Shown piece after piece: positions 1 through 64,000 of a stretch of DNA of 64,000 bases. The translations under genes and the position numbers were made by a program. Within the stretch, counting starts at the first letter, position 1, and each line of letters starts with the position of its first letter. The notes below the pieces were generated by a model. The model did not search any database and was not told where the DNA came from. It saw nothing but the letters and a program-made list of their open reading frames with translations. This DNA comes from an uncultured Collinsella sp. (GTDB lineage Bacteria > Actinomycetota > Coriobacteriia > Coriobacteriales > Coriobacteriaceae). The stretch covers positions 54,350-118,349 of the forward strand of contig UQLF01000002.1 in assembly GCA_900541875.1 (NCBI GenBank), read 5' to 3'.

Positions 1-1158
1 TCGTCTGCCAACTCTGCAAAGACGGAGTTTTTGCGCCGCATGAGCCACGATCTGCGCACACCCATCAACGGCATTCGTGGCATGGTCGAGGTCGGCGATG
101 CCAATGCGGACGATTTGCAAAAGCAGATCGAGTGCCGCTCAAAGATCTGGACGGCATCGGGACTGCTGCTCGACCTTGTCAACGAGGCCCTGGATATGAG
201 TCGCCTGGAGAGCGGACAGATTGACTTGGAACTCGTGCCCGCAAATTTGGTGGCCCTCAATCGCGAGGTGTGCGATATTCTGGAGCGCCAGGCCGAGGAG
301 CGTCTGGTGACAATTATCTCCGACCAGCAGACGCTTAATCATCCCTATGCGCGGGTGAGCGTGACGCACCTCAAGCGTTTGTTGCTCAATATTGCCGGCA
401 ATGCCGTCAAGTACAACCGCCAGGGCGGCTATGTCCGCCTGGTGTGCCGCGAGGTGGAGCCAGCGGATGGCGTCCCCGTCTATGAATACACGATCGCCGA
501 CAACGGTATTGGCATGAGCGAGGAGTTCCAAAAGCACCTCTACGAGCCGTTTTGCCGCGAGGAGCAGCAGGTGGAAGGCGCTTCGTCGGGAACTGGCCTG
601 GGCGCGCCTATCGCAAAACAGCTGGTCGAGCTTATGGGCGGAACCATGAGTTTTACGAGCGTCTTGGGGCAGGGGACGACGTTTACCATCCGCCTGCCGT
701 TCGAGAAATGCAAACGCTCCGAGATTCCTCAGGCAGTTCGCGTGGATGGGGGCGATGGCGATGCGCTCCAGGGCTTGCGCGTTTTGCTCGTAGAGGATAA
801 CGATCTGAATGCCGAGATCGCGCAGTTTACGCTCAGCCGTGTCGGTGCCATCGTGACGCATGCTAAGGATGGTGAGTCTGCCGTCGAGATGTTTACCGCG
901 AGCGCACCGCACGAGTACGACGTGGTGTTGATGGACATCATGATGCCTGGCATCGATGGCCTTGAGGCCACGCGTCAGATTCGAGCACTCGATCGCGAGG
1001 ATGCCGCGACCACGCCGATTATCGCCGTGAGTGCCAACGCCTTTGCCGACGACCGTAGGCTTTCGCGTGAGGCGGGCATGAACGCGCACCTGAGCAAACC
1101 TGTGAGCTCGCAAGAGCTCGTCGAGGCGCTAGCGCACATCGCCGCCGACGCTTCATAA
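1..1158 (+). CDS. hybrid sensor histidine kinase, 5' end truncated by the window edge (HisKA H-box, HATPase_c, C-terminal receiver)
   Basis: The frame is open from nt 1. H-box FLRRMSHDLRTP. G-boxes DNGIGM and GTGLG. Receiver motifs LLVEDNDLN and DIMMPGIDG. Confidence 0.85.
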   Translation, partial: SSANSAKTEFLRRMSHDLRTPINGIRGMVEVGDANADDLQKQIECRSKIWTASGLLLDLVNEALDMSRLESGQIDLELVPANLVALNREVCDILERQAEERLVTIISDQQTLNHPYARVSVTHLKRLLLNIAGNAVKYNRQGGYVRLVCREVEPADGVPVYEYTIADNGIGMSEEFQKHLYEPFCREEQQVEGASSGTGLGAPIAKQLVELMGGTMSFTSVLGQGTTFTIRLPFEKCKRSEIPQAVRVDGGDGDALQGLRVLLVEDNDLNAEIAQFTLSRVGAIVTHAKDGESAVEMFTASAPHEYDVVLMDIMMPGIDGLEATRQIRALDREDAATTPIIAVSANAFADDRRLSREAGMNAHLSKPVSSQELVEALAHIAADAS

Positions 1159-1162
1159 GCAT

Positions 1163-1200
1163 ATGGCCCGGTTCCAAGGTGGGTCGGAACCGGGCCATAT
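1163..1200. terminator. bidirectional intrinsic terminator hairpin between convergent genes
   Basis: ATATGGCCCGGTTCC-N10-GGAACCGGGCCATAT is a perfect 15-bp stem. It is followed by a T-rich tract. Confidence 0.6.
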
Positions 1201-1228
1201 TGCTATTTGTGAGTTTTGCTTTTGAGAC

Positions 1229-1708
1229 TTACTTTTCCTGAATCTGCTTGCCGCAAAGATGCTCAATCGTAATCTCGTAGAGCTGGACGCCCTTGATGTC
1301 CTTGGCGATTTCCTCTTCGACTTCCTCGGCAGAAGGGTAGTACTTAAGGGCGAGCTGGCGGACTTTGTCTTCGATAAACGCGGGAGTGTCGTTCGCCAGG
1401 CGACAACGGCCAAAGACGACGGTGCTCATAACGTAGGGAGCCCAGTCACCGTCCTTGTACCACTCGTTGCCGTAAACGGTAAAGCAGACCTTGTCATCGC
1501 GCTTGAGTGAATCGACCTTGTGGCCAGCCTTGGCGCCATGGAAATAAATCTTGTCGTGCTCGGCGTCAAAGAAGTAGTTGACGGGAATGGCATAGGGGTA
1601 GCCATCATCGCCGTTGACGGCAAAGACGCCGCGCTTGCAGGTAGCGAGCAGTTCGCGCGCTTCCTCGTCAGTGATGGCGCGTTTCTTTCGACGTAAGGGC
1701 CTAAACAT
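1229..1708 (-). CDS. pyridoxamine 5'-phosphate oxidase family FMN-binding protein (NimA-like)
   Basis: 159 aa starting MFRPLRRKKRAITDEEARELL. The fold signature is VFAVNGDDGYPYAIPVNYFFD. The start was chosen at the ATG at 1708. Confidence 0.7.
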   Translation of the reverse strand: MFRPLRRKKRAITDEEARELLATCKRGVFAVNGDDGYPYAIPVNYFFDAEHDKIYFHGAKAGHKVDSLKRDDKVCFTVYGNEWYKDGDWAPYVMSTVVFGRCRLANDTPAFIEDKVRQLALKYYPSAEEVEEEIAKDIKGVQLYEITIEHLCGKQIQEK

Positions 1709-1750
1709 CGTTGGCTTCCTTTCTGGTCGTGCGTGGTGGTTGAGCACAAA

Positions 1751-4561
1751 CTATAGCGAAACGGATCCGTTTTTCTTGATGCGGGCGAGTATGTTTTTGA
1801 GCTTGTTAAAGTCGAGCGGTTTGGACAGATGGGCGTTCATGCCGGCGTCGTGTGCCGCCTTGGCGTCCTCGGCAAAGGCATTGGCGGTGAGCGCGATGAT
1901 GGGGATATCGGCTGCATCGACCTTCTCGCTCAGGCGAATCGCGCGGGCTGCCTCGTAACCGTCCATGTCCGGCATCATAATGTCCATCAGGATCGCATCG
2001 AAGCTGCCGGCGGGATGCGACAGGTACAGATCGACGACCTCGTTGCCGTTGGCGGCGCGGGTGACCACGACGCCCTCGGATTCTAGCAGCGCCTGGGCAA
2101 TCTCGGCGTTCAATTCGTTGTCTTCGGCGAGCAGCACGTTCATGTTGGCGAGCGAGCAGTCGAGCGTACTCTCAACCGTATTCGCCCGCGCCTGGGGATT
2201 CTTGTCGATATCGAGCGGAATTTCCACGTAGAACGTGGTGCCCACATGGAGCTCGCTGGTGACTTCGATGGTGCCGCCCATCAGTTCAATAAGCGACTTG
2301 ACGATTGGCATGCCCATGCCGGTTCCTTGGAACTTGCTGCGCGCATCGTTACCTTCTTGGGCAAACGGCTCATAGATATGTTTTAAGAATTTGGGAGTCA
2401 TGCCAATGCCGGTATCCGAAACGCTAAAGCAAAAGAGCGCGCGCCCGTTATCGAGTGGCTTGGTCTTTGAGCTAAAGGTGACGGAGCCGCCGTGCTTGTT
2501 GTACTTAATGCTGTTGTCTAACAGGTTGATCATGATCTGTCGGATATGGGTGGGACTGCCGACCATGTATGGCCCCGTGGTGTATGGCAGACTATTGTCC
2601 TGCATGGTGATGCCGTTATCGGATGCGCGGAGCTTGCACAGAACCAGCGTATTGTCACAGAGCTCTTTGAGGTTAAAAGGCGCATGTTCCAGTGTTATCT
2701 TGCGGTCTTCGATTTTGCCCATCTCGAGGATGTCGTTAATCAGCGAGAGCAGGTGATTGGCGGCAACACGAGCCTTGGCGCGGCTTTCGCGGGCGACCTG
2801 GATATCGCCTTCCTTCAATTCCTCGATATCGATAAGGCCCAGGATGCCGTTGAGCGGCGTACGGATGTCGTGGCTCATGCGCGTGAGGAATGCCGTCTTA
2901 GCGGCGTTGGCGGCGTCGGCTTTTTCGCGCTCGGTTCGAGCGCGCACGAGCGCCCAGATGAGCAGGACGATGCTGACCGACAACATACCGATGAGGGTGG
3001 AGGCAACGGCGGTGCGGTTGCGATAAAGGAATTGAAGCGTGTTGGATTCCTGGGCCGTGTACGACGTAGAGGAGTAATTGCTTGCGGAGAGCGATTCTCC
3101 GGCATTGATGATGCCCTTGTTGATGATTCCCAGCAGCTCAGGCTTTCCGCGCGAAATCCAGCACGAGAGCTCGCAGGTGTCAGGGAGCTCGACCGTCTCG
3201 CAGTCCTCGAGATCATAACGATCGCCGAGGGTTTTTACGCGTGAACTGGGAGCGACGACGCAGCGCGCCGTTCCCCTCCTGAGGGCGTCGAACGCTTCAT
3301 CGTCGGATCGGTATTCGGTCACGGTCGCTGTGGGGAACAGACTTTCAAGTACGTTTCGGTTGATAAACGATGATTTGGTGCAGGCGATGTTCTGAAGGTC
3401 TTTGTTCAGGTTGCTTCCGCTGTGGATGGCGGTGAGGGATATGGTCCCCAACGATACCGACTGCACAACGCCTGATTGCTCGGCAAACCAGTAATCTCGG
3501 TATACCGGCAGCGCGACGTCTATGCTTCCCTTTGACAGGGCCTTTGACATCATCTTGTAGCTATCAAAGGCGACGGTTTTGACCGTAATGCCAAATTTAT
3601 CGTGCAACGTCGTCGCAAGCGATGCGAGCGAGCCTTCCATTTTGCCGTCTTCGTCTTCGTTGCAGTAGGGGAGTTTGCCCGTAATGTAGCCGAGCGTGAT
3701 GGTGCTGTTGTTCGCCTTGAGCCAGGCGCGCTCATCGCCGGTGAGCGAGGATGATCCGCTGTTTTGCGCTGAATAGTTCGATTTGACCTCGTCGTTATAG
3801 CGGGGGTTGACGCGGTTGATTGCCGCCATTGCGGAGTTGATGTTGTCCATCAGGTCGGGGCGGCTTTTGGGAACGGCAAAGTAGTAGTCGCTCGAACCGA
3901 CGTAGAACATAGGCGACGCCTCGGGCGACGAAATGGTGTCGTTCATGATGATGGCGTCGACCTCGCCGTTTGCGAGCGCGTCAAAGAGAACGGAGCCTCC
4001 GTCATACTCCCTGTATGTGCAGGCGATTCCCTCGTTGGCGAGCCACTGCTGGCCGACGATGGTTTGCATAACACCGTAGTTGTAACCGATGGTGAGACCC
4101 TGGAGTGCTTGAGGGTCACCCTTGGCCAGGTCGTCACGGTCGGGCCTGGCGTAGATGTAGTAGCGCTCGGTGCCCTCAGGGTTCGAGGAAAAGAGCAGCT
4201 TTTGGGCGCGTTCCTCGGAGTAGGAGATGTTGGGCATGAGGTCGATCTCGCCTGCCTCGAGCATGTCCATAAGCTCGGTGAAGGTGCCGGAGACGTATTC
4301 GTACCGCCAGCCGGGCGTGTAGTACGACAGGGTCTGGAGGTACTCGTAACCCCATCCCGAGAGACGCTCGCCGGGGGTGCCGTCCTGGAAGCCCTCGTTG
4401 TTGACAAGCCAACCAACGCGGACCGTTTTGACCTGCTGATCGGTATTGGCGGCATAGGCGGGGGCGGGCATGATGGTGCTCAGCACGGCGAGCACGGCAA
4501 GCGCGACGGCCAAGGTGCGATATATAACTGAACGAAGGACAGCGGAAGCTCTCACATGCAA
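1751..4561 (-). CDS. hybrid sensor histidine kinase with signal peptide, two periplasmic solute-binding (SBP_bac_3-like) domains, TM segment, HisKA, HATPase and receiver (BvgS/EvgS-like architecture)
   Basis: N-terminal signal peptide ...MPAPAYA. H-box FLTRMSHDIRTPLNGILG. DTGIGM and GTGMG. Receiver motifs LLAEDNELN and DIMMPDMDG. Confidence 0.85.
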   Translation of the reverse strand: MHVRASAVLRSVIYRTLAVALAVLAVLSTIMPAPAYAANTDQQVKTVRVGWLVNNEGFQDGTPGERLSGWGYEYLQTLSYYTPGWRYEYVSGTFTELMDMLEAGEIDLMPNISYSEERAQKLLFSSNPEGTERYYIYARPDRDDLAKGDPQALQGLTIGYNYGVMQTIVGQQWLANEGIACTYREYDGGSVLFDALANGEVDAIIMNDTISSPEASPMFYVGSSDYYFAVPKSRPDLMDNINSAMAAINRVNPRYNDEVKSNYSAQNSGSSSLTGDERAWLKANNSTITLGYITGKLPYCNEDEDGKMEGSLASLATTLHDKFGITVKTVAFDSYKMMSKALSKGSIDVALPVYRDYWFAEQSGVVQSVSLGTISLTAIHSGSNLNKDLQNIACTKSSFINRNVLESLFPTATVTEYRSDDEAFDALRRGTARCVVAPSSRVKTLGDRYDLEDCETVELPDTCELSCWISRGKPELLGIINKGIINAGESLSASNYSSTSYTAQESNTLQFLYRNRTAVASTLIGMLSVSIVLLIWALVRARTEREKADAANAAKTAFLTRMSHDIRTPLNGILGLIDIEELKEGDIQVARESRAKARVAANHLLSLINDILEMGKIEDRKITLEHAPFNLKELCDNTLVLCKLRASDNGITMQDNSLPYTTGPYMVGSPTHIRQIMINLLDNSIKYNKHGGSVTFSSKTKPLDNGRALFCFSVSDTGIGMTPKFLKHIYEPFAQEGNDARSKFQGTGMGMPIVKSLIELMGGTIEVTSELHVGTTFYVEIPLDIDKNPQARANTVESTLDCSLANMNVLLAEDNELNAEIAQALLESEGVVVTRAANGNEVVDLYLSHPAGSFDAILMDIMMPDMDGYEAARAIRLSEKVDAADIPIIALTANAFAEDAKAAHDAGMNAHLSKPLDFNKLKNILARIKKNGSVSL

Positions 4562-4647
4562 TCCTAACGAATCGAGACATTACCGCATAAGGATACCAGC
4601 TCAGCCTGCCCAGTCGGCAGCTGCACCGCTAAACGGTCCCGCCCGGC

Positions 4648-4703
4648 AGTCATTGGGGACGTTCTTGTTTGACTAGTCATTTAAGAACGTCCCCAATGAC
4701 TAG
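4648..4703. repeat. palindromic repeat family 1, copy A (AGTCATTGGGGACGTTCTT-N4-GACTAGTC-N4-AAGAACGTCCCCAATGACT)
   Basis: A perfect 19-bp inverted-repeat arm pair around a GACTAGTC core. The same element recurs at 18641-18700 and 63182-63237. Confidence 0.85.
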
Positions 4704-4772
4704 TTCCGTTTGCTGGGGAGGCGTGGGACAATACCGAGCGAACGTGATTGGTTGTCCGTGGAAGGGGTCGCG

Positions 4773-5198
4773 ATGAAAAAGCTCAGGACGCTTGCCGACG
4801 TGTTGCGCCAGGCTGGCTTTGCGCGCATCACGGGTCTGTTTCTTATCTTCTATCTGCTGTGCTCGACGGCTGTCTGGCTGTCCGAGCCCACGACCCTCAC
4901 GTTTGGCGATGGCCTGTGGTTTAGCTTTGAGACGGTCTCGACCATCGGCTTTGGCGATATTCCGGCCGAGACACCGGTTGCCCGCGCCATTACCGTCGTC
5001 TTGAGCGTCATCAGCATCTTCTACATCGCCATGCTCACGGGCGTGGCGGTGAACTACTGCAATACGCTCATCAAGATGCGCCAAAAGGACACCATGGCGC
5101 GCTTTATGGACGATCTTGAGCATTTGGAAGAGCTCGATCGTGACGAGCTTGCCGACCTATCGCGTCGCGTGCGCGAGTATCGTCGACGCCAGCGCTAG
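4773..5198 (+). CDS. two-TM potassium channel (KcsA/Kch-like)
   Basis: Selectivity filter TVSTIGFGD between two hydrophobic helices. RBS GAAGGGG before the ATG at 4773. Confidence 0.75.
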   Translation: MKKLRTLADVLRQAGFARITGLFLIFYLLCSTAVWLSEPTTLTFGDGLWFSFETVSTIGFGDIPAETPVARAITVVLSVISIFYIAMLTGVAVNYCNTLIKMRQKDTMARFMDDLEHLEELDRDELADLSRRVREYRRRQR

Positions 5199-5234
5199 AA
5201 CGGGCGCCGTGCGTCACGACGAGGGGGACTGAAT

Positions 5235-5768
5235 ATGAATATCACCGTGTATCTGGGTGCCAGTGCCGGCAATGACCCGGCATTTCTGCCTGCGGTGCAA
5301 GAACTGGGCAACTGGATTGGCTCCAACGGGCACGCGCTGGTGTACGGCGGCTCCAAGTCGGGCCTGATGGGTGCGCTTGCCGATAGCGTGCTCGATGCTG
5401 GCGGACATGTGACGGGCGTTGAGCCGAGCTTTTTTATCGAGGCCGAGTTTCAGCACGACGGAATCGACGACCTTATCGTGACGAGTGATATGGCCGAGCG
5501 CAAAGCCAAGATGATTGAGCTCGGCGATGCATTCATCGCCTTTCCCGGTGGGACGGGCACGCTCGAGGAGATTGCCGAGGTTATGTCCGCGGTGTCGTTG
5601 GGGCACCTGAGTGCTCCGTGCATCCTGTATAACCTGGACGGTTACTACAACGACCTCAAGGCGCTGCTCGGGCACATGATTGATAAGGGGCTTTCGAGCC
5701 CGAGGCGACAGCACGGCATCTACTTTGCCGACGATTTGCGCGAGATTGCCTCGATTATCAACGGATAA
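5235..5768 (+). CDS. LOG family protein (cytokinin riboside 5'-monophosphate phosphoribohydrolase-like, TIGR00730)
   Basis: Motifs VYGGSKSGLMG and AFPGGTGTLEE. Confidence 0.85.
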   Translation: MNITVYLGASAGNDPAFLPAVQELGNWIGSNGHALVYGGSKSGLMGALADSVLDAGGHVTGVEPSFFIEAEFQHDGIDDLIVTSDMAERKAKMIELGDAFIAFPGGTGTLEEIAEVMSAVSLGHLSAPCILYNLDGYYNDLKALLGHMIDKGLSSPRRQHGIYFADDLREIASIING

Positions 5769-5893
5769 GTCTTGAGCCTGCCCCACTATGACTCCCAATG
5801 GTGCCGTTTGCGGCGCAGACGGTTGGCTTGTCTGGGCCACACTCGCTCTACAATAAAACGTAACTATGTCGACTTTGACCGCGGGAGGACCCG

Positions 5894-7198
5894 ATGGATA
5901 ACCTTGCCAAACCCACAAACCGCGCGCTGTTTTTAGTTAGCGTTGCCGTGACCGGTGCGTTCGCAGGTGCCGCGGTCTGGTTGTTCTTTTTTGCGATGGA
6001 GCACGGTATCGACTATCTATGGACCGAGATTCCGCACGCGCTGGGTTTCGCTTCGCCCGAGCTTGCCAGCGGTCCGTTTGGCTTTTTGCCCTACCCGTTT
6101 TTTGTCTGCCTGCTGGGCGGCCTGTTAATCGGTCTGTACGAAAAGATGACAGGCACCAAGACCGATGACCTCAATCAGGTCATGGCCAAGGTCAAGCAAG
6201 ACGGGCGCTACCCGTACGACAACCTGGGCAAGCTTTCGCTCGCGGCATTGCTGCCGCTGCTGTTTGGCGGAAGTATTGGACCAGAGGCCGGCCTGACCGG
6301 CGTTATCGCGGGTCTGTGCAGCTGGGTCGGCGACCGTATGCGTCGCTTTGGCGCCGAGTTTAGGGAGCTCACGCTGCTGGGCACCCAGGCTGCCCTGACG
6401 GCGCTCTTTACCGCGCCCGTCTTTGGCTTTGTGGCACCGCTCGCCGGAAGTACTGACGGCCAGGGCGAAGACGCCGACGATGAATCCGCGTCCGGCGAGA
6501 TCACCATCAAGCTGCCCAAGGCGCAAAAGACGGTGGTCTACGGCATTGCGATTGCCGGCGGTCTGGGCACCTACCTGCTGCTCGGCCAGCTTGTGGGCGG
6601 CGGCATGGGCATGCCGAGGTTCGAGGCCGCCGTGGTGGGCAACCTGGAACTTGTCTGGCTCATTCCGCTGGCGTTGGTCGGCACCGTATGCGGTTGGCTG
6701 TACTTTGTCTCTGAGCACGCGAGCGAAGCGCTCGCCCATGCAATAGGGGAGCGTCCTGTCGTCAAGGCCATGCTAGCCGGTCTGGCGCTCGCCATCTGCG
6801 GCACGGTCCTGCCCTACACCATGTTTGCCGGCGAGACCCAGGCCGACGTGCTCATGGAGACCTATCTGACCATCCCCGCCGGCGTGCTTATCGCGACCGG
6901 TCTTGTTAAGGCCATGCTGACGCCCGCCCTCATCAACCTTGATTGGCGCGGCGGCCACTTCTTCCCGGTTATCTTCTCGGGCGTAAGCCTGGGCTATGGC
7001 CTTGCTATCCTCACCGGCGCAGATCCGGTCTTTTGCGTCGCCGTCTGCACGGCATCGACGATGGGCGCCGTCATGCGCCAGCCCATCATGGTCGTGGGCC
7101 TGCTGCTCATGTGCTTCCCGCTCAAAGGCATCGTCTGTATGATCATCGCCGCCGCCATCGCCGCCGGCATTCCGCTGCCCAAGCCGCTGCGCAAATAG
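5894..7198 (+). CDS. ClC-like chloride channel / voltage-gated chloride channel family membrane protein
   Basis: Polytopic membrane protein with GSIGPEAG (GxEGP-like) and GGHFFPVIFSG (GxFxP) motifs. There is no clean GSGIPE motif, so the family call is moderate. Confidence 0.55.
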   Translation: MDNLAKPTNRALFLVSVAVTGAFAGAAVWLFFFAMEHGIDYLWTEIPHALGFASPELASGPFGFLPYPFFVCLLGGLLIGLYEKMTGTKTDDLNQVMAKVKQDGRYPYDNLGKLSLAALLPLLFGGSIGPEAGLTGVIAGLCSWVGDRMRRFGAEFRELTLLGTQAALTALFTAPVFGFVAPLAGSTDGQGEDADDESASGEITIKLPKAQKTVVYGIAIAGGLGTYLLLGQLVGGGMGMPRFEAAVVGNLELVWLIPLALVGTVCGWLYFVSEHASEALAHAIGERPVVKAMLAGLALAICGTVLPYTMFAGETQADVLMETYLTIPAGVLIATGLVKAMLTPALINLDWRGGHFFPVIFSGVSLGYGLAILTGADPVFCVAVCTASTMGAVMRQPIMVVGLLLMCFPLKGIVCMIIAAAIAAGIPLPKPLRK

Positions 7199-7235
7199 CG
7201 CGGTTAATCGCGAGTCAACTCCAGAGGGGTACGAG

Positions 7236-8027
7236 ATGATCCTGTACTTTAGCGCGACGGGGAACAGCGAACATGTGGCGCGTCGCATTGCGGCGGCGAC
7301 AGACGACAAGGTTGTGTCGATTGAGCGTTTTGATGTCGACGCCCTTCGCCTTGTTGCGACGGAAGGCCCCTGCCAGCTGGGATTTGTTGCTCCGGTGTAT
7401 GCCTGGGGTCTGCCGACACCGATGATCGAGTTTTTGAAGAATGCCGACCTGTCGATTGCTGCCGGTGCAAAGGGCGGCGAGCGCCCCTATACGTTCTATG
7501 TTTCGACGTACGGTTCGACGACCGGCCAATCTGCCAAGTTTGCCCGCGACCTGCTGCACGAGCGTGGGCTCGAGTTAGATGCGGCGATGAGCGTCAAGAT
7601 GCCCGATACCTGGACGCCTGTTTTCGACCTGTCTGACCCTCAAAAGGTTGAGGGTATCAATAGAGCTGCCGAGGCGCAGATTGATGCCGTGATCGAGGCG
7701 GTGCGGGCACGCCGCACGGGCAACATGATGCGCCATCGCGTGCCTCTGTTTGCATCGTGCGCGTATCACGCAATTGGGCTGCCGCGCATGCAACAGACGA
7801 GCAAGTTTGCCGTCGATGCCGATCGCTGCATCGGCTGCGGCCTGTGTGCCAAGCGCTGCCCCATGGCGGCGATTGAGATGCGCGACGGCCTTCCCGTCTG
7901 GACAAAGCCGGAGTGCGCAGCCTGCCTTCGTTGCCTGCACCGTTGTCCCAAATTTGCCATCTCGCACGGTAAGCGCACGGCATCCCACGGTCAGTACAGG
8001 CATCCCAAGCCAGGTGTGAGGATGTAG
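7236..8027 (+). CDS. EFR1-family ferredoxin (flavodoxin-like N-domain plus 2x[4Fe-4S] cluster motifs)
   Basis: N-terminus MILYFSATGNSEHVA. Cluster motifs CIGCGLCAKRCP and CAACLRCLHRCP. Confidence 0.75.
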   Translation: MILYFSATGNSEHVARRIAAATDDKVVSIERFDVDALRLVATEGPCQLGFVAPVYAWGLPTPMIEFLKNADLSIAAGAKGGERPYTFYVSTYGSTTGQSAKFARDLLHERGLELDAAMSVKMPDTWTPVFDLSDPQKVEGINRAAEAQIDAVIEAVRARRTGNMMRHRVPLFASCAYHAIGLPRMQQTSKFAVDADRCIGCGLCAKRCPMAAIEMRDGLPVWTKPECAACLRCLHRCPKFAISHGKRTASHGQYRHPKPGVRM

Positions 8028-8042
8028 CGGCTGCTGGCCGCG

Positions 8043-8918
8043 CTACTTCCAAACCGCGAGCGCCGCAGTGCCCAGTACGATGAGGGCGAGACCGATGGCG
8101 CTGCGCCGCGAGACCTTTTCGTTGAATGCCAAGCGCGCAAATAGTACCGATACGACAATCGATAGTTTGTCGATCTGCACCACGACGCTCACCTGGCCTG
8201 CGGCGATGGCATAGTAATAGAGCAGCCACGATGCTCCGGTCGCGATGCCCGATGCCGCGAGAAATACGAGCTCGTAGCGGTCTACGTGCACGGCTTGGCC
8301 CATCTTGCCTTTAGCTGCCACGATTGCCCATGCCATAACCAGTACCACGCAGGTGCGGATTGCCGTGGCCAGGTTTGACTCGACGCCTTCGATGCCGATC
8401 TTAGCGAGGACGGAGGTGAGTGCTGCGAACATGGCGGCGCCGAGGGCGTAAGCGAGCCAGGTCCGGTCTTGCTGCTGCTCGGGTCCGGCGGATTGCTGCT
8501 TCTCGGTCATTAAAAACGTGCCGAGGGTAATGACGGCGGTTCCCACGAGCTTAACCGCAAGGTTGCTCGTCTCGCCAAAAAGCACGATGGCGATCAGCGC
8601 GGCGAGCACGGTGCTCATCTTGTCGACCGGTACGACCTTATTGACGTCTCCGATGCTCAACGCCTTAAAGTAACAGATCCACGAAGCGCCGGTAGCGAGT
8701 CCCGAGAGGACGAGAAAGAGCCAGGATCTGGGTTCGATGCTGCCAATGGTTCCAATGGATCCAGAAATGCCCGCCATTGCCCAGGCGAAAACGAGCACCA
8801 TGCAGGTGCGAATGGCCGTCGCGACATCGGAGTCGGTCTGCTTGATGCCGCATTTGGCCAAGATGGATGTGATGCCGGCAAAGAATGCTGACGCAAATGC
8901 TGCGACGACCCACGACAC
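8043..8918 (-). CDS. EamA/DMT family transporter
   Basis: 10-TM protein with an internal duplication of EamA-like halves. Confidence 0.8.
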   Translation of the reverse strand: MSWVVAAFASAFFAGITSILAKCGIKQTDSDVATAIRTCMVLVFAWAMAGISGSIGTIGSIEPRSWLFLVLSGLATGASWICYFKALSIGDVNKVVPVDKMSTVLAALIAIVLFGETSNLAVKLVGTAVITLGTFLMTEKQQSAGPEQQQDRTWLAYALGAAMFAALTSVLAKIGIEGVESNLATAIRTCVVLVMAWAIVAAKGKMGQAVHVDRYELVFLAASGIATGASWLLYYYAIAAGQVSVVVQIDKLSIVVSVLFARLAFNEKVSRRSAIGLALIVLGTAALAVWK

Positions 8919-8986
8919 GGGTTGAGCGCCTCCTCAAAAAAGACCACGCCAGATCTATGGCGCATGTCCAATGATACCGCGCTTGC

Positions 8987-9694
8987 CTATAGGTTGCGTG
9001 CCCGGTAGACCTTGGTGCTGATGGCGCAGCTGACAGCGCCAAGGACGACCGTTGCCAGCGCGGCAATTCCTGCGCACAGGAAGCCAAGAACGGAAGGATC
9101 GGGATTCGCCCCGGCAATCATCGACATGAGCTGGTTGCTGATGGGGTTGAATGAGTTTAGCGTGACCATGATAAGGCACATGTATAGGGCGTATAGACCA
9201 ACGGATAGGCGTTGCGCCTTCATGTGTTCAAATCGAAAGAACAGAGGCAGTACCAAAAACACCGCCATGAGGGAGAAAAGCATCGATATTGCCGAGGCGA
9301 TTGCGGTCTCAAAGACGGTCTCTCCCGTGGAGGGGATACCCACGCTGTTTAAGATCGGGATGGCGACGATACTCAACAGCACGGCCGCGCACGTCATGAT
9401 GACCGAGAAAATAGTGATGCACAGGTAGCGTGCGCTGACGATGTCTTTGCGTGAGATGGGCAGCGTTGCCCGATAGCGCTCCCATCCGTTTTGGTTGTCG
9501 AGCCCGGCCAGCGACCTCATGGCCATGATGGGCGACATGGCACTGATCGCGAAGGCGCCGGCGGCGCTCATATCGGAATCACCATTCGATGCCCTGACGG
9601 CGGTCAGCACGACGAAGATGAACAGGCCGACACCTGCGATGCTCGGGACGAGCGTGCGAACGATGGCAAGCTCGGACATAATGGCGCGTTTCAT
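8987..9694 (-). CDS. ABC-2 family transporter permease
   Basis: Six-TM hydrophobic protein. Its start overlaps the stop of the upstream ABC ATPase gene (9691-9694). Confidence 0.6.
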   Translation of the reverse strand: MKRAIMSELAIVRTLVPSIAGVGLFIFVVLTAVRASNGDSDMSAAGAFAISAMSPIMAMRSLAGLDNQNGWERYRATLPISRKDIVSARYLCITIFSVIMTCAAVLLSIVAIPILNSVGIPSTGETVFETAIASAISMLFSLMAVFLVLPLFFRFEHMKAQRLSVGLYALYMCLIMVTLNSFNPISNQLMSMIAGANPDPSVLGFLCAGIAALATVVLGAVSCAISTKVYRARNL

Positions 9695-10572
9695 TTCAAG
9701 GCCCCTTTCAGCATGAGGCGAAGATAGTCGTCAATGGTTGCCCGATCGCAGGGAATCTCGGGAAAGGCCTCGAGCGTTTCGCGACGGTTGGGCACGAGCA
9801 CGTCCACGCTGTAGGCGTGGCGGGCGGCATGGGCACCTTCGACGCAAGCCATAAGCTCGGCGGCCTGTGCTTGGGTGCAGTGGGCGATGCCGGCTCGGTC
9901 GGTAATGTCCTCGCGCGGCAGGTCAAACGCAATCGAGCCGTTATCGATGCAGATGACGCGGTCGGCGGCGCGATCGAGGTCGGACGTAATGTGGCTCGAG
10001 AGCAGCACGCTGTGCTGGCCGTCGGAAACAAAGGCAAGCAGCTCATCGAGCAGTTCCTCGCGCGCCATGGGATCGAGGCCCGCGGTGGCTTCGTCCAAAA
10101 GGAGTAGCTTGGCATTATGGCTGAGTGCACAGGCAAGCTGCAGCTTCATGCCCATGCCGCGGGAGAGGTCCTTGACCTTTGTCTTGGGATCGAGGCCAAA
10201 TCGGTTGATGAATCCGGCGAACGTTTCGCGGTCCCACGTGGGGTACGCCGGGCCTACGAGCGACTCGATCTGGCCCACCTTGAGCGTGGAGGGGAAGGGG
10301 CACGTGTCCAGGACAAGACCGACGCGGGAGCGTAGATGGCGTTGCGACTCATCGGGCGCGTCGGCGCCACAGCGCTGCCCAAACAGGTGCACTTCGCCGG
10401 CATCGAGCTTTATAAGCCCGAGAGCAGCTCGAATCGTCGTTGTTTTGCCAGCACCGTTGGCACCAACAAAGCCGACGATCTGGCCAGGCTCCACGGCAAG
10501 CGTGACGTCGCGCAGCGAAAAGCGGTCGCTCACACGGCGTGATATGCCTTTGAGTTCTAAAAGGTTTTGCAT
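9691..10572 (-). CDS. ABC transporter ATP-binding protein
   Basis: Walker A GANGAGKTT. Signature LSRGMGMKLQLA. Walker B LLLDEATAGLD. Confidence 0.9.
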   Translation of the reverse strand: MQNLLELKGISRRVSDRFSLRDVTLAVEPGQIVGFVGANGAGKTTTIRAALGLIKLDAGEVHLFGQRCGADAPDESQRHLRSRVGLVLDTCPFPSTLKVGQIESLVGPAYPTWDRETFAGFINRFGLDPKTKVKDLSRGMGMKLQLACALSHNAKLLLLDEATAGLDPMAREELLDELLAFVSDGQHSVLLSSHITSDLDRAADRVICIDNGSIAFDLPREDITDRAGIAHCTQAQAAELMACVEGAHAARHAYSVDVLVPNRRETLEAFPEIPCDRATIDDYLRLMLKGALK

Positions 10573-10595
10573 GGTATAGCCTTTCTTGCAGATGG

Positions 10596-10976
10596 CTACT
10601 GCATGGTTTCGGGGGCTACCAGGTCGAGCATCTCGTGCAGTTTGTCGCGCGTGACGCCCAGGGCTTCGGCTTGTTCTGCCGCCTGCGTAAGCAGCTCTTC
10701 GATATGGCAGAGCTGGTTTTCACGCAAGAGTTCTTGGTTGCCGTCGGCAACAAAGCAGCCCTTGCCCTGCACGGTGCAGATAAACCCGAGCTGCTCCAGA
10801 TCGGCGTAGGCGCGCTTGGTGGTGATGACGCTCACGCCCAGGTCGCTCGCGAGTGCGCGGATGCTGGGGAGTTTGGCTCCCGCGGCGAGCGTGCCCGAAA
10901 GGATTTGAGCTTTGACCTGCGAGGATATCTGCTCGTAGATGGGCTTGTCGCTCGAATTGGATAGGATAATGTCCAC
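10596..10976 (-). CDS. GntR family transcriptional regulator (YtrA subfamily), first gene of a GntR-ABC-ABC2 operon
   Basis: HTH SIRALASDLGVSVITTKRAYADL. The short C-terminal domain is typical of YtrA-like regulators. Confidence 0.85.
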   Translation of the reverse strand: MDIILSNSSDKPIYEQISSQVKAQILSGTLAAGAKLPSIRALASDLGVSVITTKRAYADLEQLGFICTVQGKGCFVADGNQELLRENQLCHIEELLTQAAEQAEALGVTRDKLHEMLDLVAPETMQ

Positions 10977-11003
10977 AGCGGCTCCTTAGCTGTTGGGCTA
11001 CAC

Positions 11004-11037
11004 GTGTATATAACCGGTAAGCACAGTATATATACAC
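11004..11037. promoter_or_regulatory. candidate GntR operator: inverted repeat GTGTATATA-N16-TATATACAC, 28 nt upstream of the GntR start
   Basis: Perfect 9-bp inverted repeats in the promoter region of the ytrA-like operon. Confidence 0.5.
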
Positions 11038-11193
11038 TATGCACAGTTACGCAAGAGACAAATTCGGATTAAGCCGGCTACCCAGACCCCAACTGATGAA
11101 TTTGTCCTGATAGGTGCCCTATGGCGAGGTTTCACGGCTACAATAGGGCAGTTACATCGACGTAATGCATATAGAACGCAAGAAAGGATCCGC

Positions 11194-12807
11194 ATGGCAA
11201 GCCTGTCGGATGAAATCTCGTCGCGCCGCACATTCGCGATCATCAGCCACCCGGACGCCGGTAAGACTACGCTTACCGAGAAGCTGCTGCTCTATACCGG
11301 CAGCATCCAGACTGCCGGCTCGGTCAAGGGCAAGAGCTCGGCCAAGCATGCTGTCTCGGACTGGATGGACATCGAGAAGGAGCGCGGCATCTCCGTCACC
11401 TCCTCGGTGCTGCAGTTCACCTATAACGGCGCCTGTGTCAACATTCTCGATACCCCCGGCCACCAGGACTTCTCGGAGGATACCTACCGTACCCTTATGG
11501 CCGCCGACGCCGCGGTCATGGTCATCGACGGCGCCAAGGGCGTCGAGGCCCAGACCAAAAAGCTCTTTAAGGTCTGTACGCTGCGTCACATTCCCATCTT
11601 CACCTTTGTGAACAAGCTCGACCACGAGGCTCGCGATCCGTTTGAGCTCATGGAAGAGATCGAGAACGTTCTGGGCATCAACACCTATCCCATGAACTGG
11701 CCGATCGGCAGCGGCCGCAACTTCCGCGGCGTGTTCGACCGTCAGACCCGTCGCGTTATCGCCTTCGAGGGCGACGGTCACGCCAACGCCACCAAGAAGG
11801 TCGCCGAGGTCGAGGCCGAGCTGGGCGATCCTTCCATGGACGAGCTCATCGGCGAGGAAAACCATAAGAACCTGATGGACGACATCGAGCTGCTCGATGG
11901 CGCTGGCGACGAGCTCGACTTGGATGCTGTGGCCTGCGGCAAGCTGAGCCCGGCGTTCTTTGGCTCGGCGCTCACCAACTTTGGCGTGGAGCCCTTCCTC
12001 AAGGAGTTCCTGCGTCTGGCCCCGACGCCGCGCGCCTATACCGATACGCTCACCAGCGAGCCGGTCGATCCCTGCCGCGACGACTTTAGCGGCTTCGTGT
12101 TTAAGATCCAGGCCAACATGGACAAGAACCACCGCGACCGCATCGCCTTTGTGCGCATTTGCTCGGGCAAGTTCGAGCGCGGCATGGACGCCTTCCACGT
12201 GCAGGGCAACCGCAAGCTCAAGCTTGCCACGGGCACGTCGATGATGGCCGACGACCGCGCCATCGTGGACGAGGCGTACGCGGGCGATATCGTGGGCCTG
12301 TTCGATCCGGGTATCTTTAGCATCGGCGACACTGTGTGCTCCGGCAAGCGCCACGTGCAGTATCCGCAGATCCCGACGTTTGCCCCCGAGATGTTCGCTC
12401 GCATTACGCAGGTCGACACGCTCAAGCGCAAGCAGTTCGTCAAGGGCATGGAGGAGCTTGCCCAGGAGGGCGCCATCCAGATCTTCCGCGAGCTGGGTGC
12501 CGGCATGGAGAGCGTCATCGTGGGCGTGGTCGGCGTGCTGCAGTTTGAGGTGCTCGAGCGCCGTCTCAAGGCCGAGTACCGTGTTGAGGTTCGTCGCCAG
12601 CCACTGCCCTATACGGACATCCGCTGGATCCAGAATGACCCCGACACCATCGATATCCCAGGCCTTTCGCTCACGCGCGACACGCTGCGCGTCGAGGATA
12701 TGCGCGGCGGTAAGCTGCTGCTGTTCACGAGCCCGTGGAACGTGGATTGGGCAACCGACCACAACCCCGACCTGATCCTGTCGGAGTTTGGCAACGTAGC
12801 CTTTTAA
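11194..12807 (+). CDS. prfC: peptide chain release factor 3
   Basis: Motifs RTFAIISHPDAGKTTLTEKLL, DTPGHQDF and NKLD. The 537-aa length fits RF3. Confidence 0.95.
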   Translation: MASLSDEISSRRTFAIISHPDAGKTTLTEKLLLYTGSIQTAGSVKGKSSAKHAVSDWMDIEKERGISVTSSVLQFTYNGACVNILDTPGHQDFSEDTYRTLMAADAAVMVIDGAKGVEAQTKKLFKVCTLRHIPIFTFVNKLDHEARDPFELMEEIENVLGINTYPMNWPIGSGRNFRGVFDRQTRRVIAFEGDGHANATKKVAEVEAELGDPSMDELIGEENHKNLMDDIELLDGAGDELDLDAVACGKLSPAFFGSALTNFGVEPFLKEFLRLAPTPRAYTDTLTSEPVDPCRDDFSGFVFKIQANMDKNHRDRIAFVRICSGKFERGMDAFHVQGNRKLKLATGTSMMADDRAIVDEAYAGDIVGLFDPGIFSIGDTVCSGKRHVQYPQIPTFAPEMFARITQVDTLKRKQFVKGMEELAQEGAIQIFRELGAGMESVIVGVVGVLQFEVLERRLKAEYRVEVRRQPLPYTDIRWIQNDPDTIDIPGLSLTRDTLRVEDMRGGKLLLFTSPWNVDWATDHNPDLILSEFGNVAF

Positions 12808-12816
12808 CGCATCGGC

Positions 12817-12845
12817 GCGGTGGTCCTGCGGGGCTGCCGCGCCAT
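12817..12845 (+). terminator. possible terminator hairpin after prfC
   Basis: GGCGCGG-N15-CCGCGCC followed by ATTTACTT. The T-tract is weak. Confidence 0.35.
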
Positions 12846-12963
12846 TTACTTGCCTGATGCCGTGTGAGCGGCTATCATACCCACCGTCGTCTCAAGACCG
12901 AGACGTCCGAGCAGTTCGGGTCCGATATCCTGCTCGTTAAACCTAAAACCAAAGGAGTACATA

Positions 12964-13686
12964 ATGATCAAGAAGGTCATGGAGGACTACAAGGTCCTGT
13001 TGCGGAGCATTCCCGCGGCAACGGTTTCGCTGTTTTTCGTGAGCGTCATCATGATGAACCTGCTGGCCAACAAAGAGCTCATCAGCCTGCCGTATCTGGC
13101 ACTCGACTGCGGCTTTGTGGTGAGCTGGGTCTCGTTTTTGTGCCAGGACATGATCTGCAAGCGCTTTGGCGCCAAGGCATCCATTAAAATCTCTATCCTC
13201 GCACTGGCGGTCAACCTCGCCGTGAGCCTGTGCTTTTGGGCATGTTCGCTCACGCCCGGCATGTGGGGCGCCTACTACGACACGGGCATGATCGAGGTCA
13301 ACACCGCCCTTAACGCCACCATCGGCGGCACCTGGTACGTGGTGCTGGGCTCTTCGCTGGCAATGCTCGTTTCTGCCGTGGTTAACTCCACGCTCAACCA
13401 GTCGCTCGGCCGTATGCTCAAAAAGAATAACTTTGCGAGCTTTGCCTTCCGTTCCTATGTGTCCACGGGTGTTGGCCAGTTTATCGACAACCTGGTCTTC
13501 GCCATTGTGGTGAGCCACACGTTCTTTGGTTGGACCTGGGTGCAGGTCCTCATGTGCTCGCTGACCGGCGCTGTTGCCGAGCTGCTGTGCGAGGTCTTCC
13601 TGAGCCCCGTGGGCTACAAGGTCGTGCGCGGCTGGGAGCGCGAGAATGTGGGTTCCGAGTACCTCGAGCGCCACGCAACCGCCTAA
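12964..13686 (+). CDS. yhhQ: queuosine precursor transporter (YhhQ/QueT, VUT family)
   Basis: N-terminus MIKKVMEDYKVLLRSIPAATVSLFFVSVIMMNLLANKEL. Polytopic DUF165-like membrane protein. Confidence 0.8.
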   Translation: MIKKVMEDYKVLLRSIPAATVSLFFVSVIMMNLLANKELISLPYLALDCGFVVSWVSFLCQDMICKRFGAKASIKISILALAVNLAVSLCFWACSLTPGMWGAYYDTGMIEVNTALNATIGGTWYVVLGSSLAMLVSAVVNSTLNQSLGRMLKKNNFASFAFRSYVSTGVGQFIDNLVFAIVVSHTFFGWTWVQVLMCSLTGAVAELLCEVFLSPVGYKVVRGWERENVGSEYLERHATA

Positions 13687-13695
13687 GGAGCAAGT

Positions 13696-14376
13696 ATGCG
13701 GGTTTTGATCACGGGCGCTTCGGGCGGTATCGGAGCCGCGTGCGTGCAGCGCTTTTTGGATGAGGGCCACGAGGTCGTGGGCTTTGATCTGCTGTCGCCG
13801 GCGATCGAACACGAGCGCTACCGCCATCTGATCGTTGATGTCCGCGAGCCGGACTCGTTTCCAAGCGACCTTGAGCCTCAGGTTATCGTGAACGTTGCCG
13901 GTACGCAGGATTCGGCCGACGACATTGCCGCCAACCTGTGTGGCACCATCAACGTGACCGAGCGCTACGCCTTTGTGGGGGAGGGGCTCGCCGCCAAGCC
14001 GGCGCCGGCTATCAAATCCGTGGTCAATGTGGGGTCGGCGAGCGGGCATACGGGATCGGAGTTTCCCGCCTATGCCGCCAGCAAGGGCGGCGTTATCGCC
14101 TACACCAAGAACCTTGCAAACCGTCTGGCACCGCAGGCCATCGCCAACAGTGTGGACCCGGGCGGCGTTATCACGCCGCTCAACCGTTGCGTGATGGAAG
14201 ACGAGCACCTGTGGAACCAGATTATGGAGCTCACGCCGCTTAAACGCTGGGCCACCGCCCAAGAGATCGCCGAGTGGATCTACTTTGTGGGCGTGACCAA
14301 CCGGTTTATGACCGGACAGAGCCTGCTGATCGATGGCGGCGAGGCCGGCCGCACACAATTTATTTGGCCCGAATAG
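13696..14376 (+). CDS. SDR family oxidoreductase
   Basis: Cofactor motif TGASGGIGAA. Catalytic YAASK. Confidence 0.85.
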   Translation: MRVLITGASGGIGAACVQRFLDEGHEVVGFDLLSPAIEHERYRHLIVDVREPDSFPSDLEPQVIVNVAGTQDSADDIAANLCGTINVTERYAFVGEGLAAKPAPAIKSVVNVGSASGHTGSEFPAYAASKGGVIAYTKNLANRLAPQAIANSVDPGGVITPLNRCVMEDEHLWNQIMELTPLKRWATAQEIAEWIYFVGVTNRFMTGQSLLIDGGEAGRTQFIWPE

Positions 14377-14379
14377 GAA

Positions 14380-14415
14380 ACGCGCCCGATGGAAAGCTGT
14401 CGGGCGCGTTTTTGA
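14380..14415. terminator. bidirectional intrinsic terminator (SDR + / ung -)
   Basis: AACGCGCCCGA-N10-TCGGGCGCGTTTTTG. Confidence 0.75.
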
Positions 14416-14426
14416 TGTATCGATTT

Positions 14427-15152
14427 TTAGCCGATGCAAGTCCAGTTGACGGGGGTCGAGCCGTGCTGTTCGAGTAGCCGATTGGCGGCAGAGAAGGGGC
14501 GCGACCCCATAAAAGCGGGGAGTTCTGCCGTGGCACGGTTGGCTGAAAGCGGCGAGGGGTGCGTAGAGGCCAGGCAGAACTTGCCGGTTGCCTTGCCCGC
14601 GCCGGTAGCGGCGAGCTTGCCTTCGACCATCTGCTGGGCAAAGCGGCCCCATGCCAAAAAGACTACCGGCTGGGGCAGCTGACAGCAGCGTTCGATAACG
14701 TAGTCGGTGAGCGTGCTCCAGCCCAGTTTGGCGTGCGAGTTGGCGGCATGCTCGCGCACGGTGAGCGTGGTGTTGAGGAGCAGGACGCCCTGCTGTGCCC
14801 ATGGGGTTAGGTCTCCCGTGGCGGGAATGGGGCAACCCAGATCGGCTTTGAGTTCCTTATAGATGTTACGCAGGCTCGGCGGCAACTTGGTTTGCGTCGT
14901 GGGGACCGAGAACGACAGCCCCATGGCCTGGTTGGGTCCGTGATAGGGGTCTTGACCCAAGATGACAACCTTGACCTGGTCGGCCGGCGTGTAGGCGAGG
15001 GCATTGAGGATGTCGTCTTGTGCCGGGTAGATAGTCTGCTCGGCACGCAAAAGGGCGATGCGCTCGAGCAGCTGGTTCGTAGTGTCACCTACCGGCTGCG
15101 GCGCATCGCCCAACCAAGTTGCTATGTTGCGGTCGTGAGTTGCGGTGTCCAT
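14427..15152 (-). CDS. ung: uracil-DNA glycosylase (family 1)
   Basis: Motifs VVILGQDPYHGPNQAMGLSFSV and GVLLLNTTLTV. Confidence 0.9.
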   Translation of the reverse strand: MDTATHDRNIATWLGDAPQPVGDTTNQLLERIALLRAEQTIYPAQDDILNALAYTPADQVKVVILGQDPYHGPNQAMGLSFSVPTTQTKLPPSLRNIYKELKADLGCPIPATGDLTPWAQQGVLLLNTTLTVREHAANSHAKLGWSTLTDYVIERCCQLPQPVVFLAWGRFAQQMVEGKLAATGAGKATGKFCLASTHPSPLSANRATAELPAFMGSRPFSAANRLLEQHGSTPVNWTCIG

Positions 15153-15240
15153 GGGGCTCCTTTATGGCAGATGCTCTGTTGGCATCTATTGTAAAGGCGC
15201 ACCGGTTGCCTTTATGCCGCGGCTACAAAAGGTGAGGCGC

Positions 15241-16143
15241 TTACGAGGCTCGCTCGGGCGTTCCTGCCATACGGGTGTGTCCGTGTGCGCGAAGGCGTGG
15301 AAGCTCGACGGTTGCCACCATGACGCCGGTGAGGATGAGGGCGGCGCCAAAGAAGGCGATGGGGCTCAGGACCTCGCCAACCAGGAAGAACGAAAAGACG
15401 GCGGAGCAGACCGGCTCGAGCGAGAAAGCGAAGCCGGTGGTCTCGGCAGGCACGTGGGGCTGCACGAGCGTCTGGGTGATAAAGCCGTAGGCAGAGCAGA
15501 TGAGTGCGAGCGCGACGACGACCACGATCTCGCTGGGCGTGCCGGGAAGCGTGAAACCGCCAAAGGTGAATGCGGCGATACCCGAGAATAAGCCGCCAAA
15601 GCCCAGCTGCCAAACGCCCAGAGCCAGCGGGTCGACTTCTTCGACAAAGCGCTTGGCCACGATAATGTGGCTGGCATAGATAAAGGCCGAGAGCAGCATG
15701 ATGATCGCACCGGGATTCAGGCTGGTAAAGTCGGCGCCCGAGAGCAGCAGCATGCCGCAGGTGACGATGGCGGTGCCGATGAGTACCTTGCGCTCGGGAG
15801 CGCGGCGCAGCAGGGCGGCGTTGGCAAACGGCACGATTACGACCGTCAGACTCTGCAAAAAGCCGGCAGTGGAGGCAGAGGTGAGGCTGGAGCCCAGGCA
15901 CATGCAGGTGAGCTCGGTTGCCATAATGGCGCCGATGATGGCGGCACGGACCATAAGGTCGCGGTTGATGCGCAACGCGTGCTTGTGGAAGAGCAACAGG
16001 CAAGCCGCAAAGGCGATGATGCAGCGTAGCGCGACGATGCTCGTGGCGTTCATGCTGTCCATGCCGATCTTCATGAGGGGGTACGAAAAGCCCCATGCGA
16101 CGGGAACGGAAAATGAGAGCGCGATTGCTTTTTTGCGATCCAT
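15241..16143 (-). CDS. EamA/DMT family transporter
   Basis: 10-TM protein with duplicated EamA halves. Confidence 0.8.
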   Translation of the reverse strand: MDRKKAIALSFSVPVAWGFSYPLMKIGMDSMNATSIVALRCIIAFAACLLLFHKHALRINRDLMVRAAIIGAIMATELTCMCLGSSLTSASTAGFLQSLTVVIVPFANAALLRRAPERKVLIGTAIVTCGMLLLSGADFTSLNPGAIIMLLSAFIYASHIIVAKRFVEEVDPLALGVWQLGFGGLFSGIAAFTFGGFTLPGTPSEIVVVVALALICSAYGFITQTLVQPHVPAETTGFAFSLEPVCSAVFSFFLVGEVLSPIAFFGAALILTGVMVATVELPRLRAHGHTRMAGTPERAS

Positions 16144-16301
16144 GGGACTCCTTTTGTTACAGAACGGTTTCGTAAAAAGGATTCTGCTCCCAGATGTGGA
16201 TGTAGTAAAGCGAATGTATCTTCAGTATGATTAAGAAATACTAATGTTGATAGAAAAAGCCATGGCAAAACGTTTTACGGCTGCATTGATGTGGAGGCGC
16301 G

Positions 16302-17168
16302 ATGGCATCGCGGTATCAGATTGTTTGTATGGTGGTCGACTGCGGCAGCCTTAAAGGCGCGGCGGACGAACTGGGCTATACGCAAAGCGCGGTGAGCCAG
16401 GCCGTCAAGGCACTCGAGCGCGAGCTGGGTACCACGCTTATCGAGCGCGGTAAGCAGGGCGTTTCGCTTACGCGCGACGGTAAACAATATCTGCCGTATC
16501 TGCGACAGATCGTAACTGCCGAGGCTGAGCTCGAGGGCAAGCGCCAGGAGCTGCTGGGGCTTTCGTCGACCGATATTCGCATCGCGACGTTTACCAACGT
16601 GAGTCGAACCGTGTTACCGCGCGTGATCCGCGACTTTGGGGCGCTGCACCCGGGCGTACGCTTTACCCTTAAGCAGGGCGACTACACGCGCAACGCCCAA
16701 TGGGTGCACGACGGCGTAGTGGATTTTTGCTTTACGGCACGCGGGTTTACCGCTGGCCTCGAGAAGCGCGTGGTCTATCACGACGAGTTGGTGGCACTGT
16801 TGCCTGTCGCGCATCCGCTAGCGGCAAAGGAAAAGGTGACGCTCGCCGACCTGGCTTTCGAGCCGTTTGTGCTTCTGGATGAGGGCGAACAGAGCCTGGT
16901 GCTCGATGCATTCGCGGCGCATGGCCTGTCGCCGCACGTGACGAGCGAGGTCACCGACGACTACACCATCATGGCGATGGTGGAGGAGGGCCTAGGCGTG
17001 AGTATGCTCTACCGTCGTACTGTGGAGGGCATGCGTGCCGATATTCGCGTACGTCCCATCGTGCACGCCCCCTCGCGCGACGTAGTGGCGGCCTGGCGCA
17101 GCTGGGACACCATGCCCATCGCCACGAGGCGCTTTATCGACTATATGAGCTCGCATATTGTCAATTAA
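16302..17168 (+). CDS. LysR family transcriptional regulator (divergent from the DMT transporter)
   Basis: N-terminal HTH GSLKGAADELGYTQSAVSQAVKALE plus a LysR substrate-binding domain. Confidence 0.85.
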   Translation: MASRYQIVCMVVDCGSLKGAADELGYTQSAVSQAVKALERELGTTLIERGKQGVSLTRDGKQYLPYLRQIVTAEAELEGKRQELLGLSSTDIRIATFTNVSRTVLPRVIRDFGALHPGVRFTLKQGDYTRNAQWVHDGVVDFCFTARGFTAGLEKRVVYHDELVALLPVAHPLAAKEKVTLADLAFEPFVLLDEGEQSLVLDAFAAHGLSPHVTSEVTDDYTIMAMVEEGLGVSMLYRRTVEGMRADIRVRPIVHAPSRDVVAAWRSWDTMPIATRRFIDYMSSHIVN

Positions 17169-17195
17169 TGACTGGCGCGGCGTTGAGTGCGGTGT

Positions 17196-18578
17196 TTAGC
17201 GGGCTGTCGCTTTGGCTTGGGTGACACGATAGGTGCGTGCCGGGTGGCAGAGTAGCACCGCCACGACCATAAAGAACGCCGTGGTGCCCAGGCTGATGGG
17301 GTAGACCATCATGATGTTCGCAAAGGTGCGGAAGTGCGGGAACACGCAGAACACCCAATAGAAGCGGATGCCGCAGACGCAGATCATGGTGATGAGGGCG
17401 GGCGTGAGCGAGATACCAAAGCCGCGCAGGTAGCCGGACATGTTTTCGTAGAACATGCTAAAGGCGTACGCCGGGAAGATCGAACACACGCGGATATAGC
17501 CGATCGAGACGATGTTGGGATCGCTGTTGAACAGCGACAAGATCTCGCGCCCCAGGCCGACAATAACGATAATTGTGGTGAGCGCGACGATACCGCCTTC
17601 GACCAGGCAGACCTTGAGCGTCTTGGTGCAGCGGTCGATCTGGCGGGCACCGTGGTTTTGTCCCACAAAGGTGGTGCAAGCCTGGCTAAAGCTGTTGAGC
17701 AGGTTGTAGCATACGTACTCCAAGCTCATAGCGGCGCTCGATGCCGCCATGACCTCGGTGCCCAGACTGTTGATGGCAGACTGGATGATGATGTTGGCGA
17801 CGGCAAAGACGGCGCTTTGGATGCCGGCGGGCAGGCCGATCTTGACGATACGCTTGAGGGCGACGGGATCGATAGCCAAGTCGCGCGGGGTGACGCGGAC
17901 AACGGAGTCGGTCTTGAGCAGGCGGATAAAGAGCGTGGCGGCGCTGACGGTGTAGGCGATGGCGGTGGCGATGGCGACGCCCGCGACACCCCAGTGGAGC
18001 ACAGGGACAAAGATGAGATCCAGGCCAATGTTGAGGACGGTGGACACGGCAAGCGCCTGCAGCGGCATGCGAGTGATGCCGACGGAGCGGAAGATCGCGG
18101 CCTCAAAGTTGTAAAGCAAGATCGAGGGCATGCTCAGCAAAAAGACGCGCAGGTAGAGCGAAGCGAGTGGCATGGTTTCGGAGGGAACGTTGAGGGCGGC
18201 GAGCATGGGCTCGGCAAAGATCTCGCCCAGCGCGATGACGACAAAGCCCACGAGTGCCATTAAAATCGAGGTATGGACGGCGCGTTTGACCATGTTTTGG
18301 TCGTTGCGGCCGATAGCGTTGGCGATGACCACGTTGGAGCCAAGCGACATGCCAATAAACAGGTTGAGCATAAGGCTGGTAAGCGGAACATTGGAGCCGA
18401 CCGCCGCCATGGCGAGGGTTCCCTGGTCGCCCGAGAAGTTGCCGATGATGACCGTGGCAATAAGGTTCGACAGCTGCTCCAGGATGCTCGTGGCGGCCAC
18501 GGGGAAGGCGAACAGGGGAATATTGCGCCACAGCGAGCCGGTGGTCATGTCAATGTGCTTAGATACGGTATCAGCCAT
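17196..18578 (-). CDS. MATE family efflux transporter
   Basis: 12-TM protein of 460 aa with a MatE-like internal repeat. Confidence 0.85.
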   Translation of the reverse strand: MADTVSKHIDMTTGSLWRNIPLFAFPVAATSILEQLSNLIATVIIGNFSGDQGTLAMAAVGSNVPLTSLMLNLFIGMSLGSNVVIANAIGRNDQNMVKRAVHTSILMALVGFVVIALGEIFAEPMLAALNVPSETMPLASLYLRVFLLSMPSILLYNFEAAIFRSVGITRMPLQALAVSTVLNIGLDLIFVPVLHWGVAGVAIATAIAYTVSAATLFIRLLKTDSVVRVTPRDLAIDPVALKRIVKIGLPAGIQSAVFAVANIIIQSAINSLGTEVMAASSAAMSLEYVCYNLLNSFSQACTTFVGQNHGARQIDRCTKTLKVCLVEGGIVALTTIIVIVGLGREILSLFNSDPNIVSIGYIRVCSIFPAYAFSMFYENMSGYLRGFGISLTPALITMICVCGIRFYWVFCVFPHFRTFANIMMVYPISLGTTAFFMVVAVLLCHPARTYRVTQAKATAR

Positions 18579-18640
18579 ACGCTCTCAATCTCTAATATGC
18601 TCTTTCGTGCTTATTTGCGCAGACGATGATACTCCTAATC

Positions 18641-18700
18641 GACTAGTCATTGGGGACGTTCTTAAACGACTAGTCATTCAAGAACGTCCCCAATGACTAG
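18641..18700. repeat. palindromic repeat family 1, copy B (GACTAGTCATTGGGGACGTTCTT-AAAC-GACTAGTC-ATTC-AAGAACGTCCCCAATGACTAG)
   Basis: Near-identical to 4648-4703. It sits in the divergent intergenic region between MATE and rlmA. Confidence 0.85.
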
Positions 18701-18756
18701 GTGGGGAAGGCGTGCGACAATGGTGTGCGTTGTGTTGTTCGCGCTAAGGAGTTGCC

Positions 18757-19572
18757 ATGTTGTTGTGTCCCGTTTGCCATGAGCCGTTGGTGGACAATGA
18801 GCGCGGTGCTGCATGCGCGAGCGGACACCGGTTTGACCGTGCGCGCGAGGGCTATCTATATCTGCTGCGCTCGTCCAAGAGCGGCGACTCCATGGGCGAT
18901 CCCAAGTCGCAGGCACGCAGCCGTCGTGACTTTCTGAACCGTGGATACTACGCACCGTTGCGCGATGCGATGGTCGAGCTGGTGCGCAAGCAGGTGTCTG
19001 GGCGTGCTGCGTCTACGAGCGGCCCCATGACGCTGCTCGATATTTGCTGCGGCGAGGGCTATTACACGAGTGCCATGGGCGCGGTGCCGGGCGTGGACGC
19101 TTACGGGTTCGACTTGGGCAAAGAGATGGTGCGCCTGGCCGCCAAGCGCGGCGATGCGACCTATTTTGTGGCCAACATGAAGGATATCCCCGTGGCCGAT
19201 GGCGCCTTCGATATAGTGACCGAGCTCTTTGCTTCCTTTAACGAGCGCGAGTTTGCCCGCGTGCTGGCGCCGGAGGGTTCGCTCTACACCGTGGTGCCGG
19301 GTGCTCGTCACCTCTTTGGGCTCAAGGAGGTACTCTACGACACGCCGTACCTTAACGATGAGAAGCTGCCGAAGACCATCGAGCTCGAGTTGGTCGGAAC
19401 GCAGCGGGTGTCTGCGAATATTACGCTTCAGACCCAGGCCGACATCGAGGCGGTGTTCCAGATGACGCCGTACTACTACCGCACGCGCCCCGCCGACAAA
19501 GAGCGCCTGGCAAACCTCGATACCCTTCAGACTGACATCGACTTCATCATCGCCGAGTACCGCCACAGCTAA
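18757..19572 (+). CDS. rlmA: 23S rRNA (guanine745-N1)-methyltransferase RlmA-like
   Basis: N-terminal Zn-ribbon LLCPVCHEPL...CASGHRFD. SAM motif LLDICCGEGYYT. Confidence 0.75.
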   Translation: MLLCPVCHEPLVDNERGAACASGHRFDRAREGYLYLLRSSKSGDSMGDPKSQARSRRDFLNRGYYAPLRDAMVELVRKQVSGRAASTSGPMTLLDICCGEGYYTSAMGAVPGVDAYGFDLGKEMVRLAAKRGDATYFVANMKDIPVADGAFDIVTELFASFNEREFARVLAPEGSLYTVVPGARHLFGLKEVLYDTPYLNDEKLPKTIELELVGTQRVSANITLQTQADIEAVFQMTPYYYRTRPADKERLANLDTLQTDIDFIIAEYRHS

Positions 19573-19574
19573 CA

Positions 19575-19630
19575 ACCTGCCAAAAAGGGACAGGTTTATT
19601 TTGGTAGGTTTTATCTGGGCAAACGTAAAG
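19575..19630. repeat. repeat family 2 unit (ACCTGCCAAAAAGGGACAGGTTTATTTTGGTAGGT...) immediately after the rlmA stop
   Basis: Self-complementary ACCTGCCAAAA/TTTTGGCAGGT arms. The same unit is present as a direct and an inverted copy at 38874-38974. Confidence 0.75.
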
Positions 19631-19668
19631 GGCCGACCGCGGAGATGCGCGATCGGCCCTTTTTAGTT
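19627..19668. terminator. bidirectional intrinsic terminator
   Basis: AAAGGGCCGA-N16-TCGGCCCTTTTTAG. Confidence 0.75.
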
Positions 19669-19700
19669 GCTTGGCTGCAGAGGTTATGAGAAGCGAGCGC

Positions 19701-20102
19701 TTATAGGCGGTCCTTGTTCTCGGCCTTAACGGCGTGTGCCTGCTGAACAAAGAACAGGTCGTACACCACGATGACAAAGGCGCCAAAGTTGATGGCGTCG
19801 CCGCCAAACGCGGGAAGCGTGAGCACCGCTTGGGCAAGCGTGGCGACCGCGGCAACAATACCGAGCTTAAACGCGCCGTCCACCTGCGAAGGCTTGTTGG
19901 CGCCCTTGATACCGGCGACGCCTGCGGCAAGGTCGACGAGACCCTTGGCGATAAGCACGACCGCTGCGAGCGTGGCGTACGAACCGTACGTGGAATCGAG
20001 ACCGCCCGTGGCGATACCGACGCCGGCGGTGACGAGGCTGGCGATGCCCAAAACAAAGTAGATGAGAGCAAGGATTTTGAGAGTCTTGCGAGTGAAGCTC
20101 AT
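19701..20102 (-). CDS. small hypothetical membrane protein (133 aa, 4 predicted TM helices)
   Basis: Starts MSFTRKTLKILALIYFVLGIASL. No family recognised. Confidence 0.5.
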   Translation of the reverse strand: MSFTRKTLKILALIYFVLGIASLVTAGVGIATGGLDSTYGSYATLAAVVLIAKGLVDLAAGVAGIKGANKPSQVDGAFKLGIVAAVATLAQAVLTLPAFGGDAINFGAFVIVVYDLFFVQQAHAVKAENKDRL

Positions 20103-20335
20103 GGCGGGTCCTTTCGATACGAGTACGCCAACTTGGCGCACCCAATGTACTGCACATATGGTGAAGCACATTGTAGTTCAACGCGGCGATGCATGCGTTT
20201 GAAAGCGCTTTGAGCCCGCGCGGCCAAACCCAACCTTTCAAAAAGGAAAGCTGGACGTAAGCCAAATCGATGGCAGCTCATGTGCGGCGCTGAGATGATG
20301 AGGCCGTAACAAGGAGTTGGTCTCAAGGAGGAGCC

Positions 20336-20479
20336 ATGATGTACGGAGCAGGGCAAGTGCGTGAGCCGCGGTCGTTGGGAAGGCGCATGGGTGATTCTGT
20401 GATCTCTGCCGTGTGCACGGGATTGATGGCGGTGCTTTGCATTGGGATGCTGTGGGCCATGTCGCATGTGGGACAATAG
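20336..20479 (+). CDS. candidate 47-aa small membrane peptide (not in the ORF track)
   Basis: Strong RBS AAGGAGGAG 5 nt before ATGATG. Sequence MMYGAGQVREPRSLGRRMGDSVISAVCTGLMAVLCIGMLWAMSHVGQ has one TM helix. It lies in a 440-bp gap that otherwise has no gene. Confidence 0.3.
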   Translation: MMYGAGQVREPRSLGRRMGDSVISAVCTGLMAVLCIGMLWAMSHVGQ

Positions 20480-20542
20480 CGGACGGTTGGGTGCCGACAT
20501 AAACGGCACTCACGTATTCGTTTTGCTTGTTAAGGAGTACCC

Positions 20543-21247
20543 ATGGGCGTCGTCGATCCTTTTTCTGTTGCTCGGGCCGCGGGGCTTGAGCTGACCGGGA
20601 AGTCCGAGGGACTCACGCTCACCGACGGTACGATGGAGCTGCGTGCCGATTTTGGCCGCATGCTTCCACGGCTCAAGCAGGGCCGTCTGCAGCAAGAGCT
20701 GCTGGTAAAGGCTGCGCGCGTAAAAGGTATCGAGCGCCCATGGGCGATTGATGCCACGGCAGGCTTTGGCGAGGATTCGCTGCTGCTGGCGGCCGCGGGC
20801 TTTACCGTCGATCTGTATGAGCAGGATTGCGTGATCGCGGCGCTCCTCAAGGATGCCTTGGATCGCGCGGCAGATGATCCGGCGCTTGCGACAGCCGTGG
20901 CGCGCATGCGCTTACATGCGGGCGAGGACAGTATTGCCGGCCTTCGCCATACAGCTGAGCTGATCGGGCAGGGCGAGCTCACCGCTCCCGACGTGGTGTA
21001 TCTGGACCCCATGTTTCCCGGGCGCACCAAGAGCGCGGCGGTGAAAAAGAAGTTCCAACTTTTGCATCATTTGGAACAGCCGTGCGCCGATGAGGAGACG
21101 CTGGTCGAAGCTGCGCTTGCGGTGCACCCGCGCAAGTTGGTTATCAAGCGGCCGGTGAAGGGGCCACTGCTTGCCGGTGTTAAGCCGAGCTATCAACTTG
21201 CGGGCAAGGCCGTTCGTTACGATGTTTTGGTGCCGCCGCGCCCGTAG
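20543..21247 (+). CDS. rsmJ: 16S rRNA (guanine1516-N2)-methyltransferase RsmJ-like class I SAM methyltransferase
   Basis: Motifs DATAGFGEDSLLLAAAGF and VVYLDPMFPGRTKSAAVKKKFQLL. Confidence 0.8.
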   Translation: MGVVDPFSVARAAGLELTGKSEGLTLTDGTMELRADFGRMLPRLKQGRLQQELLVKAARVKGIERPWAIDATAGFGEDSLLLAAAGFTVDLYEQDCVIAALLKDALDRAADDPALATAVARMRLHAGEDSIAGLRHTAELIGQGELTAPDVVYLDPMFPGRTKSAAVKKKFQLLHHLEQPCADEETLVEAALAVHPRKLVIKRPVKGPLLAGVKPSYQLAGKAVRYDVLVPPRP

Positions 21248-21295
21248 CTTGCGTGCGATGGCTGGCGCTCCGTCAATGCCGTGCCGATGCGGTGC

Positions 21296-21613
21296 CTATT
21301 TCCAAGGGTGCGACGTCAGGTGCCATCCGCCGCAGTATTCGCATTTGTAGCAAGCCAAACCGCGCCGGCCGCGGTTTTCGCAGTCGGCCATAACGGCCTC
21401 GGCCTCGGCGCGCGTGTCGTAACGGTTTTTGCGTTCGCACGACTTGTAGCGCCAGGCTTCATCGCGCTCGGCGGTCAGGGCGTCGCGGCGCTCGTCTTCG
21501 CGCGCAAACAGGTCGCTCATATCGCCGCCCGTGGCAGCGCCCAAAAACTCGCTTTTGGCTTTTGACCAAGCGGCTCGCTTTTTGCTCCCCATCTGCTTCG
21601 TGCCCCTCTCCAA
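21296..21613 (-). CDS. hypothetical small protein with C-terminal CxxC...CxxC zinc-ribbon
   Basis: C-terminal Cys cluster LACYKCEYCGGWH. The true start may be the MGSKK codon at 21592. Confidence 0.45.
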   Translation of the reverse strand: MERGTKQMGSKKRAAWSKAKSEFLGAATGGDMSDLFAREDERRDALTAERDEAWRYKSCERKNRYDTRAEAEAVMADCENRGRRGLACYKCEYCGGWHLTSHPWK

Positions 21614-21666
21614 ACGTTGGTATCATTGCTCAATCAAAGTGATACCAATAAACGTGAGGTCGCCGC

Positions 21667-22158
21667 GTGATGATCAGAAAAACCCTCGATACCGACATTC
21701 CCGCTGTCATGGCTATCTATGACACGGCCCGCGCCTTTATGCGCGCGCATGGCAACGCCACGCAGTGGCCCGAGGGCACGCCTTCGGCCGAGCAGCTGGC
21801 TGCCGATATTGCCGCCGGTGGCAGCTATGTGTGCGAAGTCGACGGTCGCGTGGTGGCGACGTTTGCCTTTTTGCCGGGTCCGGACGAGTGCTATGACGTA
21901 ATTGAGGACGGGCAATGGCGCAGCGATACTCCGTACGCCGTGTTGCACCGTGTGGCATCCGACGGCACCGTGCACGGTATCGCGGCTGCGATGTTCGCCT
22001 TTGCCAAAGAGCGTGCCGACCACCTGCGCATCGATACGCACCAGGACAATCTACCCATGCAGGGTGCGAGCATCAAGGCGGGGTTTGAACGCGCCGGCGT
22101 CGTGTATGTGTCGGACGGCACTCCGCGCGTTGCCTTCGATTGGCTACGTGAGGCATAA
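21667..22158 (+). CDS. GNAT family N-acetyltransferase
   Basis: About 160 aa with an acetyl-CoA-binding-like region HRVASDGTVHGIAAAMFAFAKERA. Confidence 0.75.
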   Translation: MMIRKTLDTDIPAVMAIYDTARAFMRAHGNATQWPEGTPSAEQLAADIAAGGSYVCEVDGRVVATFAFLPGPDECYDVIEDGQWRSDTPYAVLHRVASDGTVHGIAAAMFAFAKERADHLRIDTHQDNLPMQGASIKAGFERAGVVYVSDGTPRVAFDWLREA

Positions 22159-22184
22159 GAGCGGAGACGCGTATTAACAATTCG

Positions 22185-22225
22185 CGCGAACGGAAATGGC
22201 CCCGAGCGGGGCCATTTTTGGTTGC
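22185..22225 (+). terminator. intrinsic terminator after the GNAT gene
   Basis: AAATGGCCCCGAGCGGGGCCATTTTTGG. Confidence 0.75.
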
Positions 22226-22413
22226 TGTGCTGTTTTGAAAGCCGGCTTTCGCAAGGCGCGAACTTACGAAAATCGCCGCGCGGCAACGCGGGGCGATGAG
22301 CTCGGTCGGGGGATAGGGCTCGCTTCGCCCGCCGGCCCGTAAATTGTATCATCCAGTGTGGGACGAGGATGCCCGTTGCCGCGCGGCGATGGGCTTGTAA
22401 TAAGAGGAGGGCC

Positions 22414-24417
22414 ATGTCGAAGCAAGCGGTCGTTGGAATCTTGGCGCATGTCGATGCCGGTAAGACCACGCTGGCCGAGGCCATGCTGTTCAACGCGGGT
22501 CGCATTCGCAAACGCGGCCGCGTGGACGATGGCGATTCGCATCTGGACACTAACGCGATCGAGCGTGAGCGCGGCATTACGATCTTCTCGTCGCAGGCCG
22601 TGCTCGACCACGGCGATACCCGCGTCATGCTTGTGGATGCGCCCGGCCACGTCGATTTTTCGGCCGAGGCGGAGCGCACACTGCGCGCGCTCGACTATGC
22701 GATTTTGGTTGTGAGCGCCAACGACGGCGTGCAGGGGCACACCGAAACCCTGTGGCGTCTGCTTGCGCGCTATGACATCCCGACGTTCATCTTCATCAAC
22801 AAGATCGATTTGGAGAATCCCGGCCGCGATGTTTTGCTGGCACAACTCGGGCAGCGTCTTTCCGAGGGCTGCCTGGATGCCAACGAACTGCTGGTGGGCG
22901 GCGCCGTTCAGGAGGACGCTGCTGCGTTGGACGAAGCGGCGCTCGAGGAGTTTTTTGAAGCGGGTGAGCTTTCTGTCGCAACGCTGTCGCGCATGGTTGC
23001 CGAACGCAAGCTCTTTCCCTGCTTTGCCGGCTCGGCGCTCAAGGACCAAGGCGTGGACGAGCTGCTGGACGGCATATGCGCGCTGATGCGCGAACAGGTA
23101 TGGTATCCAGAGTTTGCCGCGCGCGTCTATCGTGTCAGCCGCGGGGATCGCGGCGAGCGCTTGGCTTGGGTTAAAGTGACCGGCGGCACGCTGCATGCCA
23201 AGCAGATGATTGACGCACGTTCCAGTGTCGAGGCATGGGAGCAGAAGGTCGATCAGGTACGCATCTATAACGGCGAGAAGTATGAGCTTGCCCAAGAAGT
23301 TGCTGCTGGCGGTATTTGCGCCGTGACGGGTCTTGCGCACGTTCGCCCGGGGGACGCCTTGGGCGCGGAGCCCGCGGGCGATGCGCCCGTCATTGCGCCA
23401 GTTCTCACCTATACGGTGCTTCCGGGCGAACACGACGTCCATACGGTGTTCAAAGCATTGACTGAGTTGGCGGATGAAGATCCTATGCTCGGCGTAAGCT
23501 GGAATACGCATCTGGAGCAGATTCACCTGCAGCTGATGGGCGCCGTGCAACTCGAGGTCGTGCAGCGGGTGTTGGCCGATCGCTTTGGCCTTTCGATTGC
23601 GTTTGAGCCCGGCGGCATCCTCTATAAGGAGACTATTTCGCAGCCGGTCGAGGGCGTGGGCCACTTTGAGCCACTGCGCCACTATGCCGAGGTGCATCTG
23701 CGTCTGGAGCCGTTGCCAGCGGGTTCGGGCGTGCAGTTTGGTACCGTGACCTCGACCGACGAGCTCGATCTTAACTGGCAACGTTTGGCACTCACCAACG
23801 CCATGGAGCGCGACCACCTGGGCGTGCTGACCGGCTCGCCCATCACCGATGTGCGCATTACGCTCACGGGCGGCCGCGCGCATGCCAAGCACACCGAGGG
23901 CGGCGACTTTCGCCAGGCCACGTACCGCGCGATTCGCCAGGGGCTCATGCAGGCGCGTGAGGCCGGCGCGGCGGTGCTGTTGGAGCCGTGGTATCGCTTT
24001 GAGCTCGAGGTGCCGGGGGAGTGCGTGGGCCGGGCGCTCTCGGATGCCACGCGCATGGGTGCCGAGTACGAGCCGCCGACGATGGCGGGCGACCGGGCGA
24101 AGCTTGTGGGTCGCGTACCGGCATCCGAGGTGCAGGACTACGCGCTGGAGGTGGCTGCCTACACGAGCGGTCGCGGACATCTGTACCTGGAGTTCGCCGG
24201 CTATGCGGCTTGCCATGATGCCGAGCGCGTCATCGAGACGGCCGCCTATGAGCCCGAGGCCGATCTGCCCAACACGCCCGATTCGGTCTTTTGCTCTCAC
24301 GGCGCCGGTTACACGATCAAATGGTACGACGTGCCCGCCGTGGCGCACGTAAAGGTCGATCCCACCACCTTCCGCCCTTGGCGAGCGGCAGACGCAGAGT
24401 TTTTCGGCCACATGTGA
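22414..24417 (+). CDS. translation-factor-family GTPase resembling Tet(M)/Tet(W)-type ribosomal protection proteins / EF-G paralogue
   Basis: Motifs GILAHVDAGKTTLAEAML, ERERGITI, DAPGHVDF and FINKID. The domain order LDYAILVVSANDGVQ...IPTFIFINKID matches Tet(M)-like proteins. Start chosen at 22414, which has RBS AGGAGG. Confidence 0.7.
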   Translation: MSKQAVVGILAHVDAGKTTLAEAMLFNAGRIRKRGRVDDGDSHLDTNAIERERGITIFSSQAVLDHGDTRVMLVDAPGHVDFSAEAERTLRALDYAILVVSANDGVQGHTETLWRLLARYDIPTFIFINKIDLENPGRDVLLAQLGQRLSEGCLDANELLVGGAVQEDAAALDEAALEEFFEAGELSVATLSRMVAERKLFPCFAGSALKDQGVDELLDGICALMREQVWYPEFAARVYRVSRGDRGERLAWVKVTGGTLHAKQMIDARSSVEAWEQKVDQVRIYNGEKYELAQEVAAGGICAVTGLAHVRPGDALGAEPAGDAPVIAPVLTYTVLPGEHDVHTVFKALTELADEDPMLGVSWNTHLEQIHLQLMGAVQLEVVQRVLADRFGLSIAFEPGGILYKETISQPVEGVGHFEPLRHYAEVHLRLEPLPAGSGVQFGTVTSTDELDLNWQRLALTNAMERDHLGVLTGSPITDVRITLTGGRAHAKHTEGGDFRQATYRAIRQGLMQAREAGAAVLLEPWYRFELEVPGECVGRALSDATRMGAEYEPPTMAGDRAKLVGRVPASEVQDYALEVAAYTSGRGHLYLEFAGYAACHDAERVIETAAYEPEADLPNTPDSVFCSHGAGYTIKWYDVPAVAHVKVDPTTFRPWRAADAEFFGHM

Positions 24418-24442
24418 CAAAGGGATAGTTCCTTTGTTACAT
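24414..24442. terminator. palindrome family 3, copy 1 (TGTGACAAAGGGATAGTTCCTTTGTTACA), overlapping the stop codon of the GTPase gene
   Basis: Near-perfect 13-bp arms. A near-identical palindrome sits at 28141-28169. Confidence 0.55.
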
Positions 24443-24447
24443 GCTAT

Positions 24448-24480
24448 TGGTATAACTCGGTATAAGTTGGTATAACTATT
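24448..24480 (+). promoter_or_regulatory. three tandem direct repeats (T)GGTATAA(C/G)T upstream of the ATPase gene
   Basis: ttGGTATAACTcGGTATAAGTtGGTATAACTatt, ending 30 nt before the ATPase start. Candidate promoter or operator. Confidence 0.4.
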
Positions 24481-24510
24481 ACCAGGGTTTGCCAATCCGA
24501 GGAGGCCGAC

Positions 24511-25629
24511 ATGAATCCAAATCCCTTTAAGCCCACGGCTGGCAAGCGGCCTCCGATGCTCATCGGTCGCGAGTCGGTCATCGAAGATTTCGAGGAAGGG
24601 CTCGATAACGGCGCCGGAGCGCCGGGCAGGCTCATGCTCATTACGGGAAACCGCGGCTGCGGCAAGACAGTTCTCCTGCGGGAGCTGCAACGTCTGGCCA
24701 GCGAGCGCGGATGGGCGGTTGTCTCCGATTCCGCTTCGCTTGGCTTATGCGACCGCTTGGCCGACGCGCTTCGCTCGAATAAACCCGTTGTGACGTCAAT
24801 GGAGTTCGGTCCGTCGTTTGGGCGGATGTCGGTCGAGGCGGCGCGAGCAAAGGGCGAGACGTTGCGAGGGCTGGTCAACGAGTGCCTCAAGAAGCTCGGT
24901 CCAGGCAAGGGCATACTGTTTGCGATTGACGAGGCTCAATCGGCGTCTATCGAGGAACTGGCGGCTCTTGCCGTTCTCTATCAGCAGGTGCTCGGAGACC
25001 AGGATGCCACAGGCTTGCCCGATAGCGACCAACGCGGTCTTGCCTTGGTGTTTGCCGGCCTGCCCAGCATGGTGGACGATCTGCTCGAGGAACCTAGCGT
25101 GACGTTTTTACGCCGTGCTCAGCAGCGCACGCTGGGGGCGATATCTTTGCCCAAGGTGCGCGATTCGTACATCCAGACGGTCAAAGACGCTGGTCTTGAC
25201 GTTGACGTGGAGACAGCGGACCTTTCGGCACACAAGAGCATGGGGCATCCCTATATGGTTCAGCTGGTGGGCTATTACATGTGGCGCTCTGCTGTCCGGC
25301 GCAACTCACGGGTCATTGAAAGGCGCGATGTCGAGGCTGGCCATAAGGACGCTGTCTCCGAGTTCTACGAAGCTGTTGACGCTCCCTTGTATTACGGGTT
25401 GCGCAGTCCGCAACGCCTCTTTGTCGAGGCCATGGCTGCTGACGAGGGTGAGCCGACGCGCATGGCGGATATTATTGAGCGCTGCGACCGTACTCAGAGT
25501 TGGGCGAGTAAATATCGCGCAAGCCTGATTCGCGAGCGCGTCATCGAGGCTGCCGGATACGGCCTCGTCCGGTTTACCGTGCCCATGCTGGGCGAGTACA
25601 TTCGCGATCGCATTTTATGGCACGAGTAG
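24511..25629 (+). CDS. P-loop ATPase (Arch_ATPase/ORC-Cdc6-like AAA+ with C-terminal winged-helix-like region)
   Basis: Walker A GNRGCGKT. Walker B ILFAIDEAQ. RBS GAGGAGG before the ATG at 24511. Translationally coupled to the downstream uvrA-like gene. Confidence 0.6.
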   Translation: MNPNPFKPTAGKRPPMLIGRESVIEDFEEGLDNGAGAPGRLMLITGNRGCGKTVLLRELQRLASERGWAVVSDSASLGLCDRLADALRSNKPVVTSMEFGPSFGRMSVEAARAKGETLRGLVNECLKKLGPGKGILFAIDEAQSASIEELAALAVLYQQVLGDQDATGLPDSDQRGLALVFAGLPSMVDDLLEEPSVTFLRRAQQRTLGAISLPKVRDSYIQTVKDAGLDVDVETADLSAHKSMGHPYMVQLVGYYMWRSAVRRNSRVIERRDVEAGHKDAVSEFYEAVDAPLYYGLRSPQRLFVEAMAADEGEPTRMADIIERCDRTQSWASKYRASLIRERVIEAAGYGLVRFTVPMLGEYIRDRILWHE

Positions 25630-25630
25630 G

Positions 25631-28135
25631 GTGATAAAGATGACGGAACAGAAGATGAGCCCGCAGGCTATCGAGGTGCGTGGCGCGCGCGTCCATAACC
25701 TCAAGGGCATCGATATAGATATCCCGCTGGGAAAGCTCGTAGGCATTGCCGGCGTGTCGGGTTCGGGCAAGAGTTCGCTGGCACTGGGCGTTCTTTACGC
25801 CGAGGGCTCGCGCCGTTACCTGGAGGCGCTCAGCACCTATACTCGCCGTCGTCTGACGCAGGCCGAACATGCCCAGGTGGATGAGGTCTTGCACGTGCCG
25901 GCGGCGCTCGCGCTACACCAGCGTCCGAGCGTGCCGGGCGTGCGTTCCACTTTTGGCACCATGACAGAGCTCAACAATAGCCTGCGTCTACTCTTTAGCC
26001 GCTGCGCCCATCACGTGTGCCCGCATTGCGGGGCGCGTGTGGAGCCGAGCCATAACGTGGCTGCGGGCCTGTCGCTCACGTGCCCCGCATGCGGCCGCGA
26101 GTTCTACGCGCCGGGTGCCGAGGACCTTGCCTTTAACAGCGGCGGTGCGTGCTCTACCTGCGGCGGCACTGGTGTCATGCGCGAGGTGGACGAGGCGAGC
26201 CTGGTGCCCGACGAGTCAAAGACCATCAACGAAGGCGCGGTGCTTCCCTGGGGTACGCTCATGTGGGATCTGATGAAGCAGGTAGCCGGCGAGATGGGCG
26301 TGCGCACCGACGTGCCGTTTAACCAGCTCACGCCTCAAGAGCGCGACATCGTGTTCCATGGCCCGGCGGTTAAGAAGCACATTCTCTACGTTCCCAAAAA
26401 CGGCGAGGGCGCTACGCCGCTCGACTTTACCTATTACAACGCCGTCTATACCGTCGAGAATGCGCTCGCCAAGGTTAAGGACGACAAGGGCCTCAAACGC
26501 GTTGCACGCTTTTTGCGCGAGGGCCCATGCCGTGACTGCGCCGGCACGCGTCTCTCCGAGGCTGCGCGCCAGCCCCAGGTGCGCGGTATCAATCTGGCGC
26601 AGGCGGCGGCCATGACGCTGGGCGAGGCGATTGAGTGGGTGCGCGGGGTGCCCGCATCCTTGCCGCCCGAGATGCGGCCCATGGCGACGGATATCTGCGA
26701 TTCATTTTTGAGCGCGGCCCGTCGTCTGGTCGACCTGGGTCTCGATTACCTTTCACTCGACCGCGCCGGTGCCACGCTCTCCACGGGCGAGCGTCAGCGC
26801 GTGCAGCTCGCTCGCGTGGTGCGCAACCGATCGACGGGCGTGCTCTATGTGCTGGACGAGCCCTCGATTGGCTTGCATCCTGCCAATGTTGATGGTCTGG
26901 TAGGCGTGATGCGCGATCTGGTTGATGACGGCAACACCGTGGTTGTTGTCGACCACGATACGCGCGTACTGGCGGAAGCCGACTATCTGGTCGAGATGGG
27001 CCCCGTTGCCGGAGCAGGCGGCGGTAATGTGATTGCCGCTGGTACGGTAGACGAGGTCGAGCAATCGCGGGGCAGCCGCATCGCGCCGTTTTTGCGCGCC
27101 GAGCCCAAACGCTTGCGTCCGCAGGTGACTGACGAGGAAATGTTCGACCAGGGTCACATCCGCATGGCAACCGATGCCATCCATACCGTCAAGCCGCTCG
27201 AAGTCGATATCCCGCGCGGTCACCTTGTCGCGGTGACGGGCGTTTCGGGTTCGGGCAAGACGACGTTGGTGCTCGAGACGCTCATCCCGGCACTCAAGGC
27301 GCAGGCAGCCGGCGAGCGCCTGCCAAAACATGTGCGTTGGATCGATGCCGAAGGCATTGCCCGCGCAAACCTGATTGACGCTACGCCTATCGGCGCCAAC
27401 GTGCGCTCGACGGTGGCGACTTATGCCGACATCCATGATGAGTTGCGCCGCGCCTTCGCCCGCACGCCCGAGGCCAAGGCAGCCGGCTACAAGGCAGGTG
27501 CCTTTAGCTACAACACTGGCACTCTGCGCTGCCCTACGTGCGATGGCACGGGATCGATATCGCTCGACGTGCAGTTTCTGCCCGACGTCGAGATCGTCTG
27601 CCCAGCATGTCGCGGCTCACGTTATGCAGACGCTGCTTCGCATATCCATCGCGAGGGCAAGGACGGGAGTCTGCTTACGTTGCCGCAGCTCATGGACATG
27701 AGTGTGGACGAGGCCCTCGACGCCACGGTGGGACTCAAGAAGGTTCAGGCGCGCTTGCAGACCTTGCACGACCTGGGCTTGGGTTATCTCACGCTCGGTG
27801 AGCCCACGCCGGCGCTTTCGGGCGGCGAAGCGCAGCGTCTTAAGCTTGCGAGCGAGATGGGACGCGTGCAGGACGATGCCGTATTCGTATTCGACGAGCC
27901 TACGATCGGTCTACATCCGCTCGATGTTCAGGTGTTGCTGAGTGTGTTCGACGGCCTTGTTGCCAAGGGCGCTACGGTTATCGTGATCGAACACGATCTC
28001 GACCTTATCCGTAACGCCGATTACGTGATCGACATGGGCCCGGGCGGTGGCGACGCCGGCGGGCAAATCGTCTGCGCCGGCACGCCGGGCGACATCGTGG
28101 CCTGCTTCAAGAGCATTACCGGTCGCTACCTATAA
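25631..28135 (+). CDS. UvrA paralogue (class II UvrA; double ABC ATPase with zinc fingers, UvrB-binding domain absent)
   Basis: Walker A GVSGSGKSSL and GVSGSGKTTL. Signatures LSTGERQRVQLA and LSGGEAQRLKLA. Only about 25 residues separate the CPHCG and CPACG/CSTCGGTG zinc-finger halves, against about 140 in canonical UvrA. Total 834 aa. Confidence 0.85.
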   Translation: MIKMTEQKMSPQAIEVRGARVHNLKGIDIDIPLGKLVGIAGVSGSGKSSLALGVLYAEGSRRYLEALSTYTRRRLTQAEHAQVDEVLHVPAALALHQRPSVPGVRSTFGTMTELNNSLRLLFSRCAHHVCPHCGARVEPSHNVAAGLSLTCPACGREFYAPGAEDLAFNSGGACSTCGGTGVMREVDEASLVPDESKTINEGAVLPWGTLMWDLMKQVAGEMGVRTDVPFNQLTPQERDIVFHGPAVKKHILYVPKNGEGATPLDFTYYNAVYTVENALAKVKDDKGLKRVARFLREGPCRDCAGTRLSEAARQPQVRGINLAQAAAMTLGEAIEWVRGVPASLPPEMRPMATDICDSFLSAARRLVDLGLDYLSLDRAGATLSTGERQRVQLARVVRNRSTGVLYVLDEPSIGLHPANVDGLVGVMRDLVDDGNTVVVVDHDTRVLAEADYLVEMGPVAGAGGGNVIAAGTVDEVEQSRGSRIAPFLRAEPKRLRPQVTDEEMFDQGHIRMATDAIHTVKPLEVDIPRGHLVAVTGVSGSGKTTLVLETLIPALKAQAAGERLPKHVRWIDAEGIARANLIDATPIGANVRSTVATYADIHDELRRAFARTPEAKAAGYKAGAFSYNTGTLRCPTCDGTGSISLDVQFLPDVEIVCPACRGSRYADAASHIHREGKDGSLLTLPQLMDMSVDEALDATVGLKKVQARLQTLHDLGLGYLTLGEPTPALSGGEAQRLKLASEMGRVQDDAVFVFDEPTIGLHPLDVQVLLSVFDGLVAKGATVIVIEHDLDLIRNADYVIDMGPGGGDAGGQIVCAGTPGDIVACFKSITGRYL

Positions 28136-28140
28136 CCGAA

Positions 28141-28169
28141 TGTGACAAAGGGACTGTCCCTTTGTCACA
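28141..28169. terminator. palindrome family 3, copy 2 (TGTGACAAAGGGACTGTCCCTTTGTCACA), a bidirectional hairpin between uvrA-like and trmL
   Basis: Perfect 14-bp arms. Confidence 0.6.
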
Positions 28170-28764
28170 TTCCCGGAAAGCCTGTCTGGCGCAAAGCTTC
28201 GTAGAGGACGATGGCGGCGCTGTTGGAGAGGTTGAGTGCACTGATGCGGTAGTCGTCCGGGTTGACGAAGTTGCCGCAGATATCCTGCCGAAGGATGGCC
28301 TCGTGACTGTCCTCGGTATGCCCCAGCGATTCCTCGTGAGCTTCCCAAGCCTCGGCGTTATCGAGTGAGTCGCAATCGCGCAGCATGGGGATGCGCTCGC
28401 AACGCTCGGGCGCCGCGGCAAGCAGTGGCTCGGGAATGCCCGAGCTCTCGCTGCCAAAGACCAAGAAGTCGCCGTCGCGATAGGTGCTTTGCGCATAGGT
28501 GCGACGAGCCTTTTTAGTCAGCAGGTGCAGGCGCTCATCGGCGGGGGAGAGGTCGTTGCGGGCAAGGAAGTCCTTCCAGTCGGCATAGGTCGTCACGTTC
28601 AAGTTTTGCCAATAACCCAGACCGGCGCGACGTACCGTCTTGTCGTCGAGCGAAAAGCCCAGCGGCTCCACCAGATGCAGACGGGCGCCGGTGACCACGC
28701 AGGTGCGGCCAATGTTACCCGTATTGGCCGGAATCTCGGGCGCATACAGCACGATATTGAACAT
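28165..28764 (-). CDS. trmL: tRNA (cytidine/uridine-2'-O)-methyltransferase TrmL-like (SpoU/SPOUT) with a ~44-aa acidic insertion
   Basis: MFNIVLYAPEIPANTGNIGRTC and LNLSNSAAIVLYEALRQ flank the inserted DCDSLDNAEAWEAHEESLGHTEDSHEAILRQ... Start chosen at the ATG at 28764. Confidence 0.75.
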   Translation of the reverse strand: MFNIVLYAPEIPANTGNIGRTCVVTGARLHLVEPLGFSLDDKTVRRAGLGYWQNLNVTTYADWKDFLARNDLSPADERLHLLTKKARRTYAQSTYRDGDFLVFGSESSGIPEPLLAAAPERCERIPMLRDCDSLDNAEAWEAHEESLGHTEDSHEAILRQDICGNFVNPDDYRISALNLSNSAAIVLYEALRQTGFPGM

Positions 28765-28788
28765 GAATCTCCTTGGCTCAGAACGAAA

Positions 28789-28825
28789 AACCACCACGAA
28801 GGGCACCTTCGTGGTGGTTTGGCGG
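28789..28825. terminator. intrinsic terminator downstream of the CobW-family gene (minus strand)
   Basis: CCACCACGAAGG-gcac-CTTCGTGGTGG, flanked by an A-run on the plus strand and a T-run on the minus strand. Confidence 0.7.
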
Positions 28826-28859
28826 TTACGTAGGCGGAAAAATGCCCGCCTCGATAAAC

Positions 28860-29990
28860 CTAGGCGCGGTGCCAATCGGTCAGACAGGCGTCGAGGGAGG
28901 CGATGAGCGCATCCTTGTCCATGTGACGGCCGATGATGCACAGGCTCGTCATGCGGTCGCCCGTCTCGTCGTCCCAAATCTGCATGATCTCGGGGTTTTC
29001 GTCGATGATCTTCTGCTTCTCGCCCTCGGGCGCCGAGTCGACAAACAGGCCGTTCTCCATCAGGCGCATCTGGTGGCCGGCCTGCTCAAACATGTAGCAC
29101 ATGTCCGGATTGCCGGTCTGCCACAGCGGACCCTTGACGCGGATGACCTCGTCGGGCCACTCCTGCTCAACAAAATCGGTGAACTTCTGCAGGTCAAACG
29201 GCTTACGGCGCGAGTACACAAAGGTCTCGATGTCGTACTCGAGCACCTCGGGGTCGTCGTGCTCCTCGGGATGCTCCATGGCCTCGATCCAAGCGGCGGA
29301 GTTGTAGGCGCGCATAAAGTCGAAGCGGTCGGTGTCGAGCAGCTCCTCCATGGGGACCTCGCCGTTTTGGGCCTCGACGATCACGGCGTCTTTCTGCAGG
29401 CTGCGCACGATGGCCTTGAGCTCGGCGATCTGCTCGGGGCTCACGGTATCGGTCTTGTTGAGGATCAGCGTGGAGCAGAACTCGATCTGCTGGATGAGCA
29501 GACTTTCGATGTCGTCCTCGTCGATATCCTCGGCCAGCAGGTCGCGACCGCCGTTGAACTCGTCGTACATGCGGGCGCAGTCGACCACGGCCACGATGTT
29601 GTCGAGCGCAAGCTTAGGCTCGCCGCCCACCTTGGCCTCGTCGCAGAAGCTCGAGATGGTGTAGGCGATGGGGATAGGCTCGCAAATGCCCGATGCCTCG
29701 ATGATGATGTAATCGAAGTTGCCCGAATCGGCGATGCCCTGCAGCTGGTTGGCAAGGTCGTCCGAAAGCGTACAGCAGATGCAGCCGTTGGTGAGCGGGA
29801 TGAGGTCATCGGTCTCGGAAAGGCCGCCGTCGGCGATGAGGCTGGCGTCCACATTGATCTCGCCGATATCGTTGACGATTACGGCGGCGCGGATGCCGCC
29901 GTCGTTAGCGAGGATGTGGTTGAGCAGCGTGGTCTTGCCGGCACCGAGGTATCCGGTAAGCATGATGATCTTCACGGGTTTGTTGGGCAT
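28860..29990 (-). CDS. CobW/G3E-family GTPase (COG0523 putative zinc metallochaperone)
   Basis: Motifs MLTGYLGAGKTTLLNHIL and GCICCTL. RBS AAGGAGGG before MPNKPVK. Confidence 0.85.
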   Translation of the reverse strand: MPNKPVKIIMLTGYLGAGKTTLLNHILANDGGIRAAVIVNDIGEINVDASLIADGGLSETDDLIPLTNGCICCTLSDDLANQLQGIADSGNFDYIIIEASGICEPIPIAYTISSFCDEAKVGGEPKLALDNIVAVVDCARMYDEFNGGRDLLAEDIDEDDIESLLIQQIEFCSTLILNKTDTVSPEQIAELKAIVRSLQKDAVIVEAQNGEVPMEELLDTDRFDFMRAYNSAAWIEAMEHPEEHDDPEVLEYDIETFVYSRRKPFDLQKFTDFVEQEWPDEVIRVKGPLWQTGNPDMCYMFEQAGHQMRLMENGLFVDSAPEGEKQKIIDENPEIMQIWDDETGDRMTSLCIIGRHMDKDALIASLDACLTDWHRA

Positions 29991-30076
29991 GTGCCCTCCT
30001 TTGTTAGACATGGCTTACAGTTAAATCTTATGCCAAACGCTCGCTCTTATACCCACGCGCCGGCAAATAACACAGG

Positions 30077-30418
30077 CTACTCCCAGGCTCCCCACACATC
30101 GGGGCAATAACCGACGGTGGCCTTTTTGCCGTTGCGCACGATGGGCTCGGCTAGAACCTGCTGGTTCTCGAGCAGTTTATCGAAGCGCTGACTGGGGGTA
30201 AGGTGCTGAATGAGTGCGAGCGTCTCCTCGTCCTTGGCTTTGGGGTTGAGCAGCTTGTCGATGCCGCCGACCGCCTGCATCACGCTCGTGAGCTCGCCCT
30301 TGCTCATCTCCTTTTCCTTAAGGTCAATAAACTGCACCTTAATGCGGCGCTCCTTAAAATAACGCTGCGCCTTCTTGGTATCGAAGGACTTTTTGGTGCC
30401 GAAGATTTGCACGTTCAT
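30077..30418 (-). CDS. ArsC/Spx-family protein (YffB-like, 113 aa)
   Basis: Starts MNVQIFGTKKSFDTKKAQRYFKERRIKVQFIDL. Only the C-terminal third of the 249-aa track ORF is a plausible gene. Confidence 0.75.
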   Translation of the reverse strand: MNVQIFGTKKSFDTKKAQRYFKERRIKVQFIDLKEKEMSKGELTSVMQAVGGIDKLLNPKAKDEETLALIQHLTPSQRFDKLLENQQVLAEPIVRNGKKATVGYCPDVWGAWE

Positions 30419-30434
30419 AGTATGTTCCGCCGTT

Positions 30435-31061
30435 CTAACGAATGAAGTTGGTCGTTGCGCGATCGGCTTCGGGTGCGTTGATGCCGGCGGCCTGTCCTGC
30501 CTCGATGCAACGCAGGAGCCAGGCCATGTTTTTGCCGATGTTTCGCATGGTGGCAAGGCCCTCGGCGTCCCCATCGGCGTCGCCGGGCACGCGGCCAAAC
30601 ACGTTGTTCCAGTAGGTGGAAGCGACCACGGGCATTTGCTTAATGGTGAAGTACTTGTTGAGCACATCGAAGGTGGTCGACGTGCCGCCGCGACGGGCGA
30701 CGGCGACTGCGGCGCCGGGTTTGTGCTCAAAGGCATGCCCGCCTGCATAGAAGGCGCGATCGAGGGCCGAAAGGATGCGGCCGCTGGGGTGCGCGTAGTA
30801 GACGGGCGAGCCAAAGACAAAGGCATCTGCCTGCTCGGCGGCAGCGATGAGCTCGTTCACCACGTCGTCGTCAAAGGTGCAGCGTCCGCCAAGCTTGCCG
30901 CACTGACCACAGCCAATGCAGTCGCGAATGGGCTTGGCGCCCAGCTGGAACACCTCGGTATCGATACCCTCGGCATGCAATTGCTCGGCGACTTCGGCAA
31001 GCGCGCGAGCGGTGTTGCCGTTTGCCTTGGGGCTACCGTTGACTAAAAGAACCTTCATCAC
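30435..31061 (-). CDS. flavodoxin-like NADPH-dependent FMN reductase / iron-sulfur flavoprotein family
   Basis: N-terminus MMKVLLVNGSPKANGNT. Cys motif CIGCGQCGKLGGRC. FGSPVYY motif. Confidence 0.75.
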   Translation of the reverse strand: MMKVLLVNGSPKANGNTARALAEVAEQLHAEGIDTEVFQLGAKPIRDCIGCGQCGKLGGRCTFDDDVVNELIAAAEQADAFVFGSPVYYAHPSGRILSALDRAFYAGGHAFEHKPGAAVAVARRGGTSTTFDVLNKYFTIKQMPVVASTYWNNVFGRVPGDADGDAEGLATMRNIGKNMAWLLRCIEAGQAAGINAPEADRATTNFIR

Positions 31062-31132
31062 AAACTCCCTCTGCTGTCGATGACTTCTGCAGAGGATTAT
31101 CGCACGATGGGGGAGGCGGCGCGGGCGCGGCG

Positions 31133-32689
31133 TTAATCCAGTTTGGTACCTGGCACCTGCACGGCTTTCCCGAGCAACGCTTTGAGCTCGTTCAAAATGG
31201 AAACGGGCTGACGGTCGACGCCGTCCAGATGGAGCGTTGCCACGCGAATGGGCGGCTGATATTCAAGCGAGCCGATGAGCACGGGAGAACCCAGGAACCG
31301 CTCGATTTCTTCTGCGATCTCATCGATTGCCTCGGGGCCGAGCTCATCGAAAAGCGCCACGAACATCGGTCCCGTCGAGCGGAACAGGCGACCCTTGCCG
31401 CGCGAGCATTCCATAAGGCAGGCGGCGCTTTCGGCGAGCACACGGTCGCCTGCATCGAATCCAAAGCGGGCATTGACCTCGGCGATATCGTCGACCTTAA
31501 TGGCAATAAAGCCTGCCTCGCGCGCCACGCGACGCATTTCGCCAATGGCGTTGACCAGGGCGTGAATATCGCCCAAGCCGGTCACGGAATCGGTCGTATC
31601 TGCCAAGCTTCGGTTGATGATAATGCCCACATACATGCCGGGCTCGGTATCGGTGCCGTCCAAGCGGTAGCCTGTGCAGTCGCAAAGCACGTATTTTCCG
31701 GTGGCATCCATTACGCGATACTGCATGTAGTGGAAGTGCCACGTGCCGTTTATCACCATGTCGAGCTCGGCACGTACGTTGTCGCGGTCCTCGGGATGAA
31801 CGCGGGCGAGCCACATGTCGAGTGAGTTAAAAGGGTGCTGGGAGGGCAGGTCAAAATCGCGCACGGCGTTAACCGACCATTGCGATTCTCCCGTATCGAG
31901 ATTGAGGATAAACGGATAGCGCGTCTCGGAGCTCATGGAGATCGCTTGGAACACCCGGTCGTTGCAGGGAAGCTGATCGACGATTGGGCGTTGCGGCGCG
32001 TCATCGTCTTTCGGTTGCTGCACACGATGCATAAGCTTATAGCGATACATCTTGCGATCGGCATCCATCGTCATCTGGCGACGCGTGTCGCCAGCAAGTG
32101 GATCGACGCGCGAGCAGCCAAAGCTAAAGCTGCCGATCATGGGCGCCTTGCCACCTGAGCTCGCCTCGATCAGCCTGGTACGCACCTGCTCCAAGCGCTG
32201 CTCGAGTTCAATCTCGTTTGCGGAGGGCGAGATGAGCACAAACTCGTCTCCACCGATACGGAACAGCATCTCATCGTGCTCCATGGTTTCGGAGAGCGTG
32301 CGGCAGATGCTCAGAATATAGCGATTGCCTTCGGCGTGGCCAAACCTATCGTTGCAATGCTTGAGATGGTCGATGTCAATATAGGCGCAGGTGAAGGGGT
32401 CGCCTTTGCGCCAGAGTTGCTCGACGTGACGGTCGAATCCGTTGCGGTTGCCCAAGTTGGTGAGCGGATCGATATAGGCGTTGCGCTCAAGCAGCTGGCG
32501 CTCTTGTTGCAGGATGGCATGCGTCTTTTGCAGTTGCTCACCAACGGCGCGTAGCTCAGCAGGCAGCGCGGCAACATCGAGTTCAGCGGTCGAGACGCCG
32601 TTCGCAAGTCGCTGAAGATAGGCAATAATCGATTGCTCGCCCAGGCGATATGACTCGTTCATGATGGATAACCTCCTTGGGCGGAACAA
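31133..32689 (-). CDS. GGDEF-domain diguanylate cyclase with PAS and a second degenerate GGDEF-like domain
   Basis: FRIGGDEFVLI. NRNGFDRHVEQLW...YIDIDHLKHCNDRFGH. Confidence 0.8.
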   Translation of the reverse strand: MFRPRRLSIMNESYRLGEQSIIAYLQRLANGVSTAELDVAALPAELRAVGEQLQKTHAILQQERQLLERNAYIDPLTNLGNRNGFDRHVEQLWRKGDPFTCAYIDIDHLKHCNDRFGHAEGNRYILSICRTLSETMEHDEMLFRIGGDEFVLISPSANEIELEQRLEQVRTRLIEASSGGKAPMIGSFSFGCSRVDPLAGDTRRQMTMDADRKMYRYKLMHRVQQPKDDDAPQRPIVDQLPCNDRVFQAISMSSETRYPFILNLDTGESQWSVNAVRDFDLPSQHPFNSLDMWLARVHPEDRDNVRAELDMVINGTWHFHYMQYRVMDATGKYVLCDCTGYRLDGTDTEPGMYVGIIINRSLADTTDSVTGLGDIHALVNAIGEMRRVAREAGFIAIKVDDIAEVNARFGFDAGDRVLAESAACLMECSRGKGRLFRSTGPMFVALFDELGPEAIDEIAEEIERFLGSPVLIGSLEYQPPIRVATLHLDGVDRQPVSILNELKALLGKAVQVPGTKLD

Positions 32690-32789
32690 CGGTTTGTATC
32701 ATATCCCCAATTCGGTTTGAATTGGGGATATAAGTTAGCTAATGGAGACAAATGTCCCCTTCGACGGTGGCGTTTTGCGCGCGAGCGTA

Positions 32790-35507
32790 TCAGTTGTTAT
32801 TGCCACCATCGAGCAATGCCTCAAAATCCTTCGCCGGCACGGGGCGGTAGTAGAGGAAGCCCTGAGCGTCGCGGGCGCCCATTTGTCGTAGCATGTTCGC
32901 CTGCTCATTTGTCTCGACGCCTTCGACCACGACGGGCAGATGGAGCGAATGTGCCATTTCGAGCATCGATGAAATGATTTGCGTGCTGCGGCCTTGATCG
33001 CGGTCGGTGGGCACAAAGGTGCGGTCGAGCTTGATGACGTCGACGTTGACGTTCTTGAGCATCGCGAGCGTGGACTGGCCGGTGCCAAAATCGTCCATAT
33101 AGGTCGAGAAGCCTCGGGTGTGCAGGTCGGCTGTCAGTTTGTCCACGGCTTCGGATTCTCCCGTATAAGCCGTCTCGGTGATCTCGATACGCATGAGCTC
33201 GGGCGGTAGGTTGTATTGGGCGGCGAGCGCCCCCATATGTTCGGCAACGTCGCAGGCAAGGATATCCACGCGAGACACATTAAGCGAGATCGGAACCACG
33301 CGAAGACCGCGATCGAGACGCTCGCGAAGCCATATGGCGACACCCTGCCAAATGTACTTGTCGAGCGTCACTACAAAGCCGCTTTCCTCGAGTGCGGGGA
33401 TAAACGTTGCGGGCGAAATGAGAGAGCCGTCCTTGTCAATCCAGCGGGTGAGTGCTTCGGCGCCAACAATCTCGCCGGTTTCCATATCGACCTGGGGCTG
33501 AAGATAGTACGTGATGCGACCATTTGACAGCGCGTACTGGAATTCGGTCAGCGTGCGGTGGAACGCGACTTCGCGCCCGTACTCCGCGGGGCAGAAAATG
33601 GCAATGCGCTCCTTAAAGTCGTTTTTTGCGCGCCGATTGGTAAACATGGCCTTCGCCTGCGCATCGATGGTGATCTCCTCATTGGAGTCGATGGGGTAAA
33701 CGCCCATGGACGGCCAAAAACCTACGCCGTCATCATGCCTGGCTACTGCCTCGCGAACGCGGTTGTAGATTTGACGGACGGTGATGTGCTTAAAGGGGAT
33801 GAGTATGCAAAAGTCATCTTGGCCCCAGTATCCTGCGACGCCCATATCGGCATTCTCGATGTCCTTGAGGACCGTGCCCACATCGGCGAGCACGCGGTCG
33901 CCCTCGGCCTGGCCGTGCCATTCATTAAACAGGCGCATGTGGCCCATGTCGACCGTGGCGATGCACCAGGCACCGTCGCGCCTTGCCTCGAGAAATGCGT
34001 TGGCACGCCGCATGAACTCGCTGGGTCGATAGAGGCCCGTGAGCGAGTCGATGCGTTCGGCGATGACGCTTTTGCGCTCCGCCTCGGGTATGGGGAGGCT
34101 GTCGTTGGGGACAAGCCCGCCGGCTGTGCGAAGGCGACGCTCGAGTTCGCCTAAAACGGCGGTCGCTTGATGGGTTAAGTGCTCGTAAAAGGCCGGGACG
34201 ACAAGGCAGACGGGAGTAATGGTGTCGCCTGCGATTCGAACAGGAGCGAAAACGGCCTCTTTAAGGTGGCGGGTCAGTTGCTCGAATGCCTCGTGGTCTA
34301 GGTCGTTGCTGAGCACGACGAACTGGACGCTTCGTGAACGGTAGACCCGGCTCCTGCCGCGGGTGATCGACAGCATGCGGCCTGCGTATTCGGCAAGCAT
34401 GTTGTCGACAGCCTCGGCCCCGTAGAGCTCGTTGAGCTTTGTCGTGCCACGAACGCGCACCGCTATAAGCCCTGTCTCGCAACGATCGCGGCGGCAGGCG
34501 TCGATGGCGTTGGCCAGCATGCGCTGCGTTCCGAGGCCTGTGGCGGCGTCGACGGTTTCGGCAAGTGAGTGGTTGACGAGCTCGCCGACATAGAGCGAGG
34601 GGACATTTCCGTCGCCGTCGATACGAAACCCGCGAGCACGGCAAAGGACGTAGTCGCCGACGGCGTTGCGCACACGATACTGCATGACGCGACGGTGCTT
34701 GGTGCCGTTGTAGACTTGGTCGATGTCGTTGATGCAGGCCTCAAGGTCGTCGGGATGGACGCGCGTTTTCCAGTAATCGCGACAGTTGTCTATGTGCTCC
34801 GAGGGAAGGCCAAGATCGCGCAAGGCACCTTGTGACCAAAGGGTGCGATGTTTGTCCAAGTTCTCGATAAAGAAATAACGGCCCTCGTTGAGCATCGAAA
34901 AGGCGTCAAAAATTCGATCGCTTATTTCGAAGTCGTCGGCGTGAACTTGCGTGATATTGCGTCGATCGAGGCGCATGGCGTGACGTAGCTTGTAGTCGTA
35001 CATGCGATGGTCGGCATCGAGCGTCATGCGATTGGAAGCTTCGCCCAGGGCGGGGTCGGCATGTGACACTCCGTAGCTAAACGAGTGGGGCATCTCGGAA
35101 TCGTTGTTTTTGAGCAGAACCGTTCGGCAGTGTTTCAGACGTTCGGCGAGGTCGTCCTCGGTTGCAATCGTAGATAGGATGGCAAACTCGTCGCCGCCTA
35201 TGCGAAACGCCGCTTCGCCCACCTTCATATACAGCTTAAGATAGAGACTTACCTGCAAGATATAGCGGTTGCCCTCGTCATGCCCAAAGACGTCGTTGCA
35301 GTGCTTGAGATTGTCGATATCGATGAACGCCATGGTAACGGGGGCGTCCTGCTCCCAGAGCTCCTCGAGGGAACGGGCAAAGCCGCCACGGTTGCCAAGC
35401 CCGGTAAGCTGGTCGGTAAAGGCCGTCCTGATCAGATCCTCCTGACGCTCGAGAAGGTCACGGACGGTCCTTTCGAGCGTTTCGGTGTAATTGCTGACAG
35501 TTTCCAT
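32790..35507 (-). CDS. multi-domain c-di-GMP protein: GGDEF-PAS-(degenerate GGDEF)-GGDEF(GQDDF)-EAL
   Basis: GGDEF motif RIGGDEFAILS. EAL motifs EALTRWI and DDFGTGQSTLAMLKNVNVDVIKLD. It is a tandem paralogue of the upstream gene. Confidence 0.85.
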   Translation of the reverse strand: METVSNYTETLERTVRDLLERQEDLIRTAFTDQLTGLGNRGGFARSLEELWEQDAPVTMAFIDIDNLKHCNDVFGHDEGNRYILQVSLYLKLYMKVGEAAFRIGGDEFAILSTIATEDDLAERLKHCRTVLLKNNDSEMPHSFSYGVSHADPALGEASNRMTLDADHRMYDYKLRHAMRLDRRNITQVHADDFEISDRIFDAFSMLNEGRYFFIENLDKHRTLWSQGALRDLGLPSEHIDNCRDYWKTRVHPDDLEACINDIDQVYNGTKHRRVMQYRVRNAVGDYVLCRARGFRIDGDGNVPSLYVGELVNHSLAETVDAATGLGTQRMLANAIDACRRDRCETGLIAVRVRGTTKLNELYGAEAVDNMLAEYAGRMLSITRGRSRVYRSRSVQFVVLSNDLDHEAFEQLTRHLKEAVFAPVRIAGDTITPVCLVVPAFYEHLTHQATAVLGELERRLRTAGGLVPNDSLPIPEAERKSVIAERIDSLTGLYRPSEFMRRANAFLEARRDGAWCIATVDMGHMRLFNEWHGQAEGDRVLADVGTVLKDIENADMGVAGYWGQDDFCILIPFKHITVRQIYNRVREAVARHDDGVGFWPSMGVYPIDSNEEITIDAQAKAMFTNRRAKNDFKERIAIFCPAEYGREVAFHRTLTEFQYALSNGRITYYLQPQVDMETGEIVGAEALTRWIDKDGSLISPATFIPALEESGFVVTLDKYIWQGVAIWLRERLDRGLRVVPISLNVSRVDILACDVAEHMGALAAQYNLPPELMRIEITETAYTGESEAVDKLTADLHTRGFSTYMDDFGTGQSTLAMLKNVNVDVIKLDRTFVPTDRDQGRSTQIISSMLEMAHSLHLPVVVEGVETNEQANMLRQMGARDAQGFLYYRPVPAKDFEALLDGGNNN

Positions 35508-35831
35508 GTTCTAAGCGACTTTCTGAGGCCGGGGCGGATTGCGTCGGGCGAGCTCGTTGTGTACACGCGTCGTTGCTCGGCATTTTGCGTGTATCCAGGC
35601 CCCCGCCTTGCTGCGTTGTTGAGTTAATTTGCCGGCTAATGTTCGCTGTTGATAACAGCTGAGTAGTGTAAACAACAGTGCACAATTATATATGGGTGCA
35701 CATGCTGTGGGCGGCTATTATTCGACAAGCGGCAGCGCGACGATGCGATGTTCGATAAAAATGCGACTGGGACGATATATGTTGACGGGTATACTTGTCC
35801 CGTTTTAAAACGCAGGAACGGAGATGGTCGC

Positions 35832-36701
35832 ATGGCACAGTCAAATACGACGCGCACGGTGGGGCTGGCGCTCGAGGGAGGCGGCTACCGCGGTATGTAT
35901 ACAGCGGGCGTGCTCGATGTATGGATGGAGCACGGTTTGACCTGCGACCATATGGTGGGCGTCTCGGCGGGCGCGGCATTTGGCTACAACTTTAAATCGC
36001 GCCAGATCGGCCGCGCCATTCGCTATAACAAGGCCTATTGCGCCGACAAGCGCTATGCGAGCGTGACCAGCTGGCTGCGAACCGGCGATATGTTCAATGC
36101 CGACTTTGCCTATCACGAGGTGCCTATCGAGCGCGATCCCATCGACCTGGAAGCATATCGCGCCTGCCCCATGCGATTTACGTGCGTGTGTACCGATATC
36201 GAGACGGGCAAGGCCGTCTATCACGACCTGCCCTATGGCGATGAGCGCGATATCGAGTGGATCCGGGCGTCGTCGGCAATTCCCGTGGCGACGCGTCCTG
36301 TCGCCATTGAGGGCCGCAAGTACCTGGATGGCGGCGTGGCCGATTCCATTCCCAGCGCTTGGCTGTTTGCGCAGGGGTATGACCGCAATATCGTGGTACT
36401 CACGCAGCCGGCGGGCTTTGTGAAGCAGCCCAACAGCGTGATGCCCATGCTGCGGCGCGTGTTCCGTCACTATCCGGAGTTTGTCGCAGCGCTTGAGCAC
36501 CGGCATGAGGTCTACAATGCCACGCTCGATGACCTGGCACGTCGCGAGGCTGCCGGCGAGATCTTTGTGGTGCGTCCGAGCGAATCGGTGAAGGTGCCGT
36601 CGCTGTGTCGCGAGCCCGATGAACTTGAGCGCATCTACCAGATTGGTCGCCGCGATGCGGAGGCGACCTTGCCGGCACTGGAGGCATATCTGGCAGGGTA
36701 G
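35832..36701 (+). CDS. patatin-like phospholipase family protein
   Basis: Motifs GGGYRGMYTAGVL and GVSAG (GxSxG). RBS AGGAACGGAG before the ATG at 35832. Confidence 0.85.
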   Translation: MAQSNTTRTVGLALEGGGYRGMYTAGVLDVWMEHGLTCDHMVGVSAGAAFGYNFKSRQIGRAIRYNKAYCADKRYASVTSWLRTGDMFNADFAYHEVPIERDPIDLEAYRACPMRFTCVCTDIETGKAVYHDLPYGDERDIEWIRASSAIPVATRPVAIEGRKYLDGGVADSIPSAWLFAQGYDRNIVVLTQPAGFVKQPNSVMPMLRRVFRHYPEFVAALEHRHEVYNATLDDLARREAAGEIFVVRPSESVKVPSLCREPDELERIYQIGRRDAEATLPALEAYLAG

Positions 36702-36736
36702 AGGCTGCTGCCGCCATCTCGGCGGAAAGCGCATCC

Positions 36737-36782
36737 CGGAATGGAGGGTCAAACTGGGATGCGCTTTCCATTGCTGAAGATA
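36737..36782. terminator. bidirectional terminator hairpin (patatin + / thiE -)
   Basis: GGAAAGCGCATCCC-N18-GGGATGCGCTTTCC, a 14-bp stem. Confidence 0.6.
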
Positions 36783-36813
36783 TGAGGCTGCGAATCAGCT
36801 GCTCGGCCTAGAC

Positions 36814-37509
36814 TTACGCCTGCTGCCAGGTGTCGACGAGCTCCTTGGCGGCGACGTAGGGGTCGTCGGCACTGCAGACGGCGCTCACCACAAAGAAGCC
36901 ATCGACGCCGGTAGCCTTGAGCTGCGGCAGGTCGGCCGTCTTGACGCCGCCGCCCACTACGATGGGCACGGGGCTTGCCGCGTGGAGTGCGGCCAGATCC
37001 TCAAAGCTCTTGGTGATGATGGAGCCATCGGCCGCGCGTCCGCAGTCGCGCTTGGTCTCGGTCTCGTGGAGCGGGCCGATGCCCAGGTAGTCGACTAGGC
37101 TCATGTCGGCGGTCTTGACGTACTCGAGCATCTCCTCGCAACGGGCGGAAAGGCCCACGATGGCGTCGGGGCCCAGCAGCTTGCGACAGACCTCGACGGG
37201 AATATCGCTTTGGCCCACGTGCACGCCGTCGACAGCAATACCCTGCTCGCGCGCGGCAAGCACACAGTCCAGACGGTCGTCGATCAGCAGGGCGACCTGA
37301 CCGGTCTTGCCGGCCTGTGCGATTGCCTGTGCGGCGTCGCCGGTCAGCGCAATGATCTCGCGGGCGCTTGCCACCTTGGAGCGCACCTGGATGCAGGTAA
37401 AGCCGGCGTCGAGTGCCTGGGCCACCACATCGCCCACGGGGCGCCCGAGCGTGTTTTCGGGGCCGAGCACCAGATAGGCCGAGATATCAAGGTTGTCGCG
37501 GATACTCAT
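36814..37509 (-). CDS. thiE: thiamine phosphate synthase
   Basis: 231 aa carrying the ThiE TIM-barrel signature blocks IQVRSK..., HVGQSD and PIVVGGGV. Confidence 0.9.
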   Translation of the reverse strand: MSIRDNLDISAYLVLGPENTLGRPVGDVVAQALDAGFTCIQVRSKVASAREIIALTGDAAQAIAQAGKTGQVALLIDDRLDCVLAAREQGIAVDGVHVGQSDIPVEVCRKLLGPDAIVGLSARCEEMLEYVKTADMSLVDYLGIGPLHETETKRDCGRAADGSIITKSFEDLAALHAASPVPIVVGGGVKTADLPQLKATGVDGFFVVSAVCSADDPYVAAKELVDTWQQA

Positions 37510-37847
37510 CGTGTTTCCTCCTGCTTTTTGATCTGAGCTTCCATGCGCTCGAGCTTGCCGGTCATGGTGTCGGTAAATCCGGGTCGAATATCGGCTTTGA
37601 GCACGACTTCGGTGCGGATGCCCTTGCTCGCCAACACAAAGGTTGCGTCGCGCACGACCTGCATGACCTCGTCCCAGTCGCCCTCGATCTCGGTGAACAT
37701 CGAGGTGGTGCGGTTGGGAAGGCCGCTCTCGCGAATGACGCGCACGACCTCGGCGACCTCGGCGGACAGCTCATCGCTGGTGCCGCACGGGGCGATGGCC
37801 ACGGCGACGAGCGTATTCATGCCGGCATTGGTTGCGGGCTCGGACAT
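37506..37847 (-). CDS. MTH1187/YkoF-family thiamine-binding protein
   Basis: 113-aa DUF77-like protein embedded in the thi operon. Its stop overlaps the thiE start. Confidence 0.65.
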   Translation of the reverse strand: MSEPATNAGMNTLVAVAIAPCGTSDELSAEVAEVVRVIRESGLPNRTTSMFTEIEGDWDEVMQVVRDATFVLASKGIRTEVVLKADIRPGFTDTMTGKLERMEAQIKKQEETR

Positions 37848-37850
37848 GGC

Positions 37851-38691
37851 CTATGCCTCCTCGAGGTCAAGCTGGTTGTTGGCGATGTCCTGGGCGGTTG
37901 CGCGGTAGAGCTCGTCGATAAAGGCGACCTTAAAGCTTGCCGGGGCGTCGGCGACAGCGGCGGCACGCGAGCCGGCAACGTTGTAGACGGCGGTGCCGCA
38001 GACGGCGGCCGTAAACGGGTCGGCAGCGCAGGCGTACACAGCCAGCACGCCGCCTTGCGAGCAGCCGCAACCGGTGATCTTGGACATGAGCGGGCTGCCG
38101 CCGTGGGACTTGGCCACGGTCATGCCGTCGGTGATCAGGTCGACTTCGCCCGAGACCACAACGGCGCCGCCGGTGTAGCGGGCGAGCGCCACGGCGGCAT
38201 CGCGGGCGGCGTCTACCGTGTCGGTGGTATCGACACCGCGCACGCGGCTCAGATCGGCCGCCTCGCCCTCAAGACCCCACAGGCCGGCGAGCGCGATGAT
38301 CTCGGAGGCGTTGCCGCGCACGATGGCGGGCTTGTACTGCTTAAGCTCGTTTACCAACTGGGTGCGCAGACTGCCGATGCCCAGGCCCACCGGATCGAGC
38401 ACCCAGGGCTTGCCGGCGTCGTGTGCCGCCTTGGCCGCGCGGGGAATCGTCTGCTCGTAGATGGGGAAGAGCGTGCCCATATTGAGATAGATGGCGCCGC
38501 CGCCGGCAACGAGCGCCTCGCCCTCGTCGGGAAGATAGACCATGGCGGCCGATCCACCCACAGCGAGCTGCGCGTTGGCGACAAAGTCGATCGTCACCGT
38601 GTTGGTGATGGAGCCGGCCATCGGATTGGTGGTGCGAATCTCCTCCACGGCCTTGACCATATGTTGCTTAAGCTGTTCCGAATCAATCACT
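37851..38691 (-). CDS. thiM: hydroxyethylthiazole kinase
   Basis: ThiM-like blocks NPMAGSITNTVTIDF, GNASEI and ITGCGC. GTG start at 38691 preceded by AAGGAGG. Confidence 0.85.
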
Positions 38692-38710
38692 GCACATGCC
38701 TCCTTGGCAT

Positions 38711-38742
38711 AGAAAAGGGGCGCTGTGCATAGACAGCGCCCC
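38711..38742 (-). terminator. riboswitch expression-platform terminator (GGGGCGCTGT-gcatag-ACAGCGCCCC then UUUUCU on the minus strand)
   Basis: Perfect 10-bp stem followed by a U-tract, between the TPP aptamer and the thiM RBS. Confidence 0.75.
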
Positions 38743-38755
38743 TGTAAAGGCGGCA

Positions 38756-38850
38756 TGCTCCCTACGCCAGCATTAACTGACAGGTTCAAAGGATTGGGCC
38801 CCATGCCCTCTCAGCCTTGTGGTTTGCACCGCCGGCACTCCCGCATCGAA
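38756..38850 (-). ncRNA. TPP (thiamine pyrophosphate) riboswitch aptamer controlling thiM-ykoF-thiE
   Basis: The minus-strand transcript reads ...GGGAGUGCCGG...GCUGAGAGGGCAUGGGGCCCAAUCCUUUGAACCUGUCAGUUAAUGCUGGCGUAGGGAG. This matches the THI-element blocks GGGGUGCC, CUGAGA, ACCCUUUGAACCUG and GCGUAGGGA. Confidence 0.85.
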
Positions 38851-38873
38851 TCTGTTGTTCCCTATACTAGCGC

Positions 38874-38974
38874 ACCTGCCAAAAAGGGACAGGTTTATTT
38901 TGGCAGGTAACAACTGGGACTTTGCGTTTTCCCAGATGAAACCTGCCGAAATAGACCTGTCCCTTTTGGCAGGT
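38874..38974. repeat. repeat family 2: a partial direct copy plus a full inverted copy of the ACCTGCCAAAAAGGGACAGGT...CATCTGGGAAAACGCAAAG unit (about 100 bp, MITE-like hairpin)
   Basis: ACCTGCCAAAAAGGGACAGGTTTATTTTGGCAGGT ... CTGGGACTTTGCGTTTTCCCAGATGAAACCTGCCGAAATAGACCTGTCCCTTTTGGCAGGT. It matches 19575-19630 in both orientations. Confidence 0.75.
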
Positions 38975-39014
38975 CGGTACAATAGATGGGATTAAGAATG
39001 ACCGAGGGGACCTT

Positions 39015-39923
39015 ATGATCAAACTTGTGCTGACCGATATGGACGATACACTGATTCCAGCCGGGCATGACGGTGCCAGCGACTACGCCATTGAGGGTAT
39101 TCATGCCATGCAGGCGGCGGGTTTGCACTTTGGGCCGGTTTCGGGTCGTCAGCCGTCCGCGATGGGCTGGATGTTCCGCAATCGCTCCGAGTGCTTCTCG
39201 ACCGGTGCGTTTTGCAACGGCCAGGTGATGTTTGTCGATGGCGAAGTAGTCGCTTCGCGCGCAATCGATAACGATGTCCTTATGCGCTTAGCCGATTATT
39301 TTGAACAGGAGACCGACGATACGTATTTGAAGGTCTACCGTCTGGGTGATGACTTTTGGAATAACGATGCCTATTGCGTGACAAGCGATCCCGAGCGTGT
39401 GCGTCGCGCCATGAAGTCAGGCGGCAACGCGTGGCTCAAGGGCGAAGAGGCTCCCTGTCGTCCTGTCGTTGACGATGCCCCGGTATACAAGGCGAATATC
39501 TGGAGCGCCCGTTCGCGCGAGGAGCTCGCCGAGCTGCGCGAGCGTGTTGCCGCTGAGGTGCCGGAGCTCTCGCTCGTGTTTCCCAACAACCGCGTGCGCC
39601 TGTTCGACGTTCTTCCGACCGGCTGGGACAAGGGCTGCGCTGCGCTGGAGCTGGCGCGTGCTTTGGGCCTGATGCCCGACGAGGTGGCCGTATTCGGCGA
39701 TTCCGATAACGATTTGCCCATGATCGATGCCGTTCCCAACTCCGTTGCAGTCGCCAATGCCAACGAGGCCGTCACGGCTGCCGCACGCTGGCATATCGGC
39801 GCTGCGGCAGATGATGCGGTTGCCGGGGCTCTGCATCAGATTGCCGCCTGCGCCGCGACGGGAGAGATGCCGTCGTTTATGAGCCAAATGGACACGGCGG
39901 GTTTTGACGTCACAAACGTCTAG
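39015..39923 (+). CDS. Cof-type HAD-IIB family hydrolase (sugar-phosphate phosphatase-like)
   Basis: Motifs LVLTDMDDTLIP and VFGDSDNDLPM. Confidence 0.8.
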   Translation: MIKLVLTDMDDTLIPAGHDGASDYAIEGIHAMQAAGLHFGPVSGRQPSAMGWMFRNRSECFSTGAFCNGQVMFVDGEVVASRAIDNDVLMRLADYFEQETDDTYLKVYRLGDDFWNNDAYCVTSDPERVRRAMKSGGNAWLKGEEAPCRPVVDDAPVYKANIWSARSREELAELRERVAAEVPELSLVFPNNRVRLFDVLPTGWDKGCAALELARALGLMPDEVAVFGDSDNDLPMIDAVPNSVAVANANEAVTAAARWHIGAAADDAVAGALHQIAACAATGEMPSFMSQMDTAGFDVTNV

Positions 39924-39933
39924 GGAGAAGGCT

Positions 39934-40830
39934 ATGAAGCTCCAGCAACTCAGATATGTCGTTAAGGTTGCCGAATGCGGCAGCATCACCGAGGCCTCGC
40001 GCCGGCTCTTTGTGTCGCAGCCTTCGATTACCGCGTCGATCCGCGATCTCGAAAACGAGATGGGTGTGCATATCTTTGAGCGCACCAACAAGGGTGTCAT
40101 TGTGTCCGAGGAAGGCGAGACCTTCTTGGGCTACGCGCGCCAGGTACTCGACCAGGCCGACCTGCTCGAGGGCAAGTACAAAGGCACGTCCGAGCAGGTG
40201 CCGCACTTTAGTGTGAGCTGCCAGCATTATTCCTTTGCCGTTAATGCGTTTGTCGATGTAATCCGCGAGTTCGATGCCGCGTGCTACGACTTTACCCTAC
40301 GCGAGGAACAGACCCACGAGATTATCGAGGATGTCGCGCACATGAAAAGCGAGCTGGGCATCCTGTATCTGTCCGAGCACAACCGCGAGGTCATCGAGCG
40401 CATGCTTGCCGCCAACGAGCTCGTGTTCGAAGGGCTCTTCTGCGCCACGCCGCATGTCTTCGTCTGCGCCGACCATCCGCTGGCGGGCCGCTCCAGCGTG
40501 ACGCTCGAGGATCTGGAAGACTACCCGTTCCTGTCCTACGAGCAGGGCAGCTACAACTCGTTTTACTATTCCGAGGAGCTGACCTCGACGTTCGAGCGTC
40601 GCAAAAATATCCGCGTGCGCGACCGTGCGACGTTGTTCAATTTGGCCATGGGCCTCAACGGCTACACGGTATGCTCGGGCGTGATCAGCCACGAGCTCAA
40701 CGGCCCCGGCATTATCTCGATTCCGCTCGACGTGGACGAGTACATGGAGATTGGCATCATCACGCGCAAGAACACGACGCTCACGCGCTACGGTCGGGCC
40801 TATATCGACGCGATTCGTCAGCATATCTAG
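39934..40830 (+). CDS. LysR family transcriptional regulator
   Basis: HTH GSITEASRRLFVSQPSITASIRDLE. RBS GGGAGAAGG before the ATG at 39934. Confidence 0.85.
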   Translation: MKLQQLRYVVKVAECGSITEASRRLFVSQPSITASIRDLENEMGVHIFERTNKGVIVSEEGETFLGYARQVLDQADLLEGKYKGTSEQVPHFSVSCQHYSFAVNAFVDVIREFDAACYDFTLREEQTHEIIEDVAHMKSELGILYLSEHNREVIERMLAANELVFEGLFCATPHVFVCADHPLAGRSSVTLEDLEDYPFLSYEQGSYNSFYYSEELTSTFERRKNIRVRDRATLFNLAMGLNGYTVCSGVISHELNGPGIISIPLDVDEYMEIGIITRKNTTLTRYGRAYIDAIRQHI

Positions 40831-40985
40831 GCTGCTGTGCTCCGCACGGTTCAAGTCTCTTTATGACAGTCCAGACTGATATAGGAAGCATCTATATCAA
40901 ACTGTTATAAACGTATATTTTACGATGACCATATGAGCGCTCATACTCTGTCCCAGTAAAGCAACCGATGCAAAGGGAGATATCT

Positions 40986-42119
40986 ATGAGCACTTCGATT
41001 CAACCGAACGCGCCGTTTCGTGCCGATATCGTCGGCAGTTTTCTTCGTCCGCAGGCTGTAAAGGATGCCCGTGCCGCCTATGTCGCGGGTAAACTCGACG
41101 CTTCCGGCCTTAAGGCCGTCGAGGACGATGCCATTCGCGATTTGGTGGCCAAGCAGAAGGCCGCCGGCCTGCAGGTGATCACCGATGGCGAGTTCCGCCG
41201 CAGCTACTGGCACCTCGATTTTATGTGGGGACTCAACGGCATTGAGCGCCGCGCCTCGCGTACGGGCTACATGTTTCACGATGAGGAGACTACCGCCGAC
41301 ACCGCCGTGGTAACCGGCCCCATTAGCGGCGAGAACCATCCGTTCGTCGAGCACTTCAAATTTGTCAAGTCACTCGAGGGGGAGGGCCAGGTCGCACGGC
41401 AAACCATTCCGGCGCCGATCCAGACGTTCTCTGAAGTCACGCTCGACCGCTGTGATGGCCAGCAGGAGAGCCTGCGCGCCGTCTATAAGACCGACGAAGA
41501 GCTCGCCGATGCCATTGCCGCAGCATACCGCACCGTGATTGCCGACCTGTATGCCGCGGGCTGCCGCAACATCCAATTTGATGACTGCACCTGGGGCATC
41601 TATTGCGATACCGACTTTGTGTCCAAGACCGGCATGAGTCCGGTTGACCTGCAAAAGGTGTCCGAGCTAGGTGTGGCGCTCAACAATGACGCAATCGCGG
41701 ACAAGCCCGACGATCTGGTTATCAACACGCACGTGTGCCGCGGCAACTATCACTCCACCTATGCTTTTGAGGGCGGCTACGACCCCATCGCGCCGTACCT
41801 GTTCGCACATGAGAACGTCGATGCGTTCTATCTGGAGTTCGACACGCCCCGCGCCGGTGGTTTTGAGCCGCTCAAGTACGTTGCCCCCGGCAAGAAGGTG
41901 GTGCTGGGACTGATCACTACAAAGGCGGCTGAGCTTGAGGACGAGGACGTTATCGTCGAACGTATCCACGAGGCCGCAAAGTATGTGCCGCTCGAGAACC
42001 TGTACCTGTCGCCCCAGTGCGGCTTTGCCAGCTGCGAGATTGGCAACAAACTGACCGAGGACGAACAGTGGGCAAAGATCGCGCTGGTCAAGCGCATTGC
42101 CGAGCGCGTTTGGAAGTAA
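40986..42119 (+). CDS. cobalamin-independent methionine synthase family protein (YxjG/YxjH-type short MetE)
   Basis: N-terminus NAPFRADIVGSFLRPQAVKDAR...ITDGEFRRSYWHLDFMWGL. Confidence 0.8.
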   Translation: MSTSIQPNAPFRADIVGSFLRPQAVKDARAAYVAGKLDASGLKAVEDDAIRDLVAKQKAAGLQVITDGEFRRSYWHLDFMWGLNGIERRASRTGYMFHDEETTADTAVVTGPISGENHPFVEHFKFVKSLEGEGQVARQTIPAPIQTFSEVTLDRCDGQQESLRAVYKTDEELADAIAAAYRTVIADLYAAGCRNIQFDDCTWGIYCDTDFVSKTGMSPVDLQKVSELGVALNNDAIADKPDDLVINTHVCRGNYHSTYAFEGGYDPIAPYLFAHENVDAFYLEFDTPRAGGFEPLKYVAPGKKVVLGLITTKAAELEDEDVIVERIHEAAKYVPLENLYLSPQCGFASCEIGNKLTEDEQWAKIALVKRIAERVWK

Positions 42120-42242
42120 CGCTACCGTTCGCAGGTGACGGCGCGTGCGAGACATGGCGTATCACGTACAATGGTTCGGATCGTATCGTTCGGGCAGGTT
42201 ATCCGATATGCCTGATCGCCCTTCCATCATGAAAGGACTTCC

Positions 42243-43577
42243 ATGTCCCAATCCTCGACGCCCGCCGTCACCAATGCCATCTACGATGCGTCATCGCTCG
42301 GCCGCCCGCGCATGTTTGTGTTGGGTTTGCAACACATGTTTGCGATGTTCGGAGCCACGGTGCTCGTGCCCGTGCTCACCGGCCTTTCCGTTTCGGCGAC
42401 GCTTCTGTTCGCCGGCATCGGCACGCTGCTGTTTCATTTTCTATCGCGCGGTAAGGTGCCGGCATTTTTGGGCTCATCGTTTGCCTTTATTGCCGGTTAT
42501 GCCGCAATCGCGCCCAACGGCGAGACCGAGCTTTTGCCCTACGCCTGCCTGGGCGTAGCTTGTGCCGGCCTGCTCTATCCGGTGCTCGCGGCCCTGTTCC
42601 GCGCCTTTGGCGCCAAGCGCGTTATGCGTTTCTTCCCGCCGGTGGTGACCGGCCCCATCGTCATTTCCATCGGCCTGATCCTAGCGAGCTCTGCCATCGC
42701 CAACTGCCAGACCAACTGGCTTGTCGCCGCTGTCGCTGTGGCCGTCATCATCATCTGCAATATTTGGGGCCGCGGCATGGTCAAGATCGTGCCGATTTTG
42801 CTGGGCGTTGTGGTGAGCTATGCCGTTGCGGCTGCGTTGAGTGAGGTCGATTTTTCGGGCGTTGCCGCCGCTCCGTGGGTCGGTCTGCCCATCGTGTGGG
42901 ACAACACCGTGTTTGCGCTCTTTGGCCCGCAGTTCGATAGCGGTCTTGCCACGACGGCCATCATCACCATCATGCCGCTGGCCTTTGCGACCATGATTGA
43001 GCACATTGGCGATATCTCCGCCATTGGCTCTACCTGCGAACGCAATTACATTGCCGATCCCGGTCTGCACCGTACCCTGCTCGGCGATGGCCTGGCGACC
43101 ATCTTGGCGTCGCTCTTTGGCGCTCCGGCCAACACCACGTATGGCGAGAACACCGGCGTGCTTGCGCTTACGCGTGTGTTCGACCCGCGCGTGATTCGCA
43201 TTGCCGCCTGCTGTGCCATCGCGCTTTCGTTCTGCCCCAAGTTTGCTGCTGTGATCGCTGCTATGCCGGCGTGCGTTATCGGCGGTGTGTCACTCGTGCT
43301 CTACGGCATGATCAGCGCCGTTGGCGTGCGTAACCTCATCGAGAATCAGGTTGATTTCCAGAACAACCGCAACGTGCTGGTGGCGGCTCTGGTGCTCGTG
43401 CTTTCGCTCGGCATTGCCTACAGTACCGCCGGTGCCATCGTGCTGGAGCTGGGCGGCGTGACGATTTCGCTTTCGGGCCTTGCCGTGGGCTCGCTGGTGG
43501 GCATTGTGCTCAACGCCATCCTGCCCGGTAATGACTTTGAGTTCGATACTACCGAGCTTGAGGAGACTGCTGAATAG
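42243..43577 (+). CDS. NCS2 family nucleobase:cation symporter (uracil/xanthine permease-like)
   Basis: 444-aa polytopic protein, GLQHMFAMFGATVLVPVLTG. Confidence 0.85.
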   Translation: MSQSSTPAVTNAIYDASSLGRPRMFVLGLQHMFAMFGATVLVPVLTGLSVSATLLFAGIGTLLFHFLSRGKVPAFLGSSFAFIAGYAAIAPNGETELLPYACLGVACAGLLYPVLAALFRAFGAKRVMRFFPPVVTGPIVISIGLILASSAIANCQTNWLVAAVAVAVIIICNIWGRGMVKIVPILLGVVVSYAVAAALSEVDFSGVAAAPWVGLPIVWDNTVFALFGPQFDSGLATTAIITIMPLAFATMIEHIGDISAIGSTCERNYIADPGLHRTLLGDGLATILASLFGAPANTTYGENTGVLALTRVFDPRVIRIAACCAIALSFCPKFAAVIAAMPACVIGGVSLVLYGMISAVGVRNLIENQVDFQNNRNVLVAALVLVLSLGIAYSTAGAIVLELGGVTISLSGLAVGSLVGIVLNAILPGNDFEFDTTELEETAE

Positions 43578-43588
43578 CAGCTGCGTTC

Positions 43589-43640
43589 AGCCAAATTAAA
43601 AATGGCGTCCATGCGTATGTACGCGTGGACGCCATTTTTA
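43589..43640. terminator. bidirectional intrinsic terminator
   Basis: AAAAATGGCGTCCA-N14-TGGACGCCATTTTTAAT. Confidence 0.8.
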
Positions 43641-44351
43641 ATGCGTCAGTATCCAGTGGATGCCGCGCGCCATGCGCAGGTCAGTTTGGGCAAAGTGATT
43701 GCCGGGGTTGAGCTCCAGCGTTGTTGGAATGTCACGCTCTATAAACAGCTCTTCCATCGCGCGCGTGTCGTCGAGTACGTGCCGCATCATGCGGTTGGGC
43801 GTCTTGGTTTCCTTTTTACCGAGCGACAGATAAGCGGCGTCGGGCGTGGCTGTCATCGTGCGCTCGCGCGCGTAGTCGATAAAGCCGGGGAACCACAGCG
43901 ACCCCGATGCACTCGCCGCGCGCTCAAAGACATCTGTTTGCCAAAGTGCCCACAGTGCAAAAAGACCCGCCAACGAATAGCCGACAACGCCGCGCCAGGT
44001 GGGCGGTTGCGGGAGCGATGATTCGGCCTCTGGGATTATCTGCTTCAACAACTCGTCAAGAAAACCAGCAGCCTGTCCGTCAAAGGGCTCGGCATCTCGT
44101 ATAGTTCCGTCGCATTCCCAGGGGCTCAACTCGCGATTCCAATCGAGTCCTCCGATGGCGACAAGGGTGAACGGCGGGCAGTCGAGCTCCCGGCAGCGCT
44201 CGTAGACTTCACTACCGTCGCCCATAACCACGGGGAGGTAGATGACGGGCGTACCTTCCGCACGCTCTGAATAAACGGTTATCTGCTTCTGATGCGCTTC
44301 CAAGGCAGGCTTCTCTCGGTGTTGTGATATTGACAGCCTCAATTGTCGCAC
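43638..44351 (-). CDS. alpha/beta hydrolase (putative esterase, PF00756-like)
   Basis: GYSLAG (GxSxG) nucleophile elbow in the context VVGYSLAGLFALWALW. Confidence 0.65.
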   Translation of the reverse strand: MRQLRLSISQHREKPALEAHQKQITVYSERAEGTPVIYLPVVMGDGSEVYERCRELDCPPFTLVAIGGLDWNRELSPWECDGTIRDAEPFDGQAAGFLDELLKQIIPEAESSLPQPPTWRGVVGYSLAGLFALWALWQTDVFERAASASGSLWFPGFIDYARERTMTATPDAAYLSLGKKETKTPNRMMRHVLDDTRAMEELFIERDIPTTLELNPGNHFAQTDLRMARGIHWILTH

Positions 44352-44377
44352 GCTGACACGGGGGCAGACGCTAAAAG

Positions 44378-44425
44378 AAAGGCGCGGAGCCGCTCGATGC
44401 GATTCCGCGCCTTGTTGTTTTGCTT
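44378..44425 (-). terminator. intrinsic terminator downstream of the purine permease gene
   Basis: On the minus strand: AAGGCGCGGAATCGCATCGAGCGGCTCCGCGCCTTTCTTTT. Confidence 0.7.
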
Positions 44426-44440
44426 TAGCAGACTATGCCG

Positions 44441-45751
44441 TTACGCCACGAAGAAGTAGACGAGGAAGGCAAGGGCTGCGATCCACATGAGCGGCTTGAT
44501 CTTGGAGGCCTCGCCCTTAAAGAGCGCGACGATCACGTAGGCGATAAAGCCCAGGCCAATGCCGGCAGAGATGGAGTAGGTGAAGGGCACGCCGGCGACA
44601 ATCATGAACGCCGGGAAACCCTGCGACACGTCGGACCAGTCGATCTCGGAGGCCTCGCTCATCATGAGGTAGCCGACGTAGACCAGAGCACCGCAGGTGG
44701 CGGCGCTGGAAACGATGGCGACGATGGGGGAGAAGAACGCGGCGAGAATGAACAACACGCCGGTGGTGACGGAGGTGAGGCCCGTGCGGCCACCGTCGGC
44801 AGCGCCAGAGGTGGACTCGACGAAGGTGGTGATGGAGGAGACGCCCATAAAACCGCCCACAGCAGCGGCGGCGGAGTCGACGATCAGGATCTCCTTGATA
44901 TTCTCGACGTTGCCGTCGTCGGTGAGGAACTCGCCCTGCTTGGCCACGGCCATCGCGGTGCCCATGGTGTCGAAGAAGTCACTCATGAGCAGCGAGAACG
45001 AGATGACGAGGAGCGTGGGGTCGGTAAGGACCTTGACGATGGCGGGCACGCCGCCGGCGTCGGCGATGGGGCCACCGATGCTCGAGAAGTCGAGCGGGGC
45101 GATGATACCGGTCGGAGCATGGGTCACACCTAGGGGGATACCGGCGATGACGGCGACGACGATGCCGATGAGCAGCGAGCCGGGGACGTTGCGGCAGGCA
45201 AGGGCGACTGTCACCAGGATGGAGATGATGCCGACGATGAAGGTGGGGGAGGTGATGTCGCCCAGACCGACGAGTGTACCGGCGCCAGCGGTGATAATGC
45301 CGGCATCGCACAGGCCAATCATGGCGATGAACAGGCCCAGACCCACCGAGATGGCGTGACGCAGGACAACCGGGATGGCGTCCATGATGGCCTCGCGCAG
45401 GCCACAAAGCACGAGCAGCAAGATGACGATACCCTCGAGGAAGATGACGCTCATGGCCACGTGCCAGTCACCGCCGCAGACGGTGGTGGTGATTCCAGCG
45501 ATCATCGCGTTGACGCCTAAGCCCGACGCGCAGGCGAGCGGGCGGTTAGCGAAGATGCCCATGCAGATGGTCATGATGCCGGCGCCCAGGCAGGTGGCGC
45601 AGGCGAGCGCTCCCGCATCGATGCCAGCGCCCGAGAGCACCGCGGGGTTGACGGCGATGATGTAGGCCATCGCCAGGAATGTTGTCAGTCCAGCGCGGAG
45701 TTCGGTCCCGATTGTGGACTTGCGCTCACTGACGTGAAATAGTTCGTCCAT
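44441..45751 (-). CDS. NCS2 family permease, AzgA/PbuG-type (adenine/guanine/hypoxanthine permease)
   Basis: N-terminus MDELFHVSERKSTIGTELRAGLTTFLAMAYIIAVNP. Confidence 0.85.
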   Translation of the reverse strand: MDELFHVSERKSTIGTELRAGLTTFLAMAYIIAVNPAVLSGAGIDAGALACATCLGAGIMTICMGIFANRPLACASGLGVNAMIAGITTTVCGGDWHVAMSVIFLEGIVILLLVLCGLREAIMDAIPVVLRHAISVGLGLFIAMIGLCDAGIITAGAGTLVGLGDITSPTFIVGIISILVTVALACRNVPGSLLIGIVVAVIAGIPLGVTHAPTGIIAPLDFSSIGGPIADAGGVPAIVKVLTDPTLLVISFSLLMSDFFDTMGTAMAVAKQGEFLTDDGNVENIKEILIVDSAAAAVGGFMGVSSITTFVESTSGAADGGRTGLTSVTTGVLFILAAFFSPIVAIVSSAATCGALVYVGYLMMSEASEIDWSDVSQGFPAFMIVAGVPFTYSISAGIGLGFIAYVIVALFKGEASKIKPLMWIAALAFLVYFFVA

Positions 45752-45944
45752 GCATACCCTTTCCTTGTTCGGCCCCGAGTTTAGGCCGATTGACACGAAC
45801 TCACCCACTATATCGCCTTTGTGAAGTTGGTGTTCCTCGCATGTTGATGTTCGGCGGTTTGTAACGGACGGGCGGTATCTTTCGCATGAAATTGTGTAGG
45901 TACCGTATACTTAAGCGGTTACAACGACCCCTATGGAGGAACGT

Positions 45945-46364
45945 ATGATTAAAGAGCTTTGCCACGACGAGGCTATCCTGTCCCAGCGTTGCGAGGTTGC
46001 GACTGTCGAGGACGAGTCGGTTGCTCAGGACCTGATCGATACCATCAAGTCGCTCGACGATGCCGGCTGCTTGGCCGCCAACCAGATCGGCGTCACCAAG
46101 AAGGTCTGCGTCTATCTGGACGACGCCGGTGAGCCCCACGTGCTTTACAACCCCCGTCTGGTGTTTGGCCTGGGCGCCAGCAAGATGGAGGAGAGCTGCC
46201 TGACGCACGAGGAGGTCACCAAGTCCACGCGCTACATCAAGTGCAAGGTTGCCTTTGACCAGATCGTCGACGGCAAGATGAAGGAGTGCCGCCGCGACTA
46301 CGCGGGCTTTGAGGCGCAGATGATCCAGCATATGATCGATCACTGCCAAGGCAAACTTGTCTAG
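45945..46364 (+). CDS. short peptide deformylase-like protein with Glu-to-Met substitution in motif III
   Basis: Motif I GCLAANQIG and motif II EESCLT are present. Motif III reads QHMIDHCQG where canonical PDF has QHEIDH. RBS GGAGGA before the ATG at 45945. Confidence 0.6.
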   Translation: MIKELCHDEAILSQRCEVATVEDESVAQDLIDTIKSLDDAGCLAANQIGVTKKVCVYLDDAGEPHVLYNPRLVFGLGASKMEESCLTHEEVTKSTRYIKCKVAFDQIVDGKMKECRRDYAGFEAQMIQHMIDHCQGKLV

Positions 46365-46399
46365 GGTGACTACAGCACCGCACTTCGTCTCTTTTGGTC

Positions 46400-46440
46400 C
46401 GGACGTGACATTGTTGTCATGTCCGGGCTTTTGTGTTTAG
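46400..46440 (+). terminator. terminator-like hairpin after the PDF-like gene
   Basis: GTCCGGACGTGACA-ttgtt-GTCATGTCCGGGC followed by TTTTGTGTTT. Confidence 0.55.
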
Positions 46441-46495
46441 CGCCTTTTTGTTTGGAGACAATAACCTTAGCAGGAACGTAAAGCTAGGAGGCGCT

Positions 46496-47461
46496 ATGTG
46501 TACGAGCATTCGATTTACCGATAATTCCGGCCACATGTATCTAGGCCGCAACCTAGACTGGAGCTTTGACTACGGCCAACAGGTTCGCGTGATGCCGCGC
46601 GGGTTCCACGTCCCGTATTCGTTTATCGACGAGGCGTCGGCGGCCCACGCGGTAATCGGCATGTGCATCGATTACAGGAACTATCCCATGTTTTTCGATT
46701 GCGGTAACGATGCGGGTCTGGCTGTGGCGGGGCTCAACTTTCCTGGCTATGCCGAGTATGCCGAGGGCCCTGTCGACGGCAAGAACAATATTGCGGCCTA
46801 TGAGTTTCCCCTGTGGGTGGCAGCGACGTTCTCGACGGTCGATGAGGTCGAGGCCGCGCTGCGCGACACGGTGATTGTCGCCAAATCTGCCGGAGAGGGG
46901 CTGGGCGTGTCGCTGCTCCATTGGATTATCGGCGACAGCCAGCGCAGCATCGTGGTCGAGATGATGGCTGACGGCCTGCATGTATACGACAATCCGGTCG
47001 ACACCCTTGCCAATCAGCCGACTTTCCCGTGGCACATGGAAAACCTGCGCACCTATATCACCGCCACAAGCGATTTTCCGCAGACGGCGACATGGCGTGG
47101 CGCCGAGCTTAAGCCCTATGGAGCCGGTGCCGGCATGCGCGGCATTCCGGGCGATTGCTATTCGCCGAGCCGTTTTGTAAAGGCGGCGTACCTCAATGCC
47201 AATTACCCACAAAAGGAGAGCGAGACCGAAAACGTCGTTCGCATGTTCCGCTCACTCGAGGGCGTGGTGATGATCGAGGGAGCGTCCAGGATGGGCGATG
47301 GCAAGTTCGAGAAGACTATCTACACCGGATGCTTTAGCGCGCGCACGGGCAATTATTACTACGCGATGTATGGGGATCCGTCGATTCGCTACGTGAGCCT
47401 GATGGATGCCGAGGGCGCGAGCCCCGATAGGCTCGTGGTTCCCGAGCCGCGTCGTTCGTAG
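46496..47461 (+). CDS. choloylglycine hydrolase family Ntn-hydrolase (bile salt hydrolase / penicillin V acylase type)
   Basis: Starts MCTSIRF with Cys2 as nucleophile. GRNLDW provides Arg and Asp. RBS AGGAGG before the ATG at 46496. Confidence 0.8.
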   Translation: MCTSIRFTDNSGHMYLGRNLDWSFDYGQQVRVMPRGFHVPYSFIDEASAAHAVIGMCIDYRNYPMFFDCGNDAGLAVAGLNFPGYAEYAEGPVDGKNNIAAYEFPLWVAATFSTVDEVEAALRDTVIVAKSAGEGLGVSLLHWIIGDSQRSIVVEMMADGLHVYDNPVDTLANQPTFPWHMENLRTYITATSDFPQTATWRGAELKPYGAGAGMRGIPGDCYSPSRFVKAAYLNANYPQKESETENVVRMFRSLEGVVMIEGASRMGDGKFEKTIYTGCFSARTGNYYYAMYGDPSIRYVSLMDAEGASPDRLVVPEPRRS

Positions 47462-47489
47462 CTCACTGGTCCGTTGCGACATAAAACGG

Positions 47490-47528
47490 CCTCGCACCTC
47501 TTATGAGATGCGAGGCCGTTGTCGTCAA
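47490..47528. terminator. bidirectional intrinsic terminator (BSH + / kup -)
   Basis: AAAACGGCCTCGCA-N12-TGCGAGGCCGTTGT. Confidence 0.7.
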
Positions 47529-47542
47529 TGGCTGGTGGCGTG

Positions 47543-49789
47543 TTAGAAGTTGGCGTCGTTGAACTGGGTGCTCTCGAGTCCGTCGAGTTGCTGTTCGGGT
47601 GTATCGGCGACGCTCTCGAGCAGCTCGGTGGGATCGACGTTCATGCTCTTGCCGGCCTCGTTGCCGTTGACCAAGTCGTCCGAGAAGATGTCGACCTCCA
47701 TTTCCTCGGCCTCTTCGATCTGAACCTCGAGCGGCACCTGGGTGCGCACAAGTTTGACGGCCGGGCGCATGCGGGCAAAGAGCGGTACGTACTCAATGAT
47801 GATGGCCGAGTTCTCGAGACCGTACCAGCGTGCCGGGCTTCCGCAGGCGCGGCGGACGGCGTACTTGATGGCCATCACGCGGTGGTCATTGCGGTTGATG
47901 TCCGTTTCGGGGGCAAGCATCTTACGCAGCATGCAAAAGCGGAAGTCACCTACGTTGCCGCGCGTCTCGTAGATGGAGTAGGTGTGATGTTGCGGCGGCA
48001 GCTCGCCCGATGCCATCAAGTCGCCAACGATCTGACGCAGATAAGCGTTGACGCGTTGGTTGACTTTAAAGCCCAGGTCCAGGCGCACGCGGAATAAAAA
48101 GTCCGTGCCAAAGGTCTCGACGGAATACTCGTGCGTATAGGGTTCGTCGGTAACGTGCACGTTGATGAACCAATATGCCTTGGCGCGCTTGGGATGTTTG
48201 TCTAGGATGGAATAGAGCACGTCGCGGTCGAGCGTGAGCGGATCGGGGCTGTTGGTGAGGAACACCAGGTTGTCGGCGAGCACGGGGTAGGTCTCGTCGT
48301 TGCGCAGGCGGTTGAGCTGATCGATGTACTTGGAGACGGGCAGCAGGATCGTCTGCGTGCGCTCGATGGCGGTGCCGCGGCGCCACACGTACATAAGGCC
48401 AAACAGCAGTGCGGCCAAGAAGATCATCACATAGCCGCCGTCAAAGAACATGGTGAGGCACGAGGCGAAGAAGCACAGCTCGATGGCACCAAAGAGCAGG
48501 GCGAAGACGCAGGCACCCAGCCTGTGCTTGAGGATGCCGGCGATGTAGCTCGTCAAAAGCGTCGTGGTCATGAGCATGGTCACGGTAATGGCGAGGCCGT
48601 AGGCGCTCTCCATGCGCTCGGAGTTTTGGAACAGCAGCACGATGAAGATGCAGCCGACCCACATGATGTTGTTGACGAGCGGAATATAGAGCTGCCCCTT
48701 GGTGTCGCTGGGGTAGTGGATGCGCAGATGCGGCATAAGGTTGAGACGCGTTGCCTCGGATACCAGCGAGAACGAGCCGGTGATGAGCGCCTGCGAGGCA
48801 ATGATGGCCGCCACGGCCGAAAGCACGATGGCAAAGGGGCGCAGGGGCTCAGGAAGCATCATATAGAACGGGTTGACGATATCCATCGCGAGCATCTGGG
48901 GATTGGAATTGTTGGCGAGCAGCCAAGCGCCCTGACCCAGATAGTTAAGGATGAGGGCCGCCTTTACGAACGGCCAGGATGCGTAAATGTTAGCCTTGCC
49001 CACGTGACCCATGTCCGAATAGAGCGCCTCGGCGCCGGTCGTCGACAGGAAGACGAAGCCGAGCACCATGATGCCCGAGTGGTTGATGGGCGAGAACAGG
49101 AACATGATGCCGCGGATGGGGTTGAGCGCGCGCAGGATGGACAGGTTGCCGAGCATGTTGAACAGGCCGGCGCCAGCCAAGAACAGGAACCACAGCGTCA
49201 TAAGCGGGCCGAACAGCTTGCCGATTGACGAGGTGCCGGCGCGCTGCATGGCAAACAGGCCGCAGATAATGATGATGGTGATGATGATGACGTTGGTCTG
49301 GCCGTCACCCAAAAGCGCATGGCCCCACTCGATAGTGCGCAAGCCCTCGATGGCCGTGGTAACCGTGACGGCGGGGGTGAGGATGCCGTCGGCGAGCAGC
49401 GCCGCGCCGCCGATCATGGCGGGGAGAATCAGCCATGGCGCCACCTTGCGCACGAGACTGAACAGGGCGAAGATGCCGCCTTCGTTGTGGTTGTCGGCCT
49501 TCATGGCGATTACCACGTACTTGACCGTGGTCACGAGCGTCATGGTCCAGATGACGAGCGAAAGCGCGCCCAGGATCATGTCCTCGCTGACGGTACCGAT
49601 GCCGCCGTTGTTGGCGACGATTGATTTCATGGTGTACATGGGGCTCGTGCCGATGTCGCCATAGACGACGCCGAGCGTTACGAGCAGCATGCCAGCGGAG
49701 AGGGGGATGGCTCCGTGCCCGCCTTGCCCGCGCTGGTCTTGGAGGTTTGCCTCCAGTTTGTTGTGTGCCACGAGGACTCCCTTAGACAT
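47543..49789 (-). CDS. kup: KUP/HAK/KT family potassium transporter
   Basis: Signature LGVVYGDIGTSPMY. About 12 TM helices plus a cytoplasmic C-domain. 748 aa. Confidence 0.9.
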   Translation of the reverse strand: MSKGVLVAHNKLEANLQDQRGQGGHGAIPLSAGMLLVTLGVVYGDIGTSPMYTMKSIVANNGGIGTVSEDMILGALSLVIWTMTLVTTVKYVVIAMKADNHNEGGIFALFSLVRKVAPWLILPAMIGGAALLADGILTPAVTVTTAIEGLRTIEWGHALLGDGQTNVIIITIIIICGLFAMQRAGTSSIGKLFGPLMTLWFLFLAGAGLFNMLGNLSILRALNPIRGIMFLFSPINHSGIMVLGFVFLSTTGAEALYSDMGHVGKANIYASWPFVKAALILNYLGQGAWLLANNSNPQMLAMDIVNPFYMMLPEPLRPFAIVLSAVAAIIASQALITGSFSLVSEATRLNLMPHLRIHYPSDTKGQLYIPLVNNIMWVGCIFIVLLFQNSERMESAYGLAITVTMLMTTTLLTSYIAGILKHRLGACVFALLFGAIELCFFASCLTMFFDGGYVMIFLAALLFGLMYVWRRGTAIERTQTILLPVSKYIDQLNRLRNDETYPVLADNLVFLTNSPDPLTLDRDVLYSILDKHPKRAKAYWFINVHVTDEPYTHEYSVETFGTDFLFRVRLDLGFKVNQRVNAYLRQIVGDLMASGELPPQHHTYSIYETRGNVGDFRFCMLRKMLAPETDINRNDHRVMAIKYAVRRACGSPARWYGLENSAIIIEYVPLFARMRPAVKLVRTQVPLEVQIEEAEEMEVDIFSDDLVNGNEAGKSMNVDPTELLESVADTPEQQLDGLESTQFNDANF

Positions 49790-49928
49790 CCGGTTATCTG
49801 TCTAGGACAAAAAACTTTATGCCGTCTTTATACATACAAGAGCAGTTTGGCACATCGGGTTATTTTAGACAATAATCCTCAGCTGGGGATTATTTATCTA
49901 CGCAGGTAGCATTTCAAAGCAGGGGCTT

Positions 49929-50840
49929 TTAAGCACGTACTGTCTGGGCGATGCCAGCCTTGGCGTTTGCGCGTTTGCCGGCGAGTTCGCAAAAAATCGC
50001 GCCGCCGATGATAAGCGCGGCGCCCATCAGACGGACCGGTGTTATGGCTTCGCCCAAAAGGACGGCCGAGAACACGACCGCCGAAAGCGGCTCGAGGTAG
50101 CCGACGACGGCGACGGTCTGGACGGACAGCTTGGCGACGGCGCTAAAGTAGAGCAGGCAACCAATGCCGGTGTTGACGACGCCGAGCATAGCGACGGCGC
50201 GCCAATCAATACTGGCGGCGATACCGGCGGACAGGAATGAGGGAGCGCCCTGCGTGATGAGCGTGAGGACCAGTGCGGTCACAAAGGCGGCGCTCACCTG
50301 GAGCGCGGAGTTCTCGAGGCCCTCGATGTGCGGCGCACCCTTGCTGGCGATGACCATCAATGCATAGCAGAAGGCCGAGGCGATTCCACAGACGATGCCC
50401 GCAATGGGCATATTGCCGCCTAGACCTTGCGCTGCAATGAGAAAAGCACCGCAGGCGACGGCGACAAAGCCGGCGATTTTGCCGCCGGTCAGCTTTTCGC
50501 CAAAGATGAGCGGGGAGAGTGCCATGACAATGATGGGGCCGCAGTAGTACAGCAGCGAGGATACGCCGACGCCGATCGTCTGGTAGGCGCGGAACAGAAA
50601 AATCCAGCTGGCGCCCAGCGCAGCTCCCGAGAGAAGGAGGGCCGCGGCTTCGCGGGGACGAGATGGCGCCTGCAGTTTATGGTGTTGGGTGATGGCGAGG
50701 ATAGTGACAAGCGAGAGGGCGCCCAAAAACGTGCGTAGCAGCACGATATCGGAGCTCGGCAGCGCGATGGCAGCGGCGATGATGCCGTTGGAGCCAAACA
50801 ATAGCAATGCTGCTAAGTACGTAAACAGTCCGTTGTCCAT
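49929..50840 (-). CDS. EamA/DMT family transporter
   Basis: 10-TM protein with duplicated EamA halves. Confidence 0.8.
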   Translation of the reverse strand: MDNGLFTYLAALLLFGSNGIIAAAIALPSSDIVLLRTFLGALSLVTILAITQHHKLQAPSRPREAAALLLSGAALGASWIFLFRAYQTIGVGVSSLLYYCGPIIVMALSPLIFGEKLTGGKIAGFVAVACGAFLIAAQGLGGNMPIAGIVCGIASAFCYALMVIASKGAPHIEGLENSALQVSAAFVTALVLTLITQGAPSFLSAGIAASIDWRAVAMLGVVNTGIGCLLYFSAVAKLSVQTVAVVGYLEPLSAVVFSAVLLGEAITPVRLMGAALIIGGAIFCELAGKRANAKAGIAQTVRA

Positions 50841-50869
50841 GCGCTTCCGTCCCCTCTATATTCGAGCAT

Positions 50870-50886
50870 GTTCACTATGGGTGAAC
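50870..50886. promoter_or_regulatory. LysR-type T-N11-A dyad GTTCAC-TATGG-GTGAAC in the divergent promoter region
   Basis: Perfect 6-bp inverted repeat between the divergent DMT and LysR genes. Confidence 0.45.
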
Positions 50887-50958
50887 TGGTAATAGAAGAA
50901 AAGCGAATATAATGCATGGCTAACATGACAAAAATTCATGTAAAGGTGGAGGCGTGTC

Positions 50959-51816
50959 GTGGAAACGAATATTCAAAAGATGCAGGTGCTGCTGGAGACG
51001 GTGCGCGCCGGAAGCTTTACGCGTGCTGCCGAGCGGTTGAGCTATTCGCAGTCGGGCGTGAGCCGTATGGTGGCCGATCTTGAGGCCGACTGGGGTTTTA
51101 AGGTGCTCGATAGAAGCCGCGAGGGCGTAGTGCTTTCTGCCGATGGGCGGCAAGTTATGCCGGCGATCGAGGCGTTATGCGAGGAATTTGTTCGTTTGCA
51201 GCGACGGGTGGATGAGATGCGTGGACTCATGCGCGGCAAAATCTGCATCGGTACGTTTTCGAGTGTGGCGACCCACGTGCTGCCGCCGGTGATTGCGCGC
51301 TTTCGCGCCGATCATCCGGATGTCGATTACGAGCTGCTGATGGGTGATTACTCCGAGATTGAGCAATGGGTGGCGGAAGGCCGCTGCGACCTGGGCTTTA
51401 TCCCGCGTGAGCCCCGAGAAAACGGCATGGCATCGCGGTCTTTGGTGCGCGACGAGTTGATGGCGGTAGTGCCGGCAGGTTCTTTGCTTGCCACGGCGGA
51501 GGTCGTTTCTCTTGCCGATTTAGCCAACGAGCAGTTTATTCTGCTAGAACGCGGCACCGATGACGAGATTACGCCGCTGTTCCGTCGGGCGGGGCTGACG
51601 GTGTGCTCCAAGCTGTCGACCTGGGATGACTATGCGATTATGGCTATGGTCGAGGACGGCCTGGGTGTGAGCATTCTTCCCGCGCTCATCTTGCGCCGTT
51701 GCCAGTTCGATGTTGCCGTGCGTTCGCTCGAGGGACATCCCCATCGGCAGATCAACGCCATATATCGAACGGCCGATGTTTCACTTGCTGCCGCCCGTTT
51801 CCTCGAATACCTCTAA
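50959..51816 (+). CDS. LysR family transcriptional regulator
   Basis: HTH GSFTRAAERLSYSQSGVSRMVADLE. Confidence 0.85.
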   Translation: METNIQKMQVLLETVRAGSFTRAAERLSYSQSGVSRMVADLEADWGFKVLDRSREGVVLSADGRQVMPAIEALCEEFVRLQRRVDEMRGLMRGKICIGTFSSVATHVLPPVIARFRADHPDVDYELLMGDYSEIEQWVAEGRCDLGFIPREPRENGMASRSLVRDELMAVVPAGSLLATAEVVSLADLANEQFILLERGTDDEITPLFRRAGLTVCSKLSTWDDYAIMAMVEDGLGVSILPALILRRCQFDVAVRSLEGHPHRQINAIYRTADVSLAAARFLEYL

Positions 51817-51840
51817 ACGCGTACACGCTATTGTCCGCTT

Positions 51841-51967
51841 TGGACAAATCTCGGAGTCCGGTACATTTTCTTATGAAATTGAACTATCGAATGAGGTGCC
51901 GCGTTATACTGCTTGCTAAATTGAACCATGGTTCAATTCGTGTTCTATAAATTGAACTTTGCCAGCA
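51841..51967 (+). promoter_or_regulatory. candidate promoter/operator: dyad TTGTCCgctttGGACAA, three AAATTGAAC boxes including the palindrome AATTGAACCATGGTTCAATT, and -35 TTGAAC / -10 TATAAAT
   Basis: Repeats at 51886-51894, 51929-51948 and 51958-51967. They lie directly upstream of the XRE-HTH/aminotransferase gene. Confidence 0.5.
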
Positions 51968-51978
51968 AGGAGGTTCTA

Positions 51979-53499
51979 GTGGCCCAAGAGACGTTTAGCG
52001 ATCGCCTGCGACAGGCTATGTCCGATCGCGACGTTCGCCAGTCGGACGTGATCCGCGCATCGGAGATGCTCGGCAAAAAACTCGGCAAGAGTCAGATGAG
52101 CCAATATGTGAGCGGCAAGACGATCCCGCGGCGCGATGTGGCCGAGCTGCTCGCCCGTATTTTGGAGGTCGATGTTACCTGGCTGCTTGCCGGCGACGCC
52201 GATCAAGGCGAGGCATCATCACCCCGCAAGGATTCCAAGCCCGAACCCCATCCCTCAGCTCAAATTGCAAGGAGCACCACCATGCGTACTTTTTCTAAAT
52301 CCACCAAACTCGACAACGTCCTGTATGACGTGCGCGGTCCCGTCGTCGACGAGGCCGCCCGTATGGAGGACGAGGGCGAGCGCATCCTCAAGCTCAATAT
52401 CGGCAACCCGGCGCCCTTCGGTTTCCGCACGCCCGATGAGGTCATCAAGGACATGCGCCAGCAGCTGCCCGACTGCGAAGGCTATTCCAACTCGCGTGGC
52501 CTGTTCTCCGCGCGCAAGGCGATCATGCAGTATTCGCAGATCAAGGGCCTGCCCAACGTTCAGATGGAGCATATCTACACGGGCAACGGCGTGTCCGAGC
52601 TCATTCAGCTTTCGATGAACGCGCTGCTCGACAATGGCGACGAGATCCTGATTCCCAGTCCCGACTATCCGCTCTGGACGGCGTGCGCAACCCTTGCCGG
52701 CGGTCATCCCGTACATTATCTGTGTGACGAGCAGGCGGATTGGTATCCCGACCTGGAGGATATGGAGTCCAAGATTACGAGTGCGACCAAAGCCCTCGTC
52801 ATCATCAACCCAAACAACCCCACGGGTTCCGTCTATCCGCGCGAGGTGCTCGAGGGCATCGTCGAGATTGCACGCAGGCATCAGCTGATGATCTTTGCCG
52901 ATGAGATCTACGACCGCCTGTGCATGGACGGCTACGAGCACGTCTCGATTGCCTCGCTCGCCCCCGACCTGCCCTGCGTTACCTTTAGCGGTCTGTCCAA
53001 GTCGCACATGATTGCAGGCTATCGTATTGGCTGGATGGTGCTTTCGGGCAACCAGCGCTGCATGAGCGACTTCATCATGGGCGTCAACATGCTCTCGAAC
53101 ATGCGCCTGTGCTCCAACGTGCCGGCTCAGTCGATCGTTCAGACGGCACTCGGTGGCCATCAGTCGGTCAACGACTACATCCGTCCCGGCGGCCGTGTCT
53201 ACGAGCAGCGCAACTTTGTGTATGAGGCGCTCAACAAGATTGACGGCATCTCGGTGGTTAAGCCGCGTGCGGCGTTCTACATCTTCCCCAAGATGGATGT
53301 TAAAAAGTTCAACATCACCGATGACGAGCAATTCGCCCTTGACCTGCTGCACGAGAAGAAGATCCTGATTACGCGCGGCGGCGGCTTCAACTGGGCTGAG
53401 CCCGACCACTTCCGCATCGTGTACCTGCCGCGCATGGAAGTGCTCAAAGAGTCGCTCGAAGACCTCGCCGATTTCTTTGACCATTACCGCCAGGCGTAA
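51979..53499 (+). CDS. XRE-type HTH domain fused in-frame, through a disordered linker, to an AlaA-type class I aminotransferase. An internal RBS+ATG at 52282 could also produce the stand-alone aminotransferase.
   Basis: GTG start at 51979 after AAGGAGG. HTH FSDRLRQAMSDRDVRQSDVIRASEMLGKKLGKSQMSQYVSGKTIP. Linker ADQGEASSPRKDSKPEPHPSAQIARSTT. Then MRTFSKSTKLDNVLYDVRGPV...LNIGNPAPFGF...SGLSKSHMIAGYRIGW, collinear with E. coli AlaA. No stop codon lies between the domains. Confidence 0.7.
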   Translation: MAQETFSDRLRQAMSDRDVRQSDVIRASEMLGKKLGKSQMSQYVSGKTIPRRDVAELLARILEVDVTWLLAGDADQGEASSPRKDSKPEPHPSAQIARSTTMRTFSKSTKLDNVLYDVRGPVVDEAARMEDEGERILKLNIGNPAPFGFRTPDEVIKDMRQQLPDCEGYSNSRGLFSARKAIMQYSQIKGLPNVQMEHIYTGNGVSELIQLSMNALLDNGDEILIPSPDYPLWTACATLAGGHPVHYLCDEQADWYPDLEDMESKITSATKALVIINPNNPTGSVYPREVLEGIVEIARRHQLMIFADEIYDRLCMDGYEHVSIASLAPDLPCVTFSGLSKSHMIAGYRIGWMVLSGNQRCMSDFIMGVNMLSNMRLCSNVPAQSIVQTALGGHQSVNDYIRPGGRVYEQRNFVYEALNKIDGISVVKPRAAFYIFPKMDVKKFNITDDEQFALDLLHEKKILITRGGGFNWAEPDHFRIVYLPRMEVLKESLEDLADFFDHYRQA

Positions 53500-53516
53500 C
53501 GGCAAAGGTAGCCTGT

Positions 53517-53560
53517 AATGAAACGGTCGGCCCGCAACGGATGCGGGCCGACCGTTTTCT
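53517..53560 (+). terminator. intrinsic terminator
   Basis: AAACGGTCGGCCCGC-aacggat-GCGGGCCGACCGTTTTCTG. Confidence 0.8.
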
Positions 53561-53725
53561 GTCTAAGCCCGTGCTGTTAGCGCTTGTCTCGTTGAGCGGG
53601 CGAGGTTCGCGTGTGAGCGGTAAGTTCTATTCCAAAATGGAATACAGTGGGCTTAAGCTGGAATTGATGTCCGGGTACCTGCTTTTCTAGAATGTTTTCA
53701 ACAAGATGAAAGGCGGTTCCAACCA

Positions 53726-54760
53726 ATGATTATCGATGCAAATTCCTACTGGTTCGACGAGCGCATCTTTCATGACGAGACGCTCTGCGAACAGTTTTTG
53801 GCCGAGGTACCCCGCGCCTATGACACCGAAGGCTATCTGACCATGAATTCCGCCGGCAAACGACAGATCGTGATCGAGATGCCCGCCGGTTCTCCGGGTC
53901 TTAACTACATTGAGGGCGACTACACCCTCGAGAAGCGCTTGGCCGATATGGATGAGGCGGGGGTCGACAAGGCGATCCTCAAGCTCCCCGGCTGTCACGA
54001 GTGGATGTCGCTCGAGATGTGCCGGCGTTTCAACGACGGTATGGCTGCTGACGCGAAGGCGTCAAGTGGCCGTCTGATTCCGCTTGTCGCTGTGCCGCCC
54101 TTTGGCACCAAAGCAAATTTGGAGGAGCTCGACCGCAGGCTCGACGATGGTTTTGCGGGTGTGCAGCTCTGCGCTCACTACGGCAAGCGCTATCTCGACG
54201 ACCAGGTCTTCTCGAGTTTTTTCGAGCACCTGAACGAACGCCATGTCACCGTTTACGTGCACCATGTTCCCGTGCCGGTCGAGAACGAGTCGCTTCTCGC
54301 GTACGACAACCTTCGCCGCTCTTATGGCCGCTGCGTCGACCAAACTACGGCGATCGGCCGAGAGATCTTTGGCGATTTCTTTGAGCGCTACCCCAATATC
54401 AAGATGGTCCACTCCATGCTCGGTGGCGCTTATTTTGCGTTTAAGGAGATGCTGCTGCCGCACGGTCCCAAGCGTCCAGATGCCTCGGGTCGCTTCCAGA
54501 CCGATACCGAGACGGTCTCCAAGCGTCTTGAGAACAACGTTTATTTCGACATGTCTCATGCTCAGCCTTGGGGCGAGACGCTTCTTGCCTGTGCGGTTGA
54601 AGTCCTTGGTGCAGACCATATTGTCTTTGGTACGAGTTATCCCGTTAAACGCGAGTGGCTAACAGAGGGTGTCGCCTGCGTCCGCGCCACAGATTTAAGT
54701 GATACGGACAAGGACCTTATGCTTGGCGGCACGGCACAGCGCTTGTACGGCATCGAGTGA
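53726..54760 (+). CDS. amidohydrolase-2 family (PF04909, ACMSD-like) metal-dependent hydrolase/decarboxylase
   Basis: TIM-barrel amidohydrolase blocks MIIDANSYWFDE, VYVHHVPVPVENE and IVFGTSYP. Confidence 0.75.
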   Translation: MIIDANSYWFDERIFHDETLCEQFLAEVPRAYDTEGYLTMNSAGKRQIVIEMPAGSPGLNYIEGDYTLEKRLADMDEAGVDKAILKLPGCHEWMSLEMCRRFNDGMAADAKASSGRLIPLVAVPPFGTKANLEELDRRLDDGFAGVQLCAHYGKRYLDDQVFSSFFEHLNERHVTVYVHHVPVPVENESLLAYDNLRRSYGRCVDQTTAIGREIFGDFFERYPNIKMVHSMLGGAYFAFKEMLLPHGPKRPDASGRFQTDTETVSKRLENNVYFDMSHAQPWGETLLACAVEVLGADHIVFGTSYPVKREWLTEGVACVRATDLSDTDKDLMLGGTAQRLYGIE

Positions 54761-54786
54761 GCGACAGATAAAGGAGGGCGTTCGCC

Positions 54787-56034
54787 ATGGATAAGGGAGA
54801 GATGAAGGCCGGAGCCGCCCGGGTGGCCATTAACTTAGAGGACGTATTGCCGTTCGACGGTTTCGACGCACTCCGTCATGAAATCTTTGCCCGTGCCTTC
54901 GTGGTCGAAGGGATGGGGCGGCGCGCTTGCATCCTTTCACTTGAGGTTACCTCGATCGCTCCGGCCCTACTCGTCGATCTGCGTGAGGTTGTCAAGGATG
55001 TCTCCAATTGCGACGGCGCCTTTTCTTGGGTGGTCCCGACCCACACGTTTTCTGCGCCTCACGTGCGCACCCCTGGGCATCTGGCCGACACCGATGCCCG
55101 CAATCGAAATGAGCGCTATCGTGCCGCGCTCATCGCCGCGACACGCGCGGCCGTTGAGCAGGCGGTTGCGGGCATTCGCTCTGTCACGCTCGCCTCGGCG
55201 GAGGGCTACTGTCCTGTGAACGTTAACCGCGACATTGAGACGCCGGCCGGCTGGTGGCTGGGAGTAGACCCCAAGGGGTTTGCCGACCACGCGATGCCCA
55301 TACTTGTCGCGAGGGATGCCGAGGGCGGGCTCGTTGCCATGCTTGCGACGGCTGATGTCCAGTCTTCCGTGCTCGACGGATCGCACGATTCTCAGGGGAA
55401 GCGCTTGGTGAGCGGGGACCTCTTTGGCTTTGCCGCCACGGCTCTCGAGCGCGAATTGGGCGGAGTCGTGTTGCTGCTGCCCGGTGCCGCGGGCGACCAA
55501 GGTCCGGCGGAGCGCGCCATGAACGTCATGTTCGATGCGGCCGGCGTTAAGCAGACGGTCGATGCCCATGAGGACGGATACCGCATGCTGCACCAGCAGG
55601 GGCAGGCCTTGGGCAATGCTTTGATCGAGGCCGCTCGCATGGCGCGTGAGGATGACGCTACCGGCATCGATGCCCGCACGGTCGACGTTCTCCTGCCCGC
55701 TCAGACACGCGCCGATTTTCACTCTTTGGCTCCGCACCGAACGTATGAGTTTCATGCCGCTGGCGAGCAGCGCACGAGGGTCTATCTGCTCCGGCTGGGA
55801 AACGTCGAGCTTGTCGGCGTACAACCCGAGGTCTCGAGTGCATTCGGCGCCACTGTGCGCGCCGCCCGGTCCGGCTCTGTGTTCTTTGCCACGCTCGTCA
55901 ACGGCGGACAGAAGTACCTACCGGCTCCCGACGCGTACGAAAAAATCACCTATGAGGCTATGAACTCCGGTTTTGCCGCCGGATCCCATGAGCGCCTCGT
56001 CGAAATCATCATTGCCGCCTTGAATGCGGCGTGA
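54787..56034 (+). CDS. neutral/alkaline ceramidase N-terminal-domain-like hydrolase (PF04734-like), cytoplasmic
   Basis: Block RHEIFARAFVVEGMGRRACILSLEV resembles the ceramidase GIHMRQWARAFVIEE...LVYVNTDL block. It is a paralogue of the next gene. Confidence 0.45.
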   Translation: MDKGEMKAGAARVAINLEDVLPFDGFDALRHEIFARAFVVEGMGRRACILSLEVTSIAPALLVDLREVVKDVSNCDGAFSWVVPTHTFSAPHVRTPGHLADTDARNRNERYRAALIAATRAAVEQAVAGIRSVTLASAEGYCPVNVNRDIETPAGWWLGVDPKGFADHAMPILVARDAEGGLVAMLATADVQSSVLDGSHDSQGKRLVSGDLFGFAATALERELGGVVLLLPGAAGDQGPAERAMNVMFDAAGVKQTVDAHEDGYRMLHQQGQALGNALIEAARMAREDDATGIDARTVDVLLPAQTRADFHSLAPHRTYEFHAAGEQRTRVYLLRLGNVELVGVQPEVSSAFGATVRAARSGSVFFATLVNGGQKYLPAPDAYEKITYEAMNSGFAAGSHERLVEIIIAALNAA

Positions 56035-56052
56035 CACAGAAGGAGAACGTGC

Positions 56053-57171
56053 ATGAACATTGGACACGCGCGCCGCAAAATTACCCCACAGGGCGACATC
56101 TACCTGATTGGCTACCGCAATCTTCCCAACCGTCTGGAGCCTGCGACAGGCGTCCATGACGACGTCTTCGCCAACGCGATTCTTTTCCAACAGGACGACC
56201 GCGAAGTTTTTCTCTTCAACGCCGATGTTCTCGAGTTTGAGGAAAGCATGGCCGAGGAGGTTAAGACGATGCTCGCCGAGCGCTACGGAATCGACCGTGA
56301 TTGCGTCCTGCTCTCCGCGACGCACGACCACACTTCGATCGTCGCCTACCATCGCAGCTGGTGGACGGGAAAATTCAACGAGGACTACTATCGCTGGTTC
56401 CTCGATACCATCTGTCAATGCTTCGAAGAGTGCCGCGCCAACGCGCGACCTGCGACCTGCCGCATGGGCAAAAAAGTCATCACCGGTTTCTACGACAACC
56501 GCATCATTCCCGGAGAGCTTGCCGACAATGAGGTTATCGTGGTGTCGTTCTTCGATGACGAAGGCAAATCGTTTGCGGGCTTTGTGAACTGGGCGGTGCA
56601 TTCTGCCTGTGTCGGACCCGACTGCACGGAGCTCACGAGCGAACTCGCCGGTCTTACCGGCAAAAAGCTCGCTCAGAGTCTTGGTTACTATCCGGCCATG
56701 GTCGTCGGTGCTGCTGGCGACTGTAGCGACCGCAATTTTCGCCAGGGACGCGGCATTCCCGAGGTTGAGCGTGTTTCGACCGGTCTTGCCGAGGCGATTT
56801 CCCAGATCAAGCTCGATCGCGAGGTCGTTCTTGACCGCATCGAGCCTCAGACGTTCTATCACACCGTTGCCCATGACGACTTTTCGCTCACGCTTAAGTG
56901 TGCCGTCATCAGTCTGGGCGGCCTGCATCTCTTTGTGTTCCCGAGTGAGCTTGGCAGCGACCTGGGCATTCGCATGAAGCGCGAATGCCCGGTCGAGGGA
57001 ATAGTCTGCGGTTACACCAACGGCTATTTTGAGTATTTCCTTCCGGCGCGCGAGTACGGCCTCTCCTTTGAGACCGAGCGTACTCAGATTCCCCAGGGTG
57101 AACCGGAACGTCTGTGTGATAAGTTCTGCCAGACGACGAGACTTCTCGGCGCAGCAGCTTCGCGTCTGTAG
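56053..57171 (+). CDS. neutral/alkaline ceramidase N-terminal-domain-like hydrolase paralogue
   Basis: Blocks GVHDDVFANAILFQQDDREVFLFNADVLEF and LLSATHDHTS parallel the ceramidase blocks GIHMRQWARAF..., TDLGMIF and ATHTHSGP. Confidence 0.5.
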   Translation: MNIGHARRKITPQGDIYLIGYRNLPNRLEPATGVHDDVFANAILFQQDDREVFLFNADVLEFEESMAEEVKTMLAERYGIDRDCVLLSATHDHTSIVAYHRSWWTGKFNEDYYRWFLDTICQCFEECRANARPATCRMGKKVITGFYDNRIIPGELADNEVIVVSFFDDEGKSFAGFVNWAVHSACVGPDCTELTSELAGLTGKKLAQSLGYYPAMVVGAAGDCSDRNFRQGRGIPEVERVSTGLAEAISQIKLDREVVLDRIEPQTFYHTVAHDDFSLTLKCAVISLGGLHLFVFPSELGSDLGIRMKRECPVEGIVCGYTNGYFEYFLPAREYGLSFETERTQIPQGEPERLCDKFCQTTRLLGAAASRL

Positions 57172-57364
57172 ACCTGATTGCGTGGCATGGGCCAATGAGG
57201 CTCACTGCCATGTGATCGGCATCTTCCATCTTCTCTGCCGTTTCCCATCCCGGGCGTACGTGCGTCCGCGGATTTCAAAGGGGGAAGCGGGTTCCTTGTC
57301 CTCCCACGTCGACTACGGAGGCATGAAATCTACGCTATGCCCCGCTCAGAAAAAGGAGAATTCC

Positions 57365-58807
57365 ATGAAATACCAGAAGCTTTGCGATGAAATCATCACA
57401 AGGGTCGGTGGTCGAGACAATGTGTTAGACGTGAGCCACTGCATTACGCGTCTCCGCTTCCACCTCAAGGATGAATCGCTCGCCCAGACCAATGAGCTTA
57501 AGGCGACGAAGGGCGTCGTTGACGTCATCCAGGCCGGCGGACAGTATCAGGTCGTGATTGGTGCCACTGTCGAGGCCGTCTACAACGACCTTGTTCAGAT
57601 TGGCGGGTTCGACGCCAAGCCTGCGCTTGATATCGATGAGGGCGACGACGTCAAAAAGGGCGATCCATTCTCGCGTCTGCTTGCCATCATCTCCGAGATC
57701 CTGCAACCGGTTCTTGGCGTGCTTATGGCCGGTGGCTTTATCAAGTCGATGCTCGCGCTCTGCACGGTTGCCGGTTGGCTTGCCAAGGACAGCAATACGT
57801 ATGTGACGCTCTCGGCAATCGGAGATTCGGTCTTCTATTACTTTCCGCTAATCATTGGCTGGACGTCGGCCAAGAAGTTCGGACTTAAGCCCGTTATGGG
57901 AATGGCGCTCGGCGGTATCCTTGTCTACCCGACGCTCGTTGCCCTTATGGGTGGAGATCCGCTCTACACGCTCGGCGCCGGTACGGTCTTCGAGTCCAAT
58001 GTCTACGGTGATATTTTTGGCATCCCGCTAATCATGCAGAATTACTCATCGACGATTCTGCCTGCGATCTTTATCGTCTGGATTGCCTCCAAGGTGCACA
58101 AGGCCCTTTCTAACGCGTTGCCCGCGCTTGTGAGTTCGTTCTTCTCCAACATCCTGACGCTCCTCATTTGCGGCATCCTTGGCCTGCTTGTGGTCGGTCC
58201 GGTCATGACGGTCCTCTCCAATATCGTTGCCCAGATCATCTTGATGCTCATCAACTTCCAGCCCGCCATCGCCGGCTTCGTCATCGGCACGTTCTGGAGC
58301 CTGCTCGTCATGTTCGGCCTGCACTGGGGTATCATCCCGCTGTGGTTTCTCGATGTCGCAACCTACGGCTATGACCTCATTAACCCGCTCGTGTATGCAG
58401 TCGGTTGTGCCATCGCCGGTGCTGCGCTTGGCATGGTCATCCGAACCAAGGACTCCGAGGAAAATGCTGCCGTCAACATTCCCGCCCTTGTCTCTTCGAT
58501 TTTCGGTGTCAACGAGCCTGCGCTTTACGCCATCTTGCTGCCGCGTAAGCGTCTTATGTGGGCAACCTTTATTTCCGCTGGTGTAGGCGGCGCCATTGCC
58601 GGTCTCTTGGGTGCCAAACTCTATGCCTTCGGTGCCTCCGGCCCGCTCGGTTTCCCGAGCTTTATTAACCCTGCCGGCATCGACACGGGCTTTATCGGCC
58701 TTGTCATCTCCGGTGTGGTCGCTTTCGTTCTGGCTCTTGTCGCCGCTATGGTGATCGGTACCAGGAAGGACGAGGGCGGTAAGGCGCTCAACATCTCGGT
58801 GGACTAG
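57365..58807 (+). CDS. PTS transporter subunit EIICB (glucose/beta-glucoside/N-acetylmuramate family)
   Basis: EIIB phosphocysteine motif CITRLRF near the N-terminus, followed by a polytopic EIIC domain. RBS AAGGAG before the ATG at 57365. Confidence 0.85.
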   Translation: MKYQKLCDEIITRVGGRDNVLDVSHCITRLRFHLKDESLAQTNELKATKGVVDVIQAGGQYQVVIGATVEAVYNDLVQIGGFDAKPALDIDEGDDVKKGDPFSRLLAIISEILQPVLGVLMAGGFIKSMLALCTVAGWLAKDSNTYVTLSAIGDSVFYYFPLIIGWTSAKKFGLKPVMGMALGGILVYPTLVALMGGDPLYTLGAGTVFESNVYGDIFGIPLIMQNYSSTILPAIFIVWIASKVHKALSNALPALVSSFFSNILTLLICGILGLLVVGPVMTVLSNIVAQIILMLINFQPAIAGFVIGTFWSLLVMFGLHWGIIPLWFLDVATYGYDLINPLVYAVGCAIAGAALGMVIRTKDSEENAAVNIPALVSSIFGVNEPALYAILLPRKRLMWATFISAGVGGAIAGLLGAKLYAFGASGPLGFPSFINPAGIDTGFIGLVISGVVAFVLALVAAMVIGTRKDEGGKALNISVD

Positions 58808-58825
58808 TCTGTCTGCGCACTTTAA

Positions 58826-58878
58826 CTAAATATGCCTCGGACGGCGACGTGCCGCCCGAGGCACATTTGTGTTTTGTG
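58826..58878 (+). terminator. intrinsic terminator after the PTS gene
   Basis: ATGCCTCGGACGGCG-acgtg-CCGCCCGAGGCACATTTGTGTTTTGTG. Confidence 0.7.
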
Positions 58879-58930
58879 CCGTTGTCAACGTGTTTGCGGA
58901 CACAAGTCTACGGTTGTGGAGCAGCGGGGA

Positions 58931-59854
58931 TTATGACGGTCGTGCCGCGGCGGAAGACGCACGGTCGCCCTGCAGGAGCTGACGGTAGGGGAGGAAGCCG
59001 ATGAACGAGACGACCGCCTGCGAGTGCGCGGCGTTCCGCTTGAGGTAGAGCCTGACCTCGGAGGTCGTCGCGGGCTCAAGCGGCACCAGGGCTACCTTTC
59101 CGCTGGCAAGCGATTCCGCCGGCTTGCGCATGAGGAATGAGACACCGGCGTCGCGTGCGACAAGAGAGATGATGTTCTCGGCTCGTTTGCCGGTGAACGT
59201 AACACGTGGGCCAAATCCAGCTTCTCGACAAAGGGAAAGGACGAGCTCGCTTACGAACGAGCCTTGGGGAAGCATGAGGAAATTCTCGTCGATAAGGTCG
59301 TCTATCTCGACGGTGTCACGTTCGGCGAGCGGATGGTCGAGCGGAAGGACGGCCACGAGCCGGTCGGTCGTAAAGGGAATCTTTTTGAACTCCGGCTCGA
59401 TGGCGCCGCTGTCACGGATGAAGGCCAGGTCAATGTCCTCGTGCAGGAGCATACGCTTGAGTGTGTCGCCCTCGCCTTCGATGAGCTCGACAGAATATGA
59501 GGGGTTCGCCTGCTGAAAATCGATGACGGCGTCCGTGATCCCATAAGGGGCCATAATGGGGATAGAACCTACGGTGAGGTGCTCGAGCGGCTCACCTGCG
59601 CCAATTTGAATGGCGGCAAGATAGCGGTGCTGAAGCGTCGCAATTTTTTGCGCATAGGGGAGGAGCGCTTCACCTTGCGCGGTGAGTGTTACGTGGCGCT
59701 GGCTTCGATCGATGAGCTTACAGCCGAGTTCGTGCTCCATTGCCATGATGTGCTTGGAGAGGGTTGATTGCGACATGAAAAGCAGTTCCGCCGCATCAAG
59801 AAACGTGCGTGACTGTGCTAAGATGGCGAATTCGCCAAAGCGGCTGATATCCAT
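58931..59854 (-). CDS. LysR family transcriptional regulator
   Basis: HTH RTFLDAAELLFMSQSTLSKHIMAME. Confidence 0.85.
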   Translation of the reverse strand: MDISRFGEFAILAQSRTFLDAAELLFMSQSTLSKHIMAMEHELGCKLIDRSQRHVTLTAQGEALLPYAQKIATLQHRYLAAIQIGAGEPLEHLTVGSIPIMAPYGITDAVIDFQQANPSYSVELIEGEGDTLKRMLLHEDIDLAFIRDSGAIEPEFKKIPFTTDRLVAVLPLDHPLAERDTVEIDDLIDENFLMLPQGSFVSELVLSLCREAGFGPRVTFTGKRAENIISLVARDAGVSFLMRKPAESLASGKVALVPLEPATTSEVRLYLKRNAAHSQAVVSFIGFLPYRQLLQGDRASSAAARPS

Positions 59855-59890
59855 AGGGAGGCCTCCGGTACCCTCATTTTGGCAGGTGGC

Positions 59891-60301
59891 CTAAACCACG
59901 ACGCCATTGCAGTGGTCGATTTCGTGCTGGATGATCTCGGCGGTGTAGCCCGAGAAGTTTTTGATGCGGTGAACGAAGTTCTCGTCCAAATACTCAACCT
60001 TAATGCGGCGATAGCGGGTGCAGGGACGCTCGCCGATCAGCGAGAGGCATCCTTCGCTCGTCTGATAGGCATTGACCTGTTCAAGAATTTGAGGGTTGTA
60101 CATCAGGAGCGCCCTGTTGCCGTCCTTTACGCAGATGATGCGTTTGCGCACACCGATCATGTTGGCGGCGAGTCCCACGCACTCGTGCTCATGCTCGTGG
60201 AGCGTATCCAGGAGATCCTGCCCGGTCGCGGCATCGTCGGGTCCCGCGTCTTCGGAAGGCAGACGCAAAAAGAACTCGGATTTCATGATGGGCTTAATCA
60301 T
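59891..60301 (-). CDS. def: short peptide deformylase paralogue (Gln-to-Met in motif I)
   Basis: Motif I reads GLAANMIG where canonical PDF has GΦGΦAAxQ. Motif II SEGCLS. Motif III QHEIDHCNG. RBS GAGGAG before the ATG at 60301. 136 aa. Confidence 0.7.
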   Translation of the reverse strand: MIKPIMKSEFFLRLPSEDAGPDDAATGQDLLDTLHEHEHECVGLAANMIGVRKRIICVKDGNRALLMYNPQILEQVNAYQTSEGCLSLIGERPCTRYRRIKVEYLDENFVHRIKNFSGYTAEIIQHEIDHCNGVVV

Positions 60302-60505
60302 GGCGGGCTCCTCATGTCTTATGCTTTCGTGGACTTTTAATAATAGCGCGGAAGGAAAGCTGTGCGTCCGCGTTACAATCTTTCGACGTTGGACCATGTT
60401 GTCAGACTCGTCGAGTACGGCGTCTGGCGTAAGTCTAGGGCTCATTTTTCGCCCTGGACTGTTCCTCTGGGGCGATGCGACTGTCGTTCCAAGAGGAAGG
60501 AAATG

Positions 60506-61922
60506 CATGGGGAGCAAATCTCAGCAACAAGTTCAAGTAGCGCCATCGGCCACTGCGGCGATTCTCGTCGTAATGTATATTGCAGCCTTTGTTGCCGCGT
60601 TTAACGAGAACATCATTAACGTGGCGTTGCACGACATTATGGCGGCCTTTTCGGTGAGTGCCACCACGGCGCAGTGGCTCGTTTCGGGCTACATGATCGT
60701 GACGTCGATCTTTACGGCCATCATGGCCTTCCTGTCCGGCCGTTTCTCGACGCGCAAGCTGCTGTTTTTCGCATGCGGATGCATGGTCGCCGGCGAAGTC
60801 CTGTGCCTGTTCGCTCCGTCATTTAGCGTTTTGCTGCCAAGCCGTATTTTGCAGGCTGCGGGATCGGGCATCTTGTTCCCGCTCATGATGAACGTGGTGC
60901 TGTCTTGCGCTCCGCGCGAGAAGCTCGGTCTCTATCTGAGCCTGGGCGGAGCCTGCATTACGCTGGGGCCGGCGTTTGGACCCGTGATCAGCGGTCTTAT
61001 GTGCACGTTGTTTGGCTGGAGGGCGGTGTTCGTAGTGCCGCTGGTGGGCGGCATTGTGGTCGCTGCGGCGGGCGTAAAGCTTGTTCAGAATGTCGGAGAG
61101 CGTTCGAACGCCACGCTTGATATTCTGTCGGTTGTTTTGCTCGCCGCCGGTATTACGGCATTTGTGTATTCCGTAGGCGAGTTCTCGACCAATCTGATTG
61201 CCGGTATCGTGACGCTTTTCGCCGCCATTGTGCTGCTCGGCCTGTTTGCGGCCCGCCAGCTCAAGCTCGAGCATCCGGTGCTTAACGTGCGTCCCATGGC
61301 GAGCGTTCGTTTTTGGCCTGCGTGTCTGCTTGTGGTGGTGTCGATGATGACGACGTTCTCGATGAGCGTTTTGTTGCCGCTCTATTTTGAGGGCGCATAC
61401 GGCATGACCGCACTTGTTGCGGGCTTGCTCATTTTGCCGGCGATTGCCTGCAACGCCGTGACCTCGATTGTGGGCGGACGCGTGATGGACGCCCGTGGCG
61501 CATGGCCGCTGCTGCCGGTCGGCTTTGCCCTGATTGCCGTGGGGCAGACTGCCATCTCGATGACGGCGGCAAGCATGAACATCGGCGTTGTCGTGGCACT
61601 GACCGTTGTGGTGTATGCCGGAGTCGGTTTGGTGCTGAGTCCCTCGCAGACGGCCGGCTTGGAGACGCTGCCTGCCGCTGAGCATCCCCACGGAACGGCA
61701 TTGCTCAACACGTGGAACATGATTGCCGCATCGTTTGGTCCGTCGTTGTTTATCGGTCTGCTCTCGAGTTCTGCGGCGACCGCCGGCGCCGCTGGCGTTG
61801 TGACCGACGTTGCCCAGGCGATTGGATTTGCAGCTGCCGTGCGTGTGGCGGCTGTAATTGCCGTGGTCGGGTTCGTGGCGTCGCTGGTGTACGCTCGTCG
61901 CGAGTCGCACATGTCGCATTAA
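60506..61922 (+). CDS. MFS transporter (DHA2-like, 14 TM)
   Basis: Starts MGSKSQQQVQVAPSATAAILVVMYIAAFVAAFNENIINVAL. RBS GGAAGGAAA before the ATG at 60506. The upstream part of the track ORF is antisense to def. Confidence 0.85.
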
Positions 61923-62074
61923 TGTGTGCACATAGATTCTGCAGCTAGATTAGATGACGACACCATAAACTAGTGGACGTTTTGCCGAGAGGCATGAATG
62001 TTTAAAGCGCAAAGAGTGCGCGACGGGCCCCGCGAATGGGGCGATGATGCCCGAGAGGGCCAAGAAGGAGTCTC

Positions 62075-62986
62075 ATGTCCGAGAACGAAGAGATCATGAA
62101 CGAGACCGAGAACGAGACCGTGGCTGCCGAGGTTGAGGCAGTCGAGACCGTGGAGACCGAAGCTGCCGAGGTTGAGGCTGCTGACGAGGTTTCCGCCGAG
62201 GAGGAGGCCGAGGTTGTCGAGGCCGCCGTTGATTACGATGACGAAGAGCTGATGGACAAGATGCAGAAGGCCGCCCGCCTGCTGCGTAGCCGTCGCTTTG
62301 CTATTTCCAAAGAGGAGGAGGCCAAGGCCGAGCGCATGGCGAACATCGAGCGCGCCATCAAGCTCCTTGACCTCAAGCCCAAGATGGAGCAGAGGGAAAT
62401 GTCCGACCTGTTGGGCATGCGCCTTCGTGAGCTCGATGGCCTGATGGCCGAGGCTGAGGCTGCCGATCTGGTTGGCCGCATCGACGACGCCGAGGGCGAT
62501 ATGCGCAAGATCGTTGTCTTCGCTGCCGAGGATGCCGCTGAGGGCCTGGTCGAGCTTGCCAACAAGAAGGAGAAGCTCCTGCCCGAGCTTTCTTACGAGG
62601 AGGCTACCGAGCTGATGGCCGCTCTCGATAAGGTCATCGCTCCGCTCGTCGCCATGGGCCTGGACGAGGACCGCGGTCCTCGCGGCGGTCGTGACGATCG
62701 CGGTGGCCGTGGCGGCGACCGTGGCGGTCGCGGCGGCTTTGGCGATCGCGGTGGCCGTGGCGGTGACCGCGGTGGTCGTGGCGGCGACCGTGGCGGCCGT
62801 GGCGGCTTTGGTGACCGTGGCGGCGACCGTGGCGGTCGCGGCGGCTTTGGCGGCAACCGTGGTGGCTATGGCGATCGCGGTGGCAACCGTGGTGGCTTTG
62901 GCGGCAACCGTGGTAACGACCGCGGCGGTCGCGGTGGCGATCGTGGCGGCCGCAACGGCGGCGGTTTCCGCGGCAACCGTTTTTAG
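62075..62986 (+). CDS. hypothetical protein with acidic N-terminal tail and C-terminal glycine-arginine-rich (RGG/GGDRGGRGG) repeat domain
   Basis: N-terminus MSENEEIMNETENETVAAEVEAVETVETEAAEVEAADEVSAEEEAEVVEAAV. C-terminus is [GGDRGGRGG(F)]n x about 10. Confidence 0.65.
   Translation: MSENEEIMNETENETVAAEVEAVETVETEAAEVEAADEVSAEEEAEVVEAAVDYDDEELMDKMQKAARLLRSRRFAISKEEEAKAERMANIERAIKLLDLKPKMEQREMSDLLGMRLRELDGLMAEAEAADLVGRIDDAEGDMRKIVVFAAEDAAEGLVELANKKEKLLPELSYEEATELMAALDKVIAPLVAMGLDEDRGPRGGRDDRGGRGGDRGGRGGFGDRGGRGGDRGGRGGDRGGRGGFGDRGGDRGGRGGFGGNRGGYGDRGGNRGGFGGNRGNDRGGRGGDRGGRNGGGFRGNRF
62695..62960 (+). repeat. in-frame tandem 27-nt (9-codon) repeats encoding the GGDRGGRGG units
   Basis: gaccgtggcggtcgcggcggctttggc... 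is repeated with synonymous drift. Confidence 0.8.
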
Positions 62987-62988
62987 GG

Positions 62989-63015
62989 GTTACGCGGTTC
63001 TACGAACCGCGTAAC
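62989..63015. terminator. hairpin GTTACGCGGTTC-tac-GAACCGCGTAAC after the RGG-protein gene
   Basis: Perfect 12-bp stem preceded by TTTTT. It is oriented as a minus-strand terminator and is also usable as a plus-strand stem. Confidence 0.5.
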
Positions 63016-63020
63016 TAGTT

Positions 63021-63130
63021 GACGCTGCGCGCCCACCAGAGCGACAACTTGTCATTCAAAGAGGACGGCATGACCAGAAGGTCTATGCCGTCCTCTTTTC
63101 ATGCCAATTTGTTCGCTCTGGTGGGCGCTC
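63021..63130. repeat. long imperfect palindrome (about 45-bp arms)
   Basis: Arms are GCGCCCACCAGAGCGACAACTTGTCATTCAAAGAGGACGGCAT and ATGCCGTCCTCTTTTCATGCCAATTTGTTCGCTCTGGTGGGCGC around a GACCAGAAGGTCT core. Confidence 0.65.
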
Positions 63131-63181
63131 GCTGTCGGTGTCAAAACATCGGCATTGCCATGATCCAGACCTGCTAAAAGA

Positions 63182-63237
63182 TAGTCGTTGGGGACGTTCT
63201 TGTTTGACTAGTCGTTTAAGAGCGTCCCCAACGACTA
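63182..63237. repeat. palindromic repeat family 1, copy C (degenerate: TAGTCGTTGGGGACGTTCTTGTTTGACTAGTCGTTTAAGAGCGTCCCCAACGACTA)
   Basis: Same architecture and GACTAGTC core as copies A and B, with five substitutions. Confidence 0.8.
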
Positions 63238-63332
63238 CATAGCATGAGAGTGGATAATCTTCCGGTTTGAGCCTGCATCCAAGTTCAAAGTGGGAGATTA
63301 TCCACTCTCATTTCGTTTGATGATTTCGATGC

Positions 63333-63920
63333 CTACATTTGGAGGAAGAGCTCGTGGAGGCGGGTGTCTTCGTCGAGTTCGGGGTGGAAGGTTACGCCGA
63401 GCTGGTTGCCCTGACGGGCGGCGACGATACGGCCGTCGACTTTCGCTAAGGCCTTGGCGTCGCCGTGGGCCTCGACGATGCGGGGCGCGCGGATGAACGT
63501 CAGCGGCACTTCACCGTCGATGCCGGTTACCTGCCCCTTGGTTCGAAAGCTACCGAGCTGCCTGCCGTAGGCATTGCGCTCGACAAGTACATCCATGGTT
63601 GCCAAACGCGGCGTGCCCTTATCGTCGTGGGCGGCAAGGTCGTGAGCCAGCAGAATCAGGCCGGCGCAGGTGCCCAGGACGGGCATGCCTTCAACGATAC
63701 GGGCGCGAAGCTCCTCGAGCATGCCCAACTCATCAAGCAGTTTCCCTTGAACGGTGGACTCGCCGCCAGGGAGGACCAGGCGATCAAAGTTCTGCTGCAA
63801 ATCGGCCGCCTGCCTCAGCTCAATACAACGTGCGCCCAGCTCGGATAGCCTTGCCTCGTGCTCGGCAAAAGCGCCTTGGACCGCCAGCACGGCGACCGTT
63901 TGGTCTGCATAATCGCTCAT
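63333..63920 (-). CDS. pdxT: pyridoxal 5'-phosphate synthase glutaminase subunit
   Basis: Class I glutamine amidotransferase blocks VAVLAVQGAFAEH, LVLPGGEST and GTCAGLIL. Confidence 0.9.
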   Translation of the reverse strand: MSDYADQTVAVLAVQGAFAEHEARLSELGARCIELRQAADLQQNFDRLVLPGGESTVQGKLLDELGMLEELRARIVEGMPVLGTCAGLILLAHDLAAHDDKGTPRLATMDVLVERNAYGRQLGSFRTKGQVTGIDGEVPLTFIRAPRIVEAHGDAKALAKVDGRIVAARQGNQLGVTFHPELDEDTRLHELFLQM

Positions 63921-63940
63921 GTGCGATCCTTTCTGCTGGA

Positions 63941-64000
63941 CTAGCGCCCGCGCTCCTCCATGATGATCTCGATCTCGTCAGCGTTGATGCCGACCATGGC
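63941..64000 (-). CDS. pdxS: pyridoxal 5'-phosphate synthase lyase subunit, C-terminal end only (gene continues beyond the window)
   Basis: Translated end ...AMVGINADEIEIIMEERGR* resembles the PdxS C-terminus. It sits immediately upstream of pdxT in the usual pdxST arrangement. Confidence 0.65.
   Translation of the reverse strand, partial: AMVGINADEIEIIMEERGR

What the first reader, a model, noticed from the sequence alone, without database searches (positions are those of the whole stretch)
51841..53499. XRE-type HTH domain in the same frame as an AlaA-type aminotransferase, with an internal RBS/ATG and a dyad-rich upstream operator
The frame is open from a GTG at 51979 (RBS AAGGAGG). It runs through a ~70-aa XRE/Cro-like HTH and a ~28-aa low-complexity linker into a full-length alanine-aminotransferase-like enzyme that is collinear with E. 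coli AlaA from its Met1. The linker itself encodes a good RBS (AAGGAG, 7 nt) for the internal ATG at 52282. Both a long HTH-AlaA fusion and a short stand-alone AlaA could therefore be made. Upstream are three AAATTGAAC boxes, the palindrome AATTGAACCATGGTTCAATT overlapping a -35/-10-like promoter, and a TTGTCC/GGACAA dyad. Together these suggest autoregulation by the HTH. MocR/GabR regulators fuse a GntR HTH to an aminotransferase fold. An XRE-HTH fused to a bona fide AlaA-like enzyme would be a different and little-described arrangement.
Basis: seen in the sequence. Interest (0 to 1): 0.65.

Follow-up and report, generated by a model that had tools for sequence, protein, structure and literature searches.

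The report
Self-regulating alanine aminotransferase with repressor head
A gut bacterium's alanine aminotransferase gene carries a phage-repressor-like DNA-binding head that most likely shuts off its own promoter. A conserved internal start also lets the same gene make the plain enzyme, an arrangement shared by many gut bacteria and, in the papers I could search, not described.

Summary
One open frame (GTG 51979 to TAA 53499) encodes a 72-aa five-helix HTH, a disordered ~29-aa linker and a full AlaA-type aminotransferase. The internal ATG at 52282 gives a 405-aa product that aligns without gaps to E. coli AlaA (57.8% identity).

The fusion is not an assembly error. It is kept in frame, with linkers of 22-115 aa, in Collinsella, other Coriobacteriia, Bifidobacterium and many Clostridia.

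The HTH is closest, by sequence profile and by fold, to the DNA-binding domain of the CI repressor of phage TP901-1. That repressor's half-site is AGTTCAYR. The boxes upstream here read AGTTCAAT on the other strand.

These boxes are 36-fold enriched upstream of the gene in 30 divergent loci. They sit over the -35 region, the inferred start site and the 5' UTR, and their spacing is helically phased.

An SD-like sequence plus ATG lies inside the linker in 29 of 30 loci, although the linker amino acids differ. It is lost in one Bifidobacterium subclade.

Best reading: an autorepressing enzyme-repressor ("trigger enzyme") with a nested enzyme-only isoform. DNA binding, both isoforms and any metabolite signal remain untested. 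It is a new variant of a known kind.

The parts
51876..51887 (+). Box 1, AAATTGAACTAT (AGTTCAAT on the other strand). Lies over the -35 region, 20 nt upstream of the -10.
   Evidence: Invariant in 49 Collinsella genomes.
51905..51910 (+). Inferred -10 hexamer TATACT. Orthologues mostly carry an extended -10, TGnTAnnnT, at the same place relative to the boxes.
   Evidence: Consensus match only; the start site has not been mapped.
51918..51929 (+). Box 2, AAATTGAACCAT, left half of the 20-bp palindrome 51919-51938. Lies at about +2 onward from the inferred start site.
51928..51939 (-). Box 3, reverse-oriented copy (GAATTGAACCAT on the - strand), right half of the palindrome. The 4-nt centre varies between strains (CATG, CTTG, TCAG and others).
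51949..51960 (+). Box 4, AAATTGAACTTT, in the 5' UTR just before the SD. It is 31 bp from box 2; box 1 is 42 bp from box 2.
   Evidence: Helical phasing of box spacings.
51967..51973 (+). Shine-Dalgarno AAGGAGG for the long form, 5 nt before the GTG.
   Evidence: SD-like sequences before the first start in orthologues.
51979..53499 (+). Long ORF: 506-aa HTH-linker-AlaA protein, stop codon included.
51979..52194 (+). HTH domain, aa 1-72, five helices, of the TP901-1 CI N-terminal-domain type. Recognition helix KSQMSQYVSGK with invariant Q42.
52195..52281 (+). Disordered low-complexity linker, aa 73-101. Its length varies from 22 to 115 aa among orthologues and it is always in frame.
52269..52274 (+). 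Internal SD AAGGAG, written in the linker codons GCA-AGG-AGC, 7 nt before ATG 52282.
52282..53499 (+). Nested ORF: 405-aa AlaA-type aminotransferase alone, stop codon included.
53520..53563 (+). Intrinsic terminator: 17-bp GC-rich stem, 5-nt loop, then UUUU. This makes the gene monocistronic.
   Evidence: -40 kcal/mol for the 76-nt stretch that holds the hairpin; z = -4.95

Best explanation
The gene encodes a bifunctional enzyme-repressor, a 'trigger enzyme', plus a nested enzyme-only isoform.

Transcription starts from a promoter whose -10 is TATACT (51905-51910). The mRNA has two starts.
- GTG 51979 gives a 506-aa protein. It consists of a TP901-1-CI-like HTH tethered by a flexible linker to a complete AlaA-type (glutamate-pyruvate) aminotransferase.
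- ATG 52282, served by an SD written into the linker codons, gives the 405-aa enzyme alone.

Fold-type-I aminotransferases are obligate dimers (established knowledge). The enzyme body therefore takes the role that the oligomerisation domain plays in phage CI, and presents two tethered HTH heads. Each head binds one AAATTGAACTTT (AGTTCAAT) box. Four boxes cover the -35 region, the start site and the 5' UTR, so occupancy blocks RNA polymerase and the gene represses itself.

Shown here:
- the fusion and its conservation;
- the kinship of the HTH;
- the conservation, placement and phasing of the boxes;
- the conservation of the internal SD and ATG.

Inferred:
- actual DNA binding, and repression rather than activation;
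- use of both starts;
- that long/short heterodimers, carrying one head, bind weakly and so tune repression;
- that the substrate or cofactor state of the enzyme modulates binding.
For: Fusion
- More than 120 clusters of 497-543 aa cover the whole query.
- 80 genome loci carry it, from Collinsella, Olsenella, Enorma, Atopobium, Slackia, Lachnospiraceae, Oscillospiraceae and Ruminococcaceae. Bifidobacterium carries it too.
- HTH residues are invariant while the linker is hypervariable but always in frame.

HTH
- The profile hits TP901-1 CI NTD at E 2e-14.
- The top four Foldseek hits are the same domain, 36% identity, rmsd 2.0 Å, including its DNA complex 3ZHM.
- The TP901-1 double mutant Q45A/N48A is impaired in DNA binding (PMC11149083). 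Q45 aligns with invariant Q42 here, and N48 aligns with invariant S45.
- PHROG repressor families match at 3e-14.

Operator
- The TP901-1/phi13 CI half-site consensus is AGTTCAYR (PMC8516035, PMC4941734). The box here is AGTTCAAT.
- TTGAAC/GTTCAA occurs at 18.3 per kb in the 220 nt upstream, against 0.51 per kb elsewhere in 30 loci.
- The gene's own upstream window is the richest 220-nt window of the locus in 30 of 30 loci.
- The same boxes occur in Bifidobacterium and in a 34%-GC metagenome contig that encodes a 65%-identical copy of the fusion (L143).
- Boxes lie 24-31 nt upstream of the end of the -10 hexamer, and 8-15 nt downstream of it, in nearly all loci. In Firmicutes TTGAAC sits 17 nt from the -10.
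- Spacings cluster near 10, 20, 31 and 42 bp.
- Boxes are invariant and spacers variable in 49 Collinsella genomes.
- The unfused E. coli alaA has no box.

Internal start
- 27 of 30 loci have the ATG with a GGAG-type SD (mean dG -8.4; median percentile 3.6% of in-frame positions).
- Two more have an ATG five codons upstream with GAAGGGA.
- The residues differ (RS, GS, GG, GE, GD, EA), but the DNA keeps GGAG.
- Arg before the ATG is always AGG, although AGG is 4.9% of Arg codons in these genes.
Against: - Nothing has been tested at the bench. There is no mapped start site, no protein evidence for either isoform and no binding assay.
- Pfam HTH scores for this protein are below the gathering thresholds.
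- The box differs from the TP901-1 consensus at the last two positions. In the palindrome the half-sites face outward (TGAAC..GTTCA), opposite to TP901-1 OL.
- A Bifidobacterium subclade and locus L074 lack the internal ATG, so the short isoform is not essential to the system.
- No metabolite signal can be deduced from sequence.
- The loci are related, so the statistics overstate independence.
- The regulon beyond the gene's own promoter could not be surveyed.
Confidence: 0.6

Rival explanations
1. Only the long fusion protein is made. The internal SD and ATG are a relic of the ancestral alaA start, left over from the gene fusion, with no present function.
For: A Bifidobacterium subclade that includes a very abundant cluster (3265 members), and locus L074, have lost the Met and the SD and evidently manage with the long form alone.
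Against: The linker around it is hypervariable in length and sequence. Yet GGAG plus ATG persists in 29 of 30 loci through different amino acids and rare codons. A relic should have decayed.
Confidence: 0.2
2. Division of labour, as in MocR. The long form is purely a regulator whose aminotransferase body is only a sensor and dimeriser. The short form is the real enzyme.
For: MocR/GabR show that an aminotransferase fold can serve as a PLP-dependent sensor (PMC5320631). Most lineages keep a separate enzyme-only start.
Against: Both forms share the same aminotransferase sequence. It is 57.8% identical to active E. coli AlaA without gaps, and the Lys of the SGLSKS motif is invariant. Lineages without the internal start would then have no enzyme from this gene.
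Confidence: 0.12
3. The boxes are bound by some other regulator, and the fused HTH acts elsewhere or not on DNA.
For: No binding data exist. TTGAAC resembles a -35 hexamer, which could explain one copy per promoter.
Against: - Each locus has 3-7 copies, including copies downstream of the -10, and they carry an extended consensus AAATTGAACTTT.
- The boxes co-occur with the fusion in three distant lineages and are absent from unfused E. coli alaA.
- They share the AGTTCA core with the site of the closest solved homologue.
Confidence: 0.06
4. Artefact: two genes joined by a sequencing or assembly error that removed a stop codon.
For: A few database entries show a short HTH-only protein.
Against: Those entries are contig-end fragments, or come from a 3.5x-coverage contig in which every gene is split. 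Hundreds of independent assemblies, including isolate genomes, keep the frame.
Confidence: 0.01

Closest known systems
MocR/GabR/PdxR regulators (GntR-type winged HTH fused to an aminotransferase-like domain)
   Same: An N-terminal DNA-binding domain, a long linker and a fold-type-I aminotransferase body that dimerises. They bind repeated half-sites near promoters of related genes (PMC5320631).
   Different: Here the HTH is of the XRE/cI type, not the GntR winged-helix type. The aminotransferase is a near-canonical AlaA (57.8% identical to the E. coli enzyme, gap-free) rather than a diverged sensor. Most members also encode an enzyme-only isoform.
Trigger enzymes PutA (RHH + proline dehydrogenase/P5C dehydrogenase) and BirA (winged HTH + biotin ligase); from my own knowledge of the field
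   Same: An active metabolic enzyme carries its own N-terminal DNA-binding domain and represses its own or its pathway's promoter.
   Different: The DNA-binding folds and the enzymes differ. In PutA and BirA the switch signal is known (proline and membrane binding; biotinyl-AMP-driven dimerisation). Here no signal is known. I know of no nested enzyme-only isoform in PutA or BirA.
CI repressor of lactococcal phage TP901-1 (and S. aureus phi13)
   Same: The N-terminal domain is the closest solved relative by sequence and by fold. A flexible linker leads to an oligomerising body. The half-site is AGTTCAYR, against AGTTCAAT here. Multiple operators lie around a promoter.
   Different: The helical CTD is replaced by an enzyme. 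There is no Mor antirepressor gene or divergent promoter pair. The context is chromosomal housekeeping, not a prophage. The orientation and spacing of half-sites are variable.
E. coli AlaA (YfbQ), glutamate-pyruvate aminotransferase, PDB 4CVQ
   Same: The nested 405-aa product is collinear from Met1 to the C-terminus at 57.8% identity.
   Different: E. coli alaA has no HTH extension and no TGAAC boxes upstream. From memory, it is regulated by Lrp.
Nested isoforms from in-frame internal starts (for example CheA-L/CheA-S, ClpB 93/79 kDa, IF2 alpha/beta); from my own knowledge
   Same: One gene gives a full-length protein and an N-terminally shortened protein from an internal SD and start. The short form lacks a functional N-terminal module and can mix with the long form in oligomers.
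   Different: Here the omitted module is a DNA-binding domain. The isoform ratio would therefore set transcriptional feedback.

Membership tests
Class I/II aminotransferase, AlaA type | Pfam Aminotran_1_2 match above the gathering score | tested here: met
   185.6 bits against a cut-off of 19.7, aa 136-485
Class I/II aminotransferase, AlaA type | Full-length collinearity with a characterised AlaA | tested here: met
   4CVQ at E 1e-165. 405 aa against 405 aa, no gaps, 57.8% identity.
Class I/II aminotransferase, AlaA type | Conserved Lys in the SGLSK motif (the PLP-binding Lys by general knowledge of the family) | tested here: met
   K341 is invariant in 21 sequences and aligned to the SK of E. 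coli AlaA.
Class I/II aminotransferase, AlaA type | Curated equivalog score for alanine aminotransferase (NCBIfam NF006230) | tested here: not met
   342 bits against a cut-off of 534. That model is for a different alanine aminotransferase lineage. Substrate specificity therefore rests on similarity to E. coli AlaA only.
Class I/II aminotransferase, AlaA type | Alanine/glutamate transaminase activity | not testable with these tools
   Needs an enzyme assay of both isoforms.
XRE/cI-type HTH, TP901-1 CI-NTD subgroup | Pfam HTH_3 or HTH_31 match above the gathering score | tested here: not met
   21.1 against 23, and 23.8 against 27, for the window protein. Many orthologues do carry precomputed PF01381/PF13560 hits.
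XRE/cI-type HTH, TP901-1 CI-NTD subgroup | Five-helix cI/Cro-like fold | tested here: met
   AF2 pLDDT ~90 for aa 1-72 with five helices. Foldseek finds TP901-1 CI NTD, P22 c2, DdrO, ImmR, SinR and 434 repressor.
XRE/cI-type HTH, TP901-1 CI-NTD subgroup | Significant sequence similarity to TP901-1 CI NTD, including the recognition-helix Gln needed for DNA binding | tested here: met
   E 2e-14 to 4e-13. KSTLSQYVN in CI against KSQMSQYVS here. The Q45A/N48A mutant is impaired (PMC11149083), and Q42 is invariant here.
XRE/cI-type HTH, TP901-1 CI-NTD subgroup | Binding to AGTTCA-type half-sites | not testable with these tools
   Only indirect evidence: AGTTCAAT boxes are conserved upstream in all lineages.
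TP901-1-type phage lysogeny switch | Helical CTD oligomerisation domain, Mor antirepressor and divergent PR/PL promoters in a prophage | tested here: not met
   The C-terminal part is an aminotransferase. The neighbours are a LysR regulator, an EamA transporter and an amidohydrolase. This is not a phage switch.
MocR/GabR family | GntR-type winged HTH at the N-terminus | tested here: not met
   The HTH is of the XRE/cI type.
MocR/GabR family | C-terminal fold-type-I aminotransferase-like domain joined by a long linker | tested here: met
Trigger enzyme (functional class) | An enzyme and a DNA-binding domain in one polypeptide | tested here: met
Trigger enzyme (functional class) | Operator sites at the promoter of its own or its pathway's genes | tested here: met
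   Computational only.
Trigger enzyme (functional class) | DNA binding switched by the enzyme's metabolic state | not testable with these tools
   No signal can be read from the sequence.

The most novel reading that the evidence does not exclude
This would be a catalytically active counterpart of MocR regulators. The AlaA body would both make alanine and report the state of the alanine/pyruvate/glutamate (or PLP/PMP) pool to its tethered CI-like heads. The co-translated enzyme-only isoform would act as a built-in anti-repressor by forming one-headed heterodimers. Feedback strength would then be set by the ratio of two starts on one mRNA. The circuit would operate in Bifidobacterium, Collinsella and Lachnospiraceae alike.
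Probability: 0.25. Interest if true: 0.8.

Novelty: new variant of a known kind. Interest (0 to 1): 0.62.

Why it matters
Alanine aminotransferase sits at the junction of pyruvate, glutamate and alanine. The family is present in some of the most abundant human gut genera: Collinsella, Bifidobacterium, Blautia and Roseburia.

The analysis gives a concrete, testable regulatory model.
- It names an operator (AAATTGAACTTT), a promoter layout and two predicted protein products.
- The proteins concerned are named in public databases only as "aminotransferase class I/II-fold PLP-dependent enzyme".

It would add a third kind of DNA-binding head to the short list of enzymes that regulate their own genes. 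It would also be a clean example of a phage-repressor domain recruited to housekeeping metabolism. Finally, it shows that gene annotation misses a conserved nested isoform.

Tried and rejected
- Assembly error or split genes. Rejected: the fusion is conserved everywhere, and the short hits are fragments.
- ATG 51928 as the start. Rejected: it is not conserved, and it adds 17 residues that no genus outside Collinsella shares.
Its TATAAA varies in some Collinsella genomes. TATACT 51905-51910 is invariant and matches the extended -10 position in other genera. The simple promoter scan found neither.
- TTGTCC/GGACAA dyad as an operator. Rejected: it occurs in Collinsella only. It is 99% paired, with U-G wobbles and a G:C to A:U swap, as expected of a + strand RNA hairpin after the lysR stop.
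- Search for stand-alone relatives of the HTH among 1.84 billion representatives. Every top single-domain hit I read back but one was a broken copy of the fusion; the exception, P0187 (254 aa), has a different C-terminal part and was not followed up. Cluster representatives at 50% identity probably hide the full-length fusions.
- Regulon search with ATTGAACNNNNGTTCAAT in metagenomes. All Collinsella-like hits were this same promoter. The rest were unrelated environmental sequences. The result is inconclusive for other targets.
- Rfam scan of 51500-53800: nothing near threshold.
- Full-length AF2 model: poor for the enzyme part (mean pLDDT 52) because the alignment was shallow. Only the HTH and linker confidence were used.
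- Literature: nine full-text searches found no description of an XRE-HTH/AlaA fusion. A tenth attempt was rejected for syntax and searched nothing. From memory, NCBI's CDD has a provisional model named "bifunctional HTH-domain containing protein/aminotransferase" (PRK13355). I could not verify this with the tools.
Full report
**What is in the window.**
The + strand frame is open from 51928 to the TAA at 53497-53499. The start that fits the orthologues is GTG 51979. It is preceded by AAGGAGG (51967-51973) and a 5-nt spacer.

The 506-aa product has three parts.
- Residues 1-72 form five helices with pLDDT ~90.
- Residues 73-101, the low-complexity linker, are predicted disordered. The low-confidence stretch runs on to about residue 119, into the start of the enzyme.
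- Residues 102-506 match Aminotran_1_2 at 2e-54.

The internal ATG at 52282 is preceded by AAGGAG (52269-52274) and a 7-nt spacer. Translation from it gives 405 aa, the same length as E. coli AlaA. The two align without a single gap at 57.8% identity (PDB 4CVQ at E 1e-165). A 17-bp-stem terminator follows the gene at 53520-53563. Rfam finds nothing in the region.

**The fusion is real and widespread.**
The window comes from the Collinsella aerofaciens group; locus L001 is 100% identical. More than 120 protein clusters of 497-543 aa cover the whole query. All 80 retained genome loci match from residue 1-5 onward.

The loci include:
- Olsenella, Enorma, Atopobium and Slackia;
- at 66-71% identity, Lachnospiraceae (Blautia, Roseburia, Mediterraneibacter, Hespellia, Eisenbergiella), Oscillospiraceae, Ruminococcaceae and Acutalibacteraceae;
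- many Bifidobacterium species.

In 30 divergent loci the linker ranges from 22 to 115 aa, always in frame and never with a stop. The HTH keeps invariant residues, LGKSQ.SQYVSGK..PR.

The short "HTH-only" database entries are contig-end fragments or come from a 3.5x-coverage contig in which every gene is broken. RefSeq calls the long ORF but names it only [quoted passage not shown].

**What kind of HTH.**
Pfam's HTH_3 and HTH_31 match below their cut-offs. [quoted passage not shown] The predicted structure gives the same four entries as top Foldseek hits, at 36% identity and rmsd 2.0 Å. One of them is the complex with an operator half-site. PHROG repressor families match at 3e-14.

The recognition helices read KSTLSQYVN in CI and KSQMSQYVS here. 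The CI double mutant Q45A/N48A is impaired in DNA binding (PMC11149083). The Gln is invariant in the fusion family.

**The operator.**
The three exact AAATTGAAC copies, the reverse copy and the 20-bp palindrome are as described. They form the only cluster of TTGAAC/GTTCAA sites in the 64-kb window.

The same box recurs upstream of the orthologues in every lineage examined.
- In 30 divergent loci TTGAAC/GTTCAA occurs 121 times in 6.6 kb of upstream sequence. That is 18.3 per kb, against 0.51 per kb in the remaining 212 kb. The consensus is aaaTTGAACTtt.
- Counting AGTTCA/TGAACT, the gene's own upstream 220 nt is the richest window of the locus in 30 of 30 loci.
- Within 49 Collinsella genomes the boxes and TATACT are invariant, while the spacers drift. 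The palindrome centre drifts too: CATG, CTTG, TCAG and others.
- The unfused E. coli alaA has no box.

Read on the other strand the box is AGTTCAAT. The experimentally defined half-site of TP901-1 and phi13 CI is AGTTCAYR, and mutating its C abolishes binding (PMC8516035). The TP901-1 OL operator is AGTTCATGAAACGTGAACT (PMC4941734). Two independent lines therefore point to the same protein-DNA pair: co-occurrence of box and HTH across phyla, and the specificity of the closest solved homologue.

**Promoter layout.**
Nearly all loci have an extended -10 (TGnTAnnnT).
- One box lies 24-31 nt upstream of the end of the -10.
- A + strand box lies 8-15 nt downstream of it.
- Further boxes run up to the SD.
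- In Firmicutes the upstream TTGAAC sits exactly 17 nt from the -10, so it doubles as the -35 hexamer.

In the window the conserved -10 is TATACT (51905-51910). That places the palindrome at about +2 to +21 and box 4 in the 5' UTR.

Distances between neighbouring boxes cluster near 10, 20, 31 and 42 bp (Rayleigh p about 1e-9 at a period of 10.5-11 bp). The loci are related, so this p-value is optimistic. Orientation varies: mostly direct repeats in Firmicutes, mixed in Coriobacteriia. That fits heads on long flexible tethers. The layout is that of a repressor. This is an inference, since no start site has been mapped.

**The internal start.**
In 27 of 30 loci an ATG sits exactly where E. coli AlaA begins. 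A GGAG-type SD lies 6-10 nt upstream (mean duplex energy -8.4 kcal/mol; median rank in the top 3.6% of in-frame positions of the same gene). Two more loci have the ATG five codons upstream with GAAGGGA.

The residues encoded over the SD differ (RS, GS, GG, GE, GD, EA), but the DNA keeps GGAG. In the "RS" loci Arg is always AGG, a codon used for 4.9% of Arg in these genes. In a linker that is otherwise free to vary, this indicates selection on the nucleotide sequence, that is, on a working ribosome-binding site.

The start is not universal. Locus L074 has neither Met nor SD at this position. The same is true of a Bifidobacterium subclade that includes a cluster of 3265 member sequences; it reads RRRTF there. 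That subclade still has the boxes. I infer that the long form is itself a competent enzyme, and that the short isoform is a widespread but dispensable refinement.

**Mechanism proposed.**
The enzyme body dimerises, as all fold-type-I aminotransferases do (established knowledge). It thereby presents two CI-like heads, which occupy phased AGTTCAAT boxes over the -35 region, the start site and the 5' UTR. This represses the gene.

The enzyme-only isoform supplies activity without DNA binding. By forming one-headed heterodimers it could weaken repression. Whether substrates or the PLP/PMP state alter binding, as PLP-linked ligands do in MocR/GabR, cannot be read from sequence.

I put direct binding and autoregulation at about 0.8, use of both starts at about 0.65-0.7, and the combined model at 0.6.

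**Comparison with known systems.**
- It works like a trigger enzyme (PutA, BirA) and resembles MocR/GabR in domain order. It is not a MocR member: the HTH is of the XRE/cI type, not the GntR type, and the aminotransferase is near-canonical.
- Its head belongs with the TP901-1 CI N-terminal domain. Nothing else of the phage switch is present: no CTD, no Mor, no prophage context.
- Nested long and short isoforms are known for other proteins (CheA, ClpB, IF2; my own knowledge). I know of none in which the omitted part is a DNA-binding domain that controls the same gene.
- Nine full-text searches found no paper on this fusion. From memory, CDD lists the architecture as a provisional "bifunctional HTH-domain containing protein/aminotransferase". 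The fusion itself has therefore been seen by annotators. In what I could search, the operator, the promoter layout, the kinship to TP901-1 CI and the conserved internal start are not described.

**Verdict.**
It is a new variant of a known kind. It is moderately surprising to a specialist and directly testable.

Noticed in passing
window 51831-51847: A small dyad, TTGTCC-GCTTT-GGACAA, lies 15 nt after the lysR stop codon. Among 20 Collinsella variants it is 99% paired, with U-G wobbles on the + strand and a G:C to A:U double change. This suggests an RNA hairpin at the 3' end of the lysR transcript rather than a protein site. It is absent from other genera.
   Followed up: partly
proteins P0163 (640 aa) and P0248 (850 aa), also P0195 and P0229; not in the window: Proteins built from 4-8 tandem copies of the same CI-like HTH domain turned up as relatives of the fused head. 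P0163 is a G+C-rich, actinobacterial-looking sequence with seven repeats separated by short acidic linkers. Their function is unknown.
   Followed up: no
L203 and L206 (Bifidobacterium), junction codons before KSHKLDNV: A Bifidobacterium subclade has replaced the internal Met with Arg (RRRTF) and has no SD there. Other Bifidobacterium species keep Met plus an SD-like sequence (L205). This is a natural experiment on the need for the short isoform.
   Followed up: partly
L132:1060-1135 (37%-GC environmental contig): Four TTGAAC/GTTCAA boxes form two everted palindromes (TTGAACTTATGTTCAA and TTGAACTTACGTTCAA) between two divergent small genes. One encodes a 180-aa HTH/nucleotidyltransferase-like protein, the other a 90-aa HicB-like protein. 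This may be the operator of another CI-like repressor, unrelated to alaA.
   Followed up: no
window 47543-51816: The upstream neighbours are a Kup-type K+ transporter (47543-49789, - strand), an EamA-family transporter (49929-50840, - strand) and a divergent LysR regulator (50959-51816, + strand). The last two form a typical regulator/exporter pair that ends 160 nt before the alaA start. This synteny is seen in Collinsella (L081) but not in Bifidobacterium.
   Followed up: no
window 53664-53693 and 53726-54760: The only sigma-70-like promoter match of the region (TTGATG, 18-nt spacer, TAGAAT) lies just upstream of an Amidohydro_2-family ORF that follows the alaA terminator.
   Followed up: no
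L143:1170-1290 (34%-GC contig): This contig encodes a 65%-identical copy of the fusion. It has the same layout as Collinsella, including an everted palindrome with a 4-nt centre (AAATTGAACCAAAGTTCAATTT) after TATAAT. The whole promoter design, not just the box, appears to travel with the gene.
   Followed up: partly
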